Program-made: the position numbers and the translations under genes
Source: Mobula hypostoma
Taxonomy: Eukaryota
DNA length: 64,000 nucleotides
Reading direction: 5' to 3'
Assembly: GCF_963921235.1 (NCBI RefSeq)
Contig: NC_086097.1
Span: forward strand, 40,860,001-40,924,000
Notes under the pieces: generated by a model
What the model saw: only the letters and a program-made list of their open reading frames with translations
Told to the model about the DNA's origin: nothing
Databases searched by the model: none
Shown: positions 1 through 64,000 of the stretch, one piece after another
Layout: every line of letters starts with the position of its first letter
Numbering within the stretch: the first letter of the stretch is position 1

Positions 1-1450
1 CGCACACACATAGACGGGCACACACGCAGACGGGCACACACACAGACGCACACACACAGATGGGCACACACACAGACGCACACACACAGACGCACACACA
101 CAGACGGGCACACACGCAGACGGGCACACACGCAGACGGGCACACACAGACGCACACACACAGACGGGCACACACAGACTCGCACACACACAGACGTACA
201 CGCACAGACGAGCACATGCACAGACACGCACACACACAGACTCGCACACACACAGACACACACACAGACGCACACACATAGACGGGCACACACGCAGACA
301 CACACACACAGATGGGCACACACACAGATGTACACGCACAGACGAGCACATGCACAGACACGCACACACACAGACTCGCACACACAGACGCGCACACACA
401 GACGGGCACACACGCAGACGCACACACACAGACGCACACGCAGACGGGCACACACGCAGACGCACACACGCAGACGCACACACGCAGACTCGCACACACA
501 GACTCACACAGACGCACAGACACAGACGGGCACACACACAGAGACTCGCACACACAGAGACTCGCACACATACAGACGCACACACACAGACGCACACACG
601 CAGATGCACACGCACACACAGATGCACACACACACAGACGAGCACACGCACAGACACAGACGCGCACACACAGACGCACACACACAGATGGGCACACACA
701 CACAGATGCACACACACACAGACGTACACGCACAGACTCGCACATGCACAGACACGCACACACACAGACTCGCACACACACAGACTCGCACACACACAGA
801 CACGCACACAGACGAGCACATGCACAGACACGCACACACACAGACTCGCACACACACAGACACGCACACAGACGCACACACATAGACGGGCACACACGCA
901 GACACACACGCAGATGGGCACACACACAGACGCACACACACAGATGGGCACACACACAGACGCACACACACAGACGCACACACACAGACGCACACACACA
1001 GACGGGCACACACGCAGACGGGCACACACGCAGACGGGCACACACAGACGCACACACACAGACGGGCACACACAGACTCGCACACACACAGACGTACACG
1101 CACAGACGAGCACATGCACAGACACGCACACACACAGACTCGCACACACACAGACACGCACACAGACGCACACACATAGACGGGCACACACGCAGACACA
1201 CACACACAGATGGGCACACACACAGATGCACACACACACAGATGTACACGCACAGACGAGCACATGCACAGACACGCACACACACAGACTCGCACACACA
1301 CAGACACGCACACAGACGCACACACATAGACGGGCACACACGCAGACACACACGCAGACGGGCACACACACAGACGCACACACACAGATGGGCACACACA
1401 CAGACGCACACACACAGACGCACACACACAGACGGGCACACACGCAAACG
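1..1450. repeat. Complex (CA)n-derived micro/minisatellite with CAGACG, CAGATGGG, CAGACTCG interruptions; runs off window start
   Basis: Almost pure CA dinucleotide backbone with recurring landmarks (GACGAGCACATGCACAGACACGC at 207, 341, 811, 1105, 1255). The His/Thr-rich ORFs are translation artefacts. Confidence 0.97.
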
Positions 1451-1459
1451 CATGCCAAC

Positions 1460-3905
1460 AAAAAAGGAAAGATGCGAAAAGGGCAATGGTATGACAGTCA
1501 TGGGAGATTTCAATGTGGGAAAATCTGGTTGGAAATGGATCCCAAGAGAGTGAGTTGATTGAATGCCTGTGAGATGGCTATTTAGAGCAATTTGTCTTTG
1601 ACCCTAGTAGGGGATCAGCTATTCTGGATTGTGTGTTATGCAATGAACTGAAGGTGATTAGGTGGCTTAAGGTAAAAGAACCCTTAGGACGTAATGATCA
1701 CAATATGACTGAGTTCAACATGAAATTTGATAGGGAGAGAGTAAAGTCTGATGTAGCAGTATTTCAGTGGAGTAAAGGAAATTAGAGTGATATGAGAGAG
1801 GAGTTGGCTAAAGTAAATTGGAAGGAGATGCTGGCAGGGATGACATCAGAGCAGCAATCGTGTGAGTTTCTGGCAAAAATTAGGAAAATGGCAAAACAGT
1901 ACAACCCTGGCTGACAAGGGATGCCAAAGCTAATGTAAAAGCAATAGAGAGAGCATATAACAAAGCAATTATTAGTGGAAAGCCAGATGAAAGGGAAACT
2001 TATAAAAACCCTACAGAAAGCAACTAAGGAATAATCATTAGGAGGGAAAAAGATGAAATATGAAAGCAAGCTAGCAAACAATATCAAAGTGGATAGTAAA
2101 AGCTTTTTCAAATATGTGAAAAATAAAAGATAGATGACATTGGATATAGGACCGCTAGAAACTGAGGCAGGAGAAATAATAACGGGGCAATGTGATGGCA
2201 GATAAACTCAAAGAATATTTTGCATCAGTCTTCACTGTGGAAGGCACTAGCAGTGTGCCAGATATTGAAGGGTGTGAGGGAACAAAAGTGAGTGCAGTTA
2301 CTATTACAGGGGAGAAGGTGCTCAAAAAGGTGAAAGACCTAAGGGTACGTAAGTCACCTGGAGCAGATGAACTGCACCCTAAGGTTCTGAAAGAGGTTGC
2401 GTTAGAAGTTGTGGAAGCATTAATGATAATCTTTCAAAAATCATTAGACTCTGGCATGGTGCCAGAGGACTGTAAAATTGCAAGTGTCACTCCACTCTTT
2501 AAGAAAGGAGGAAGGCTGCAAAAGAAAATTATGGACCAGTTAGCCTGGACTCAATGGTTGGGAAGATGTTGGAGTCAATTGTTAAGGATGAGGTTATGGA
2601 GTATTTGGTGGCACAGGACAAGATAGGACAAAGTAAGCATGATTTCCTTAAGGGAAAATCTTGCCTGATGAACCTGTTGGAATTCTTTGACGAGATTACA
2701 AATAGGATAGACAAAGGGGATGCAGTAGATGTTGTCTATTTGGACTTTCAGAAAGGTTTTGACAAAGTGCTGCATATCAGGTTGTTTGCAAAGTTAAGAG
2801 CCCATGGTATTACTCAATGGAATTTACTGGCATGGTTACAGCATTAGCTGATTGGCAGGAAGCAGCAAGTGGGAATAAAAGGATCCCTTTCTGGTTCGCT
2901 GCCAGTTACTAGTGGTGTTCTGCAGGGTTCAGTGTTGGGACTGCTTATTATGCTGCATATCTATGACCTATATGATGAAATAGAACGTTCTGTTATCAAG
3001 TTTGCAGATGATATGAAGATTGGTGCAGGGTCAGGTAGTGTTGAGGAAACAGATGGCTGAAGAAGGACTTAGACAGATTAGGAATATGGGCAAGAAAATG
3101 GCAAATTAAATACAATCTTGGAAAATGCATGGCCATGCACTTTGGTAGGAGAAATGAATGTGCAGCTATTTTCTAAATGGGGAGAAAATCCAAAAATCTG
3201 AAATGCAAAGGAACTTGGGAGTTGTCATGTAGAACATCCAAAAGGTTAACTTGCAGGTAGAGTCAATGGTGAGGAAGACAAATGCTATATTAGCATTCAT
3301 TTCAAGAGGTCTAGAATACAAGAGCAGGGATGTGATGCTGAGGCTTTATAAGGCACTGGTGAGGCCTCAGCGTGAGTATTGTGAGCAGTTTTGGACTCCT
3401 CATGTTAAAAAAAAATGTGCTGACATTGGAGAGGGTCCAGAGGCGGTTCACAAGGATGATTCTGGGAATTAAAGGGTTATCACCTGAGGAAAGTTTGATG
3501 ACTCTGGGTCTGTACTTGCTGGAATTTAAAAGGGTGAGGGGGTATCTCAGTGAAACCTTTTAAATGTTGAAAGGCCATGACAGAGTAGATGTGGAAAAGA
3601 TGTTTCCCATGTTGGGGGCACAGTCGCAGGATAGAGAAGCATTCATTCAAAACAGGGATAAGCAAAACATTTTTTTAGCCAGAGGGTGGTGAATTTATGG
3701 AATTTATTACCACAGACAGCTGTAGAGAACAGGTCGTTTCCTGTATTTAAGACAGAGATTGATTGATTCTTGATTGGACACGGCATTAAAGGTTATGGGG
3801 AGAAGGTTGGGGAGTGGGGCTGAGGAGAGAGAAAAAGATCAGCCATGATTGAATGGCGGAGCAGACTCGATGGGCCTAATAGGCTCATTGTCTTAAGGTC
3901 TTATG
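1460..3905 (+). mobile_element. CR1 LINE, 5'-truncated, degenerate ORF2 (APE endonuclease end + RT) and 3' UTR
   Basis: ORF fragments VMGDFN, KSPGADELHPKVLKE, DVVYLDFQKGFDKV, GVLQGSVLG..KFADD, LERVQRRFTRMI; many stops and frameshifts; CR1-type 3' end ...gtcttatg. Confidence 0.93.
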
Positions 3906-3989
3906 TGTTAATGAACCGGTTTACTATTTCAATTAAATGGTATCGCTGTTCCAAAACCATAGAAAGCTGTGGCACTGAAGTAGCTCAGA

Positions 3990-4200
3990 AGGTCCATGCA
4001 AGCCTCTTGGATTTTTGATTGCTTTCCCTTCCCAGCTCTTTGTCCATAGCCTTGCAGGTTTTGGCACATCAGGCGCTTGTCCAGATGCACATGGTAAGTA
4101 CTTCTACCACCGACGTGATCTCCAGACCCCCAGTGCTCAGTGAGGGAAAACACTTTTAATTCCATCAATTACCCTCTAATCCATCTACCAAATCACTTAA
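3990..4200 (-). mobile_element. Old CR1 3' fragment
   Basis: Minus-strand translation ...LQGYGQRAGK resembles the CR1 ORF2 C-terminus seen in other copies here. Confidence 0.55.
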
Positions 4201-4829
4201 GCAATTGCTGGAGTGGTAGTTTTAGCAGAATGTTTGCTCCGATTCAATGTACTTATAATCCACCAACAGGATATTTAGTGACTTGTCTTCCTCTTACAAC
4301 ATCTGTCATTTGGTAATGAATATAATGGAAGCATTTCCAGGCAACAGTTACAAACAGACCTGTTGAATTTTCAATGTCTGTTAAGCAATTGGCTAATGTT
4401 TATTGCATAAACATTGCCACAAGGTTTAAGGTTAATTTAAATTCTGCTGCTCTGTAGAAATGTCTACTCATTTACATAATTTCAGTGTGAATTTTTCTGC
4501 TAATCTAATTTAAGTCTGTGTCACTGCTGGAAGTATTGCCCAAGTGCCAAGTATGAACTTGCAATTACTGGGAAGGCTACTCTGCTGCTTCCTGACCTGA
4601 TGAAGACTGATGATACTAATAGGAGCAGGAGCTGACATGGCTGAGCAAATAATGGACGAGCATTCTCTGGCATTAACAAGTTGAATGTGATTGACCCTCG
4701 AGTTTTCAGTTCTGGTAACTTTCATCACTGGTCGGAAGACAGCGATTATATAATTGGTTTTCCATCTCTCTATAAATCTAGTTGGTCATTAGCCCTATCT
4801 GTCCACAGTTTTGTGAACCCTCATATAAA

Positions 4830-4990
4830 TAAGACCATAAGAGATGGGAGCAGAATTTGGCCATTTGGCCCATCGAGCCTGCTTTGCCATTTTATCATGG
4901 CTGATCCAATTTTCCTCTTAACTTTCTGCCTCCGTCCCATATCCTTTCATGCCCTGACCAATCAAGAATCTATCAACCTCTGCCTTAAAT
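4830..4990 (-). mobile_element. CR1 3' end fragment
   Basis: aagaccataagagatgggagcagaatttggcc...caacctctgccttaaata is the reverse complement of the CR1 3' UTR/tail at 15250-15410. Confidence 0.8.
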
Positions 4991-5239
4991 AGATACTCAG
5001 ACCCCGCAACGCTGAGGATGCGCTCCTCAAAGGTGGAGTGCTATGCAGGGTCATTATACATAAATGGACATGTGCCTGACAAAAAGAAAATCAATCCCAA
5101 GATATATGATGTATTATTTTATGTATACACAATAATTTGTGGAATAACAAGCGCTCAAATAGGCCTGACCTGTACATCAATGGAGCAGCAACAAATTGTA
5201 GCAGCAGTAGAGGGAAGTGAGTGATAGCTGCATCTTAGA

Positions 5240-5620
5240 GGAGGGACCAGGCTGTGGGTCCTCCTCAAATTTTGGATTCTTCTTCAAGTGGGCCTCAAGA
5301 TTTGACCGCCGTTTTTGTAGGTTTCCTCTCTTGAAGCAGATCTCGGTAGCAGCAGATCATGTCGAGAACACCTCTGTTTGCCTTATTGCTTCACTCCCAG
5401 TCAGGTCCTCTCCTTCATCCATGTCCTGAGATTCACCCAGGATGCGTTGCTCTGCCAATTCTCAAAGCTCTTTGTTATTAAGGCTCTCACCATGAGAATG
5501 CAGTAACTCTTCAACATCGCCATCATTACCGTCTCAAATTCTGCTGCATTGGCCAGTTCAATGCTGTTTTGGATGACTGATTCTGCCTGAATTCATAGGA
5601 TTTGCATGGAGGTGTTGAAC
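5240..5620 (-). mobile_element. Tigger/pogo (Tc1-mariner superfamily) transposase C-terminal relic
   Basis: Minus strand reads DGDVEELLHSHGESLNNKEL*ELAEQRI, matching the DVEELL.SH.E.L..EEL motif of Tigger transposases; TIRs not resolved. Confidence 0.6.
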
Positions 5621-5797
5621 AACACCATTGTCCATCTTTGAGGATTAGAGCCACCCTACCGAATCACTTATCAAATCATATTATATTCAGACATGTAATC
5701 AGATTGATCCACATACAAAAACATATGAAGCAAGGTAGCAGGTTCTTTAGTCTAACTCTTCCACGCAGACCAAGATATCTATCCGAGTCATTACTAT

Positions 5798-6652
5798 TTC
5801 AAGATTCAAGTTTAAACTAGTTATCACATATACCTGTACATGAAAGCATACAGAAAATGGGCATTTGTGTTAACAGGTCTTGCCACACATTCCAGCACCT
5901 ATTTCGCATGCTCACAATGCTTGGCAGAACAACATAGGAGACAACAAAACAGAACACAAGAAGCAACAAAGCAACATCATCAAAATAAGCCCCGTTCCTC
6001 CCTCCCGCCCATTCCAGGACAGGCTGCCTTCTTCAGCCTCAGACTCCAGCGTACTCATATTTGGACTCAGACTCACAGACATTGGGCCTTTGACTACCCC
6101 AGCAAGCTCGCAGAGACTCACAGACTTTGTCAATGGGACTCGACTTCTGGACTTATGATCTGGCCCTTGGGCCTTGATGGTCAACCTCAACTTCAGGACC
6201 TGACAATGACCAAATAATAGGTCTCAAAGTCCAGATTTGCCAATGCCAGGACCCCAAACACAAGGCCCCGAACTCTGGCCTCACTGATTCACAGACATAG
6301 GGAGTCACCAGATCTCGCTACTCCTGTCCACATAGCACTCCGACTCGATAACCCGCCTACGACTCATTGACCCAGCAGGGGGGCACCATCTTTCATCCGC
6401 ACTGGTCTGCAGACGTGACATCTGGCTGAATATCCTGTCCTGGTCCACAGATGTCCCATGACTATGTCACTGGCTTTGAAATGTGGAATGGAGATTTAGA
6501 CTCCTGCCTGTCCTCTTATTCCCCCACTTCTTGGCTTTAAACCCTAACCTGACTCCTAACTCCCCTCTAAATCCCCAAAACTATTCCTATGAGCATAAAA
6601 ATAAACCTAAAACTCGGCAGTGATCCAGAGTTCACAGCTCGGCGCCATCTTG
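5798..6652 (-). mobile_element. Putative non-autonomous non-LTR retroposon
   Basis: Minus-strand 5' end CAAGATGGCGCCG (6640-6652); short tandem tail (ttcaagattcaag on +, 5798-5810); no recognisable coding capacity. Confidence 0.45.
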
Positions 6653-6659
6653 CAATTGA

Positions 6660-6865
6660 CAAGACATTTGGTTGCATTTGGGCTCATATTCATCTGAACC
6701 TTTTCTCTCATGTACCTGTCCAAATAGCCTTTAAACATTCCAGTTGTACCTGCCGCTACAGTTTCCTCTGGCAGCCTGTTCCATATGTCCAGCTCCCTAC
6801 ATATGTGAAAGTTTCCCCTAGGGTCCATATTAAATTTTTACCCTGTCACCTTAAACCTATGTTTT
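6660..6865 (-). mobile_element. CR1 3' fragment
   Basis: ORF 6607..6828 (RGNF..WNRLPEETVAAGT..FKGYLDRYM) matches the CR1 ORF2 C-terminus. Confidence 0.8.
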
Positions 6866-8512
6866 GTTGAGGTGCAAGAAGAATGCAATTGTTTTCTTAA
6901 CAAAGCATTAATGTTGAAAGCCCTGTATCTGCAGTCAAAGTGTGAGATGATGGCCTTTAACACAAAATGCTTTGCAAAGAAGTAAGTCAACAATTTGCGT
7001 TAAAAGGCTGCCAGATTCTGTGTACGCCCTGTTTCACTATCTGCTTTTGATGCTGAAGTTGTCTTTCTCTTGCTGCCTACTGCCTCAGCTGTGAGAGCTC
7101 TGGTGTTGAAGTCAGGAGATTTCCTCAGCCATATCAGCTGAAAATTGTTCTGTACCTCAGCGGTAGATTGTATGCTTGTGAGATATACATGAGTAAGATG
7201 CTAATTCGATCAGCTAGGTGATGTTAGCAGAATTCAGCATTACAATTCTGTGTTAGCATTTTAGTGAACTGGAAGTTTGTCATAGCAACAGTCGCTTTCA
7301 GATTCTGAACAAGCAAAAATGCGTAAGTATTTTGACAAATTGTCAGCGCTTTTCTTTTAATACATTTGAAATATGTAAACAAAACTGCAATATGAGCCAT
7401 AGTGCACACCTCACACACCTTAGAAAAGTGTGAAGGTATAGATGAAGTAAGACGGGGAGCAGCGCATGTGTGAGAGGAAACTTAATTCTTGATAAGTGGA
7501 AGGAATGGAGAAGACAAACTTTTCATGGCTTTATTCTGAGAGTAATGAGCCATAATACGAATGAGGACAATGTTCCACTGGTAATTTCAGACGACCTATG
7601 TTGACAACACCCTAGACCTTTCTTTAAGCACAGATCTTTCCTTGGAGGTTTCAACCGCATTTTGCACTGGTTTCTGGGGTCAGCACGCTTTTGAAAAGTT
7701 GAGGGCATTTCATATAATCGATTTACCTCTCCGCAGTTTCAATCTTCATTGAACATATGGTATGTTGAAAATAATTGTTGAATAAGAAAGCAGAGAGACA
7801 AATGCCTTATTTACTTCATTGGGAAGTGGTATTGACATAGCTGTGATTTTCCAAAGCACTAAGTAGCATATCAAATTTGATTAAAGTTGACTAGTCACAA
7901 TTAGCAGCATTTTTAATGCTTTCTCAGTCTGTACAGAATTAGCTTGTAAATAATGAATGGTAATGGATTATTTCACTGTGGTAATTTAATTGTAGATTCT
8001 CAGAACAGCAAGACGGAAGTGTGAAATCATTAAACAGATATAGACGGTCATAGGTTTTATTTGATAGCAAAGTTTAGAAGTGTCTGGCTTTGAAAATTTA
8101 CATTGTGAAATTGAAAGCAATGTTGCTTGGAGGCATTAAAATAATCAACCTTTAGTCCAGTTGCTCATCTGGAAAATTGTGTGCTTCTTCATAAACTCTA
8201 GTAGCTTTAGTTGTTCACTTTTCTCTCTTCCATTAAATGCATTGGCATTTATTTTTCTACATTCCTTTGTCAGATTATTTGTTAAAGATGCTGCTGTTTT
8301 ATGACCTAGAATCAAAGTGCCAGCTATTATTCCCTCCCTGAGTTTGGAATGCTAAGGACAATTAGAATGTTCTTCCTCCTACCCTTGGTACATACAGATC
8401 AACCAACTGGACAGAGATTGGTGCGAAATCATATGCTAGTTTGTGATCTTCCATAGATAAATCAGTAGAGGACATGCCTGTCACCCGACGCTCAGTGAGC
8501 TGGAGAGGAGAT

Positions 8513-11500
8513 CTCTTCTTCTTCTTCTTCTTCTTCATGTTGCTTGCGCGTTACATGCTTGGGCGATCATGGCTCTCCACATCGAAAAATCCCTCGCAGC
8601 GTCAATGATATCTTGCAAATTTAGATTTGTTAGCTCTTTCCCAGTGTTCATATATTTTCTTCTTTGCCTTCCTCTTCCGCGTTTCCCAGGCATACGGCCA
8701 TGTAATGTAAGGCATTCTATTTCTCCCTTTCTGATGACATGGCCCAGGAATTTAAGTTTCTTCTCATTTAACGTTCTCATTAAAGATCTTTTGGTGTGGG
8801 CACGTTGAAGTACTGTCTCATTTGTTACCCTATCTCTATATGATATTTTCAGCATTCTTCTAAGAAACCACATTTCTGTTGCTTCTAAGTTTCTTTGGAG
8901 TTCTGTGTTATAGTCCATGTTTCGGAAGCATACAGTAATATTGACCAGATGTAACATTTTAGTAGCCTAAGCCTTGTTGTCATAGAAATGTGTCTGTTGG
9001 TAAAAATGGGTTTCATTTTTTTGGAAGTTAGTTTTGGCAATGGCAATACTTCTTTTTATTTCTACTTTACTTCTAGCATCTTGTGATATAAAGCTACCAA
9101 GGTAATTAAAGCCGGTCTTTTGATCAACATCTTGGTTACCAATGTACAATTGGCAGTTGGGAGTATCCTGATGTTTTGATAATGCCATATATTTGGTTTT
9201 TTTTTACAGTTGATGTTTAGACCAAAATCTGCACTTATTTATACTACGTTGTACTACTACCACTGATTTGTAGGTCTTCTGCAGCACTTGCTGTTAAGGT
9301 GGTATCATCTGCATATCTTAAGTTGTTGACGTTAGCACCTCCAATTTTTATCCCATCTAGGTCTTCTATTTGTCTGAGAATCATTTCATTATAGATATTA
9401 AATAATTCCGGTGAGGCAACGCATCCCTGTCTAACTCCTCTTTGAATTTTAGTCTAGCTGCTTATATTATCATCAATTTTTACCACTACCGTTTGGTTCC
9501 AGTATAAATTTTGAAGCAGTTGTTGGTCCCTTCCATCAATGTTTAGATTAGCGAGAATTTGGAATAATTTTTCATGATACACCTTGTCGAATGCTTTAGT
9601 GAAATCCATAAAACATAAAAAGGCATCATTTTGATATTCAATTGCCTTTTCTGAAAGCATTCATAGTATGAAAATTGTGTTCCTTTTTCCTCTATCCTTA
9701 ATAAACCTATATTGCAGTTTAGAAGTTTCTGGACTTAATTTGTTTTTAATTCGACTCAGAACAACTCTCAACAAAATCTTTATTATGTGATTCATAAAAC
9801 TGATTGTTCTATAATTTTCGCAGTCAATAGTTCCAGGAATTTTTGGCAGAGTTATAAATACTGATTTCAAGAGATCATCAGGCAATACACCAGACTCATA
9901 CATGCCATTAAACCGTTCAAAAAGAATATCTACGCCCAGATCTTCTAGGGCTTGTATCATTTCCACTGAAATTTCATCAGGTCCAGTGGCTTTACCAAGT
10001 TTCTTCTTTGGTAATAGGTAGGCCAGAATTAGGGTGTTTAATATCTGGGGGTTTCCCTTTATTGTCTTCAAAAAGCTGCTCTGTATACTGAATCCACCTC
10101 TCACATACTTTATCTGGATCTCTTAGTACGTATCTGTCTGCTGATCTTATGCATCCTGTAGAGGAGCTTTTCTTAATTCCAGTAATTTCCTTAATTTTCT
10201 TGTGCATTTCTTTGCTGTTGTTAATATGGCCTTCTACTTCATTGTATTTTTGATTCAGCCATTCTTCCTTTGTAATATTGCACAATTGTCTGGTCTGTCT
10301 GTCTAGCTCTCTGTATCGCACTTCATTATTCTTCACTAACCTTCTTTGTTCCATCAGATCTAGAATTTCTTGGGTTATCCACCCCTTGCTGGTGTGTTGG
10401 ATTTCTTGTACTGGGATTATCTCCTTTTCTGATTGCTGCATAGTATATTTAAATCTGTTCCAAATAAGTGTTGTTACATTTTCTTTGAGGTGTTCTTCTA
10501 CAGCTGTTTTGAATTGTTGCTTAAGTATGCTATTATTTTTAAGTTCTCCCAACATATACTTCTTTCTCTTTTTTTCCACGTTTCAGTTTCTTTAATTTTC
10601 ATTTAATGGTAGCTATTACTGGGTGGTGATCTGAACCACAGTCTGCTCCTGGGTAGGCTTTAGAATTCGTGATATGATTTCTAAAGCGTTCATTGATGGT
10701 AATGAAATCTATTTGATTCCTTGTTCTATCTCCAGGGCTAATCCAAGAACACAATCTATGTGGATAGTTTTTATACCAAGTATTAGTGATCCTTGGTTGT
10801 TTCTGACACGCCAATTAGTAAACCATTCTCCATTTTCATTTTTCTCCCCTCATCCAAAAGGTCCTATGATGTTATCAACCCTTTCCTGTCCAACTTTGGA
10901 GTTAAAATCTCTCATGACTAGTTTTACTTCCTGAGATTTACATTGCTCATAAGCACTGTTGAGATCTTCATAAAACTTGTTGATATCCTCTTCATCCACA
11001 TCATTTGTTGGCGCATAGGCTTGGATTATGCTAATGTTAAAAGGGTTACCCCTTAATTTTACCAAAAGCAGCCGGTCAGATATCGCCCAATATCCCATGA
11101 CATTTTGATACTTGTTTGTTTAAAATAATTCCAACTCCATACATATGCTATTGCCCTCCAGAACACATTATCAGAGAACTATTCTTAGTGAATTTGCCAC
11201 TGTCGGTCCATTTAATTTCTGACAGACCTAAGATATCAAATTCCAACCTTTTCATTTCATTTAATGTGTTCTCCAACTTTCCTTTCTGGTAAAGTGTATG
11301 GATGTCCCATGTTGCTATCCTCAGCTTTTCCCTATTGCTTACAGTCTCTGGATGATGGTCTGGTGTCACCTGTAGCACATGACTACCCCTACCGAGCGAG
11401 GTGTTGTTCTGTTGACTAGAATCAACCCCATTTATGCTGTTGTCTGGTTTCCTTCTTTTGTTTCCTTCCATGATTGACTAGGCAGATATTACAACAGTGG

Positions 11501-11871
11501 TTTGCCATTGCCTTCTGTTGCTGCAGTGCTCATTTAACTAGAGCATTTGACCTCTACTGGTGTTCCCAATTGGGAATCATACACTAGACGTCGCCCAACC
11601 TTTGCTGTTGTTGTTCAAGGTCAACCCTCCACCAAAGCTTGGAATCCTTCTCCCTGCTGCCGGAGACGTCAGTGATTTTAGGTGACACCACCACCATCAG
11701 TCTGGTTATTTATCTGGCACCAAACACTCGTCATAGACAGAGCTCCTTCAGCGAGATGGTGCACCCGGACCTAAGTCCTCCGTGAAGGTGGAGTTGTCTT
11801 GGGTGGGAGAGCTATGTAATTGCTTTTGGTATTTCCTGATATTTAGTCAGGACTAAACCACCCCATACACC
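8513..11871 (-). mobile_element. Full-length RTE-clade (BovB-like) LINE with degenerate single EN-RT ORF (~11471-8535), (AAG)n tail and 13-bp TSD
   Basis: APE motifs (IATWDIHTL, LGLSEIKW, DFNSKVG, NQIDFI, GSDHHPV); RT motifs (DFTKAFDKV, RYADD near 9305-9320); RTE C-terminus (EATEMWFLRRML, GKRGRGR); (CTT)n at 8514-8535; TSD CTGGAGAGGAGAT at 8500-8512 and 11872-11884; RTE motif GAAGGCAATGGCAAACCACTG (minus, 11495-11515). Confidence 0.93.
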
Positions 11872-12080
11872 CTGGAGAGGAGATACAGCAGGGTATTTCC
11901 TGGATTGGATGACTTTCATTGTGGGAGGAGATAAGATCAGCTAAACATGCTTTCTCTGGATTGAAGAAAGCTGAAGGGTAACCTGAAAGAAATGTATAGG
12001 ATGATGAGATGGTATACAATCAAAGACCATTTTATCTGGTGACTCTTGTACCTAATATAGAGGTCACTGAGCAAATGTTC

Positions 12081-13640
12081 TAGAACATAGAACATAGAAT
12101 AGTACAGCACATTACAGGCCCTTCGGCCCACAATGTTGTGCCTACCCTCAAATCCTGCCTCCCATATAACCTCCCATCTTAAATTCCTCCATATACCTGT
12201 CTAGTAGTCTCTTAAATTTCACTAGTGTATCTGCCTCCACCACTGACCCAGGCAGTGCATTCCACACACCAACCACTCTCTGAGTAAAAAACCTTCCTCT
12301 AATATCCCCCTTGAACTTCCCACCCCTTACCTTAAAGCCATCTCCTCTTGTATTGAGCAGTGGTGCCCTGGGGAAGAGGCGCTGGCTATCCACTCTATCT
12401 ATTCCTCTTACTATCTTGTACACCTCTATCATGTCTCCTCTCATCCTCCTTCTCTCCAAAGAGTAAAGCCCTAACTCCCTTAATCTCTGATCATAATGCA
12501 TACTCTCTAAACCAGGCAGCATCCTGGTAAATCTCCTCTGTACCCTTTCCAGTGCTTCCACATCCTTCCTATAGTGAGGTGACCAGAACTGGACACAGTA
12601 CTCCAAGTGTGGCCTAACCAGAGTTTTATAGAGCTGCATCATTACATCGCGACTCTTAAACGCTATCTCTCGACTTATGAAAGCTAACACCCCATAAGCT
12701 TTCTTAACTACCCTATCTACCTGTGAGGCAACTTTCAGGGATCTGTGGACATGTACCCCGAGATCCCTCTGCTCCTCCACACTACCAAGTATCCTGCCTT
12801 TTACTTTGTACTCTGCCTTGGATTTTGTCCTTCCAAAGTGTACCACCTCACACTTCTCTGGGTTGAACTCCATCTGCGACTTCTCAGCCCACTTCTGCAT
12901 CCTATCAATGTCTCTCTGCAATCTTCGACAATCCTCTACACTATCTACAACGCTACCAACCTTTGTTCATCTGCAAACTTGCCAACCCACCCTTCTACCC
13001 CCACATCCAGGTCATTAATAAAAATCACGAAAAGTAGAGGGCCCAGAACAGATCCTTTGGGACACTACTAGTCACAATCCTCCAATCTGAATGTACTCCC
13101 TCCACCACGACCCTCTGCCTTCTGCAGGCAAGCCAATTCTGAATCCACCTGGCCAAACTTCCCTGGATCCCATGCCTTCTGACTTTCTGAACAAGCCTAC
13201 CATGTGAAACCTTGTCAAATGCCTTACTAAAATCCATATAGATCACATCCACTGCACTACCCTCATCTATATGCCTGGTCTATCAGGCTTGTTAGACACG
13301 ATCTGCCCTTCACAAAGCCATGCTGTCTGTCCCTGATCAGAACATGATTCTCTAAGTGCCCATAGATCCTATCTCTAAGAATCTTTTCCAACAGCTTTCC
13401 CACCACAGACGTAAGGCTCACTGGTCTATATTTACCCGGACTATCCCTACTACCTTTTATGAACAAGGGGACAACATTCACCTCCCTCCAATCCTCCAGT
13501 ACCATTCCCGTGGACAACGAGAACATAAAGATCCTAGCCAGAGGCTCAGCAATCTCTTCCCTCGCCTCGTTGAGCAGCCTGGGGAATATTCCATCAGTCC
13601 TTGGGGACTTATCCGTCCTAATGTATTTTAACAACTCCAG
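12081..13640 (-). mobile_element. CR1 LINE, 5'-truncated, relatively young (RT + C-terminus)
   Basis: ORFs 12148..12921, 13025..13252 and 13263..13634 with MDFSKAFDKV, LVRPHLEYCVQFWSP; tandem tail tagaacatagaacatagaa. Confidence 0.95.
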
Positions 13641-14137
13641 CTCATGGTCTTCTGTTGCTGTAGCCCATCCACTTCAAGGTATGACATGTTGCACATTCAG
13701 AGATGCTCTTTTCCACACCACTCTTGCAACGCATAGCTATTTGAGTTATTGTCACCTTCCTGACAGCTTGAACCAGTCTGGCCATTCTCCTCTGCTCTCT
13801 CATTAACAAGGCATGTTCACAACAGAACTGACGTTCACTGGATCTGTTTTATCTGCTTTTCACATGATTCTCTGTAAACTCTAAAGACTATTGTGCAGGA
13901 AAATTTCAGGAGATTAACAGCTTCTGAGATACTCAAACCAATCTGCTTGGCACCAACAATCATTCCATGATCAAAGGCACTTAGATCACATTTCTACCCC
14001 ATTCTATTGGTTAGTCTGAATAACAACTGAACCTCTTAACCTTGCCTGCATGCTTTTATGCATTGAGGTGCTGCCATGTGATTGGCTGATTAGATATTTG
14101 CATTAATGAGCAAGTGTACCTATTGAAGTGGCCACTA
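13641..14137. mobile_element. Tc1-derived non-autonomous element (partial), one TIR retained
   Basis: Ends in gtgtacctattgaagtggccact, resembling the TIR of fish Tc1-like MITEs (GTGTACCTAATAAAGTGGCCACTG); internal sequence typical of that family; recognised from memory. Confidence 0.65.
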
Positions 14138-14229
14138 TATTTTAAAAATCTTTCACTCATTTTCGAGGTATCAAAAACAAGAGGATATAGTGTAAAAGTG
14201 AGAGGTAGAAGACTTCACAAGGGCAATCA

Positions 14230-14360
14230 AAAGAAAATCTGCAGATTCTGGAAATCCAAGCAACACACACAAAATGCTGGAGGAACTCAGTAGGCCAGGC
14301 AGCATCTATGGAAAAGAGTAAACAGTCAATGTTTCCAGCTGAAACCCTTTGACAGGACAA
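14230..14360 (-). mobile_element. Penelope-associated short repeat with decayed hammerhead motif
   Basis: Reverse complement of the repeat at 51742-51915; motif reads gtcCTGTCAAagggtttcagctgGAAAcattgac. Confidence 0.7.
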
Positions 14361-14499
14361 GGTTTACCAAGGAGCAAGTTTATTTTTACCAAACCCGAGA
14401 CATGGAGGAATCAGCTACAGTCACTACATTTTAAAGGCAGTCAAACAGGCATAGACGGATCTAGTCCTTATGTGGGCTAATGGGTATTAGTGTTGGTTT

Positions 14500-15050
14500 G
14501 TTATTTCCACATGCGACAAGTTACAGTGAAAAGCTTGTCTTACATACTGTTCATACATATCAAATTATTATACACTGTATTGATATAGAACAAGTTCAAA
14601 CAATAGCAATAGAGAATAATGTGTAACAGCTACTGAGAGTGCAGTGCAAATAAAAACGAAGGTGAAAGGTCATAATGGGGTAGATTGTGAGGTCAAAAGT
14701 CCAACTTATTGTACTAGGGAGCTATTTAACAGTCATCTACCACTGTCCTTTCAGGCTTTCTTACCTTCTGCCCAAAGGAAGAGGGGGGAAGAGAGAATGT
14801 TTGGATTGGGAGGGTGTCTTTGATTATGCTGGCTACTTTACTGAGCCAGCAAGAAATATAGAGTCCAGAGAGGGGAGGCTGGTTTTTGTGGAGACCAGTG
14901 GTAGGATATTAGTGGTGAAGGTGCTGTGGCCTGTCCTTACTCATTGCAGTCAGGAAGTCAATTACCCAGTTGCAGAGGAATGCATTGACTCCCATGATCC
15001 AGAATTTGGTGTTGAGTTTGCTTGGAATTGTAGTATTGAAGCAATTACGA
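14500..15050 (-). mobile_element. Old non-LTR (Rex1/Babar-like) 3' fragment
   Basis: 3' UTR-like sequence and degenerate RT C-terminal sequence resembling the Rex/Babar copy at 33510-34274. Confidence 0.45.
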
Positions 15051-15164
15051 ATTATTAATTGAGTAAATGTAGATGGTTAAAAGGCTAATGCCATGGTGAG
15101 CTGGAGGGCCTATTTCAGTCCTGTACAATTCTGACTCTATATCTCTATATTTGTTCTTAAGGGA

Positions 15165-15412
15165 CTGAAATTCTTCCATTTAGTCAGTGGGTGGTAAATC
15201 TGTGGAACTTGTTGCCACGAGAGGCTGTGGAGGCCAAATCATTGGGTGCATTTAAGGCAGAAATAGATAGGTTCTTGATTAGCCAGGACATCAAAGGGTA
15301 TGGGGAGAAGGCAGGGGAGTGGGAATGACCGGAAGAATTGGATCAGCCCATGATTGAATGGCAGAGCAGACTCAATGGGCCAAATAGCCTACTTCTGCTC
15401 CTATATCTTATA
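15165..15412 (+). mobile_element. CR1 3' end fragment
   Basis: aatctgtggaac...ggtatggggagaaggcagg...ctcctatatcttat; same 3' end as 58020-58250. Confidence 0.88.
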
Positions 15413-15414
15413 TA

Positions 15415-15790
15415 ACCACATAACCTTATAACAATTACAACATAGAAACAGGCCATCTTGGCCCTTCTAGTCCGTGCCGAACTCTTACCCTATCCTAGTC
15501 CCACCAGCCTGCAATCAGCCCATAACCCTCCATTCCTTTCCTGTCCATATATCTATCCAATTTAACTTTAAACAACAACATCGAACCTGCCTCAACCACT
15601 TCTGCTGGAAGCTCATTCCACACAGCTACCACTCTCTGATGAGTAAAGAAGTTCCCCCTCATGTTACCCCTAAACTTTTGTCCTCTAATTCTCAACCCAT
15701 GTCCTCTTGATTGAATCTTCCCCACTCTCAGTAGAAAAAGTCTAACCACGTCGACTCTATCAATCCCCCTCATAATTTTAAACACCTCTC
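15415..15790 (-). mobile_element. CR1 3' end fragment inserted tail-to-tail into the preceding CR1 tail
   Basis: ORF 15495..15800 (VFKIMRGIDRV..RGHGL..WNELP); the host tail resumes as tcttatggtc at ~15789. Confidence 0.9.
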
Positions 15791-16056
15791 TTATGGTCAT
15801 ATTTATTTTTTACTTTGGGAGAAGTCACCTCTGTAATGCTGCCTTAAATCCTGAAGAACTTTTTAAAGTGCAGTTCTGGATGACAGACATCCCCATCAAT
15901 ATTTTGTTAATTCAGACATCGCCATGTGTAATCCTCTGGCAAGCCTCTTGTATTCCCATATGACACTGAGGACTGTGGTTTCCTTTTCTTCCTTAAAAGA
16001 AGTTTCTTTTTTCCGTCCAAGGACTGCAGCAGCTTTACCGGAGCATGAATAAATCA

Positions 16057-17589
16057 CAGACATCCTACCCTGCAAAAACTCATTTCAGGGAGGTAGCACC
16101 ACCACCCCTGCCCCCGCAACCCCATATACCCCCCCCCCCCCGCCAGCCCGGTCGACCTCCAAGGGTGTATGTATACAGGACATTGGATTATGAAAGAGCA
16201 CAACAATTTATTTGATCACATATTGAAACTAGTTACACACACATATTTTGTTGGCAGTCTCAATGCTAATAGCTAAGTGCTGATGCTAATAGCTTTTCTA
16301 TTTCTTTTGCAAACTTTCCTTGTTCTGTGATGTGGCTTGCTTGGCAGATTTGAGCATTTAGCCAGAAGTCTCAACCTCATAACAGTCTGCGTCAATGAAT
16401 TTGTTAGTTTTGCAAGACATCAGATTGACAAGTGTTTTGTAAGACAGCTGACTTCTGAATTCTGTCTTAATGTGACGCACCATGCTGAATGCCCTTTCCA
16501 TATCACAATGAGAATCTGGCAGCACCAAAAGCAGCTTCATCAACTGGCAGAGCTCTTTGAATCTTTAACTGCCCTGTGCTCACAGATTTACTTTGGACAG
16601 CTTCCCCCAGAACTCATCAACTGGCAAACTTTTGTAGTTTGGCACCAGTGCTTCAAGGTTACTTGAGACATAATCCAGGACTTCCAAGTGGAGCTGTTCT
16701 CTTACATCTGCCTTGATCACATTTGGAAATCTCTCTGCCAAAGTAAAAATCTACTTTGAAGTCACCTTATCTTGGCTCTCTGCATTGACGATTACAGATT
16801 TTTCAAGATTTGGTCTCTCATTGGGAACTTCTCCAAGATTTTTTGAAAGCATCTGACATAGAATGTTCTGGCATCTTTGAAGAACTGCTTTGTCTTGTAA
16901 GGGGGGATCTCTTGTGCTTCCTCGCTTATATTATATTTATTATATTATATTATATTATCATGTTTATTCTATTACAATATAAGCAAGTCTACAGGGAGTT
17001 TGGCCTCATCACGTAGGACATCAATAGAGTAGCTCCTTAGCAGCCAGCCAGCTAGTTTAAATAACGTTAGCTATGCTAATGAACGAATGACACCTGTCAA
17101 ACTCACCTCAACTTGTCTTTTACAGTCATTTAACCCACCATGGGCAATAGAAAAGTCACTGTTGCAAACAGTGCAGCGAGCAAAACTGTCATTATTTTTG
17201 ACCCCTATTAGGCAGGGACACTTTTGTGTAGTCTGGGGTGAAGTACGTTTTATAATTTCTTTTTTTGGAACACTCTGCCATGGCGCTGCAGGAGATTAAA
17301 CTGAACTGATGGACAATGAAAGGGAGAGAGGTCGACTGTAAAGCCTGCCCACAGAGAAAACTGATAGGTCTACTTAGCACAAGGAGAGAACAATCAGGAT
17401 GCTCTCTCTGTCGCTCTCTCTGTCACTCTCTCGCTATGTCTGTCACTTGCTCTCTCTGTCTCTCCCTCTCGCTCGCTCGCTCTCAAAAAAAATCAATTTC
17501 CGGGATATTGTATATAATTTGCGGGTGTCAGGGAGCCACTATCAATATGCGGGAGACTCCCAGAACTTCCGGGAGAGGTGGGATGTCTG
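16057..17589 (-). mobile_element. hAT DNA transposon, internally deleted (N-terminal BED-like exon + C-terminal dimerisation domain), 6-bp TSD
   Basis: TIRs CAGACATCCTACC / GGTGGGATGTCTG; AAATCA directly on both sides (16051-16056, 17590-17595); hATC motif LLLVLPDSHCDMERAFSMVRHIKTEFRSQL (16358..16543); N-terminus MAECSKKRNYKTYF...ARCTVCNSDFSIAHGG. Confidence 0.92.
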
Positions 17590-20572
17590 AAATCATATGT
17601 ATTAATCTAGGAACAAAGCAAGCTTCCATAAAACTAATGTAAAACCTTTGTAGAACCAGTCTTATTGTGTGTGACTAGTTGTCGCACTCTTTTGAGAAAA
17701 TCATTAGCTGCTAACAGGCCATCAGAATGTTCTAGGTATCAGATGGAGGCAGTGAATAGAAACCACTCACTTTTGGAAATAAGGTTTTGTTCATAAGGAA
17801 AATAAACAATATATACGAAAGTGTTACATGAGCAAGAACAATTCAAAATTCAAACATTCTGTTTAGGTGCCAAATCTTAGATATCAAACCACAAGATACA
17901 GTATTCTATTTAATTACAATCGGTGATATTCCTTTATTACTCTAATATCTTTAACTAATTAAATTTAGTGTTATTCCTTATTTAAAAGTTTACAGACTAA
18001 ACTTTCCTTTTTACTTATCCCTAGTTAGTTAGAAAACCAAATATAATTCATATTCTCAATTATTATAGTTAACTTCAGTTTCAGTTCCAGGCAGTATATA
18101 TACAAGTTTAAATTCAAATTCAAAAATTATATGCACAATTTAACTCCTTTCATGACAATTCTCCAACATCACAACTCTTAAGCAAAGTAAATCTCATTCG
18201 GTAACTTATCAAAGTCTTTGCAAATATAATCAGTTCTTACAGAAAATCAAATTCATATTCTTCGAATGAAAATAAACTTATACCTCCAACCATATTAAAT
18301 CCTCTGCATCATTACACATTTCGATCCTGCGCTGTTTCTTTATCGTGGGTGGCTTGCCATCTTGTTTCTTGGTCCATTGGAATGAAATAGTTTATCATCC
18401 ACAGTTAGTCAGTTCAGAAGCTTGTACAAAAACTTGACCAAATTCTTGGTGTGATTTTACAGAACTAATTCCCGACTACGTGATAGGGATTTTGGATACT
18501 TGTCCCTGCCGACATTGTCTCGTTATAGCTGCTGCGTGTTATAGCTGTAGCTTCAATAAATCTTTTATTGCTATTGTCTCTCCTCCAGGGAAGTTAGTAG
18601 GGTAAAGATACCCACTACTAATTCCACTGTTAACAGTTCATGTCTTCAGCTTCTAATTGTTGCTGCATTTCTCTCTTTGTCTGTCCTGTGTCCAGCCTGC
18701 CCCGCCCTCACATAGCTTTTTTTTTGCAAATTTGCTTTTTTAAAAAAATCGGTAAACCTCGTTTTCATCCCTCCACAAGTAGAACTTTCTAACATTACAT
18801 CTTCGGGTTTAATTAACCTGGGTTACACTGACACCCCTTTGTAAAGCTGATTCAAGAAAAATGGCTCATTGTGAAGATATACCCAATGTTCTTCAATTTC
18901 TACATGATTTCTGAGCCAGAAGCTTGGAATCATTATCTAGGAACTTCATTGCAAAAAAAAACATCAAGGGCTAAGGGGAAATGACAGCAATGTGAAGTTG
19001 AGTGCAAAATGAGATCAGCATTATCTTTTTGAATGACTAAGTTGCTCAAGAGGCCATGTGGTTGAGTCCTGCTCCTATTCCTATTCGGGTCCCATCAGAA
19101 CATCTCGATGTGGTGAGGCAGTGAAGAATGTAAGTTCAAAATTCAAAAAAATCTGGAAGTAACAATGAGAGGCAATCATGAATCTATTGATCATCGATGT
19201 TCTCTAAGGAAAGAAAGTAGACTTCTCTAGTTGGTCTGGCTCAAATATGCCCCTAGACTCCTGACAATAGAGTAGATGCTTAACTCTCTTTTGAAATGGC
19301 CAACAATACCATTCAGTTCAAGACCATTTGGGGGTGGACAACAAACTCTGGCTAGCTGGCAATGACCAACATTCATGAAAGGATTTCAGCTGCTTGAAGC
19401 CTCACTCATGTCTTTGTTGTGTCTGGACTTCTTACTGACCAGCAGTGGATTGGTATTACCATTTGCATTAATTTGATAGGGAAAACCTAATAGTATTGTA
19501 TTCGCTGCAGTCTCCTCCAGTCTGAAATGACTCATCCGGACTTAATCCAACTAGACTGAGTTCATCACTAGATTTGAAAGTTGATGCAATTAGGCATTTG
19601 GTGGAATGCCGTTTCAGTGAGCCCTGGTGACACTGGGAATGAAGCTCTGTATTGGCTGATGTTGGAGCTGCTGTTACTAGAGATATCATCCTGGGGAAAT
19701 ACTAAGGGCAGTGTCCTTGACCCAAAAATACTGTCGCTGTTACATATGGAGAAAGACTGCTTCATTCTTTGAGCAGTTTTATATGGAGTTTATGGTTGTG
19801 CAATTGGCAACAAACATTTTAGATTTTATCTTACAGAGGAGGGAAGGTTACTGATGAAGTGCCTGAATGTGACTTCATCCTGAGTGCTGATGTAGATAGT
19901 TCTCATCAACCACAGCAACACTTTTCTTTGTGAATCTAGAGGGTAAGTGGAGCTGTAATTGAAGTGTGTAACATTGTGATGCCTTTTGATTGGATAGATA
20001 CAGAGAGAATTTATTTTGCTCCATGGGATCAAAGGTAATAGATTTAAAATAATTGGTGATAAATTAGAGTGAAATGAGAAAATTATGTTGAACACGAGGG
20101 TTTGAAACTTGCTTCCTGTAGGTTATGCTCCACTTAAATGAGCACTTGAAGAGCCATAATCCCCAAGACCATGGACGAAGGGAATTGGTGGATATAACAT
20201 TTATATAAAGCTGGAATGGATATGAGGGGCCAGAAGCCTCATTCTGTGATCAATGTTCCTACATTCCTACCTCCCTTGATACCATGAATGTCTTTAATAG
20301 CAATTTGTATGCTTATTAGTTTGGTTATTACATACAAGTTGCAGTAAATGGCAACAGGCAACCAATACCTACAAAATAAAATATTAATCATACAGAAAAC
20401 ATAAAAGCAGCTGTGCTTAGATATTTGTTCTTATCCATATGATTACTATATGGTAGAGAATAATTGAGTGCAAGCACTTCATTCTTGGAGATTTTTTAAA
20501 AAAACGTTTGCAAATCCAGTTAAACTAGATAATTGGAGAGCTTGTTACAATTCTCCTGGAGCTAACTACCTA

Positions 20573-21909
20573 CAGACATCCCACCTCTCCCGGAAGATCC
20601 GGGAGTCTCTCGCATATCGATAGTGGCTCCCTGACGCACGGAAATTATATGCAATATCCCGGAAATAGATTTTTTTGAGAGGGAGAGGGAGAGCGAGCAT
20701 CCTGATTGGTCTCCCTTCGTGCTAAGAGTGGTCCCCAACCATCGGGCCGTGAGGAAACAATATGATTGGCGATATGAAACGATATGAGTCGTTTGCACCT
20801 TTCGTCATTCCCTGTCACGCCCACTGTTGAACTTGAACGCACGCGAGGTCATTACCTGCGCGTCATCCGCGTGAGTGCGGGAGGAAGATCAACTCCTCGA
20901 GCTTGTAAATGATGGCGGGCTGAAAAGTATGTTTGACATAACATCACTGCCGGCATTCCGGATCAAAGTCAAGGGTCAATATCCTGAGATAGTCACGAAA
21001 GCACTGAAAATGTTGCTTCCATTTCCAACATCATATCACTGCGAAGCGGAGTGATCTGCAATGAATGCAACGAAAACTAAATTGCGGAATAGACTGGACA
21101 TACGGCATCCCCTTCGAGTATCGCTGTCTCCCATCACCCCTCGATGGGACCGTCTTGTTGCAGGAAAACAAGCCCAGGGCTCCCACTGATTCAGCGATAT
21201 TGGTGTGTTGCAATGGTTTTATATGTTCATACGGGGAAAATATGCGCTGTGTGTTTAATATCCAAACGTTACTTAAAATATTATGATGCTATTGACTTAT
21301 CACCTATATTCCGGTCGTGATAAACACCCCCTCCCGGTCGGCCGGTCCGCAAGAATATTGTCAATATTAAACAGGTCTGCGGTGCAAAAAATGTTGGGGA
21401 CCCCTGCTAAGTCGACCTATCAGTTTTCTCTGTGGACGGGCTTTACAGTCGACCTCAAAAATAATGACAGTGTTGCTCGCTGCACTGTTTGCAACAGTGA
21501 CTTTTCTATTGCCCATAGTGGGTTAAAATGTAAACGACATGTTGAGGTGAGTTTAACAGGTGTTATTACAGTTTAGCTAACGTTATTTAAACTAGCTGGC
21601 TAGCTGCTAGGGAGCTACGCTATTGATGTCCTACGTGATGAGGCCAAACTCCCTGTAGACTTGCTTAAAGTTGTAATAGAATAAACATGATAATATAATA
21701 TAAGTACATATTTTAATGTCACATTTGCTGCATATACCCAATTTGGTTTACAGATTAGACAAAATCACTAAACAAAGTATTACATAGATCCTTGGAGGTC
21801 GATGGGCGAGGTGGAGGGGACATGGTGTTGCGGGGGGGGGGGGGGTGCTACCTCCCTGAAATGGTGGTGATACCTCCCTGAAATGAGTTTTTGCAGGGTG
21901 GGATGTCTG
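20573..21909 (+). mobile_element. Second copy of the same hAT family (shorter deletion derivative), inverted relative to 16057-17589
   Basis: Same TIRs (CAGACATCCCACC...GGTGGGATGTCTG) and subterminal sequences; ARCTVCNSDFSIAHSGLKCKRHVE followed by GTGAGT; flanks TACCTA / CATCTA. Confidence 0.92.
20727..21405 (+). mobile_element. Nested hAT-Charlie/Buster-type non-autonomous element
   Basis: TIRs AGTGGTCCCCAAC / GTTGGGGACCCCT; GCTAAG duplicated on both sides; internal translation LLELVNDGGLKSMF..YPEIVTKALKMLLPFPTSYHCEA..TKTKLRNRLDI typical of Charlie/ZBED5-like transposase C-termini. Confidence 0.88.
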
Positions 21910-23664
21910 CATCTAGTATTACATATTTTTTAATGCTGATTATTATTCTAGTGCTGATTGTTTAGTAACACTGCAGTATGATGATTTCCTGCAATCCAAG
22001 TAATTATTAATCTTGGCATCCCCAAAGCATTGTGAAATGGAGGTGTGTTTTTATGAATGTTAGATGAAGAAAGGCAAGGAACTCATGAAAATATACGATC
22101 TGACATTGGCTCCCCACAACAAGAGGTGCACAAACTAAAACCCAAACTTGCTTTATGTATCTTAGGAGTGGAGGAGTGGACACCATAATGAGATGAAGAC
22201 AAACAGTTTCACAGACAGATGAAGGATTTCATAAAACTTCATGGCTGGCATTCTAATAGATTTTTAACAGAGAGTTGGGGGTCAGTTGCAGGTCCTGTAA
22301 TATTTCTGGCATTGCCATTTAAGTCTGTTTTGAACATCCAAAGCTCTGGCAGTAGTTATGACAGATGACAAACTGACAGTAGTTCTCAGACATCTTAAAG
22401 TGGATCTTGTCTTAGAGGAGGATATCTGGATGAAAGCAATGCATTATAAAGGCTTCAGAATATGGTGATATTGAAAGAGAAGCCCAAAGACTTTTAAAAA
22501 TGAACAGTTGGGTTAATTATTTTAAAGTCTCACCATCAATTGTATTCCAGATATTTTTTCCTAGATTGCTTGCAGATTAAGTATGAAGAACAAGCAAAAT
22601 TTATTGAATAATGAAATATGAGAAGAGATCACTACCTCCATATACAGTATTAAAGCTGTTAAATCGATCTTGTCAGCAGTGAAAATACTGAACATTTTGT
22701 ACACCAGACATTTGATCCAGTTGGATCAGCCGCCGTCTTTGAGATAGCTTGTGGTATAGAGTAATATAATCAGCAAGTAGTACAATGCTAGCTCGGAGCC
22801 AATCAGTTTTTTAATGAGATTAGAAATGGCTTGTAAACAAATAAGGTTTCATGACAACTCACAGGATAGACACTGTGATGATAAATTGAACACCCAGTAG
22901 TTCGATCTACTTGTTTCCTATCAAGGAAATTGTTCTTGCTATTCATCAAGACATTCCATGAGGACCATCTCTCAGCAACTCGGAGAAGAAAAAGAATTAT
23001 AACAAAGAACATATATTATTTCATGAACATTAACATAAAACAAATAATTTAATTTGAGAAAAGATAAAGTAAAAGTTTAAAGCACTTAAAGAAGGATAAA
23101 TAAAACAAATAAAAGGATATATAAAAAATTATTTTCCCATCATTTGCCTTTCTTTTGAGTTATGGACAGGAAATGAAGAGACTACTTGTTGCCTATTGAA
23201 TGCAGTTGATACATCTGGGGCACTTAGAATGTTACAAAATATATTATTAAAAAATAAGATCAGAAAAAAAGAAACAGACTCCGCTACTGCATAATATCGT
23301 AGTTGATTACTTTTGGCGTCTGCTTCACTTATTTCCACGATATTTGAATCCTTGATTCTCCTATAAACCAAATATTAGTCTAAATTGACCTTTGGTATAT
23401 CCATGACTCAATATTTTTGTATCTCGAGGTTACAGGTTATGCTTCTTGATTTGAGATTCTCCCGTGAGGGAAACTATTCACACATCATCTAATTTTATCA
23501 AACAGCTTCAGAATTTTACATGTTTCAGTATGATCACCTCTTATTCCACTTAGCATCAATGAGTAAAGACCAACTGCTTATCCCTTCTTTCCAAGACTTG
23601 AGGAAGCAAATCAAAGCTGGTCTTCTTGGAGTGCACCTGGGATCTCTTGAAGGTCATCAAACAA

Positions 23665-23890
23665 AGATTAGATTAGATTATGAGGACACTCAGTCCTCGT
23701 TTATTGTCATTTAGAAATGCATGCATTAAAAAATGATACAACGTTCCTCCAGAATGATATCACAAGAAAACACAGGACAAACCAAGATTAAAACTGACAA
23801 AACCACATAATTATAACATAAAGTTACAACAGTCCAAAGCAATACCATAACTTGATAAAGAGCAGACCATGGGGACGGTAAAAAAAAATG
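23665..23890 (-). mobile_element. Short 3' UTR fragment of a non-LTR retrotransposon with (TCTAA)n tail
   Basis: gattagattagatta tail followed by tttattg (CAATAAA on the minus strand). Confidence 0.6.
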
Positions 23891-24265
23891 ACATTGGTCA
23901 TTTTTGACGTGATAAAAAGATGACATTGTTATAGAAATGCTTTTTTAAAGAGATGTTGAAGAGGAAAGAAATAACTTTCCTGTGACAAAACTCACTGACA
24001 TAGCCACTGTAAAATAGCTTCCTTCCCCGGACTGGTGAGTAGCCTTCTTGAACCTGGAAGCAGTTTCAAGATGGCAGCCTAATAGTTTTTATTCTCGAAT
24101 GGTCTAATTATAGCGTTGATTATGCTGCCTTCGAAATACTGAATCAGCTCGATGCTTTCTTTTTTAAAACAAAGAGTTAACATAAGTATCAAATTGACCA
24201 AAGTGATTTTCCACTTTTACCTTTTCAGGTATATACTATGTAAACCCAAACTGATGGTTTGGTAT

Positions 24266-24870
24266 TGTTACAAACCCAGAGGTTTCGTTTACTGTGGACT
24301 GTTATTTTAAGAATGTCTAAATGACAGACAGACCGACCGACCCCCAGTGGTTTCAGGAGTGGATTTTGTTTGGGATATCCTGTGGAGACCACTTATGTGT
24401 TAACCCTTGCCTGGGTATGTTGTGCAGTAATCCCTTGAAGACGATATCCTTCTGACAGTTCACTTTCGGTGGTAACTCGTATGTGGATTTGGAACAACAC
24501 GACGGACAAGATCTATGGAGACTATTATCTCATTTTACCATAGTGGAATCTGTGAAGTACTTCGTAATTACCTATTCTCTACATTTCACCCTGGATTACA
24601 AATATCTCTCTCCTATCATACATTCCGTGGATGAGCTGAACTTTCCTACTTTACCATCTCAAGACTCTGAGCTTTGTTTTCCCCAAGCGTAACCTAGTTT
24701 GGGAACTATATTACACACATATATACACATAACACTGTTAACATTTGTTTATCTTGGTTAAGTTACGATATAAGTAGATACTAATAAAGGTAGTGGTTTT
24801 AACATTAAAACCTAACTCACTGTGAAATCTCTTGTTGCTGGTTTATTTCTGAAGGTTACAGTACGTAAAA
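24266..24870 (+). mobile_element. Solo LTR (Gypsy-like), 605 bp, 4-bp TSD
   Basis: Starts TGTTAC, ends GTAAAA (GTAACA with one change); GTAT at 24262-24265 and 24871-24874; AATAAA at 24783-24788. Confidence 0.8.
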
Positions 24871-25874
24871 GTATCACAGCATAATTTCAGTCACAATAAA
24901 GAGCTTCTTCATTTAAATCCTATTTTAGTTTAGAATGCAGTCCATTTTATACATGATCATGAATGGTTATTCTAGTTTGTAAGGTGCAATGGAGGCTGTT
25001 TATTTATTTCTTTGCAAAGGATTGTTCAGAGATGCGCGACATGAAGTATTGCTGATGGCTTGCTAAATTTCAGAACATCTTTGGCACAGGATTGTGGGCT
25101 GAGGGGCCTGAATTGTGCTGTAGGTTTTTCTGTGTTTCTATGTTTCTGTCTTCCCTCCATGATTATCCACTATGAACTTCCATGTATCAAATAATCAGTT
25201 TTTAAATAGTTTCATTTCTACGAAGAATAACATTTAATGCAGTCAGTATTGCTGACCTTGCTAGTGTTAATCCTTGTCAGCTTAAATGTCAACAAACCTA
25301 TATATAAATTTATCCTGTTAGAGTTTAAAAGTTGTACTTTAAAAGGCAATATATGCCAACATTTATGAATAACTTTTCTCCTCAATTGAAACATTTGTTT
25401 TAACTAAATTTCTAAAACATCTCTCACAAATGTAAGGCCACAGCTGGACTCCCTTGGATCTGAATGTATCGCATCATATTAACAATAACTAATCTCAGCC
25501 TGTTGCATGAGCAGAAAACTCCAAATAAAAACTGAGTTTGATTCAATATTATTATTACTTCTGGAACAAGGAATGAGACATTTGTTTTCAGATACCATTC
25601 AGTTCAAGAATATACATGGCTGTTATTGTGCATTTATAGAGCTACAAGCAAGTCTACGGCCTCATTAGTATGTAAGTGAAAATTGTGTTTATACAAACTG
25701 AGTTGGAAAAATAAATATATTGTTAGAAATAGAAGCTTGTACTGCTATGCAAGTTTTCAATCTAAGATAAATTTATTAGGCAAATGTTTTTCCAAAAGAG
25801 ATCACATTCTATTCAGGTAACTAACACAATATCTAAAGATTTATTGCAGAATGATCCAGTGACCAAATTCTAAT

Positions 25875-26110
25875 AAAGTTCAATGTTCAAAGTAAATTTA
25901 TAATCAAAGTAGATGTATGTCACCATAAATAACCTTGAGATTCATTTTATTGTAGGCATGCTCAATAATTCCATAATAGAATAGTAACCATAATAAAATC
26001 AATGAAAGACCGCATCAACGGGCATTCACCCAGTGTGCAAAAGACGACTGTGCAATTCAAAAAAACACTAAGCAATAAATATCAAGAGCATGAGATGAAG
26101 AGTCTCACTG
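25875..26110 (-). mobile_element. Rex1/Babar-like 3' UTR fragment
   Basis: ttcaaagtaaatttataatcaaagtagatgtatgtcaccat is the reverse complement of the tail at 34225-34274. Confidence 0.7.
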
Positions 26111-26649
26111 AGAGTTTAGCATGAAACACACACCTCCACCTTTTGCCTTTTCCAAGTCAGCAGTTTGATGCATCCAGAGAAACAAGAAGCTTTTGAGTCT
26201 GATTGCTGTATCTGGTGCGTTGGGAGTAAGCCATGTCTCAGTTAAACATAGAAAACAACAATCTCTCATTTCCTTTCAATAAGCAATCTTGCTCTCAGGT
26301 ACTCAATTTTCTTCTCTAGTGACTGCATGTCTGCTAACAAGATGCTGGGTAGAGAGAGTCTCATTGCTTTGTGTTTCAGCCTGGCTTGAATTCTCCCCTC
26401 CTGTCTTGCTTCTAGCCATGGCAATGAACCTTCATCTACTTAACGGTGCCATACTTGCTTCCTTGAGTCCTTCAGAAGATTGTGAAATCTGCAGTTAATT
26501 AAGTCAATTTAAATTAAATCACTTAAGGGGAAATTACATGCTGCAGATTGCAGTAAGAGCAATTCAAAAGAGAAGTATTGTATGTAGTCTGCAGAACATC
26601 GCCATGGTTCACCAGTGCCAACTTGACCAAGTTATACTCTTGCTGCATC

Positions 26650-27020
26650 TCAGAAAATTTCTGACATCTAGGCTCTGGCAGCTCCATCACAGGCACAAGC
26701 CTCCCCAAATTCAAGTACATTTTTAAAAGACAATGCCTCAAGGAGTCGTCTATCATTAAGGACCTTCACTATCCAGGACATACCATCTTCTCACTACCCA
26801 GGACATAACATCTTCTCACTACCAACTGGAAGGAGCTACAGGATCCTGATGATGCGTACCAAATATTTTAGGAAAAGCTTCTTCCCCAGTATCATCAAAT
26901 TTCAAAATGGTCTGTCACTCTTTTGCACTATTGATTAATTATTGTAGATTATAGTAATTTGTTTATGTCTTGCACTGTACTGCTGCCAGAAAGCAACAAA
27001 TGTCATGACAAGGCAATACA
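26650..27020 (+). mobile_element. Rex1/Babar-like LINE 3' fragment
   Basis: Degenerate C-terminal coding and 3' UTR sequence (..catcattaaggac..catcttctcactac..cttcttcccc..); internal 25-bp tandem duplication at 26773-26822. Confidence 0.6.
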
Positions 27021-27021
27021 T

Positions 27022-27200
27022 GACATTTTGGGCCGAAAACCTTTGGCAGGACTGAATAAAATTCTGTCCTGAATAAAACCCTCTGGCAGGCCCAAAACAT
27101 TGACTGTACTTCTTTCCATAGTTTCTGCCTAGCCTGCTGAGTTCCTCCAGCATTTTCTGTGTGTTGTTGGCACGTCCAGCATCTGCAGATTTTCTCTTGA
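27022..27200. mobile_element. Penelope-associated repeat, two partial copies in opposite orientation
   Basis: 27022-27054 is a minus-strand decayed hammerhead; 27085-27200 is the plus-strand 3' part (..cattgactg..ctgctgagttcctccagc..gcatctgcagattt). Confidence 0.65.
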
Positions 27201-30200
27201 CTGTCAAGACATTGACCAGTGATAATAAATCTGACTGTGATTCGGAAAAGACTGAATGTCCACAATTGGACAAAAACAAACTAAAAATGGAGCTGAAGCA
27301 TCTTGGCCAAAGTTGAAGGTGTTCTGGAAGTTTCCTGAGTTTAAACCTCTTCTTTGCTTTTACTTTATATGTAGCAGAATGGGAAAAAAAATCTTTGTTC
27401 CAGAAATACCAGAAAATATGTATAGAATTTGATCCATCAAAACATTCACTGAAGTATTCCCTAAAGAATCTAAAAGCTTGATTATTAAGGCTGCAAATGA
27501 GTTTAATGTAAAAGGCACTTTTTAATCAATATCCAAACGCCTGTGAGTAACTTGATTTTAAGCAATGGAAAATTACTTTTGGAAGATTATACAGGGCCAT
27601 TTGTTTGTTGAATAGGTGTAAAATAATCAGATATTCATAGAAATTATATTCAAAAGCTTTGAAACTATATCTACTTGTTTTCTTGTACCTGTTGGAAAAA
27701 CACCTTTGTTTAAAGGTTCCAAAGGTTTGCAAAGGAGTCCAATTAGAGGAACTCACAACTATGACTAATTCACACAGGGAACATGAACATTTTTTGGAGA
27801 AGATAGGACATCTACTAGTGATATATTAGTCTTGTCAAAGGATCACAGTAACTTGAGTTGCACTGTATATAATTTGAGATTTTTGATCTTCGCTAATTTG
27901 GGGCGAATTTGTAACCGAGAAGGAACTCTGCCTGGGAACTGTTACGGTTGTCATTACATTGCTGTTGTTCTGCTATAAGCTCCGGCCAGTATTTCAGATG
28001 CTGCATTGAATTAATAGTTTTGTGTTCCGGGGTGGTGTAGGGATGATGCTAAGTGAAATTAGTAAGCAATGAGATGAAAATATACCCTTCTAATGTGACT
28101 GCATCACTTTTTCAGACCTTAGTGACCCTGCAGCTTTAAGCATAAACTGTCCACATAATGTATAAGGCTGAGACATTTAGCACTGATTTTTTTGAAATAA
28201 GGCTTTATTGTGAATAATAATCATTTATATTGATTTCCATTTGCTAGAATGTTATTCATTATTTATTTTGAAATTGGGCAGAAAACCACTTTTTTTTTAA
28301 AAGTCTGCCTTCTCTGCTATGGTCTTTGCTGAGGTGAATTGTGAGGTGGTATTTAGCAGTGGAGGTAGCACCACATTACTTTATGGAATCCAAATCCCAG
28401 AATCTTGAACCAAGGTGGGACACATTGACAGCCATTGTGGTGAGTTAATTTGTTTTCATTCTTTCAGTTACATGTGGGGGGAAGAATTAAGATGACAGAG
28501 CCTAATCTTCCAGCTGATAAATATTTTGCGGCTCTGTCGGTGAGGAATAATGAAACTCCTGATACTGAATACAGGAAGGGCAGAACATTTCATGAAATTG
28601 AAGAGTACGTGAGATTCTGACTAGCCATCCTAGATTTAATCAGTGGGCATTGTGCTTTGTTTTTACTCAAGACTGCTGCTGCTTTGGCACGAGTTTTCTG
28701 ATGTTAATTAACATTGTGCCACTGAAAGGACAAGTAACCAAGCTGATCCTTAGCATTCTCCACTTGAAGGTATGAAAACAGCCAGGGTATGTTCCCTAGA
28801 ATCCCTTGTTGGTCAGGAAGAGTGTTGTTCCAAATGTGAAATGGTGTTGAAACATCAAGAATATGTTAGGAATGTAATTATGACAAAGTCTGAGAGTTGC
28901 TAAATGGGAAATGATAAGGAGAGACAATTTGCCATTTAGTTTTCTTTTATGCAAACTGGGGCAAATGATAACAGTATATGACAGATATTAATTGAAAGGT
29001 GTTGGAAGATACCTGATCAACAACACTAAAATTGGTCTCCACACAAACTCTCACTAAAGACGTCGTTTGTTAACCACCAGATTTTTGAAGCTGTTCTTAC
29101 GTGCATAACTGTTTGAGGTTAGAAAAGTGGGTGAAATTGCCAACAACATCTTAGGTACACAATACATTACTTACAGCATTGTAACGAATGATCACAAACT
29201 TCAATGATATTCATCACTATATGCTTGCTTTCATTCTGAAGGAATTAGCAAGACAGGAGCCAGGCTTAATGTGCCTTAGAAAAGGGGATAATTAATTCTG
29301 ACAATTCAATGACTGCAAGTAGCAACTGATATGAAAAGGGACAATTATCTCTGAAAGCATCTTCCTAAAACATTATTTCAAAAGTAATAAATCCAAAAAT
29401 ATATATATTTTTCTTTTTTTTGCTACATCTAACAGAACAGTTTCATTGCCCAGGTATGTGGTGTTTACAGATTTAGGGCAACATGGCTTAAAACACACTT
29501 AATCTGTCTACTTTCGGTTGTTGGAAGAAATGGTCAAAAGTGCCCTCAATTGGCACTTAATCATGTAAAATCAATTCATTGATACCAGGACTGCTTTACA
29601 CCAGACCCATCATAGTGGTGGTCCAAATACAGACCAAGGAACAGAATTCCAGGGTTCAGAAGAGAGAGTAGCTGCCCATAATGTCAAGTCAACATCAAAT
29701 CTGGCAGCAAAGTGCACCGATAAAACTGAATTAAAATAGTTGAAGTTAAAATTGTACTCAGACAAAGATGGTTCTGATTATTGGCAGTCAATCATTCCAG
29801 TCCCAGAACATCATTGTACTGGAATTCCTAATCCTAATCAATTTCACTAATGACCTTCGTACCTTTGTAAAGTTAGAATTGGGAGTGTACTGAGCAATGA
29901 TTCTCTCCACCAAAGCAGACTATAACCAGCCAAATCTGACATTTGACAGTAGTACCGTCACCATCCACCTCAAGGTTAACATCCTGAGGCTCATTATTGA
30001 TCAGAAACTTAATATGAGTCAGCCATATAAAATCTGAGGCTATGGGAACAGTTGAAAAGGTGGACTTACTGTGGCAAGGGACTCACCTCCTGATATTTCA
30101 GGGCTTTCTTACAAGATGGATATGAGGAATGACTTTAGAAGACAATGCCATTCTTTCACTGTCACTGGGTCTAAATCCTGAAACTCTTCTCCCAACGTTG

Positions 30201-30549
30201 TAGGAAAAGTGTAACTATTTGAGGTAATAGCTCAGCACCACTTTTGTCATGGGCAAAGCCCATGACACTGGGGTGCCAAAAGGTGAATTTAAAAAAATGA
30301 ACACAGTATAAGAAATAAAGGAAACGAATGCTGTGTGGGTTCGGTTTTAGTATCATCTTCAATGCCATGCTATGAGGCTATACTGAGGGAAATGTAGGTC
30401 AACTGGTTTATAATGCAGGATGGTGTGCACAATTAGGCAAACAATTCATAACCAGTAATGTTCTCATGTGCTTGAAGCTGTCATCTTTGTTGGTAGTACA
30501 AATTGTAGGTGTGGGTTGTACTGTTACTGAGCAAGTGAAATAGAAAAGA

Positions 30550-30790
30550 AACAAAATGCTGGAAGAATGTGCGGATCAGTCAGCATCTGTAAAAGTAAAA
30601 GGAGCAAGTCAACGTATTGGATCAAGATCCTGCATCAGGACGAAGAGGGAAGAGGAGAGACTGCCGGTACATAGCATTATGAGTAGCTGTGGGTTGGGTA
30701 GAGGCTGGAAGGTGATAGGTGAAAGAAGATGAGGGAAGGATGATGGGCAGGTGAACCATACGGGAGAAGAGAGGGTGGGACAGAAGATGG
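30550..30790 (-). mobile_element. Penelope-associated repeat with decayed hammerhead motif
   Basis: Minus strand gtcCTGATGCaggatcttgatccAATAcgttgac (30606-30641) plus aaaatgctgga..cagcatctg and a purine-rich segment. Confidence 0.65.
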
Positions 30791-31071
30791 TATGTTATAT
30801 TGTAATTTCTCTGTGTACATAGAGTACATTTAGATTTATGATTATTTATGTGTTTATCCTTTTTGCATTTTGCTTTGGGTTAGTTAATTGTAAGGTAAGT
30901 AAAATTTATATGAAGATTGCCTCTTTTGTGCCTATTTCAAATAGCTCTTTAATTTCAAAATTCTTGCATATTTTAATAACTTCCAACATAATTTCTTTAC
31001 AAATTGATTACAATGTGACAACTACAACTTCTAACAAATGATTTTCATTGATTACTTGAATTTCAGATTCA

Positions 31072-31240
31072 GAGCAACACACACAAAATATTGGAAGAAC
31101 TGAAGGCTGAGGACCTTCATCAGAACAGATACATTGACTGTTTATTTCCCTCCATTGATGCTGCCTGTCCTGCTGGGTTCCTCCAGCAGTTTGTGTGTGT
31201 TGCTGAGGATTTCCTCAGTATCTGCAGAATCTCTTGTGTC
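31072..31240. mobile_element. Penelope-associated repeat as an inverted (fold-back) pair
   Basis: gcaacacacacaaaatattgga (left) versus tccagcagtttgtgtgtgttgc (right); CTGATGAAGG on minus at 31114-31123. Confidence 0.65.
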
Positions 31241-33509
31241 TATAAATTTCAGAGTTTTTTTTTCTTTTGAGTAGTGAGCTACCAAACATTAGGGAACAAC
31301 TCGAATGAGTGCTTGTGATTCCGGAGGCTGGAGATGGAAGGTGCATTTATGCTTCTGGGAGGACTCATTCCAGTACTGCAATTGTTCCTCCATCAACATA
31401 GAAGTGCGATAGATGCATATTCTTTACACCAATGCCAAAGAAGTCCCTACCATTTCCTGGGAATTTCTTTGCATCGTTGAAAGCCCATGCAAGGGTTAGC
31501 AAGTTGGGACCTGGTATGGGACTTTCTTTAAAAATCCTTCTATCAGGATTAGAGAAACTGACCTATTTCAAGCATATTAGATCAATTTTTCTCGATAGAG
31601 TTGATGCAACTGGAGCTGAAATTGATTGAACTCTTCCTAGACTGGGGCTGCTGAGGAGCTAGGAAAACTGAGGGTTAAACAGCAAATACAGCTCTTGACT
31701 GGGATTCCTGGAACTTGGAAACAGAGGAGATGGAGAGGGAAGAGTTTGCATATTCTTGTTGATGGAGCAGAATCTCAGAAATTTTAAATTGGTGCTCTTA
31801 AAGATCAGATTTTCTTTAATTAATTTATAAATAAGCAAGGTTAGGATCCAACTGGTATTCTTAATTATACTCGCTCTCTATGGATACACCTGCACTTGGG
31901 AATATACTTAAAAAACTGATAAAGCCCAATAGCATAAAATGTTAAAAGACCAGTTTATGTAACCAAGGTTTCATTAATATAATGTAAAGACACTTAAGGG
32001 ATCAATTTCTTAATTTACTTGAATTTCCACATGTATGTTTCCTTTTTGCTAGCTATTCACATGGCGTCTCTTGTGACTTAACCACCTGCTTCCACAGGCG
32101 ATAAATATTTCCCAAGAATAGTAAAAAATTTGGTCCTTCAAAAAAAGCATATCAAGTGCAAGTCATTCAACCATACATGAATACCTTTGAATATAGCCAG
32201 TGAAACGTTATTACTCCAGGGCCAAGGTGCAAAACGCAGCACCAACAGTCATACACAGCAGAACATATAAGATATCAGTACAATACAGTCACTCAAAAAA
32301 TATAGTCCAAGAACCTCAGTCCATAGATGTTGCAGAAGTCTGCAGTCAAACACAAAACAAATTGTTTTCTGCCAAGTGAGCACTAGGGGGCAGCACAGAG
32401 GCCGTGCCACACTGCCTCCAGTGGAGCACACGGATTCTGGTGCCTCTTGCCTGGGCGACTGTAAACAGGCAACACCGTGGCTTGAGGTTGAGTCCTTGCT
32501 ACGACCAGTGCCACGCAGCTCCCCTGACGTCTGTCAATAAATCTGTGAATCTGTGCAGCATTCCACATTAACAATGTCCAAAAGGATCTTGTAATCACAA
32601 GAGTAGCAACCGAGGTGATCACTTGGTTTTAGACTGCACTACACCTTCGCACACTGATGACTCTGATGCCTCTCTAACACATGCAGCAGTACGCTGTACA
32701 CCAAGTGCAGCTCCCTCAGTTTCTCCACCAACGTGCAACTCACTGATGGGGTAGACCTAGTTCTTAATGAACAGCGGGGTCTTGTGATCACATAAAATAA
32801 GATTAAAAAGACAATAACACCTTTGGCTGACCCTGCAGAAGCCGCCGTCATTGAGCACACTGCCACCTTACCGATGAGGTGAAGCAAATTTTATGGTATT
32901 AACATACAGGCTTGGATGTCAGAGAGGACGACACGTAAAAACTTTTTGTTAGTTTTAGGATGCAGCTTGTTGAAGTTTTAGTCAGTCTTGTTTTTCCCTG
33001 AAGTACCAAACATATTGATGAAGCTTAAGGAATAGCTCTGGACACCTAAATAATCTAGGGAGGGGCTAATTCACGAAGGCATCAGTTTTGCTTGTCGGTG
33101 TTAAACTCGGGGATGTCAGTGCCAGACTGAATCATTATCCTGAAGGAACCAAGATTAACTTATCCTGCTGTGTGGGATATTTTTGTATTTTGCCCACATG
33201 ACTGGATTGTTTTTGCCCACTGCCTGGTTGTTGGTGGATATGATTGTTTTGCCTTCAGCATTTACATGGGGTGCTACAATACTTGAACAGGCAATATAAT
33301 TTGACTGTATAAACAAGCATACCCTTAAATGTACAAATAAAATTGTCTTCAGTTACCTGTATCCTGTCAACTGAATCATTAGATAGTTATAACTAATCCA
33401 CCATATATTTTAAGACCTAATGAAAGTTACTAAAGACCTTTGCTAATCAAATGGCTGGAGTATTCACTGAGATCTTTAACCTCTCTCTTTGACAGTCTGA
33501 GGTACCCAC

Positions 33510-34274
33510 CGGCTGTCAAATGCTGAATCAAAGATGGTGATAAATCAGCATATAGGAGAGAGATTGGAAATCTGGCTGGGTGGTGCCATTACAACCTCTT
33601 ACTCAATGTTAGCAAGACCAAAGAGCTGATTATTGACTTCATGAGGAGGAAACCAGAAGTCCATGAGTCAGTTCTCATTGGACGATCAGCAACTTTAAAT
33701 TCCTGGGTGTTATTATTTCGGAGGATCTGTCCTAGACCCAGCACGTAAATGCAACTTGAAGAAAGCACAACAGTGCCTCTACTTCCTAAGTAGTTTGTGG
33801 AGCCTTGGCATGACAACTAAAACTTTGACAAACATCTATAGATATGTACATTGACTGACTGCATCACAGCTTGGTACGGAAACATCAATGGCCTTGAGCG
33901 GAAGATTCTACAACATGTAGTGGAAATAGCCCAGTCTGTCACGCATAAAGCCCACCGCACCTTTGAGCACATCTACATGAAACATTGTCGCTGGGAACAG
34001 CATGCATCCTCAGGGACCCCAGCCATCCCAGTCTCTTCATCCATATTCTTGATAGTTATTGCTTGTTTATTTATCGTTATTATTCATTTATTTTTGTATT
34101 TTCACAGTTTGTTGCCTTTTGCACACTGGTTGAACGCTCAGGTTTGTGTGGTCTTTCATTGATTCCATTATGGTTATTATGGATTTATTGAGTATGCCCA
34201 CAAGAACATGAATCTCAGGGTTGTACATGGTGACATATATGTACTTTGATAATAAATTTACTTTGAACTTTGAA
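33510..34274 (+). mobile_element. Rex1/Babar-clade LINE, 5'-truncated
   Basis: LNVSKTKELIIDF and LTDCITAWYGN motifs of Rex1/Babar RT C-terminus; AATAAA followed by (CTTTGAA)n tail. Confidence 0.85.
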
Positions 34275-34394
34275 GTTGTGCAGCACAGAAGAGCCCTTCA
34301 ACACACTGGGGTGACACTGTCCATCTAGTATCCATATGCTCTAATTATACAGTAATCCCATTTCAATTCCACATTCCCACTAATTCACCATGGA

Positions 34395-34572
34395 TTCTAT
34401 CACTCATCTATGCTCCTGAGGTAACTAACCTACTAACCAGCACCATTTGGATGTGTAAGGACAATAAAGCAGCTAGAGAGAATGTGCTAACTCCATAAGG
34501 ACAACAGACAAGGTCAAGATTGAATCTGGGACCCTAGAGCTGTGAAATAGCAGTTGAGCCACCCTGCTGCCC
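34395..34572 (-). mobile_element. Old tRNA-derived SINE (HE1/V-SINE-like)
   Basis: Minus strand gggcagcagggtggctcaac..ccagattcaatcttgacc (A/B-box-like) followed by a degenerate V core. Confidence 0.55.
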
Positions 34573-35675
34573 CTATTTTCTTGCAATTTTATGTCCTTGG
34601 GAAATTAGACCTCCCTGTTTATATCTATACATTGTATTAACTTGTTGGATGATGTTAAACCTGAACTATTCCACGGCATATTTGTGTGAAAATTTTAATC
34701 AGGAAGCTCGATGTGAGGTGCAGTTAGTTTAATCTGGGTCTAGTAAGCTGTTCCTGGCAGTTTACCGATATTGATTTAAGAACATTACTGGCTATCATCT
34801 AAGTTACAAATAAGCATTACACAAATATAATGCCTTTTTGAAGCTGAAATCACAATTTTCTTCAATTCTATTCCTCATAAAGTGCACTTTTTCTACTTTT
34901 CCGGTAATTTTACGTACAAAGTTTGTGATGGATATTCACTTTCCAGGGCCCAAGAGGCTTATTGCCAACCTCAGTTTTCTCGCACAGCAGCATGAGCTTT
35001 TCAAAGGGTCAGAGTTATGGGTGATAAAGTTTAAGTCTTAACGAATACTCTTTGCTCAGCTTTTTGTTGTAAACAAGAATGAGTTCCTCAGCTCTTGAAG
35101 GAAGTTGCAGGTGCAATCCATTTGAAGTTAGGGGCACAGTTTTGTAAAGTAATGTGACCAGGAGACTTGTCTCCGTTAGCCAAATATAAGGCAGTGGGGT
35201 TATGTCACTTAGCACATCTAACATGGGTATGTCTTGGGATGTTTGAGTACTCGGGTGGCGGGGGGTAAGGAGGAACAGTGGTCAGCCCTCACAGCACTAA
35301 TTGTAGGATCTCTTGTTGCCAGAAGCTTTCAAGTCCATCTGTGTGAGTTACTTAGTCTCATCTGGAAAACATCACATGCAGATGATGGCATCTAGTCTAA
35401 CATAGTATAAATATCAGCAGCATTATAGATTGTTAGAAATGACAATGGGAACAACAGAAAGATAGGGTTACAGAAAGAAGAACTAGAATTATTTCCACAA
35501 CCTTAGGTTTCTGTGATGGATGACTCATTCATTTGCTACACATGGTATGTTCTTCTAGTTCATAAGAATTGTACCTGTGTTTGGCAATCCTTTGTAGTTT
35601 GTAAAGCTTTTGTAATTCAGAATCCTTTTACAGGTATAAACTAGAAGTCCTCTTTGAGTGTTAAATGTGTGTTAG

Positions 35676-36042
35676 AATCTAAGGTGTATAAGATAATGAG
35701 AAGCATTGATCATGTGAATAGTCAGAGGCTTTTTCACAGGGCTGAAATGGTGAACATGGAGGGCACAGTTTTAAGGTGCTTGGAAGCAGATACAGAGGAG
35801 ATGTCAGGGGTAAGTTTTTTTACGAGAGAGTGGTGAGTGCATGGAATGGGCTGCCGGCAACTGTGGTGGAGGCAGATATGATAGGATCTTTCAAGAGACT
35901 CCTGGATAGGTACATGGAGCTTAGAAAAATAGAGGGCTATGGGTAACCCTAGGTAATTTCTAAAGTAAGTACATGTTTGACACAGCATTGTGGGTCGAAG
36001 GGCCTGTATTGTGCTGTAGGTTTTCTATGTTTCTCCGTTTCT
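35676..36042 (+). mobile_element. CR1 3' fragment
   Basis: VYKIMRSIDHV..WNGLP..; tail ttttctatgtttct. Confidence 0.88.
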
Positions 36043-39000
36043 AATTATTTGTCTGAGTGTAAATGCGTATCATTAAAAATAACATAACTGTGTTTAAACT
36101 ACTTTGTTAGTTGCAGGTATCTCCACCTTGGTAGAGAGGGGGAGCTCACCATTCAAGCAGTGTGTAAGAGCAACTAAACCTCACCATAGAGGCTAGACAC
36201 TAATCCTTGTAGAGTAGGTGGATACACAGTATAACCTTTCTACCTGTAGGTACTTATATCAATTAGAACTTAAAAGTTTTCTTCTGAGCTCAGTGCTTTG
36301 TAGACAGGGAACCCAATACACTGATCTTTCACAAACCTTCCTGAAGCTTTTCTGTTGGTACTGGGTCCCATGTAACAATAATAATAAGCCTTAATATAGT
36401 ATGACTACATATAACAAAAATAACTATGGGATGCATAAAATGCAGGATACCACATGAAAATCTGAATCCTGTGGTTTAGATCTTCTTTCATTCAGCAACT
36501 GCACGACCTCCAGCTATTTTACATCTTTCTGTGGTTTATCATTTATGTGAATCAGGAAAGCTTTCACAGAGCTCTATTGATCATTAAAGGAAATGTAGTG
36601 CCTTCCAAATTGCACTTTTGAGTTCAGATTCAGATTTGCTGATTGTCATATACAGCAGATGAAATGAAGATACTTGCTTGAATGAAGCTTACAGAGTAAA
36701 GAGTATACTTGGTAATATCTACAACAATAATCACAGAACAACATTCAGCCCCTCACCGGGCTCTTATGGAAACTTGGCGCATTGCCGCCCCACTAACAGC
36801 CACGGGACTCAACGGTGAGAAGGCCACCTTTCATAAACAATAGGTGTCTAAAGTCAGTATGATTTGAGGTTCAACCAAACAGGAACGTTGCGATATTTCC
36901 ATTAAAGAGTTCTCGATCTGAGCAAATACTGCTTAAATACTGCCCATACATAATTGTCAGTTGGCAAGAAATAACAAATCATCCACCACATACAGTTATA
37001 AAGTAAGTAAATTTATAGATTTCAGCTCAAATGTGGTGTCTTATGAGATCCCATTGTAATCCTGCTCATGCTACCAATCCCCAAACCTTCTCAGATGCTA
37101 TATTTTATGGTATCCCTCCTCATTACCATGGCTACAGTTGCTGTTCTGATCAACAAGCAAAGTGGCCATGAGTCTGCTACATCTGTGATAATCTTGCGCA
37201 TCCTACTGGGTGTACGAGAATTTCTAAGTCAGCATGCTTGTTGATAATCGTACTGTCTATAATAATGGTGGTATACCCAAACTGCAAATGTAATCTTTCG
37301 CTCTGAAAGCTCAGGAACAGTCTTGTATACCTGCTTAGAAAAATGGCTTGATGATGGATACAACCTGTTGTCTGTCCTTTTCTCTGTGTCTGAAACCTTG
37401 AACACACTGAATGTGGAATGAGCTATCTGCTCTTTCAAGAAACCAGATTACCAGAATAACTCCAGAGAGAAGGGGAGCTGTTAGTTCACAATGCAGAATG
37501 GTCGCTGCAGCATTACCAGCCACCTGAAGCAATGCAGAGGTGTTGCTGAAGGTAGACTGTGATGCACCAAACAACAGGACTAAAGTAAGGCAGGGTAAGA
37601 TAATTGGTTCATGCACTTCTCACAGATGCACACAAACAACTTTAGATAATGGTTCTGTTGTCAATGACAATAATGGATAAACCACTTACAATCAATAAAC
37701 CCTCTTGTGATCATACCCATCTGCCATTCACTCAATGAACCATAGGAAAATTGGCAACTTCTCAAGTGCAACACAGACAGAAACTCTTAATGAAGTAAAT
37801 GCAAGGAAGTGGACTGTATAATATATTGCTTTTCTAATGGTTGGTAATCTTTTATGCTGCATCGTGAAAGACAGTTTTGGTGAAAAGAGGAAAACTCACA
37901 ACAAATTAAAGTGCTGGAAATTGCAACTGGAATTCTGTTTGAAGCTTGCACTTTGTGAAAAAATCCCAAGGACATCAAAATGATTGTTAAATGCTCTGAT
38001 CCTGCTGACTTTTTTTCACCCTCTGCAGTTTTTTAAAAAAACTATGAAGGCTGTGTAAGGCTCAGAAAGCCCAGATTTTGCTTTATAATGAATGAGACAA
38101 AATCTGGCCATATCATTACACAACCTTCATTCTTTTTTCCAAGAACTGCAGTGACACAAAAAATGAATAGGTCACATTATGGATTTGCAAAGATGATGAA
38201 ATGTCAAAGCACAGGGGAGACCCTGTTACTGTTACTTAATTGACTTCTTGTAATGCCTTGTGCGTTGTGTCGTGTGAGCCTTATCAGGAAGATGGTAGCC
38301 ATGGGAATACAAGATCAAAGCTCAGGTATTATCTGGGAAATACATCCTAATACCAAGATCCTTGTACAGATAATTGGGACAGCATCATATTGAAGTGATG
38401 TGGGATCCAACTCTGATATGTGGTCATTAACATGAAATTTCAACTTTATTTCTTCCACAGACCCCATCTATCCAGATAAACATGTCTAGTCTTTTCCTAT
38501 TGAATTTTAACATGCCAGATTCTGCATTCTGACAGTTTTTGTGATACATGAACTTATGAAAGGAAATGGAGGAAGCCCTCTGGTTCAGAGGAGTGTCAGA
38601 CATGGGTTCATTCCAATGATAATTTAGTTGCGTTAAGTTAAGCAGTGTTTGTACAGCTAGATAACGCAGAAAATGTTGGAATGAGTTTGCAAAACTGACA
38701 GCATCTGTGAAGAGAAAATTTCTAAGTGATTATCTTTCACTGAAACTAGTACGCATTCAAGATCAAACAATTTTTTAGTTTTTAGTTTTAGAAAGGTGGC
38801 AAAGACAGGAGAGATAGGAAGGTATGGTATGTGATGCAGTGTATAAATTGGTGACATAGGTGGTGGTGTTTCTGGCCAAGAAGAAGTTTTACAGATCACT
38901 GAATAGCATGTTCTGGAGAAGTGTAAATAAAAGATAAATCTAATCTGAAATTACCACAGGGGGGGAAAAGTAACTACACATGCTGAAAATGTGCGATATA

Positions 39001-39734
39001 AGGCCAGAATTGCTGATTATACGAAAATCAGCACTGAGTTAAGATGACTGTAATATGCCAAATCAGAAGATAAGGTGCTGTTCCATGAGATTATATTGAG
39101 CTCTAAAGAGTTCTAAATGGGAGTTAAATCTGCTATTAAGTATCTGCTGGTCAGCGTCCTTGAAATAGATAAGCAACACAGCTGACTATCAATAGCTAAC
39201 TTGTACATTTTCTATTATGTAAAGCCTTGAGGCTAACATGGAGCCTGGCTGGATAATGACGTAGAGTGACTCTTTTCCTTCTCGTAGGGGGGAATATTTG
39301 GCTGAGGGCAGAATAGGGTTGATTGTGTTGTAGAAGTTACATTGTGCCAGGATGAAAATTGCTCAGTGAGCCAGAAGGCCTATACTGGTCCTGTCTCGTA
39401 AATCTACGGCAGCAACAGTACTTGCACAGCTCACATTTCTTAGGAATGGGTTTTGCTGACATGATTCCCTCAATACACTAGTTTCCTTTGGACCCTGAGA
39501 GCGCTATTTAAAGAAAGCCAAAGGCATTGGGAAGATAATAATTTTAGATATTTATCTTTTTAGTCTGATTGGCTCATGGAGGGTTGAGTGAAAGATATTG
39601 GCCAGCTCTCTGTCCTGACATTGCTTCCAGATTGTTTCTCATGGAAGTTTCTGTAGATGGATCTTTGGTTTATGTTGGTGTGAAATATGATGTCTGTACT
39701 TCTACACCATTTCCTTAGCTCCCATCAAGTGTTA

Positions 39735-40005
39735 CAGAGTATGAGAAGTCTTGGGCTTTTCTTGCCCCTCTCGGTCTGGAATCTCTGTCTCCTGAGAGTG
39801 ATGGAGACCAGATCTACAGGTTCAAGATGGAGATGGATAAATATTGGAAGGATCAAGGAATTGAGTGTTGTAGGGAGCTGGCACAGAAGAGGAGTTGAGA
39901 TCAGCATAGATCAGTCAATCTCACACTGAATGATGGGTGGAATTAAGGGGCCTGGTGGTCTATGTCTGCATCTGTTTTTTTATCTTCTTACTTTCTTATG
40001 TTCTT
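39735..40005 (+). mobile_element. Old CR1 3' fragment
   Basis: tctggaatctctgtc..ttcaagatggagatggataa..gggcctgg..ttcttatgttctt follows the CR1 3' layout. Confidence 0.6.
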
Positions 40006-40737
40006 GAGAAACTTTGGAGTAAAATTTAAAAACACCCTTGTTAGGCATGCGTTATTTCTCTCTCTGTACAAATACTGGCTATTATTCTCTTTTTTTTGTT
40101 GGAGAAATATCTAGAAATGTGAATTTATTGTCATATGCACAAGTACATGTATGTGCAGGAACAATGAAAAACCTGTGGCAGCGTCACCAGAATCATATAA
40201 ATAGCTATCACGAGAAAAACATAAACAAATTATACAAAATATTTACAGGAAAAACACAGACGAAAAAAACGACACAAGTCCATTTTAAGGCAAAGTGTTC
40301 ATGATGTAGCTAAACTGTTTTGCTGATTTTACTTTCACTATTGATTAGCTAGACTTTTAAATTGTACTTTTTGGGAATAGTATGATGAGCAAAGGGTGGA
40401 CAGTATCTATTCCACCCAATTCTTTTATTTTGTCTTGTGCTGAGTCATTATCATTAGTAGGTAATAGCATCATCATTTCAGAATTTTAATATATCATTCA
40501 TGTAAGAATCTATCAATTCTAAAACTATTCTAAAGCTTTTGGAAACTTAGGGAAATATTTCCTTCAAGATTACAGACAAGTACAGACATAGTATGATTCA
40601 TGCAGAAAAATAATGTCAAGAGATAAAAAGTTACAGCAATTAAATTGGGAATGGATATGTTCTGGGATTTTGCAATGAGCTGGAGATGTTCAACAAATAT
40701 TTGAATAATTGACACTGTTTGCATCTTCTTTCTGTAG

Positions 40738-40877
40738 CTCCACCAACTGTAAGTATCATGCACTCTGGTCAAGCATGTAACATTGAGGAAGAACGATATA
40801 CGGAGAGAGTGTACACAATTCGGGAAGGAGAAACCTTGGAGCTCACTTGCCTTGTTCGAGGCCATCCACGGCCACAG
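40738..40877 (+). CDS. MDGA2: Internal coding exon of MAM domain-containing GPI anchor protein 2 (start of Ig domain 1)
   Basis: Polypyrimidine tract + AG (tcttctttctgtag, AG at 40736-40737); 140-bp exon (phase 1 in, phase 0 out) encoding (A)PPTVSIMHSGQACNIEEERYTERVYTIREGETLELTCLVRGHPRPQ; GTGAAT donor at 40878. The ACNIEEERY motif matches MDGA2 rather than MDGA1 as I recall them. Confidence 0.95.
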
Positions 40878-41999
40878 GTGAATTCAAAATCTCATATTTT
40901 ACAAAAAGTTACCGAATGTACTTATTTTTGATGCAAATATTATTCAAGGAGCACTAGATGTGGTAGGTTAATCATTGGTCTTTCAATTCCCCACTTGGGA
41001 TTTAATTAAACATTTAACCATTTGGATAGAACTCTCCTTAAAACCTCAGATGAAATGGTCTTGTATGAAATATGTTTGAAAATCACAGTCCAGTCCCAAT
41101 GATTATGGTACATTACTCAAAAAAATCCTAATTTGTTACTAAATGGAACCATATTTTGTTAACTTAATTTGGGTCATAATATGTCATAATTAATTACTCA
41201 TACAGAAGGACGTTTCTCCTCAGAGGTTGAGACAGACACAGGTAGATATGACAACCAGGGGACATTTACAGAATCTTGCTTCGTCTGTAAACCTGACTTG
41301 AGAATTCCGGTGTCAGATATATCACATAGAAAACACACCAAGCACAAAATTCCCTGTGAATGAGAAAGTAAAAGTTAACTGTAACATTTAGTTAAAATTC
41401 TTTTTGGATTGTTTCTTATTATTATTTACTAGCATTGTTACCTATCAGCAACTACTCTTGATAGCTTGTGTTTCTGGCTTCTACTCCTGTGTTTGTGTGA
41501 CAGTGCTCTTGTAAGACAGGTTTCTTCTCACCACTTCATTGATGGGTAGAGTTAGTACTTCTGCAAAAGTGAATGACTATTCCCTCACATCATAGCATGC
41601 CTATGAGTAATTTTAAAACTAAATTGGGAGCTGCATGTGCAATAACAGTAGAAGTGCACATTTGCTCTTTCAGAGTTGAAAAGCTGTGACGTGTCTTCAG
41701 TCCTCTGATAACGTTGGAAGCAACAGAGTTTTAATTCCATGCTGGAGTTCAAGACATACATGCCATTATTGAAGCTATGATCTTCATGACACCATGTAAA
41801 ACAGCTGCATAATGTGATAACATACTTATCATTTTATGTCACCAAAGCATATCTATCGGTGAGCAAATCTGTGTTGAGTTTTTGAAAAAATTGGAATTAT
41901 TTAAGGCTACTCCTGCATCATGCTTCAAGAAGCTTTCAAACTTCTGAGCTACAGATCAGGAAGTATATTGCTGCCATGAAAGTCAATGGGATCTGTTTT

Positions 42000-44900
42000 G
42001 GGGTAAGGATGAATTGTACAAAAGGGACGGGTTGCACCTTAACAGGCGGGGGACCAGCATTCTAGCAGGTAGGTTTGCCACTGCTACACGGTTGTGTTTA
42101 AACTAAGTAGTGGGGTAGGGAGGAGACAAACTGGAAATATAAGGATGGAGTTAAAGGAAAAGAGAGAATAAGAAAAGTTAAGAAAGACAGTAGAATTAAC
42201 GGGGCAGAAAGCTCAGGAAGGGATCAGAGAGTATGGCCGTGCAATAGGAATCGATGTGAAAGGTGAGGGGAGTAATGGATTAAAAGTACTATATATGAAT
42301 GCACGAAGTATAAGAAATAAACTGGATGAGCTTGAGGCTGAGTTGGAAATTGGCAGGTATGATGTTGTAGGAATAGCAGAGACATGGCTGCAAGAGGACC
42401 AGGCTGGGAAATGAATATTCAAGGGTATATCTCCTATCGGAAGGACAGACAGTTGGGCAGAGGGGGTGGGGTGGCTTTGCTTGTGAGGAATGAAATTCAG
42501 TCACTTGCGAGGGGTGACATAGAATCAGGAGATGTAGAGTCAGTATGGATAGAACTGAGAAATTTTAAGGGCAAAAAAACCTCTAATGGGAATTATTTAC
42601 AGGCCCCCAAACAGTAGCCTGGATATAGGGTGCAAGTTGAATCAAGAGTTAAAATTGGCATGTTGCAAAGGTAATGCGACGGTTGTTATGGGGGATTTCA
42701 ACATGCAGGTAGACTGGGAAAATCAGGTTGGTACTGGACCCCAAGAAAGGGAGTTTGTGGGGTGCCTCCGAGATAGATTCTTAGAGCGGCTTGTACTGGA
42801 GCCTACCAGGGAGAAGGCAATTCTGGATCTAGTGTTGTGCAATGAACCAGATTTGATAAGGGAACTCGAGGTAAAGGAGCCATTAGGAGGTAGTGACTAT
42901 AATATGACAAGTTTTAATCTACAATTTGAGAGGGAGAAGGGAAAATTGGAAGTGTCAGTATTACAGTTGAACAAAAGGGACTATGGAGCCATGAGGGAGG
43001 AGCTGGCCAAAGTTGACTGGAAAGATACCCTAGCAGGGATGACAGTGGAACAACAATGGCAGGTATTTCTGGGAATAATATAGAAGGTGCAGGATCAGTT
43101 CATTCCAAAGAGGAAGAAAGATTCTAAGGGGAGTAAGGGGCGACCATGGCTGACAAGGGAAGTCAAGGACAGTATAAAAATAAAAGAAAAGAAGTATAAC
43201 TTAGCAAAGATGAGCAGGAAGCCAGAGAATTGGGAAACTTTTAAAGAGCAACAGAAGATGACTAAAAAGGCAATTCAGGGAGAAAAGATGAGGTACGAAG
43301 GTAAGCTAGCCAAGAATATAAAGGAATATAGTAAAAGCTTCTTTAGGTATGTGAAGAGGAAGACATTAGTTCAGACCAAATTTGGGCCCTTGAAGATAGA
43401 AACAGGTGAATTTATTATGGGGAACAAAGAAATGCAGACAAGTTGAACAGATACTTTGGATCTATCTTCACTAGGAAAGACACAAACAATCTCCCAGATG
43501 TAATAGTGGCCAGAGGACCTAGAATAACAGAGGAACTGAAGGAAATTCACATTAGGCAGAAAATGGTGTTGGGTAAACTGATGGGATTGAAGGCTGATAA
43601 ATCCCCAGGGCCTGATGGTCTGCATCCCAGGGTACTTAAGGAGGTGGCTCTAGAAATTGTGGGCGCATTGGTAATCATTTTCCAATGTTCTATAGATTCA
43701 GGATCAGTTTCTGTGGATTAGAGGGTCGCTGAAGTTATCCCGCTTTTTAAGAAAGGAGGGAGAGAGAAAACAGGGAATTATAGACCAGTTAGCCTGACAT
43801 CAGTGGTGGGGAAGATGCTGGAGTCAATTATAAAAGATGAAATCGCAGCACATTTGGATAGCAGTAACAAGATCGGTCTGAGCCAGCATGGATTTACGAA
43901 GGGGAAATCGTGTTTGACTAATCTTCTGGAATTTTTTGAGGATGTACTATGAAAATGGACAAGGGAGAGCCAGTGGATGTAGTGTACTTGGTCTTTCAGA
44001 ATGCCTTTGATAAGGTCCCACATAGGAGATTAGTGGGCAAAATTGGAGCAGATGGTATTGGGGGTAGGGTACTGACATGGATAGAAAATTGGTTGGCAGA
44101 CAGGAAACAAAGAGTAGGGATTAACAGGTCCCTTTCAGAATGCAGGGACCTAATTCGACTAGTGGAGTACCGCAAGGCTCACTGCTGGGAACGCAGCTGT
44201 TTACAATATATATTAATGATTTAGATGAAGGGATTAAAAGCAACAGTAGCAAATTTGCAGATGACACAAACCTGGGTGGCAGTGTGAAATGTGAGGAGGA
44301 TGTTATGAGAATGCAGGGTGACTTGGACAGGCTGGGTGAGTGGGCAGATGCATGGCAGATGCAGTTTAATGTGGATAAATGTGAGGTTATCCACTTTGGT
44401 GGTAAGAACGGGAAGGCAGATTATTGTCTAAACGGAGTCAAGTTAGGAAAAGGGGAAGCACAACGAGATCTAGGTGTTCTTGTTCATCAGTCACTGAAAG
44501 TAAGCATGCAAGTACAGCAGGCAGTGAAGAAAGCTAATGGCATGCTGGCCTTCATAACAAGGGGAATTGAGTATAAGTGCAAAGAGGTCCTTCTGCAGCT
44601 GTACAGGGCCCTGGTGAGACCACACCTGGAGTACTGTGTGCAGTTTTGGTCTCCAAATTTGAGGAAGGACATTCTTGCTATTGAGGGAGTGCAGCGTAGG
44701 TTCACGAGGTTAATTCCTGGGATGGCGGGACTGTCATATGTTGAAAGGTTGGAGTGACTGGGGTTTTATACACTGGAATTTAGAAGGATGAGAGGGGATC
44801 TGATTGAAACATATAAGATTATTAAGGGACTGGACACGCTAGAGGCAGGAAACATGTTCCCGATGTTGGGGGAGTCCAGAGCCAGAGGCCACAGTTTAAG

Positions 44901-45178
44901 AATAAGGGGTAGGCCATTTAGAATGGAGTTGAGGAAAAACTTTTTCACCCAGAAAGTTGTAGATCAGTGGATTACTCTGCCTCAGAAAGCAGTGGAGGCC
45001 AGTTCTCTGGATGCTTTCAAGAAAGAGTTAGATAGAGCTCTTATAGATAGTGGAGTCAAGGGATATGGGGAGAAGGCAAGAACGAGGTACTGATTGTGGA
45101 TGATCTGCCATGATCACAGTGAATGGCGGTGCTGGCTCAAAGGGCCGAATGGCCTACTCCTGCACCTATTGTCTATTG
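42000..45178 (+). mobile_element. CR1 LINE with end of ORF1 and nearly complete, disrupted ORF2
   Basis: DGLHLN (ORF1 esterase end); YMNARSIRNK, GGGVALLV, MGDFN, KFADD, LVRPHLEYCVQFWSP; tail cctattgtctattg. Confidence 0.96.
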
Positions 45179-45989
45179 AATGCAAATATAGAATAATATA
45201 TTTCTTAAAGATTAGTACAACACATCCCCATTGCCACTTGGAGATTTTACACACAGAATTCGGAAGGAGGCCATTCAGCCCACATGTCTGGTATTCTACA
45301 CATTCCTCTGACCTGAGCTCATTGCTCTCTCCTTTTGTATCTTTACTTACATCAATTTCTATCTCAGCACATCTGCGTTCAGTCATTTCATGTCCTGTAA
45401 ATGTTTAATCTATCTGTATCAACCATTATACACATCAGGAAGATCCACATTTTCACTACCAAAGCTAAGAGATTCCTCTTAAGTTCACTCTTTGATCAAT
45501 TAGTGATTTTTATGCCCATCTGTTTTAGACTTGACTAATTTTATCTTCTTCAGACATTGGCTGACTCACAGGTTATCAGATGCATTCTTCCATTTTATTG
45601 GAATATCTTTCTTTCCTGTTTGTGGTATCATCTTTTGCTTTTTGTTTTATTCCTGAGATGGAAATAAATCTGAGATATCACTCAGCAAGTCGTTTCAGCC
45701 TGTAGAAATCCCCAGTAAAGCACTTACTGGGGGTGGGGGTGGGGGCGGTGGAGTGGATTACAGCCATAGAATTTTGAGGTATATGTGTGATTGTTTCTGT
45801 TCTGTGCATACAGTATAACTTTGTTGTTACAAGACAAGAAAATCTAGAATCTTGACTTCATTTTTTTATGGAAGGTGATAAAGAAAGCTCTATTGTTTGA
45901 GAGGAAAAGTGTTAGTCACACCAATTTAAAAGCATTTAATTCGCCAGATTTAAAAAGTGAACAGGGCCTGTCGGGACTTTCTGCAGAGT

Positions 45990-48900
45990 TTGAGATCATA
46001 TGGATAATTAGGCACGTGGCAAGGACAAATAAAGAGGAGTTAGATTTAAGCAGAGTGACCATAGTGTGAGTAGGCCTGAGTTAAAGTGGGGAGCTAAGGC
46101 TTTGGCTCAAGAGAATCTGGTGAGAAGAGGTGGAGACTAAAGTAAATTCTTTTCTTTTCCTTCCCTCCCTTCTTCCCTCTCACCCTCCCTTCCTTCCTTC
46201 ATTTTGCACAGTTAGGGCATTGCAGATGGCAGTCAGGACAGTGAAGTGCTCCTCTTGTGAGATGTGGGAAGGTAGGGAGACCTTCAGGATCTATGGTCCA
46301 CATGGGGACCAATGACATAGATAGGAATCGGGATGAGATCCTGAGGAAGGAATAGAGGGAGTTAGGAAAGAAGTGAAAAAGCAGGACCTCAAGGGTGGTA
46401 ATCTCGGGATTGCTGCCTGTGCCACGAGACAGAGGGGGTAGGAACAGGAAGTTATGGCAGACGAATGTGTGGCTGAAGAGTTGGTGCAAGGGGCAGGGGT
46501 TCAGATTTCGGAATCATTGGGATCTCTTCTGGGGAAGGTCTGATCTGTACAAAAAGGACGGGCTGCACCTGAATTGGAAAAGGACCAATATCTTGGTGGG
46601 CAGGTTTGCTAGAGCTGTTGGGGAGGGTTTAAACTAGTTTGGCAGGGGGGTGGGAATCAGAATGTCAGTGCAGAGAAAGGGTAGAAGGACAAAGGCATGA
46701 TGCTATGTGTTCTGAGTTGGTGAGGAAGGACAGGCAGGGGACAAATTATAAACGTAGCCAGTTAAAGGGGTTGAAATGTGTCTATTTCAACGCTAGGAGT
46801 ATTAGGAATAAAGGGGATGAACTTAAGAGCATGGATCAGAATGTGGAACTACGATGTGGCCATTACTGAAACTTGGCTGGAGGAAGGGCAGGATTGGCTG
46901 ATGCAGGTACCGGGGTTTAGGTGTTTTAAAAGGGATAGGATGGGAGGTAGAAAGGGGGTGTGGGGGGAGTAGCATTACTGGTCAGGGATAGTATAACGGC
47001 TATAGAAAGGGAGGACGCTGTAGAGGGAGTGTCCACTGAGCCGGTGTGGGTGGAAGTCAGAAATAGAAAGGGATCAATCACTGTGCTGAGAGTGGTCTAT
47101 AGGCCCCTAAATAGCCCTCGGGACACCGAGGAGCAGATAAGCAGGCAGATTTTAGAATGGTGCAGGAAACACAGCGTTGTAGTTATGGGTGATTTTAACT
47201 TCCCTCATATTGACTGGCACCTCCTGACTGCAAGGGGGATAGATGGGGCTGAAATTGTCAGGAGTGTTCAAGAAGGATTCCTGACACAGTATGTGGACTG
47301 GCCGACGAGAGGAGAGGCCATACTGGATCTAGTTCTGGGTAATGAACCTGGTCAGGTGGCAGACCTCTTGGTAGGGGAGCATTTTAGTGAGAGTGACCAC
47401 AACTCCCTTAGCTTCAGCATAGATATGGAAAAGGATAAAAGCAGGCAAAATAGGAAAGTGCTTAACTGGGGAAGGGCTAACTATGAAGGGATGAGGCAGG
47501 AACTAGCGAGAGTAAATTGGAAACAGATGTTCAAGGGTGAAAGCACAGAAGTAACGTGGAAGAAGTTTAGGGGCCACTTGTGCAGGGTTCAGGGTAGGTT
47601 TGTCCCACTGAGACAAGAAAAAAATGGTAGGAAGAGGGAACTGTGGCTGACGAAACATGTGAGGCAACTCCTCAAGAGGAAGAAGGAAGCATATATTAGA
47701 TATAAGAAGCATGAAGCAGGAGGGGCTCATGAGAAATAAAGGGTAGCCAGGAAGGAGCTTAAGAAAGGACTTAGGAGAGCTTGAGGGGAACACGAGAAGG
47801 CCTTGGCTTGTAGGATTAAGGAGAACCCCAAGGCATTCTATGCGTATGTGAAGAACAGAAGGATGACAAGAATGAAGGTGGGGCTGCTAAAGGATAAAGA
47901 AGGCAACATGTGCCTGGAGGTGGAGGAGGTTGGGGAGGTCCTAAATGAATACTTTGCTTCAGTATTCACAAGTGAAAAGGACCTTGGTCAGGGTGAGGTC
48001 GAAATAGAACAGGCCTGTGTACTGGACAATGTGGAGATTAAGGAAGAAGAAGTGTTGGCCCTTGTTAAAAACATCAAGATTGATAAGTCCCCAGGGCTAG
48101 ATGTGATATACACCAGGTTCCTGTGGGAAGTGAGAGAAGAAATCGCTGGAGCAGTAGCCATGATCTTTGAATCTTCTTTGGCTGCAGGGGAGGTGCCGGA
48201 GGATTGGAGAATGGCAAATGTAGTTCCCTTGTTTAAAAAAGGTAATAGGGAAAATCCTGGGAACTATAGAGTGGTGAGTCTTACGTCGGTGGTCTGCAAA
48301 CTGTTGGAAAGGATTCTTAAGGATAGGATCTATGAGCATTTGGAGAAGTACAGTCTACTCAAGGATAGTCAACATGGCTTTGTGAAGGGAAGGTCATGCC
48401 TCACGAGCCTAACTGAGTTTTTTGAAGAGGTAACAAAAGAAATTGATGAGGGTAGGGTGGTAGATGTGGTCTACATGGAGTTTAGCAAGGCATTTGACAA
48501 GGCCTCCCATGAGAGACTCATCCAGAAAGTCATGAGGCATGGGATCTGTGGAACCTTGGCTGTTTGGTAAAAAATTGGCTTACAAGAAGAAAACAGAGGG
48601 TAGTAATGGAAGGGAAGTATTCTGCCTGGATGTTGGTGACTAGTGGTCCACAAGGATCTGTCCTGGGACCCCTGCTCTTTGTGATTTTATAATTGACCTG
48701 GATGAAGATGCGGAAGGATGGGTAAGTAAGTTTGCGAATGACACAAAGATTAGAGGAGTTGTGGATGGAGCTGTAGTTTGTTGAAGGTTACAAGAGGATA
48801 TAGACAGGATGCAGAGTTGGGCAGAGAAGTGGCAGATGGAGTTCAATCCGGATAAGTGTGAGGTGATGCATTTTGGAAGGTCAAACCAGAAGGCTGAGTA

Positions 48901-49450
48901 CAGGGTTAATGGTCGGTTACTTAAGAGTGTGGATGAACAGAGGGACCTTGGAGTTCAAATCCATACATCCCTCAAGGTCGTTGCACAGGTTGATAGGATA
49001 GTTAAGAAGGCCTATGGGATGCTAGGCTTGATTAATAGGGGGATTGAGTTCGAGAGTAGGGAGATCATGTTGCAACTCTACAAGTCTCTGGTGAGATCAC
49101 ACAGAGTATTGTGTTCAGTTCTGGTCACCTCATTATAGGAAGGATGTGGAAGTTATGGAGAGGGTGCAGAGGAGATTTACCAGGATGTTGCCTGGATTGG
49201 AAAACAAGTCTTATGAGGCAAGGTTAGCAGAGCTGGGACTTTTCTCTTTGGTGCATAGAAAGATGAGAGGGGACTTAATAGAGGTCTACAAGATTATGAG
49301 AGGCATAGATAGGGTGAATAGCCGGTACCTGTTTCTCAGGGCACGAATAGGTTTAATACTTTTTATTAGGAATATATGGGTCGGCACAACATTGAGGGCC
49401 AAAGGGCCTGTACTGTACTGTAGTATTCTGGTGTCTAGTGTATAGTTCTA
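45990..49450 (+). mobile_element. Near full-length CR1 LINE (5' UTR, internally deleted ORF1, disrupted ORF2)
   Basis: ORF1 start MAVRTVKCSSCEMWE joined directly to VHMGTND..VVISGLLPVP..DGLHLN; ORF2 pieces 46778-49340; 3' tail ..ctagtgtatagttcta. Confidence 0.95.
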
Positions 49451-49651
49451 ATGACAACTATACCTTACTTCAGGTAGTGCATTCGGCTGCAGCTTCTTAC
49501 AGACCATGTTAGGAAACTGGATCTGAATGACATTTGTATTATTCAGAAGATGCAAAGGTTGATTAATAGGAGATACAGGGAGGTAGTTATACCTACGTTG
49601 CAGTGCACAGGTAACTGGGTGACCATCAGGAGAGGGAAAGGGGATAGACAA

Positions 49652-51506
49652 AAGTGAACTGTTTCCTTTAAATGATTCTGTTTCTATATATGATAATACT
49701 CCTTTCAAAGTCACAGATTCCTTTAGATATTTAGGTGTTATAATCAATAAAAAATATAAGGATCTTTATAAAGCTAATTTTGTTCTCTTGGTAGATTCTA
49801 TGAAGTATTTATTTAGTAGATGGAACCCACTTACATGTTCACTTGTTGGTTGCATCCATTATAGTCAAAATGATGATTTTACCAAAATTTTTATATTTGT
49901 CAGAATATCCCTGTTTTTCTGACTAAGGAGTCTTTTGATCGGATTGATTCTATTATTTTATCTTTTATTTGGAATAATAAAAGACCACGAATTAGTAAAT
50001 GTCACTTACAAAAGTTCAAAAAGGATGGAGGTCTTCCTTTGCCTAATTTAAGAATGTATTACTGGGCTGTTCATATGTGATACATGTCCTTTTGGTTACA
50101 TTGGGTTGATAAGAATGATCGGCCAATTTGGGTAGATTTGGAACTGAAAGCTGTGAAACAGTTTTTTTAAACCTCGTTATTGGGAGCTGCTTTACCTATA
50201 CAATTAGCTAAAGTTGCTAATTTAAATTTATACCCTGTGATTAAGCATTCTTTACAAACTTGGCTCCAGTTCCGTAATTTTTTTAATCTTAAAAAATTTA
50301 AACTTTATTAGTTTTATTTATCAAAATTACTTCTTTAAGCCTTCTTTGAGTGATCCAATTTTTTTACTTTGGAAAAATAAAGGTATTAATTCTTTTTTGG
50401 ATTTATTTAAAGCAGATAGACTGATGTCTTTTGAACAATTAGTTGATAAATATTCTCTTTCATACTCATACTTTTTACAATACATTCAAGTTAGACATTT
50501 CTTACAAAAATATTTAAGTAATTTTCCTTACATATTGGATGCCGACCTGTTAGATACTATTACGAGTATGAACCCTTTGATGAAGGGTTCTGTTGGAAGA
50601 ATTTATAATATACTATTACAATGGGATAAGCATCCCTTATTTAAGATTAAACAAGATTAGGAAAAGGAACTTAATTTGACTTTTATGAAGGAGGACTGGA
50701 CGCGGATTTTGAAGTTGGTTAACTCTTCTTCGATCTGTGCTAGTCATTCACTGATTCAATTTAAAATTGTACATCGTTACTATTTGACGACGGAGAGATT
50801 GTCTAAAATGTTTCCTAATGTTGATAGTTATTGCGATAGATGTAAAGCTGACACAGCTACACTGACACACATGTTTTGGTCCTGTTCTATACTGGAACAG
50901 TTCTGACGTCAGTTTTTTCTACAATTTCTAAAGCACTTAAAATTAATTTACAACCTAACAAATTAACTGTGCTTTCCGTGGTATCTCTTTGTCTGACCAA
51001 CATGTTATTGCATTTGTTACATTGATAGCTAGGAGGGCCATTTTGTTGAAATGGAAGGATACATCGGCTCCCATTTTGTCACAATGGTTCTCTCAAGTGA
51101 TGCTGTGTCTTAGTTTGGAGAAAATTAGAAGTCGAACCTTTGAACCTATGTTTGATTTTGAGAAAAGATGGGGTTCATTTGCTCGTTATTATCATTTGAG
51201 TTAACTGATGGATTCCTCACGATCCAATTGTAAATTTTTGGTATATTTTTGTTCTTGCTGGCGGTTTGATGTTTATCTTTAGAAGCTTTTTGTATGACAC
51301 ATGGCTCTGGGGTTGAACACCTAATGGATTTTTTTTCTCACTTTTTCTTGCTTAGTAGGGGTTTTTTTCTCTTTTTTTTGTCACCAAAATTTTTTCAATC
51401 TTTAAAACAATGTTTTTTTTCTTGAGGCATTGTAAGTGTTGCCTACTTCGATGTACTCTTGTTAATTTTGGATAATTAATAATAAAAAGATTTGAAAAAG
51501 GAAGAA
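49652..51506 (+). mobile_element. L1-clade LINE, 5'-truncated (ORF2 C-terminal half with CCHC knuckle), A-rich tail
   Basis: FRYLGV, GGL.LPNLR.YYWA, IQFKIVHRYY..CDRC....TLTHMFWSC motifs of fish L1 ORF2; AATAAA + A-rich tail; AGACAA at 49646-49651 and 51507-51512 as TSD. Confidence 0.92.
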
Positions 51507-51741
51507 AGACAACCAGTTGCAGGATACCTCTGTGACTGTTCTCAATAACAAGTATGTTGTTTTGGATTCAAACTGGCAAAGGAAAGCCACAGCAGTCAGG
51601 TCCCTGGCACTGAGTCCAGTGCTGTGACTCAGAAGTGAAGGAGGGAAAAGAGGCGAATTTTAATGATAGGGGATTCATTGGTTAGGGAACAGGCAGGAGG
51701 TTCTGTAGATGAGAATGAGATTCCTGCATGATATGCTTCCC

Positions 51742-51915
51742 GCCCTCCCCCCACCTTCTTTATAGGGCCTCTGCCCCTTCCCTCTACAGTCCTGATGAAG
51801 GGTTCTGGCCCGAAACTTTGACTGATCATTTCCACGGATGCTGCCTGACCCGCTGAGTTCCTCCAGCGTGTTGTGAGTGTTGCTTTGACCCCAGCATCTG
51901 CAGATTATTTTGTGT
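51742..51915 (+). mobile_element. Penelope-associated short repeat (pLTR-like) inserted into CR1 ORF1
   Basis: TGCTTCCC on both sides (51734-51741, 51916-51923); pyrimidine-rich 5' part, hammerhead motif, and the ctgctgagttcctccagc-type 3' part shared with five other loci. Confidence 0.8.
51787..51824 (+). ncRNA. Minimal type-I hammerhead ribozyme motif
   Basis: CAGUC (stem I) - CUGAUGA-A - GGGU ucug GCCC (stem II) - GAAA - CUUU - GACUG (stem I'); both core boxes intact, helix III/cleavage triplet mutated relative to the inferred GAAACGUY. Confidence 0.7.
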
Positions 51916-54619
51916 TGCTTCCCAGGTGCCCAGGTTAGACACATCCCAGATAGCCTTCTTAAGGGACAGAGCAGCAACAGTTTTTTGGTCCATATTGGTG
52001 CCAATGACATAGGTAGGAAAGTTAATACAATTCTTCAAAGTGAGTTCAAGGAGTTAAGTGCAAATTTAAGGACAGGATCTCCAGAATAGTGATCTCATGC
52101 CACATGCTAATGAGGCTAGAAAAAGGAAGAAAATATAGTTCAACATGTGGCTAAGGAGATGATGTAGGGGAGAGTACTTTTGATTCTTGGATCATTGGGT
52201 TCTCATCTAAGCCTGGTGGGACCTGTACAAATGGGACAGTTTGCATCTGAACTGGAGGGGGACCAATACCCTTGCAGAGCTGCTCTGGAGGGTGTAAGCT
52301 AGAGTCGCAGACAGATGGGAACCTTAGTGCCAGGGCAGCTTGTGGAGGGGTTGTGGGGGAAGTAGATGTTAAGCCTCCATACAAAGACAGGAAATGAAAA
52401 GTTGAGTATGGTTGGAATAACATTCTGAATTGCTTCTATTTCAGGTAAGGCAGATGAGCTTAGAGCAAGGATGGACACGTTGAATGATGGCATTGTAGCC
52501 ATGAGTGAGGTTTGGTTGCAGGAGGGGCAGGACTGGCCGTCTCAGGTTCTGGGGTTTTGTTGTTTTAGACATGGTAGAGGAGGAGGGATTAAAGGGGGAG
52601 GCGTAGCGTTACTAGTCAGGAAAATTTCACTTCTTGTCGGCTTTTTCATTTGAGGTCATTGCAAGAAAACACTAGAAGAAAAATCAAAAGGGCTAAAGGA
52701 AGACAAGGTTGCTCTGGCAGACAAAGTGAACAAGAATCAGAAGGGCTTTGACAGATATGTTATGAGCAAAAGAATAACAATAGGCAAAATCTGAAATGAT
52801 AATACTGAGGAATTTAAAGTTGCTGTCCTTGTCAGGGTCAATGGAAGCAGGCTTGGTGAAACTGGAACTAGAGGTCACAAGTTAAGGGTGAAAGGTGAAA
52901 TATTTAATGGAAACCTGGGGTGGGGAGGAGATGTTTCTTTACTCAGAGGGTGGTACAAGTGTGGACAAGCTGCCAGCAGATGTCGTTGAAGGTTTGATTG
53001 TAACACTTTAAGAGAAGTCTGGATAAGTACATGGATGTGAATGGTATGGAGGACCATGGTCCAGGTGTGGGTCAAGGGACTAGGCAGCATAACAGTTCAG
53101 CATGAACTAGATGGGCTGAAGGGTCTGTTTATGTGCCGTAGTGCTCTATGGCTCCATGATTCTAGTTTATAATTTCTAAAGACATATTTCTTGGTGCAGC
53201 TCAATCCCCTGCTCCTCCCACTAGCTTTGAAAGATTATCTGTGGGAGAATAACATATTTAATGAGGCAATACAAAAATTTACAAGTTTCCTGTAATAGAG
53301 TTGCAGTTCTCCTGCCCTGTTTTGTTAAGTTTATAAGCAGGAGATAGCGTGATACACTGTAGATTCACTAGTCACAAACCTATATCACGAGTGCCCAAGA
53401 TGGCACATACAAAAATTTTGTTAGGACGTGGCATGCAGTGTTACCCCTTGAGTTATTAAACCCCACATATAAATAAAGAGATGCATTAAGATTATCTCCA
53501 CTGCCAACTGAAAGAGCAAGTGATCTTTTACAACCCGAGAACAGTGAGTTGTCACAAGAAATATTTCACAGAGGCTTGGTGCTAGCTGGACGATATCGTA
53601 GACCTGGTGCATATATCAGTATTTGGATAGTAAACAGTTTGGCAAGGTAGCATTGGTTTCTCTCTGCTTATATATTTTCTTTGTCATTTGTGAGTAAACA
53701 CTGGATATTCACTGATAATAACAGTAAGTACTGGACGTAGTTTAACGCCTCCATGATTCCTCATGTGAGTTATTGTTTTCAGTGATGAACTTGCTCAAGC
53801 CAAATTATAGGATTAGACTTGCTGATGAAACTAATGCTACATGCAGAGTTCTCAAAACAACCAAATACAAGCTGGATATAAAATATTTGTCAGCAACAAA
53901 AGTCCCACTGAGAGTCAGGTGTGTTTATTTTCGTTTCCTTAATGTTTTATGAATATGCACCAAAGCTTATAATTTTATATTCAGATTACTTAAGCTATAA
54001 GTGAGTTACAATAACAAACTGTTTAAAAACTTTTTTTTCAATTGTATTTTTAAAAGATTAATGTCAATGATTTTTGAACAGGTTTTATAAAATGTTTTAT
54101 TTTATTTTATCTCTGTTAAATTTTTATTAATAGCAAAACAAAAATTATACATGAAAAATCATCCTTCCGAAAAGACTGATTCGCTTCCTTAAAGTTCATT
54201 ATTATTATTACTAATTCATTAATCAATGATAATAAATAATGGCATGAGAGGTTTTTTTTGGAAGATTATTTCCAGTTTGAGCAAACACTCTCAAAAAGGT
54301 TCATCTTTTCTGCACTAGGACATGACCTGGGCTATAGTTTTATTGAGAGAGCTGAGAATGTTAGATGGCAACTGTTTATAACAGGGATTAACTGGAGGAT
54401 TGATTTAACCTCTCTTGGTCTGGCAAAGGATCTTCACTCAAAGTAAAAGCTAATTCTCCATTCCCAAGCTGCTATAGATTGATCTTTTCCACCATTTATT
54501 TTACGCCACCTGTCCACTACCACATCAATTCAAGCAATAACATTTCTTCAATGTACTTTGCAAATAAAATCTCTGTGCTCATTTAAAATTTACAGTGGAT
54601 GCACACAAAAGGTTTTCTG

Positions 54620-54885
54620 TGCAAAAGAAAGTGAGCTGGAGGATCTCAACAGGTTAGGCAGCATCTGGGGAAGGAAATGAACACAGGGCAATTTGAGTTG
54701 AGTCCCTTCGTCTGGACTGTAAGAAGGGAGGGAGTACAAAGGGATGAGAGGGATGGCAAGGATAAGAGCTGACAGGTAATAAGTGAATCCACATGAGGAG
54801 AGGTTGATGGGCAATGGTGCCAGGTGGGGGCAGGACGGGGGAGGATACCAATAGGAGCTGGGAGGTATTATGTGAAGGCAACAAA
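54620..54885 (-). mobile_element. Penelope-associated repeat with decayed hammerhead motif
   Basis: gctggaggatctcaacaggttaggcagcatc; minus strand cagtcCAGACGAagggactcaactcAAAttgccctg (54684-54719); purine-rich extension. Confidence 0.65.
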
Positions 54886-55359
54886 GGTTTTCTTGAATTA
54901 CCTTATGTATGAACATATTTTTGACATGATTTCGATAGAATACAAGAATTGCTTGAGATGAAAGTGACATAACTTTTTCTTTAGAAAATTTTGTTCTGAT
55001 TCTCATCAATTGAGAATAATAACTTAATATTCATTAATAGTGTTTTCTAGAAAAAGCTTCTCTGGTGCTGAAAACTCAGACACTGAATATGAACAGCAGC
55101 CAGAGGCACTGGAATGTAGGGTGTCGTAATGAATTACCATCAATATTCAAAGCAGAGTAGTAAATAATCGGAGATAATGAGACAACAGTTGTTTATGCAT
55201 ACTGCAAATCTATTAACAGACTGGTGAAAGGCCTGCCTTATCCTGCAGGCTCAAAAATGTTAGTACAAATATTTCAAGATTTATCTGGTAAATCTTACCA
55301 GGAAGGAAATATGCCTGGAAAATATTGCATAGATTTGTTAACCACATTGTTAAAACTTG

Positions 55360-55655
55360 GGAGCCATGGTTAGTGCAACCTTATTTAGGATGTTCCAGGG
55401 TTTGGAGTTCAATCCTGGTGCTATTCTGTAAGGTGACTCTGTACGTCCTCCCCATGAAATGAATGCATAAGTTTCCCCCCAGTGCTCTGGTTTCCTCCCA
55501 CAGTCTAAAGGCATACCAGGTAAGTTAATTGGTCCATGTAGAATTGTCCCATGATTAGGTTAGGGTTAATTGTGGTTGTGGAGTTGTCGTGGCGGTGTGG
55601 CTCGAGGAGGTAGAAGGGCCTACTCTACGTGGTATTACTAAATAAACAAATAAAC
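55360..55655 (+). mobile_element. tRNA-derived SINE of HE1/V-SINE type
   Basis: B-box-like ggagttcaatcc; V core gtttccccccagtgctctggtttcctcccacagtctaaag; LINE-like tail gaagggcct..aaataaacaaataaac. Confidence 0.8.
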
Positions 55656-55729
55656 ATGAGAAAGATGTTTTACTGATTACTCAACAGACTTCACCATTGG
55701 CAAAATAATGACTGAAGTAGTGGAAAGAA

Positions 55730-58255
55730 CAAATTGTGATTTGGATTTTTGTCTTGAGCCAAATTACATAGCTCCCAAATTACAACGGGAGGTTGAAAAT
55801 ACATGCCAAAAGGGAAATGTTACAATCGTTATGGTAGATTGGGGAAATCAGGTTGGTATTGTATCCCAAGAGGGGGGGCTTTCTAGAATGCCTATGCGAT
55901 GGTTTTTTAGAGCAGCTCATGGTTGAGCCCACTAGGGAAATCAACTACTCTGGATTTGGTGTGATGAACCGGAATTAATTAGAGAGCTTAAGGTAAAAGA
56001 ACCCTGAGGGAATATTAGTGATCATAATATGATAGAATTCGCCCTGCAATCTGAGAAGCATAAGCTAAAGTCAGATGTATCAGTATCAGGGTGGAGTAAA
56101 GGGAATTATAGAGGCATGAGAGAGCAGCTGGCCAAAATTGATTGGAGAAGAACACTGGCAGGGATGACAGCAGAGCAGCAATTGCTGAAATTTCTGGAAG
56201 AAATTCAAACGTGAAGGATATATATTGTACATCCCAAAGAGGAAGAGGTATTCTAAATGCAAGCGGCACAGCCATGACTCACAAGAGAAGTCAAAGCCCC
56301 ATGAATGCCAATGAGAGGGCATATAATACAGCAAAGATTAGTGGAATTGGGAAGCTTCTTAAAACCAACAGAAAGCAACTAAAAATATCATTAAGAAGGA
56401 AAAGATGGAATACGAAGTTAAGCCAATCAATAATATTAAAGTGGATGCCAAAAATTTCTTCAGATACATAAAGTCTAAAAGAGAGGCTAGTGTGGATATT
56501 GGACCACTGAAAAATGAGGTTTGAAACAAGGAAATGATGAATGAATAAATAAATATTCTGTATCAGTCCTCACTGTGGAAGACATAAGCAGTATGCCAGA
56601 AGTTTGAGAGTGTCAGGAGGCAGAATTGTGTGAAGTTGCAATTATTAGGGAGAAAGTTCTTGAGCAACTGAAAGAATGAAAGGTAAATAATTCACCTGGA
56701 CCAGATGGTGTACACCCCAGAGTTCTGAAAGAGATGTCTGAAGAGGTTGTGGAGGCATGAGTAATGATCTTTCAAGGATCAATTGATTCTGGCATGGTTC
56801 TGCAGGACTATTGTAAATATCACTCCACTCTTCAAGAAAAGAGAAAGACAGAAGAAAGGAAAATATATGTCAGTTAGTCTGACCTCAGTGGTTGGGAATA
56901 TGTCGGAGACAATTTTTAAGTATGTGGTCTTGAGGTATATGGAGGCACATGATAAAATAGGTCATAGACAGCGTGATTTCCACAAGGGAAAATCTGGCCT
57001 GACAAATCTGCTGTAATTCTTTAAGGAAATAACAAACAGGATAGGCCAAGGAGAACCAGCGGATGTTGTGTACAGTACTTGGAATTTCAGAAGGCCTTTG
57101 GCAAGGTGCCACACATGAGTCTGCTTAACAAATGAAGAGTCCATGGTATTACAGGAAAGATACTAACATGGATAAAGTAGTGGCTGATTGGCAAGGGGCA
57201 AAGAGTGGGAATAAAAGGAGCCTTTTCTGGTTGGCTGCCAAGGACTAGAGGTGTTCCACAGGAATCTGTGTTGTGACCACTTTTTTACGTTATATGTCAA
57301 TTACTTGGATGATGGAATTGATGGCTTTGTGACAAAGGTTGTGGACAGGTGGAGGGGCAGGTAGTTTTCAGGCTACAGAAAGGCTATAGAAAGACTTAGA
57401 TTATGAGAATAGGCAAATAAGTGGCAGATGGAACACAGTGTTGGGAAGTGTATGGTCATGTACTTTGGTAGAAGAAATAGAAGGGCAAACTATTTTCTAA
57501 ATGGAGAGAAAATTCAAAAATCAGAGGTGCAAAGGGACTTGAGAGTCCTTGTGTAGGATTCCCTTATGGGTACTTTGTAGGTTGAGTCTGTGGTGAGGAA
57601 GGCAATTGCAATGTTAACATTCCTTTCAGGAGCATATAAAAGCAAACATGTAATGTTGTCACTTTATAAAGCATTGCTGAGGCCTCACTTGGAGTATTGT
57701 GAGCAGTTTTGGGCCCTTATCTTAGAATGGATGTGCTGACATTGGGGAGAGTTCAAGGGAGGTTCACGAAAATGATTACTGGATTGAAAGGCTTGTTATA
57801 TGAAGAATGTTTGGCTCTAGGCCTGTATTCACTGGAATTCAGAAGAATGAGGATGACCACATTGTATTTTATTGAATGTTGAAAAGCCACGATAGAGTGG
57901 ATATGGAGAAGATGTTTCCTATGGTAGGAGATGTTTCTTAAGGTAGGAGAATCTAAGACCAGATGACACGGAATAGAGGGGTGTCCTTTTAGAATGGAGA
58001 TGAAGAGGAGCTGCTTTAGTCAGAAAGTGGTGAATCTGTGAATTCATTGCTGCAGGCATCCATAGAGGCCAAGTCGTTGGTATTACTTAAGAGAGAGGTT
58101 GATAGACTCTTGATTAGTCAGGGCATGAAAGGATATGGGGAGAAGGCAGGAGGTTGGGGCTAAGAGGGAAAATGGATCAGCCATGGTGAAATGGTGAAGA
58201 AGACTCGATGGACCAAATGCCTTAAATCTGCTCCTATATCTTATGGTCTGCTGGT
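55730..58255 (+). mobile_element. Old CR1 LINE, 5'-truncated, heavily mutated ORF2
   Basis: Collinear with 1460-3905 and 42586-45178; fragments SPGPDGVHPRVLKE, ITPLFKK..VSLTSVVG; tail ctcctatatcttatggtc. Confidence 0.92.
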
Positions 58256-58455
58256 CTTACAGGTTGTTATCTCTTCTTTTGTCTTCACTTGGGAGAATTA
58301 ATGGACCCTACTTCAACAAAGTTTTTGAAATGAGAATTCCACGCAATTACCGCTACTCTAGTAAAGACACTTTTTCTTGCTTTCCCTTAAATTCTCCTAA
58401 ATTTGCCTCCACTTGTTTGTTTTGATTGGGCAGCCAATTAAATCCATCCCTCATT

Positions 58456-61400
58456 AGAACCATAGAACCATAGAACCATAGAAACTACAGCACAGAAACA
58501 GGCCCTTTGGCCCTTCTTGGCTGTGCCGAACCATTTTCTGCCTAGTCCCACTGACCTGCACACGGACCATATCCCTCCTTACACCTCCCATCCATGTATC
58601 TGTCCAATTTATTCTTAAATGTTAAAAAAGAACCCGCATTTACCACCTCGTCTGGCAGCTCATTCCATACTCCCACCACTCTCTGTGTGAAGAAGCCCCC
58701 CCTAATGTTCCCCTTAAACTTTTCCCCCCTCACCCTTAAGCCATGTCCTCTGGTTTTTTTCTCCCCTTGCCTCAGTGGAAAAAGCCTGCTTGCATTCACT
58801 CTATCTATACCCATCATAATTTTATATACCTCTATCAAATCTCCCCTCATTCTTCTACGCTCCAGGGAATAAAGTCCTAACCTATTCAACCTTTCTCTGT
58901 AACTGAGTTTCTCAAGTCCCGGCAACATCCTTGTAAACCTTCTCTGCACTCTTTCAACCTTATTTATATCCTTCCTGTAATTTGGTGACCAAAACCGAAC
59001 ACAATACTCCAGATTCGGCCTCACCAATGCCTTATACAACCTCATCATAACATTCCCGCTCTTATACTCAATACTTCGATTAATAAAGGCCAATGTGCCA
59101 AAAGCTCTCTTTACGACCCTATCTACCTGTGACGCCACTTTTAGGGAATTTTGTATCTGTATTCCCAGATCTCTCTGTTCCACTGCACTCCTCAGTGCCT
59201 TACCATTAACCCTGTATGTTCTACGTTGATTTGTCCTTCCAATGTGCAATACCTCACACTTGTCAGTATTAAACTCCATCTGCCATTTTTCAGCCCATTT
59301 TTCCAGCTGGTCCAAGTCCCTCTGCAGGCTCTGAAAACCTTCCTCACTGTCTACTACACCTCCAATCTTTGTATCATCAGCAAACTTGCTGATCCAATTT
59401 ACCACATTATCATCCAGATCATTGATATAGATGACAAATAACAATGGACCCAGCACTGATCCCTGTGGCACACCACTAGTCACAGGCCTCCACTCAGAGA
59501 AGCAATTCTCTACCACCACTCTCTGGCTTCTTCCATCGAGCCAATGTCTAATCCAATTTACCACCTCTCCATGTATACCTAGCGACTGAATTTTCCTAAC
59601 TAACCTCCCATGTGGGACCTTGTCAAAGGCCTTACTGAAGTCCATGTAGACAATATCCACTGCCTTCCCTTCATCCACTTTCCTGGTAACCTCCTCGAAA
59701 AACTCCCAACAGATTGGTCAAACATGACCTACCACGCACAAAGCCATGTTGACTCTCCCTAATAAGCCCCTGTCTATCCAAATGCTTCTAGATTCTGTCT
59801 CTTAGTACTCCCTCCAATAACTTACCTACTACTGATGTTAAACTCACCGGCCTATAATTTCCCGGATTACTTTTCGATCCTTTTTTAAACAACGGAACAA
59901 CATGAGCCACTCTCCAATCCTCCGGCACTTCACCCGTAGACAGCGACATTTTAAATATTTCTGCTAGGGCCCCCACAATTTCAACACTAGTCTCCTTCAA
60001 GGTCCGAGGGAACACTCTGTCAGGTCCCGGGGATTTATCCACTTTAATTTTCCTCAAGGCAGCAAGCACCTCCTCCTTTTCAATCTGTACAGTTTCCATG
60101 GCCTCACTACTTGATTCCCTCAATTCCATAGATTTCATGCCAGCTTCTTTAGTAAATACAGACGCAAAAAACCTACTTAAGATCTCCCCCATTTCCTTTG
60201 GTTCCGCACAAAGCCGACCACTCTGATCTTCAAGAGGACCAATTTTATCCCTTACAATCCTTTTGCTCTTAATATACTTGTAAAAGCTCTTTGGATTATC
60301 CTTCACTTTGACTGCCAAGGCAACCTTATGTCTTCTTTTAGCCCTCCTGATTTCTTTCTTAAGTATTTTCTTGCACTTCTTATACTCCTCAAGCACCTGA
60401 TTTACCCCCTGTTTCCTTTACATTTCATACAACTCCCTCTTCTTCTTTATCAGAGTTGCAATATCCCTTGAGAACCGAGGTTCCTTATTCCTATTCAATT
60501 TGCCTTTAATCCTGACAAGAACATACAAACTCTGCACTCTCAAAATTTCCCCTTTGAAGGCTTCCCACCTACCAATCACATCTTTGCCAGAGAACAACCT
60601 GTCCCAATCCACACTTTTTAGATCCTTTCTCATTTCTTCAAATTTGGCCTTCTTCCAGTTCAGAACCTCAACCCTAGGACCAGATCTATCCTTGTCCATG
60701 ATCAAATTGAAACTAATGGTGTTATGATCACTGGAACCAAAGTGCTCCCCTACACAGACTTCTGTCACTTGCCCTAATTTGTTACCTAACAGGAGATCCA
60801 ATATTGTATCCCCTCTAGTTGGTCCCTCTATATATTGATTTAGAAAACTTTCCTGAACACATTTTACAAACTCTAAACCATCTAGACCCCTAACAGTATG
60901 GGAGTCCCAATCAATGTATGGAAAATTAAAATCCCCTACAACCACAACTTTATGTTTCCTGCAGTTGCCTGCTATCTCTCTGCAGATTTGCTCTTCCAAG
61001 TCTCGTTGACTATTGGGTGGTCTGTAATACAATCCCACTAATGTGGCCATACATTTCCTGTTTCTCAGCTCCACCCATAAGTACTCAGTAGACAAGCCCT
61101 CTAATCTGTCCTGCCTAAGCACTGCTGTAATATTTTCCCTAACAAGCAATGCTACTCCCCCACCTTTCATTCCTCTGCCTCGATCACATCTGAAGCATCG
61201 GAACCCTGGAATATTAAGCTGCCAGTCCTGCCTCTCCTGTAGCCAAGTTTCACTAATTGCTACAACATCATAATTCCACGTGTCAATTCACGCCCTCAAC
61301 TCATCCGCCTTCCCCGCAATACTCCTAGCATTGAAATATATACACCTCAGAAGATTTTTAGCACCACTCACAACCTTTCTATCAGCGGATTTGCTTAAAC

Positions 61401-62265
61401 TTTCAACATAATTCATTTTCACCCCAGCCACACTGTCAGCTCTGGCACTCTGGTTCCCATCCCCCTGCAAATCTAGTTTAAAGCCTCCCCAATAGCACTA
61501 ACAAACCTCCCTGAAAGGATATTGGTCCCCCTGTGGTTCAAGTGTAACCTGTCTCTCTTGTACAGGTCCCACCTGCCCCAGAAGAGGTCCCAATGATCCT
61601 GAAATCTGAAACCCTGCCCCCTACACCAGTTCCTCAGCCACTTGTTCCTCCTCCAGAGCATCCTATTCCTACCCTCACTGGCACCTAGCACAGGTAGCAA
61701 TCCTGAGATTACAACCCTTGAGGTCCTGCTTTTCAACTTCCTACCAAGCTCTCTATACTCACTGTCCAGGACCTCTTCACTCTTCTTTGCTATGTCATTG
61801 GTACCGATGTGCACCACGACATCTGGCTGATCACCCTCCCACTTCAGAATGTCATGCAATCGATCAGAGACATCCTTGACTCTGGCGTCTGGGAGGCAAC
61901 AAACCATCCTGGATTCTCTGTCACAACCACAGAACCTTCTATCTGCACCTCTAACTATCGAGTCCCCTAGCACTACCGCTCTCCTCTTTCTCGCCCCTCC
62001 CTTCTGCACTGCAGAGCCAGACTCAGTGCCAGAGATCCGGCTACTGCAGCTAGTCCCAGGTAAGTCATCCCCCCCAACAGTATCCAATGCGGTATACTTG
62101 TTGTTGAGGTGAATGGTCACAGGGGAACCCTGCTCTGCCTGCCCTTTCCTCTTCCCTCGCCTCACAGTGACCCAATTTCCTGTCCTCTGCTCCTTTGGCG
62201 TAACTACCTCCCTGTAGCTACGATCTATAATCTCCTCATTCTCCCGAATGATCCGCAGGTCTGTC
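58456..62265 (-). mobile_element. Young near full-length CR1 LINE: ORF1 SGNH esterase (61473-~62260) and ORF2 EN-RT (~61470-58542), (CTATGGTT)n tail
   Basis: ORF1 GDSIVR / HIGTND / DRLHLN; ORF2 YFNARSI, GDFN, SSDH, DFSKAFDKV, GVPQGSVLGP, FADD; tail tagaaccatagaaccatagaaccataga. Confidence 0.97.
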
Positions 62266-63415
62266 ATGAAATCCCAATGGGTCGCCACTTAATATAGTTC
62301 CAATTTTCTCCATTACCTGGGTCATGCCGAGTATCCACTACAGTGCACTCAGGTAGTTGCTATTTCATCCATCCAAAAGTGAAGCACCAGATTTGTAAAC
62401 ATTTCCAAGCACATTGGATCAGATGAGCCTGCGCACTAACTTTCGCAAGTTTTGGAGCTGTGGGAGCAACTTAAATCTTGAATAATTTTGATAGAAATCG
62501 AAACAAAATAATATAGAAGTTCACTCAAAATATTGATTTGGTTTATCTGGAGCTTACATAACACTGGTAACACTTGGAATGTTTTCAGTTAACTTTGAAG
62601 TTTACACTAGATTCAGAGATGTATTGGGATTTTGTTTCTCCAGCTTTCTGAATTAACAATTTAGCCTTGTCACAAAAAGAAAAAAGCTATAATCAACTTG
62701 TTCCTAAAATGCCTTCTGAAGCTGATAAAACTTGAACACTCTCTTTCTTCAAAGAAAAATCTTGTCAGGAAAATTCCACATTTTCTGACCGGAATGATAT
62801 ATTCTGAGTCATGTGGTCCTTTGGTAACAGAGCATTTGGTTTGCTCTGTTTACTGTGTTATGCTTCATTCCATGTTCCAAGACGAAAGATTTCACAAATA
62901 AACACTGATGCAGGCTTGACATCTGAGCTTTGTGCAAGACAGCAGTCTTTCCCTGCCTACTTAAGTTCCAACAGGCCAGTAAATAATTATTGCTGGTTGT
63001 ATTGACGTTATGACCAGGGAACCTTTAATAAATGACCAAAAGCATAACCTTATTTTGTGGGTGAATTATCTTTAACTGAGTTTGGGGGATTGCAGTAACC
63101 TTGATGCAGCCGGTCAATTTCTCCCTGCTTCTCTGCCGAATCATACACATGCCCAAAGCTGTCGTGGGTTCAATCTGCTGACAGCCAACTAAAACATGAC
63201 TTCTGGTGGCTGACCTTGTCATTCTTCCTGATGCAGCACTTGCGAGTGGTCCCAGTACTAACGTGTGCTGATAATTTATCTTTTCCCCTTCCTGACTCTC
63301 ACTGATCAGCCTGATCCTGTCTGGAAATCGGTCTCCATTGTTTAATACTTTTAGAATCATAGAGTTATAGAGCCAGACCTTTAGCCCACCTACTTTGTGC
63401 CGAACTATTATTATG

Positions 63416-64000
63416 TGTAAGGGGGTTTCGAATTTTATGTTACATGTGGATGCTAATTAAAATGGCGTCTTTGTTATGTTAATCTGGGGAATGCGGCTTT
63501 GTTGTGTTAAACGCTGAGAAAGTTTGCGCTAGCAGCTTATTTTTACTTTAGAGTGTGATAAGAGAGTGCTATTAACCAATTGGGATAGTTGTTATGGTTT
63601 TGGTGTATTTGAAGATGCTGTATGCGCGGGGTTTTGGGGCAGAAGGTGGGAGAGTGAGACAGAGGATGGACCAGGTGCTGTGAGTCCGCTAACGGGGTCG
63701 GACCCCGAGCGAGACGTTCGGCGAGGAGACGGAGACGGACTTGTGTGGAGCGTCTGGTCGACCACCGTTGTTGGTCCCAGACGGCCGGTTGAGGTGGTCT
63801 GAGGGGTCACAGGGTGAAGAAGCAGGTCCTTGAGCTGCAACGGTTTTTGTGCACGAAGAGATTGAACTTTGATAAGTGTGGCGCCTTTTATTTTCCTTTT
63901 ATATTTTATTCTCTCTTAATTATATAGTTCCAGTAATATCTATAAACTGTAAATCATTTAATTGTATCTGGTGTATTGTCTGTTATTTGGGCGGGGTGGG
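63416..64000 (+). mobile_element. Probable LTR (Gypsy-like), running off the window end
   Basis: Abrupt start TGTAAGGGG; CpG-rich middle against a CpG-poor background; AT-rich U5-like end; right boundary and TSD not visible. Confidence 0.55.

What the first reader, a model, noticed from the sequence alone, without database searches (positions are those of the whole stretch)
51742..51915. Minimal hammerhead ribozyme in a short mobile repeat inside an MDGA2 intron (sense strand)
Seen: 51787-51824 reads CAGUC-CUGAUGA-A-GGGU(ucug)GCCC-GAAA-CUUU-GACUG, a perfect 5-bp stem I, both hammerhead core boxes and a stem II. The 174-bp carrier interrupts a CR1 ORF1 and is bounded by an 8-bp duplication (TGCTTCCC). 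Known: Penelope-like elements and retrozymes carry minimal type-I hammerheads with an almost absent, palindromic helix III, thought to work as dimers. Inference: this is a non-autonomous Penelope/retrozyme-like family mobile in this genome. This copy lies in the sense orientation of the MDGA2 pre-mRNA, but its helix III (CUUU instead of CGUC/CGUU) is probably impaired.
Basis: partly seen in the sequence, partly recalled or inferred. Interest (0 to 1): 0.75.

Follow-up and report, generated by a model that had tools for sequence, protein, structure and literature searches.

The report
Broken Penelope retrotransposon end with hammerhead
This 174-base insertion in an intron of the MDGA2 gene of a cartilaginous fish is the cut-off end of a common jumping gene (a Penelope-like retrotransposon) and carries that element's known small hammerhead-ribozyme motif, here mutated and likely inactive, so it is an ordinary relic.

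Summary
In detail: hammerhead core boxes, stems I and II, the 8-bp duplication, the interrupted LINE and the sense position in an MDGA2 intron are all there. The interpretation needs correcting. The 174 bp are not a separate non-autonomous family. They are the 5'-truncated end (pLTR plus 'tail') of a 3.55-kb Penelope-like element whose longer copies encode RT and GIY-YIG endonuclease; 0 of 90 sampled copies share this start. The family motif has the palindromic ACGU helix III (3,293 exact genomic matches); this copy's ACUU variant has 27. It has no same-strand partner within 59 kb downstream. MDGA2 holds 5 intact sense and 6 intact antisense motifs, so sense orientation is unremarkable. Stem covariation was not shown, and cleavage is untested. 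One family-level pattern is unexplained: 31 of 81 copies stop inside the 5' half of the hammerhead and none at the cut site, but only 1 of 20 upstream pLTRs of full-length copies stops there. The scan noted this pile-up before in other shark/ray genomes. Verdict: new member of a known kind, low interest.

The parts
51742..51915 (+). Inserted DNA: 5'-truncated 3' end (pLTR plus tail) of a Penelope-like element; homology runs 51736-51916 when the junction microhomologies are counted
   Evidence: 93-97% identical to the 39 other best genomic matches; 8 differences from the family majority in 181 nt, 5 at CpG sites
51787..51824 (+). Minimal type-I hammerhead motif; predicted cut site between 51819 and 51820
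   Evidence: site placed by standard hammerhead numbering (recalled); cleavage untested
51815..51819 (+). Helix III strand and cleavage triplet, mutated: ACUU + UUU in place of the family's palindromic ACGU + GUC (changes at 51817 and 51819)
   Evidence: 27 genomic matches to this variant against 3,293 to the intact pattern
51880..51916 (+). PLE 'tail' (about 35 nt; left edge approximate), the segment between the two 3'-end classes of the family
   Evidence: 3' ends fall near q141-152 or q180-185, q1 = 51736
51734..51741 (+). Left target-site duplication TGCTTCCC; last 6 bases also match the element
51916..51923 (+). Right target-site duplication TGCTTCCC
51540..52650 (+). Older, decayed host LINE (esterase-type ORF1 followed by an AP-endonuclease remnant; 'CR1' label recalled, bounds approximate) into which the element inserted
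   Evidence: paralogs 72-78% identical, contiguous across the site; 52429-52650 hits Exo_endo_phos E 4.5e-4, below the curated cut-off
40738..40877 (+). MDGA2 coding exon upstream of the insert (context)

Best explanation
The insert is the 5'-truncated end of an autonomous-type Penelope-like retrotransposon (3.55-kb unit, RT plus GIY-YIG), likely written into an old LINE by target-primed reverse transcription, and its hammerhead motif has since mutated and is likely inactive. Shown: identity with the element's 3' end, the ORF in longer copies, the duplication, the empty site, the helix III changes. Inferred steps: the endonuclease made an 8-nt staggered cut; RT started at the tail end (51916), copied 174 nt straight through an uncut hammerhead, and was joined to the target by the CTTCCC microhomology; afterwards four point changes, all at CpG sites, hit the motif, two of them in helix III and the cleavage triplet. 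In the parent element the motif would cut as a dimer or with help from the element's protein. This copy would do nothing to the MDGA2 pre-mRNA.
For: All 29 closest copies share the 3' end and run further 5', up to at least 1.83 kb (these were chosen for covering the whole query). Upstream lies one ORF with RVT_1 and GIY-YIG (L039: 717 aa open, E 2.7e-7 and 1.3e-3), ending about 265 nt before the hammerhead, with a CxxxCxxC linker. Copies picked by the ORF start carry the same segment upstream: 24 of 30. 10 of 20 fetched long loci have the whole motif at both ends, 3,551-3,552 bp apart in 5 of them. Head-to-head inverted partners with the tail on one arm only: 39 of 40 partners are short. This matches the published PLE layout (PMC8557442 passages; PMC3846280). 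Helix III: ACGU self-pairs (-3.1 kcal/mol), ACUU does not (+3.4). In 260 nt of local context stems I and II have predicted probability 0.0. Nearest same-strand motif is 59 kb downstream; MDGA2 holds 5 sense and 6 antisense intact motifs and 44 sense, 47 antisense element ends, p = 0.83. Single minimal motifs showed no cleavage in vitro (PMC4209133).
Against: No fully intact ORF was seen (longest open frame 738 aa of about 1,040 expected among 20 long loci), so present-day autonomy is not shown. The GIY-YIG hits (3 of 3 proteins) and 2 of 3 RVT_1 hits lie below Pfam's curated cut-offs, and a fourth protein, which stops before the endonuclease, gave RVT_1 only. A PDB sequence search with the ORF found nothing. 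Catalysis is untested for family and copy. Covariation is not shown: the double-change stem I variant has 7 copies, 5 in one cluster, against 89 and 29 single mismatches. The 8-bp duplication is at the short end of the family range (7-17, mode 13-14). Both core boxes of this copy are intact, and the A15.1-U16.1 pair remains possible.
Confidence: 0.92

Rival explanations
1. The 174 bp belong to an independent non-autonomous retrozyme or SINE-like family that spreads through short, self-cleaved RNA circles.
For: Short copies are very common: 40 of 90 sampled copies start at or inside the hammerhead region or further 3'. Retrozymes derived from PLE pLTRs are proposed, and reported for the one chondrichthyan sampled (bioRxiv 10.64898/2026.07.22.740005).
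Against: No fixed 174-bp boundary (0 of 90 start at q1-15). No tandem monomers among 29 closest loci. Short copies are not a diverged subfamily: this one is 95.6% identical to the majority of long copies. 0 of 130 arm ends fall at q80-88, around the cut site. The motif is the minimal PLE type, not the canonical retrozyme type (PMC7229834 passages).
Confidence: 0.04
2. This copy is a working intronic ribozyme that cuts or regulates MDGA2 pre-mRNA, as reported for a few conserved amniote intronic hammerheads.
For: Sense orientation in the intron; both core boxes and stems I and II are intact.
Against: Helix III palindrome broken and triplet UUU; no partner nearer than 59 kb downstream; changes follow CpG decay, not selection; better-preserved sense copies sit in the same gene with no orientation bias; predicted misfolding in context.
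Confidence: 0.02
3. The motif in this family is a conserved protein-binding or promoter element that only resembles a hammerhead and does not cleave.
For: No copy ends at the predicted cut site. No covariation. The majority monomer prefers a closed hairpin that buries the core (-14.5 against -10.5 kcal/mol). In the anole PLE, catalytic mutants did not affect insertion in vitro, and no RNA-seq reads began or ended at the site (PMC11167929).
Against: Every catalytic-core position, the extra base after position 9, the G10.1-C11.1 pair and the ACGU palindrome are kept across families whose flanks differ, as described for minimal PLE hammerheads. The anole motif does cleave when the PLE protein is added.
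Confidence: 0.15

Closest known systems
Minimal type-I hammerheads (min-HHR) in pLTRs of metazoan Penelope-like elements (Cervera and De la Pena 2014, PMC4209133; parts 1-2 of 4 read)
   Same: Core boxes, short helix I, extra base between positions 9 and 10.1, G10.1-C11.1, palindromic 15.2-16.2 with no loop 3, thousands of solo motifs tied to truncated PLEs.
   Different: Host is a cartilaginous fish, which the parts read do not name; helix II is 4 bp, not the 7-8 bp of the Schistosoma motifs; this copy has lost the palindrome.
EN+ Penelope-like elements, Neptune type (Craig et al. 2021, PMC8557442, passages read; Arkhipova et al. 2013, PMC3846280, parts 1-4 of 5 read)
   Same: Single ORF with RT then C-terminal GIY-YIG, Cys-rich linker, partial tandems forming pLTRs, head-to-head inverted truncated partner, 30-40-bp tail on one end, target-site duplications, microhomology at 5' junctions.
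   Different: Clade not placed by a tree (Neptune against Nematis open). Hammerhead and tail lie upstream of the likely start codon, not overlapping the ORF.
Poseidon element PAc of Anolis (Frangieh et al. 2024, PMC11167929; parts 1-2 of 4 read)
   Same: Two 3'-end classes about 35 nt apart that would match two internal RT start sites; hammerhead uncut in the copied template.
   Different: In PAc the hammerhead overlaps the start codon and RT starts 111-118 nt inside the ORF; here the likely ATG is 135 nt after the predicted cut site and 38 nt after the tail. No biochemistry here.
Non-LTR retrozymes (Cervera and De la Pena 2020, PMC7229834, passages read; Li et al. 2026 preprint, parts 1-3 of 5 read)
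   Same: Type-I hammerhead, link to PLE pLTRs.
   Different: Retrozymes are tandem arrays of fixed 150-450-bp monomers, with canonical hammerheads in the 2020 paper; this is a solo, variably truncated PLE end.

Membership tests
EN+ Penelope-like element (parent family) | Single ORF with RT followed by GIY-YIG endonuclease | tested here: met
   RVT_1 then GIY-YIG in 3 of 3 long frames; most scores below curated cut-offs
EN+ Penelope-like element (parent family) | Partial tandem forming pLTRs | tested here: met
   24 of 30 ORF-start loci preceded by the 3'-end segment; period 3,551-3,552 bp in 5 loci
EN+ Penelope-like element (parent family) | Inverted 5'-truncated partner and 30-40-bp tail on one end | tested here: met
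   53 of 90 arms have an adjacent inverted piece; 39 of 40 partners with a pLTR end lack the tail
EN+ Penelope-like element (parent family) | RT groups with PLE/telomerase RTs in a tree | not tested
   no reference PLE proteins in hand; PDB sequence search empty
Neptune clade | CX2-5CxxC linker between RT and EN | tested here: met
   CxxxCxxC read in the translations; definition; also fits Nematis
Neptune clade | Phylogenetic placement | not tested
   no tree built
Minimal PLE hammerhead (family majority) | CUGANGA and GAAA boxes, helices I and II, G10.1-C11.1, palindromic helix III, NUH triplet | tested here: met
   majority of 32 long copies; 3,293 exact matches
Minimal PLE hammerhead (family majority) | Compensatory changes in the stems | tested here: not met
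   inner stems invariant, loop II varies; double-change variant 7 against 89 and 29 single mismatches. Invariant pairs say nothing either way
Minimal PLE hammerhead (family majority) | Self-cleavage as dimer or with protein | not testable with these tools
   needs an in vitro assay
Minimal PLE hammerhead (this copy) | Palindromic helix III able to pair in a dimer | tested here: not met
   ACUU, 2 of 4 intermolecular pairs lost
Non-LTR retrozyme | Tandem array of fixed-length monomers, each with a hammerhead | tested here: not met
   solo copy; no tandem neighbour in 29 closest loci; variable 5' ends; not surveyed genome-wide
Non-LTR retrozyme | Expression as small circular RNA | not testable with these tools
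   only assembled contigs were on offer

The most novel reading that the evidence does not exclude
The hammerhead would then act as an uncut, protein-bound checkpoint or a strong-stop boundary (RNA start) from which RT must escape or jump, and thousands of genomic copies would map it to the base.
Probability: 0.3. Interest if true: 0.55.

Novelty: new member of a known kind. Interest (0 to 1): 0.18.

Why it matters
The single copy matters little: it is one decayed end among thousands, and MDGA2 tolerates better-preserved sense copies. The useful parts are a correction (short hammerhead repeats in shark and ray introns are truncated PLE ends, not a new retrozyme family) and a testable family-level signal. 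The role of PLE hammerheads is stated to be unclear (PMC8557442). A very abundant family (3,293 exact intact motifs in this subfamily; 64,413 exact matches to a 31-letter stretch of a sister family) gives base-level statistics on where reverse transcription starts and stops around the motif, and these argue that the copied RNA is uncut.

Tried and rejected
Rfam scans: no hammerhead family hit on the window or on an intact copy; the models do not see this minimal form, so the blank is uninformative. Covariation lead: a compensatory-looking stem I variant seen in L086 and L089 shrank to 7 copies, 5 clustered on C1 97.1-98.1 Mb; rejected as evidence. Idea that the window's CUUU variant is a mobile sub-lineage: 27 against 3,293, consistent with sporadic mutation; the 20 loci fetched were not examined for shared ancestry. 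Idea that copies begin at the ribozyme cut site: 0 of 130 ends at q80-88. Sense depletion in MDGA2: none (one gene, introns upstream of the window's exon and motifs across 10-kb piece borders not counted). RNA evidence: no RNA holder listed on record; four contig sets laid on L116 cannot show ends, strand or level; not used. PDB search with the ORF: nothing. Pfam on the right-flank ORF1 piece: nothing informative. BLAST end points against one natural copy were biased by that copy's mutations and were redone against the majority. Literature: searches 'Penelope + Neptune + shark + retrotransposon' (0 papers), 'hammerhead ribozyme + cartilaginous + Penelope' (66 papers with 2 of 3 terms, none of the 25 listed with all three), 'Penelope + elasmobranch + genome + repeat' (5 papers, listing only), 'Penelope + pLTR + transcription start + truncated' (1 listed) and one search showed no description of this family or of the pile-up of ends; subscription papers, Repbase and supplements were not seen, and the supplements of PMC4209133 and of the 2026 preprint may list shark or ray motifs. 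The 2017 paper on dimer cleavage appears only in reference lists and was not read.

Full report
Observation. The motif is present as written. By standard hammerhead numbering (recalled), 51792-98 is C3-A9, 51799 an extra A, 51800-11 helix II, 51812-15 G12-A15.1, and the cut would fall between 51819 and 51820. The 38-mer folds into stems I and II but weakly (z = -1.47), the bare core pattern is at chance level in the window (9 against 6.97), and Rfam reports no hammerhead here or on an intact copy. The duplication TGCTTCCC flanks the insert. Five of 14 paralogous LINE loci show the flanks joined with one copy of the site, so this is a true insertion. The host LINE has an esterase-type ORF1 and an AP-endonuclease remnant (weak Pfam hits); the name CR1 is recalled, not checked against a repeat library. 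The exon at 40738-40877 is 100% identical to three shark MDGA2 proteins, and the next exon lies at C1:40932173.

What the carrier is. Coordinates q count from 51736 = q1; the hammerhead is q52-89. The 39 best other matches in the 3.48-Gb genome are 93-97% identical. In the 29 fetched, the 3' end is shared and the 5' end runs on for 9 bp to more than 1.8 kb. [quoted passage not shown] Searching with the ORF's 5' part returned copies in which the same 3'-end segment sits directly upstream: 24 of 30. In 10 of 20 long loci the whole motif is present at both ends, 3,551-3,552 bp apart in five. A likely ATG follows the tail by 38 nt. No intact ORF was found (longest 738 aa). This is the published layout of endonuclease-bearing Penelope-like elements: partial tandems, pLTRs, inverted truncated partners and a 30-40-bp tail (PMC8557442 passages; PMC3846280). 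The linker fits Neptune or Nematis; no tree was built.

Not a separate short family. I sampled 90 copies in positional order on contig C1 (the first 91 of 3,879 matches, the window's own left out) by a 33-letter pattern downstream of the hammerhead, which does not constrain the 5' end. None starts at q1-15. Starts range from q123 to beyond q-600. No tandem monomers were seen near the 29 closest copies; arrays elsewhere in the genome were not surveyed. The window copy is 95.6% identical to the majority of long copies, and 5 of its 8 differences are at CpG sites. It ends at the tail end, has an 8-bp duplication (family range 7-17) and a 6-nt microhomology at the 5' junction.

State of the ribozyme. 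The family majority has CUGACGA, GAAA, the palindrome ACGU and the triplet GUC; 3,293 genomic sites match the intact pattern exactly. The same layout is kept between different flanks in sister families, one of which has 64,413 exact matches to a 31-letter stretch. This fits the minimal PLE hammerhead of PMC4209133, where single motifs did not cleave and dimers cleaved weakly; the anole motif cleaves only with the element's protein (PMC11167929). Against a catalytic reading: covariation was not shown, and the majority monomer is predicted to prefer a closed hairpin. The window copy has four changes in the motif. Two matter: G16.2 to U breaks the palindrome (2 of 4 dimer pairs lost) and C17 to U gives a UUU triplet. 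Its variant has 27 genomic matches. In 260 nt of context the stems are predicted not to form.

Sense position in MDGA2. Across 714 kb from the window's exon to the last exon, a structure descriptor found 17 motifs: 5 intact in sense, 6 intact in antisense and 6 broken in sense, this copy among them. Element ends number 44 sense and 47 antisense (p = 0.83). The nearest same-strand motif is 59 kb downstream, past the next exon. Four older element ends in the window have no intact core. Nothing singles this copy out.

Mechanism. Most likely (0.92): endonuclease nicking with an 8-nt stagger, target-primed reverse transcription from the tail end through an uncut hammerhead, microhomology joining after 174 nt, then neutral decay. 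The identity, duplication, empty site and mutations are shown; the enzymatic steps are inferred from PLE biochemistry; inactivity is predicted, not measured.

An unexplained family pattern. Among the 90 arms, 31 of 81 that reach q79 end in q52-79, against 6 of 87 in q80-107 and 4 of 50 in q24-51 (Fisher p = 7e-7 and 1e-4; a few arms come from the same insertion). Their inverted partners, whose 3' ends lie about 35 nt earlier, share the same edge (10 of 40 at q52-55), so the edge follows position, not length. None of 130 ends lies at q80-88, around the cut site. Of 40 partners with a pLTR end, 39 lack the tail (13 further inverted pieces were cut by the locus edge or came from other parts and were left out). 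A sister family shows the same two 3'-end classes and a similar but blunter trend (11 of 30 ends from 3 nt before to 42 nt into the motif). Earlier notes of this scan report the same pile-up in other shark or ray genomes and read it as run-off at the RNA start; I had noted both pattern and idea before reading them. One result weighs against the simple run-off reading: only 1 of 20 upstream pLTRs of full-length copies ends in q52-79 (p = 0.003 against 31 of 81; these loci were chosen by BLAST rank, not position). The window copy, starting at q1-7, is not of this class.

Verdict. Real motif, known kind: a truncated, decayed end of a Neptune-like PLE. New member of a known kind; interest 0.18.

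Noticed in passing
L185-L274 (G000 C1 sample): 5' ends of copies pile up from the first bases of hammerhead stem I (q52-54: 16 of 130 ends) through q79, none at the cut site; upstream pLTRs of full-length copies do not show it (1 of 20).
   Followed up: partly
L155-L274, L281-L310: Head-to-head pairs under one target-site duplication nearly always combine one tail-bearing and one tail-less arm (39 of 40; exception L230), as if the two target strands prime at different RT start sites.
   Followed up: partly
window 51759-51790: Upstream of stem I lie TTTATA (29 nt before 51788), a pyrimidine tract and CAG; could be TATA/initiator-like or a 3' splice site (Drosophila Penelope's intron ends at helix I). 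The TATA-like word is not kept in sister families.
   Followed up: no
L188, L190, L233: Inverted arms are joined through an inverted microhomology between q77-82 and q92-97 of the element.
   Followed up: no
family majority, q59-62 with q81-84: With C at position 7 the monomer is predicted to fold into a closed hairpin that buries the catalytic core, a possible monomer lock.
   Followed up: no
L281-L310: A sister hammerhead-bearing family (CUCG loop) is far more abundant: 64,413 exact matches to a 31-letter stretch; its ORF was not examined.
   Followed up: partly
window 14228-14358 (-), 27089-27191 (+), 31128-31238 (+), 54635-54672 (-): Four older Penelope-like element ends with degenerate or missing hammerhead cores.
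   Followed up: partly
G000 C1:97.1-98.1 Mb (L086, L089, L094, L275-L279): A local cluster of near-identical full-length copies with a variant stem I, likely segmental duplication.
   Followed up: no
L078:1857-1888: A 32-bp tail-only piece of the same element sits in a paralogous LINE close to the position of the window's insertion.
   Followed up: no
window 1-1555: Long AC-rich simple-repeat tract with open frames; low-complexity, not examined.
   Followed up: no
G000 C2:145.90-145.95 Mb: A compact MDGA paralog, likely MDGA1, spanning about 45 kb against more than 700 kb for MDGA2.
   Followed up: no
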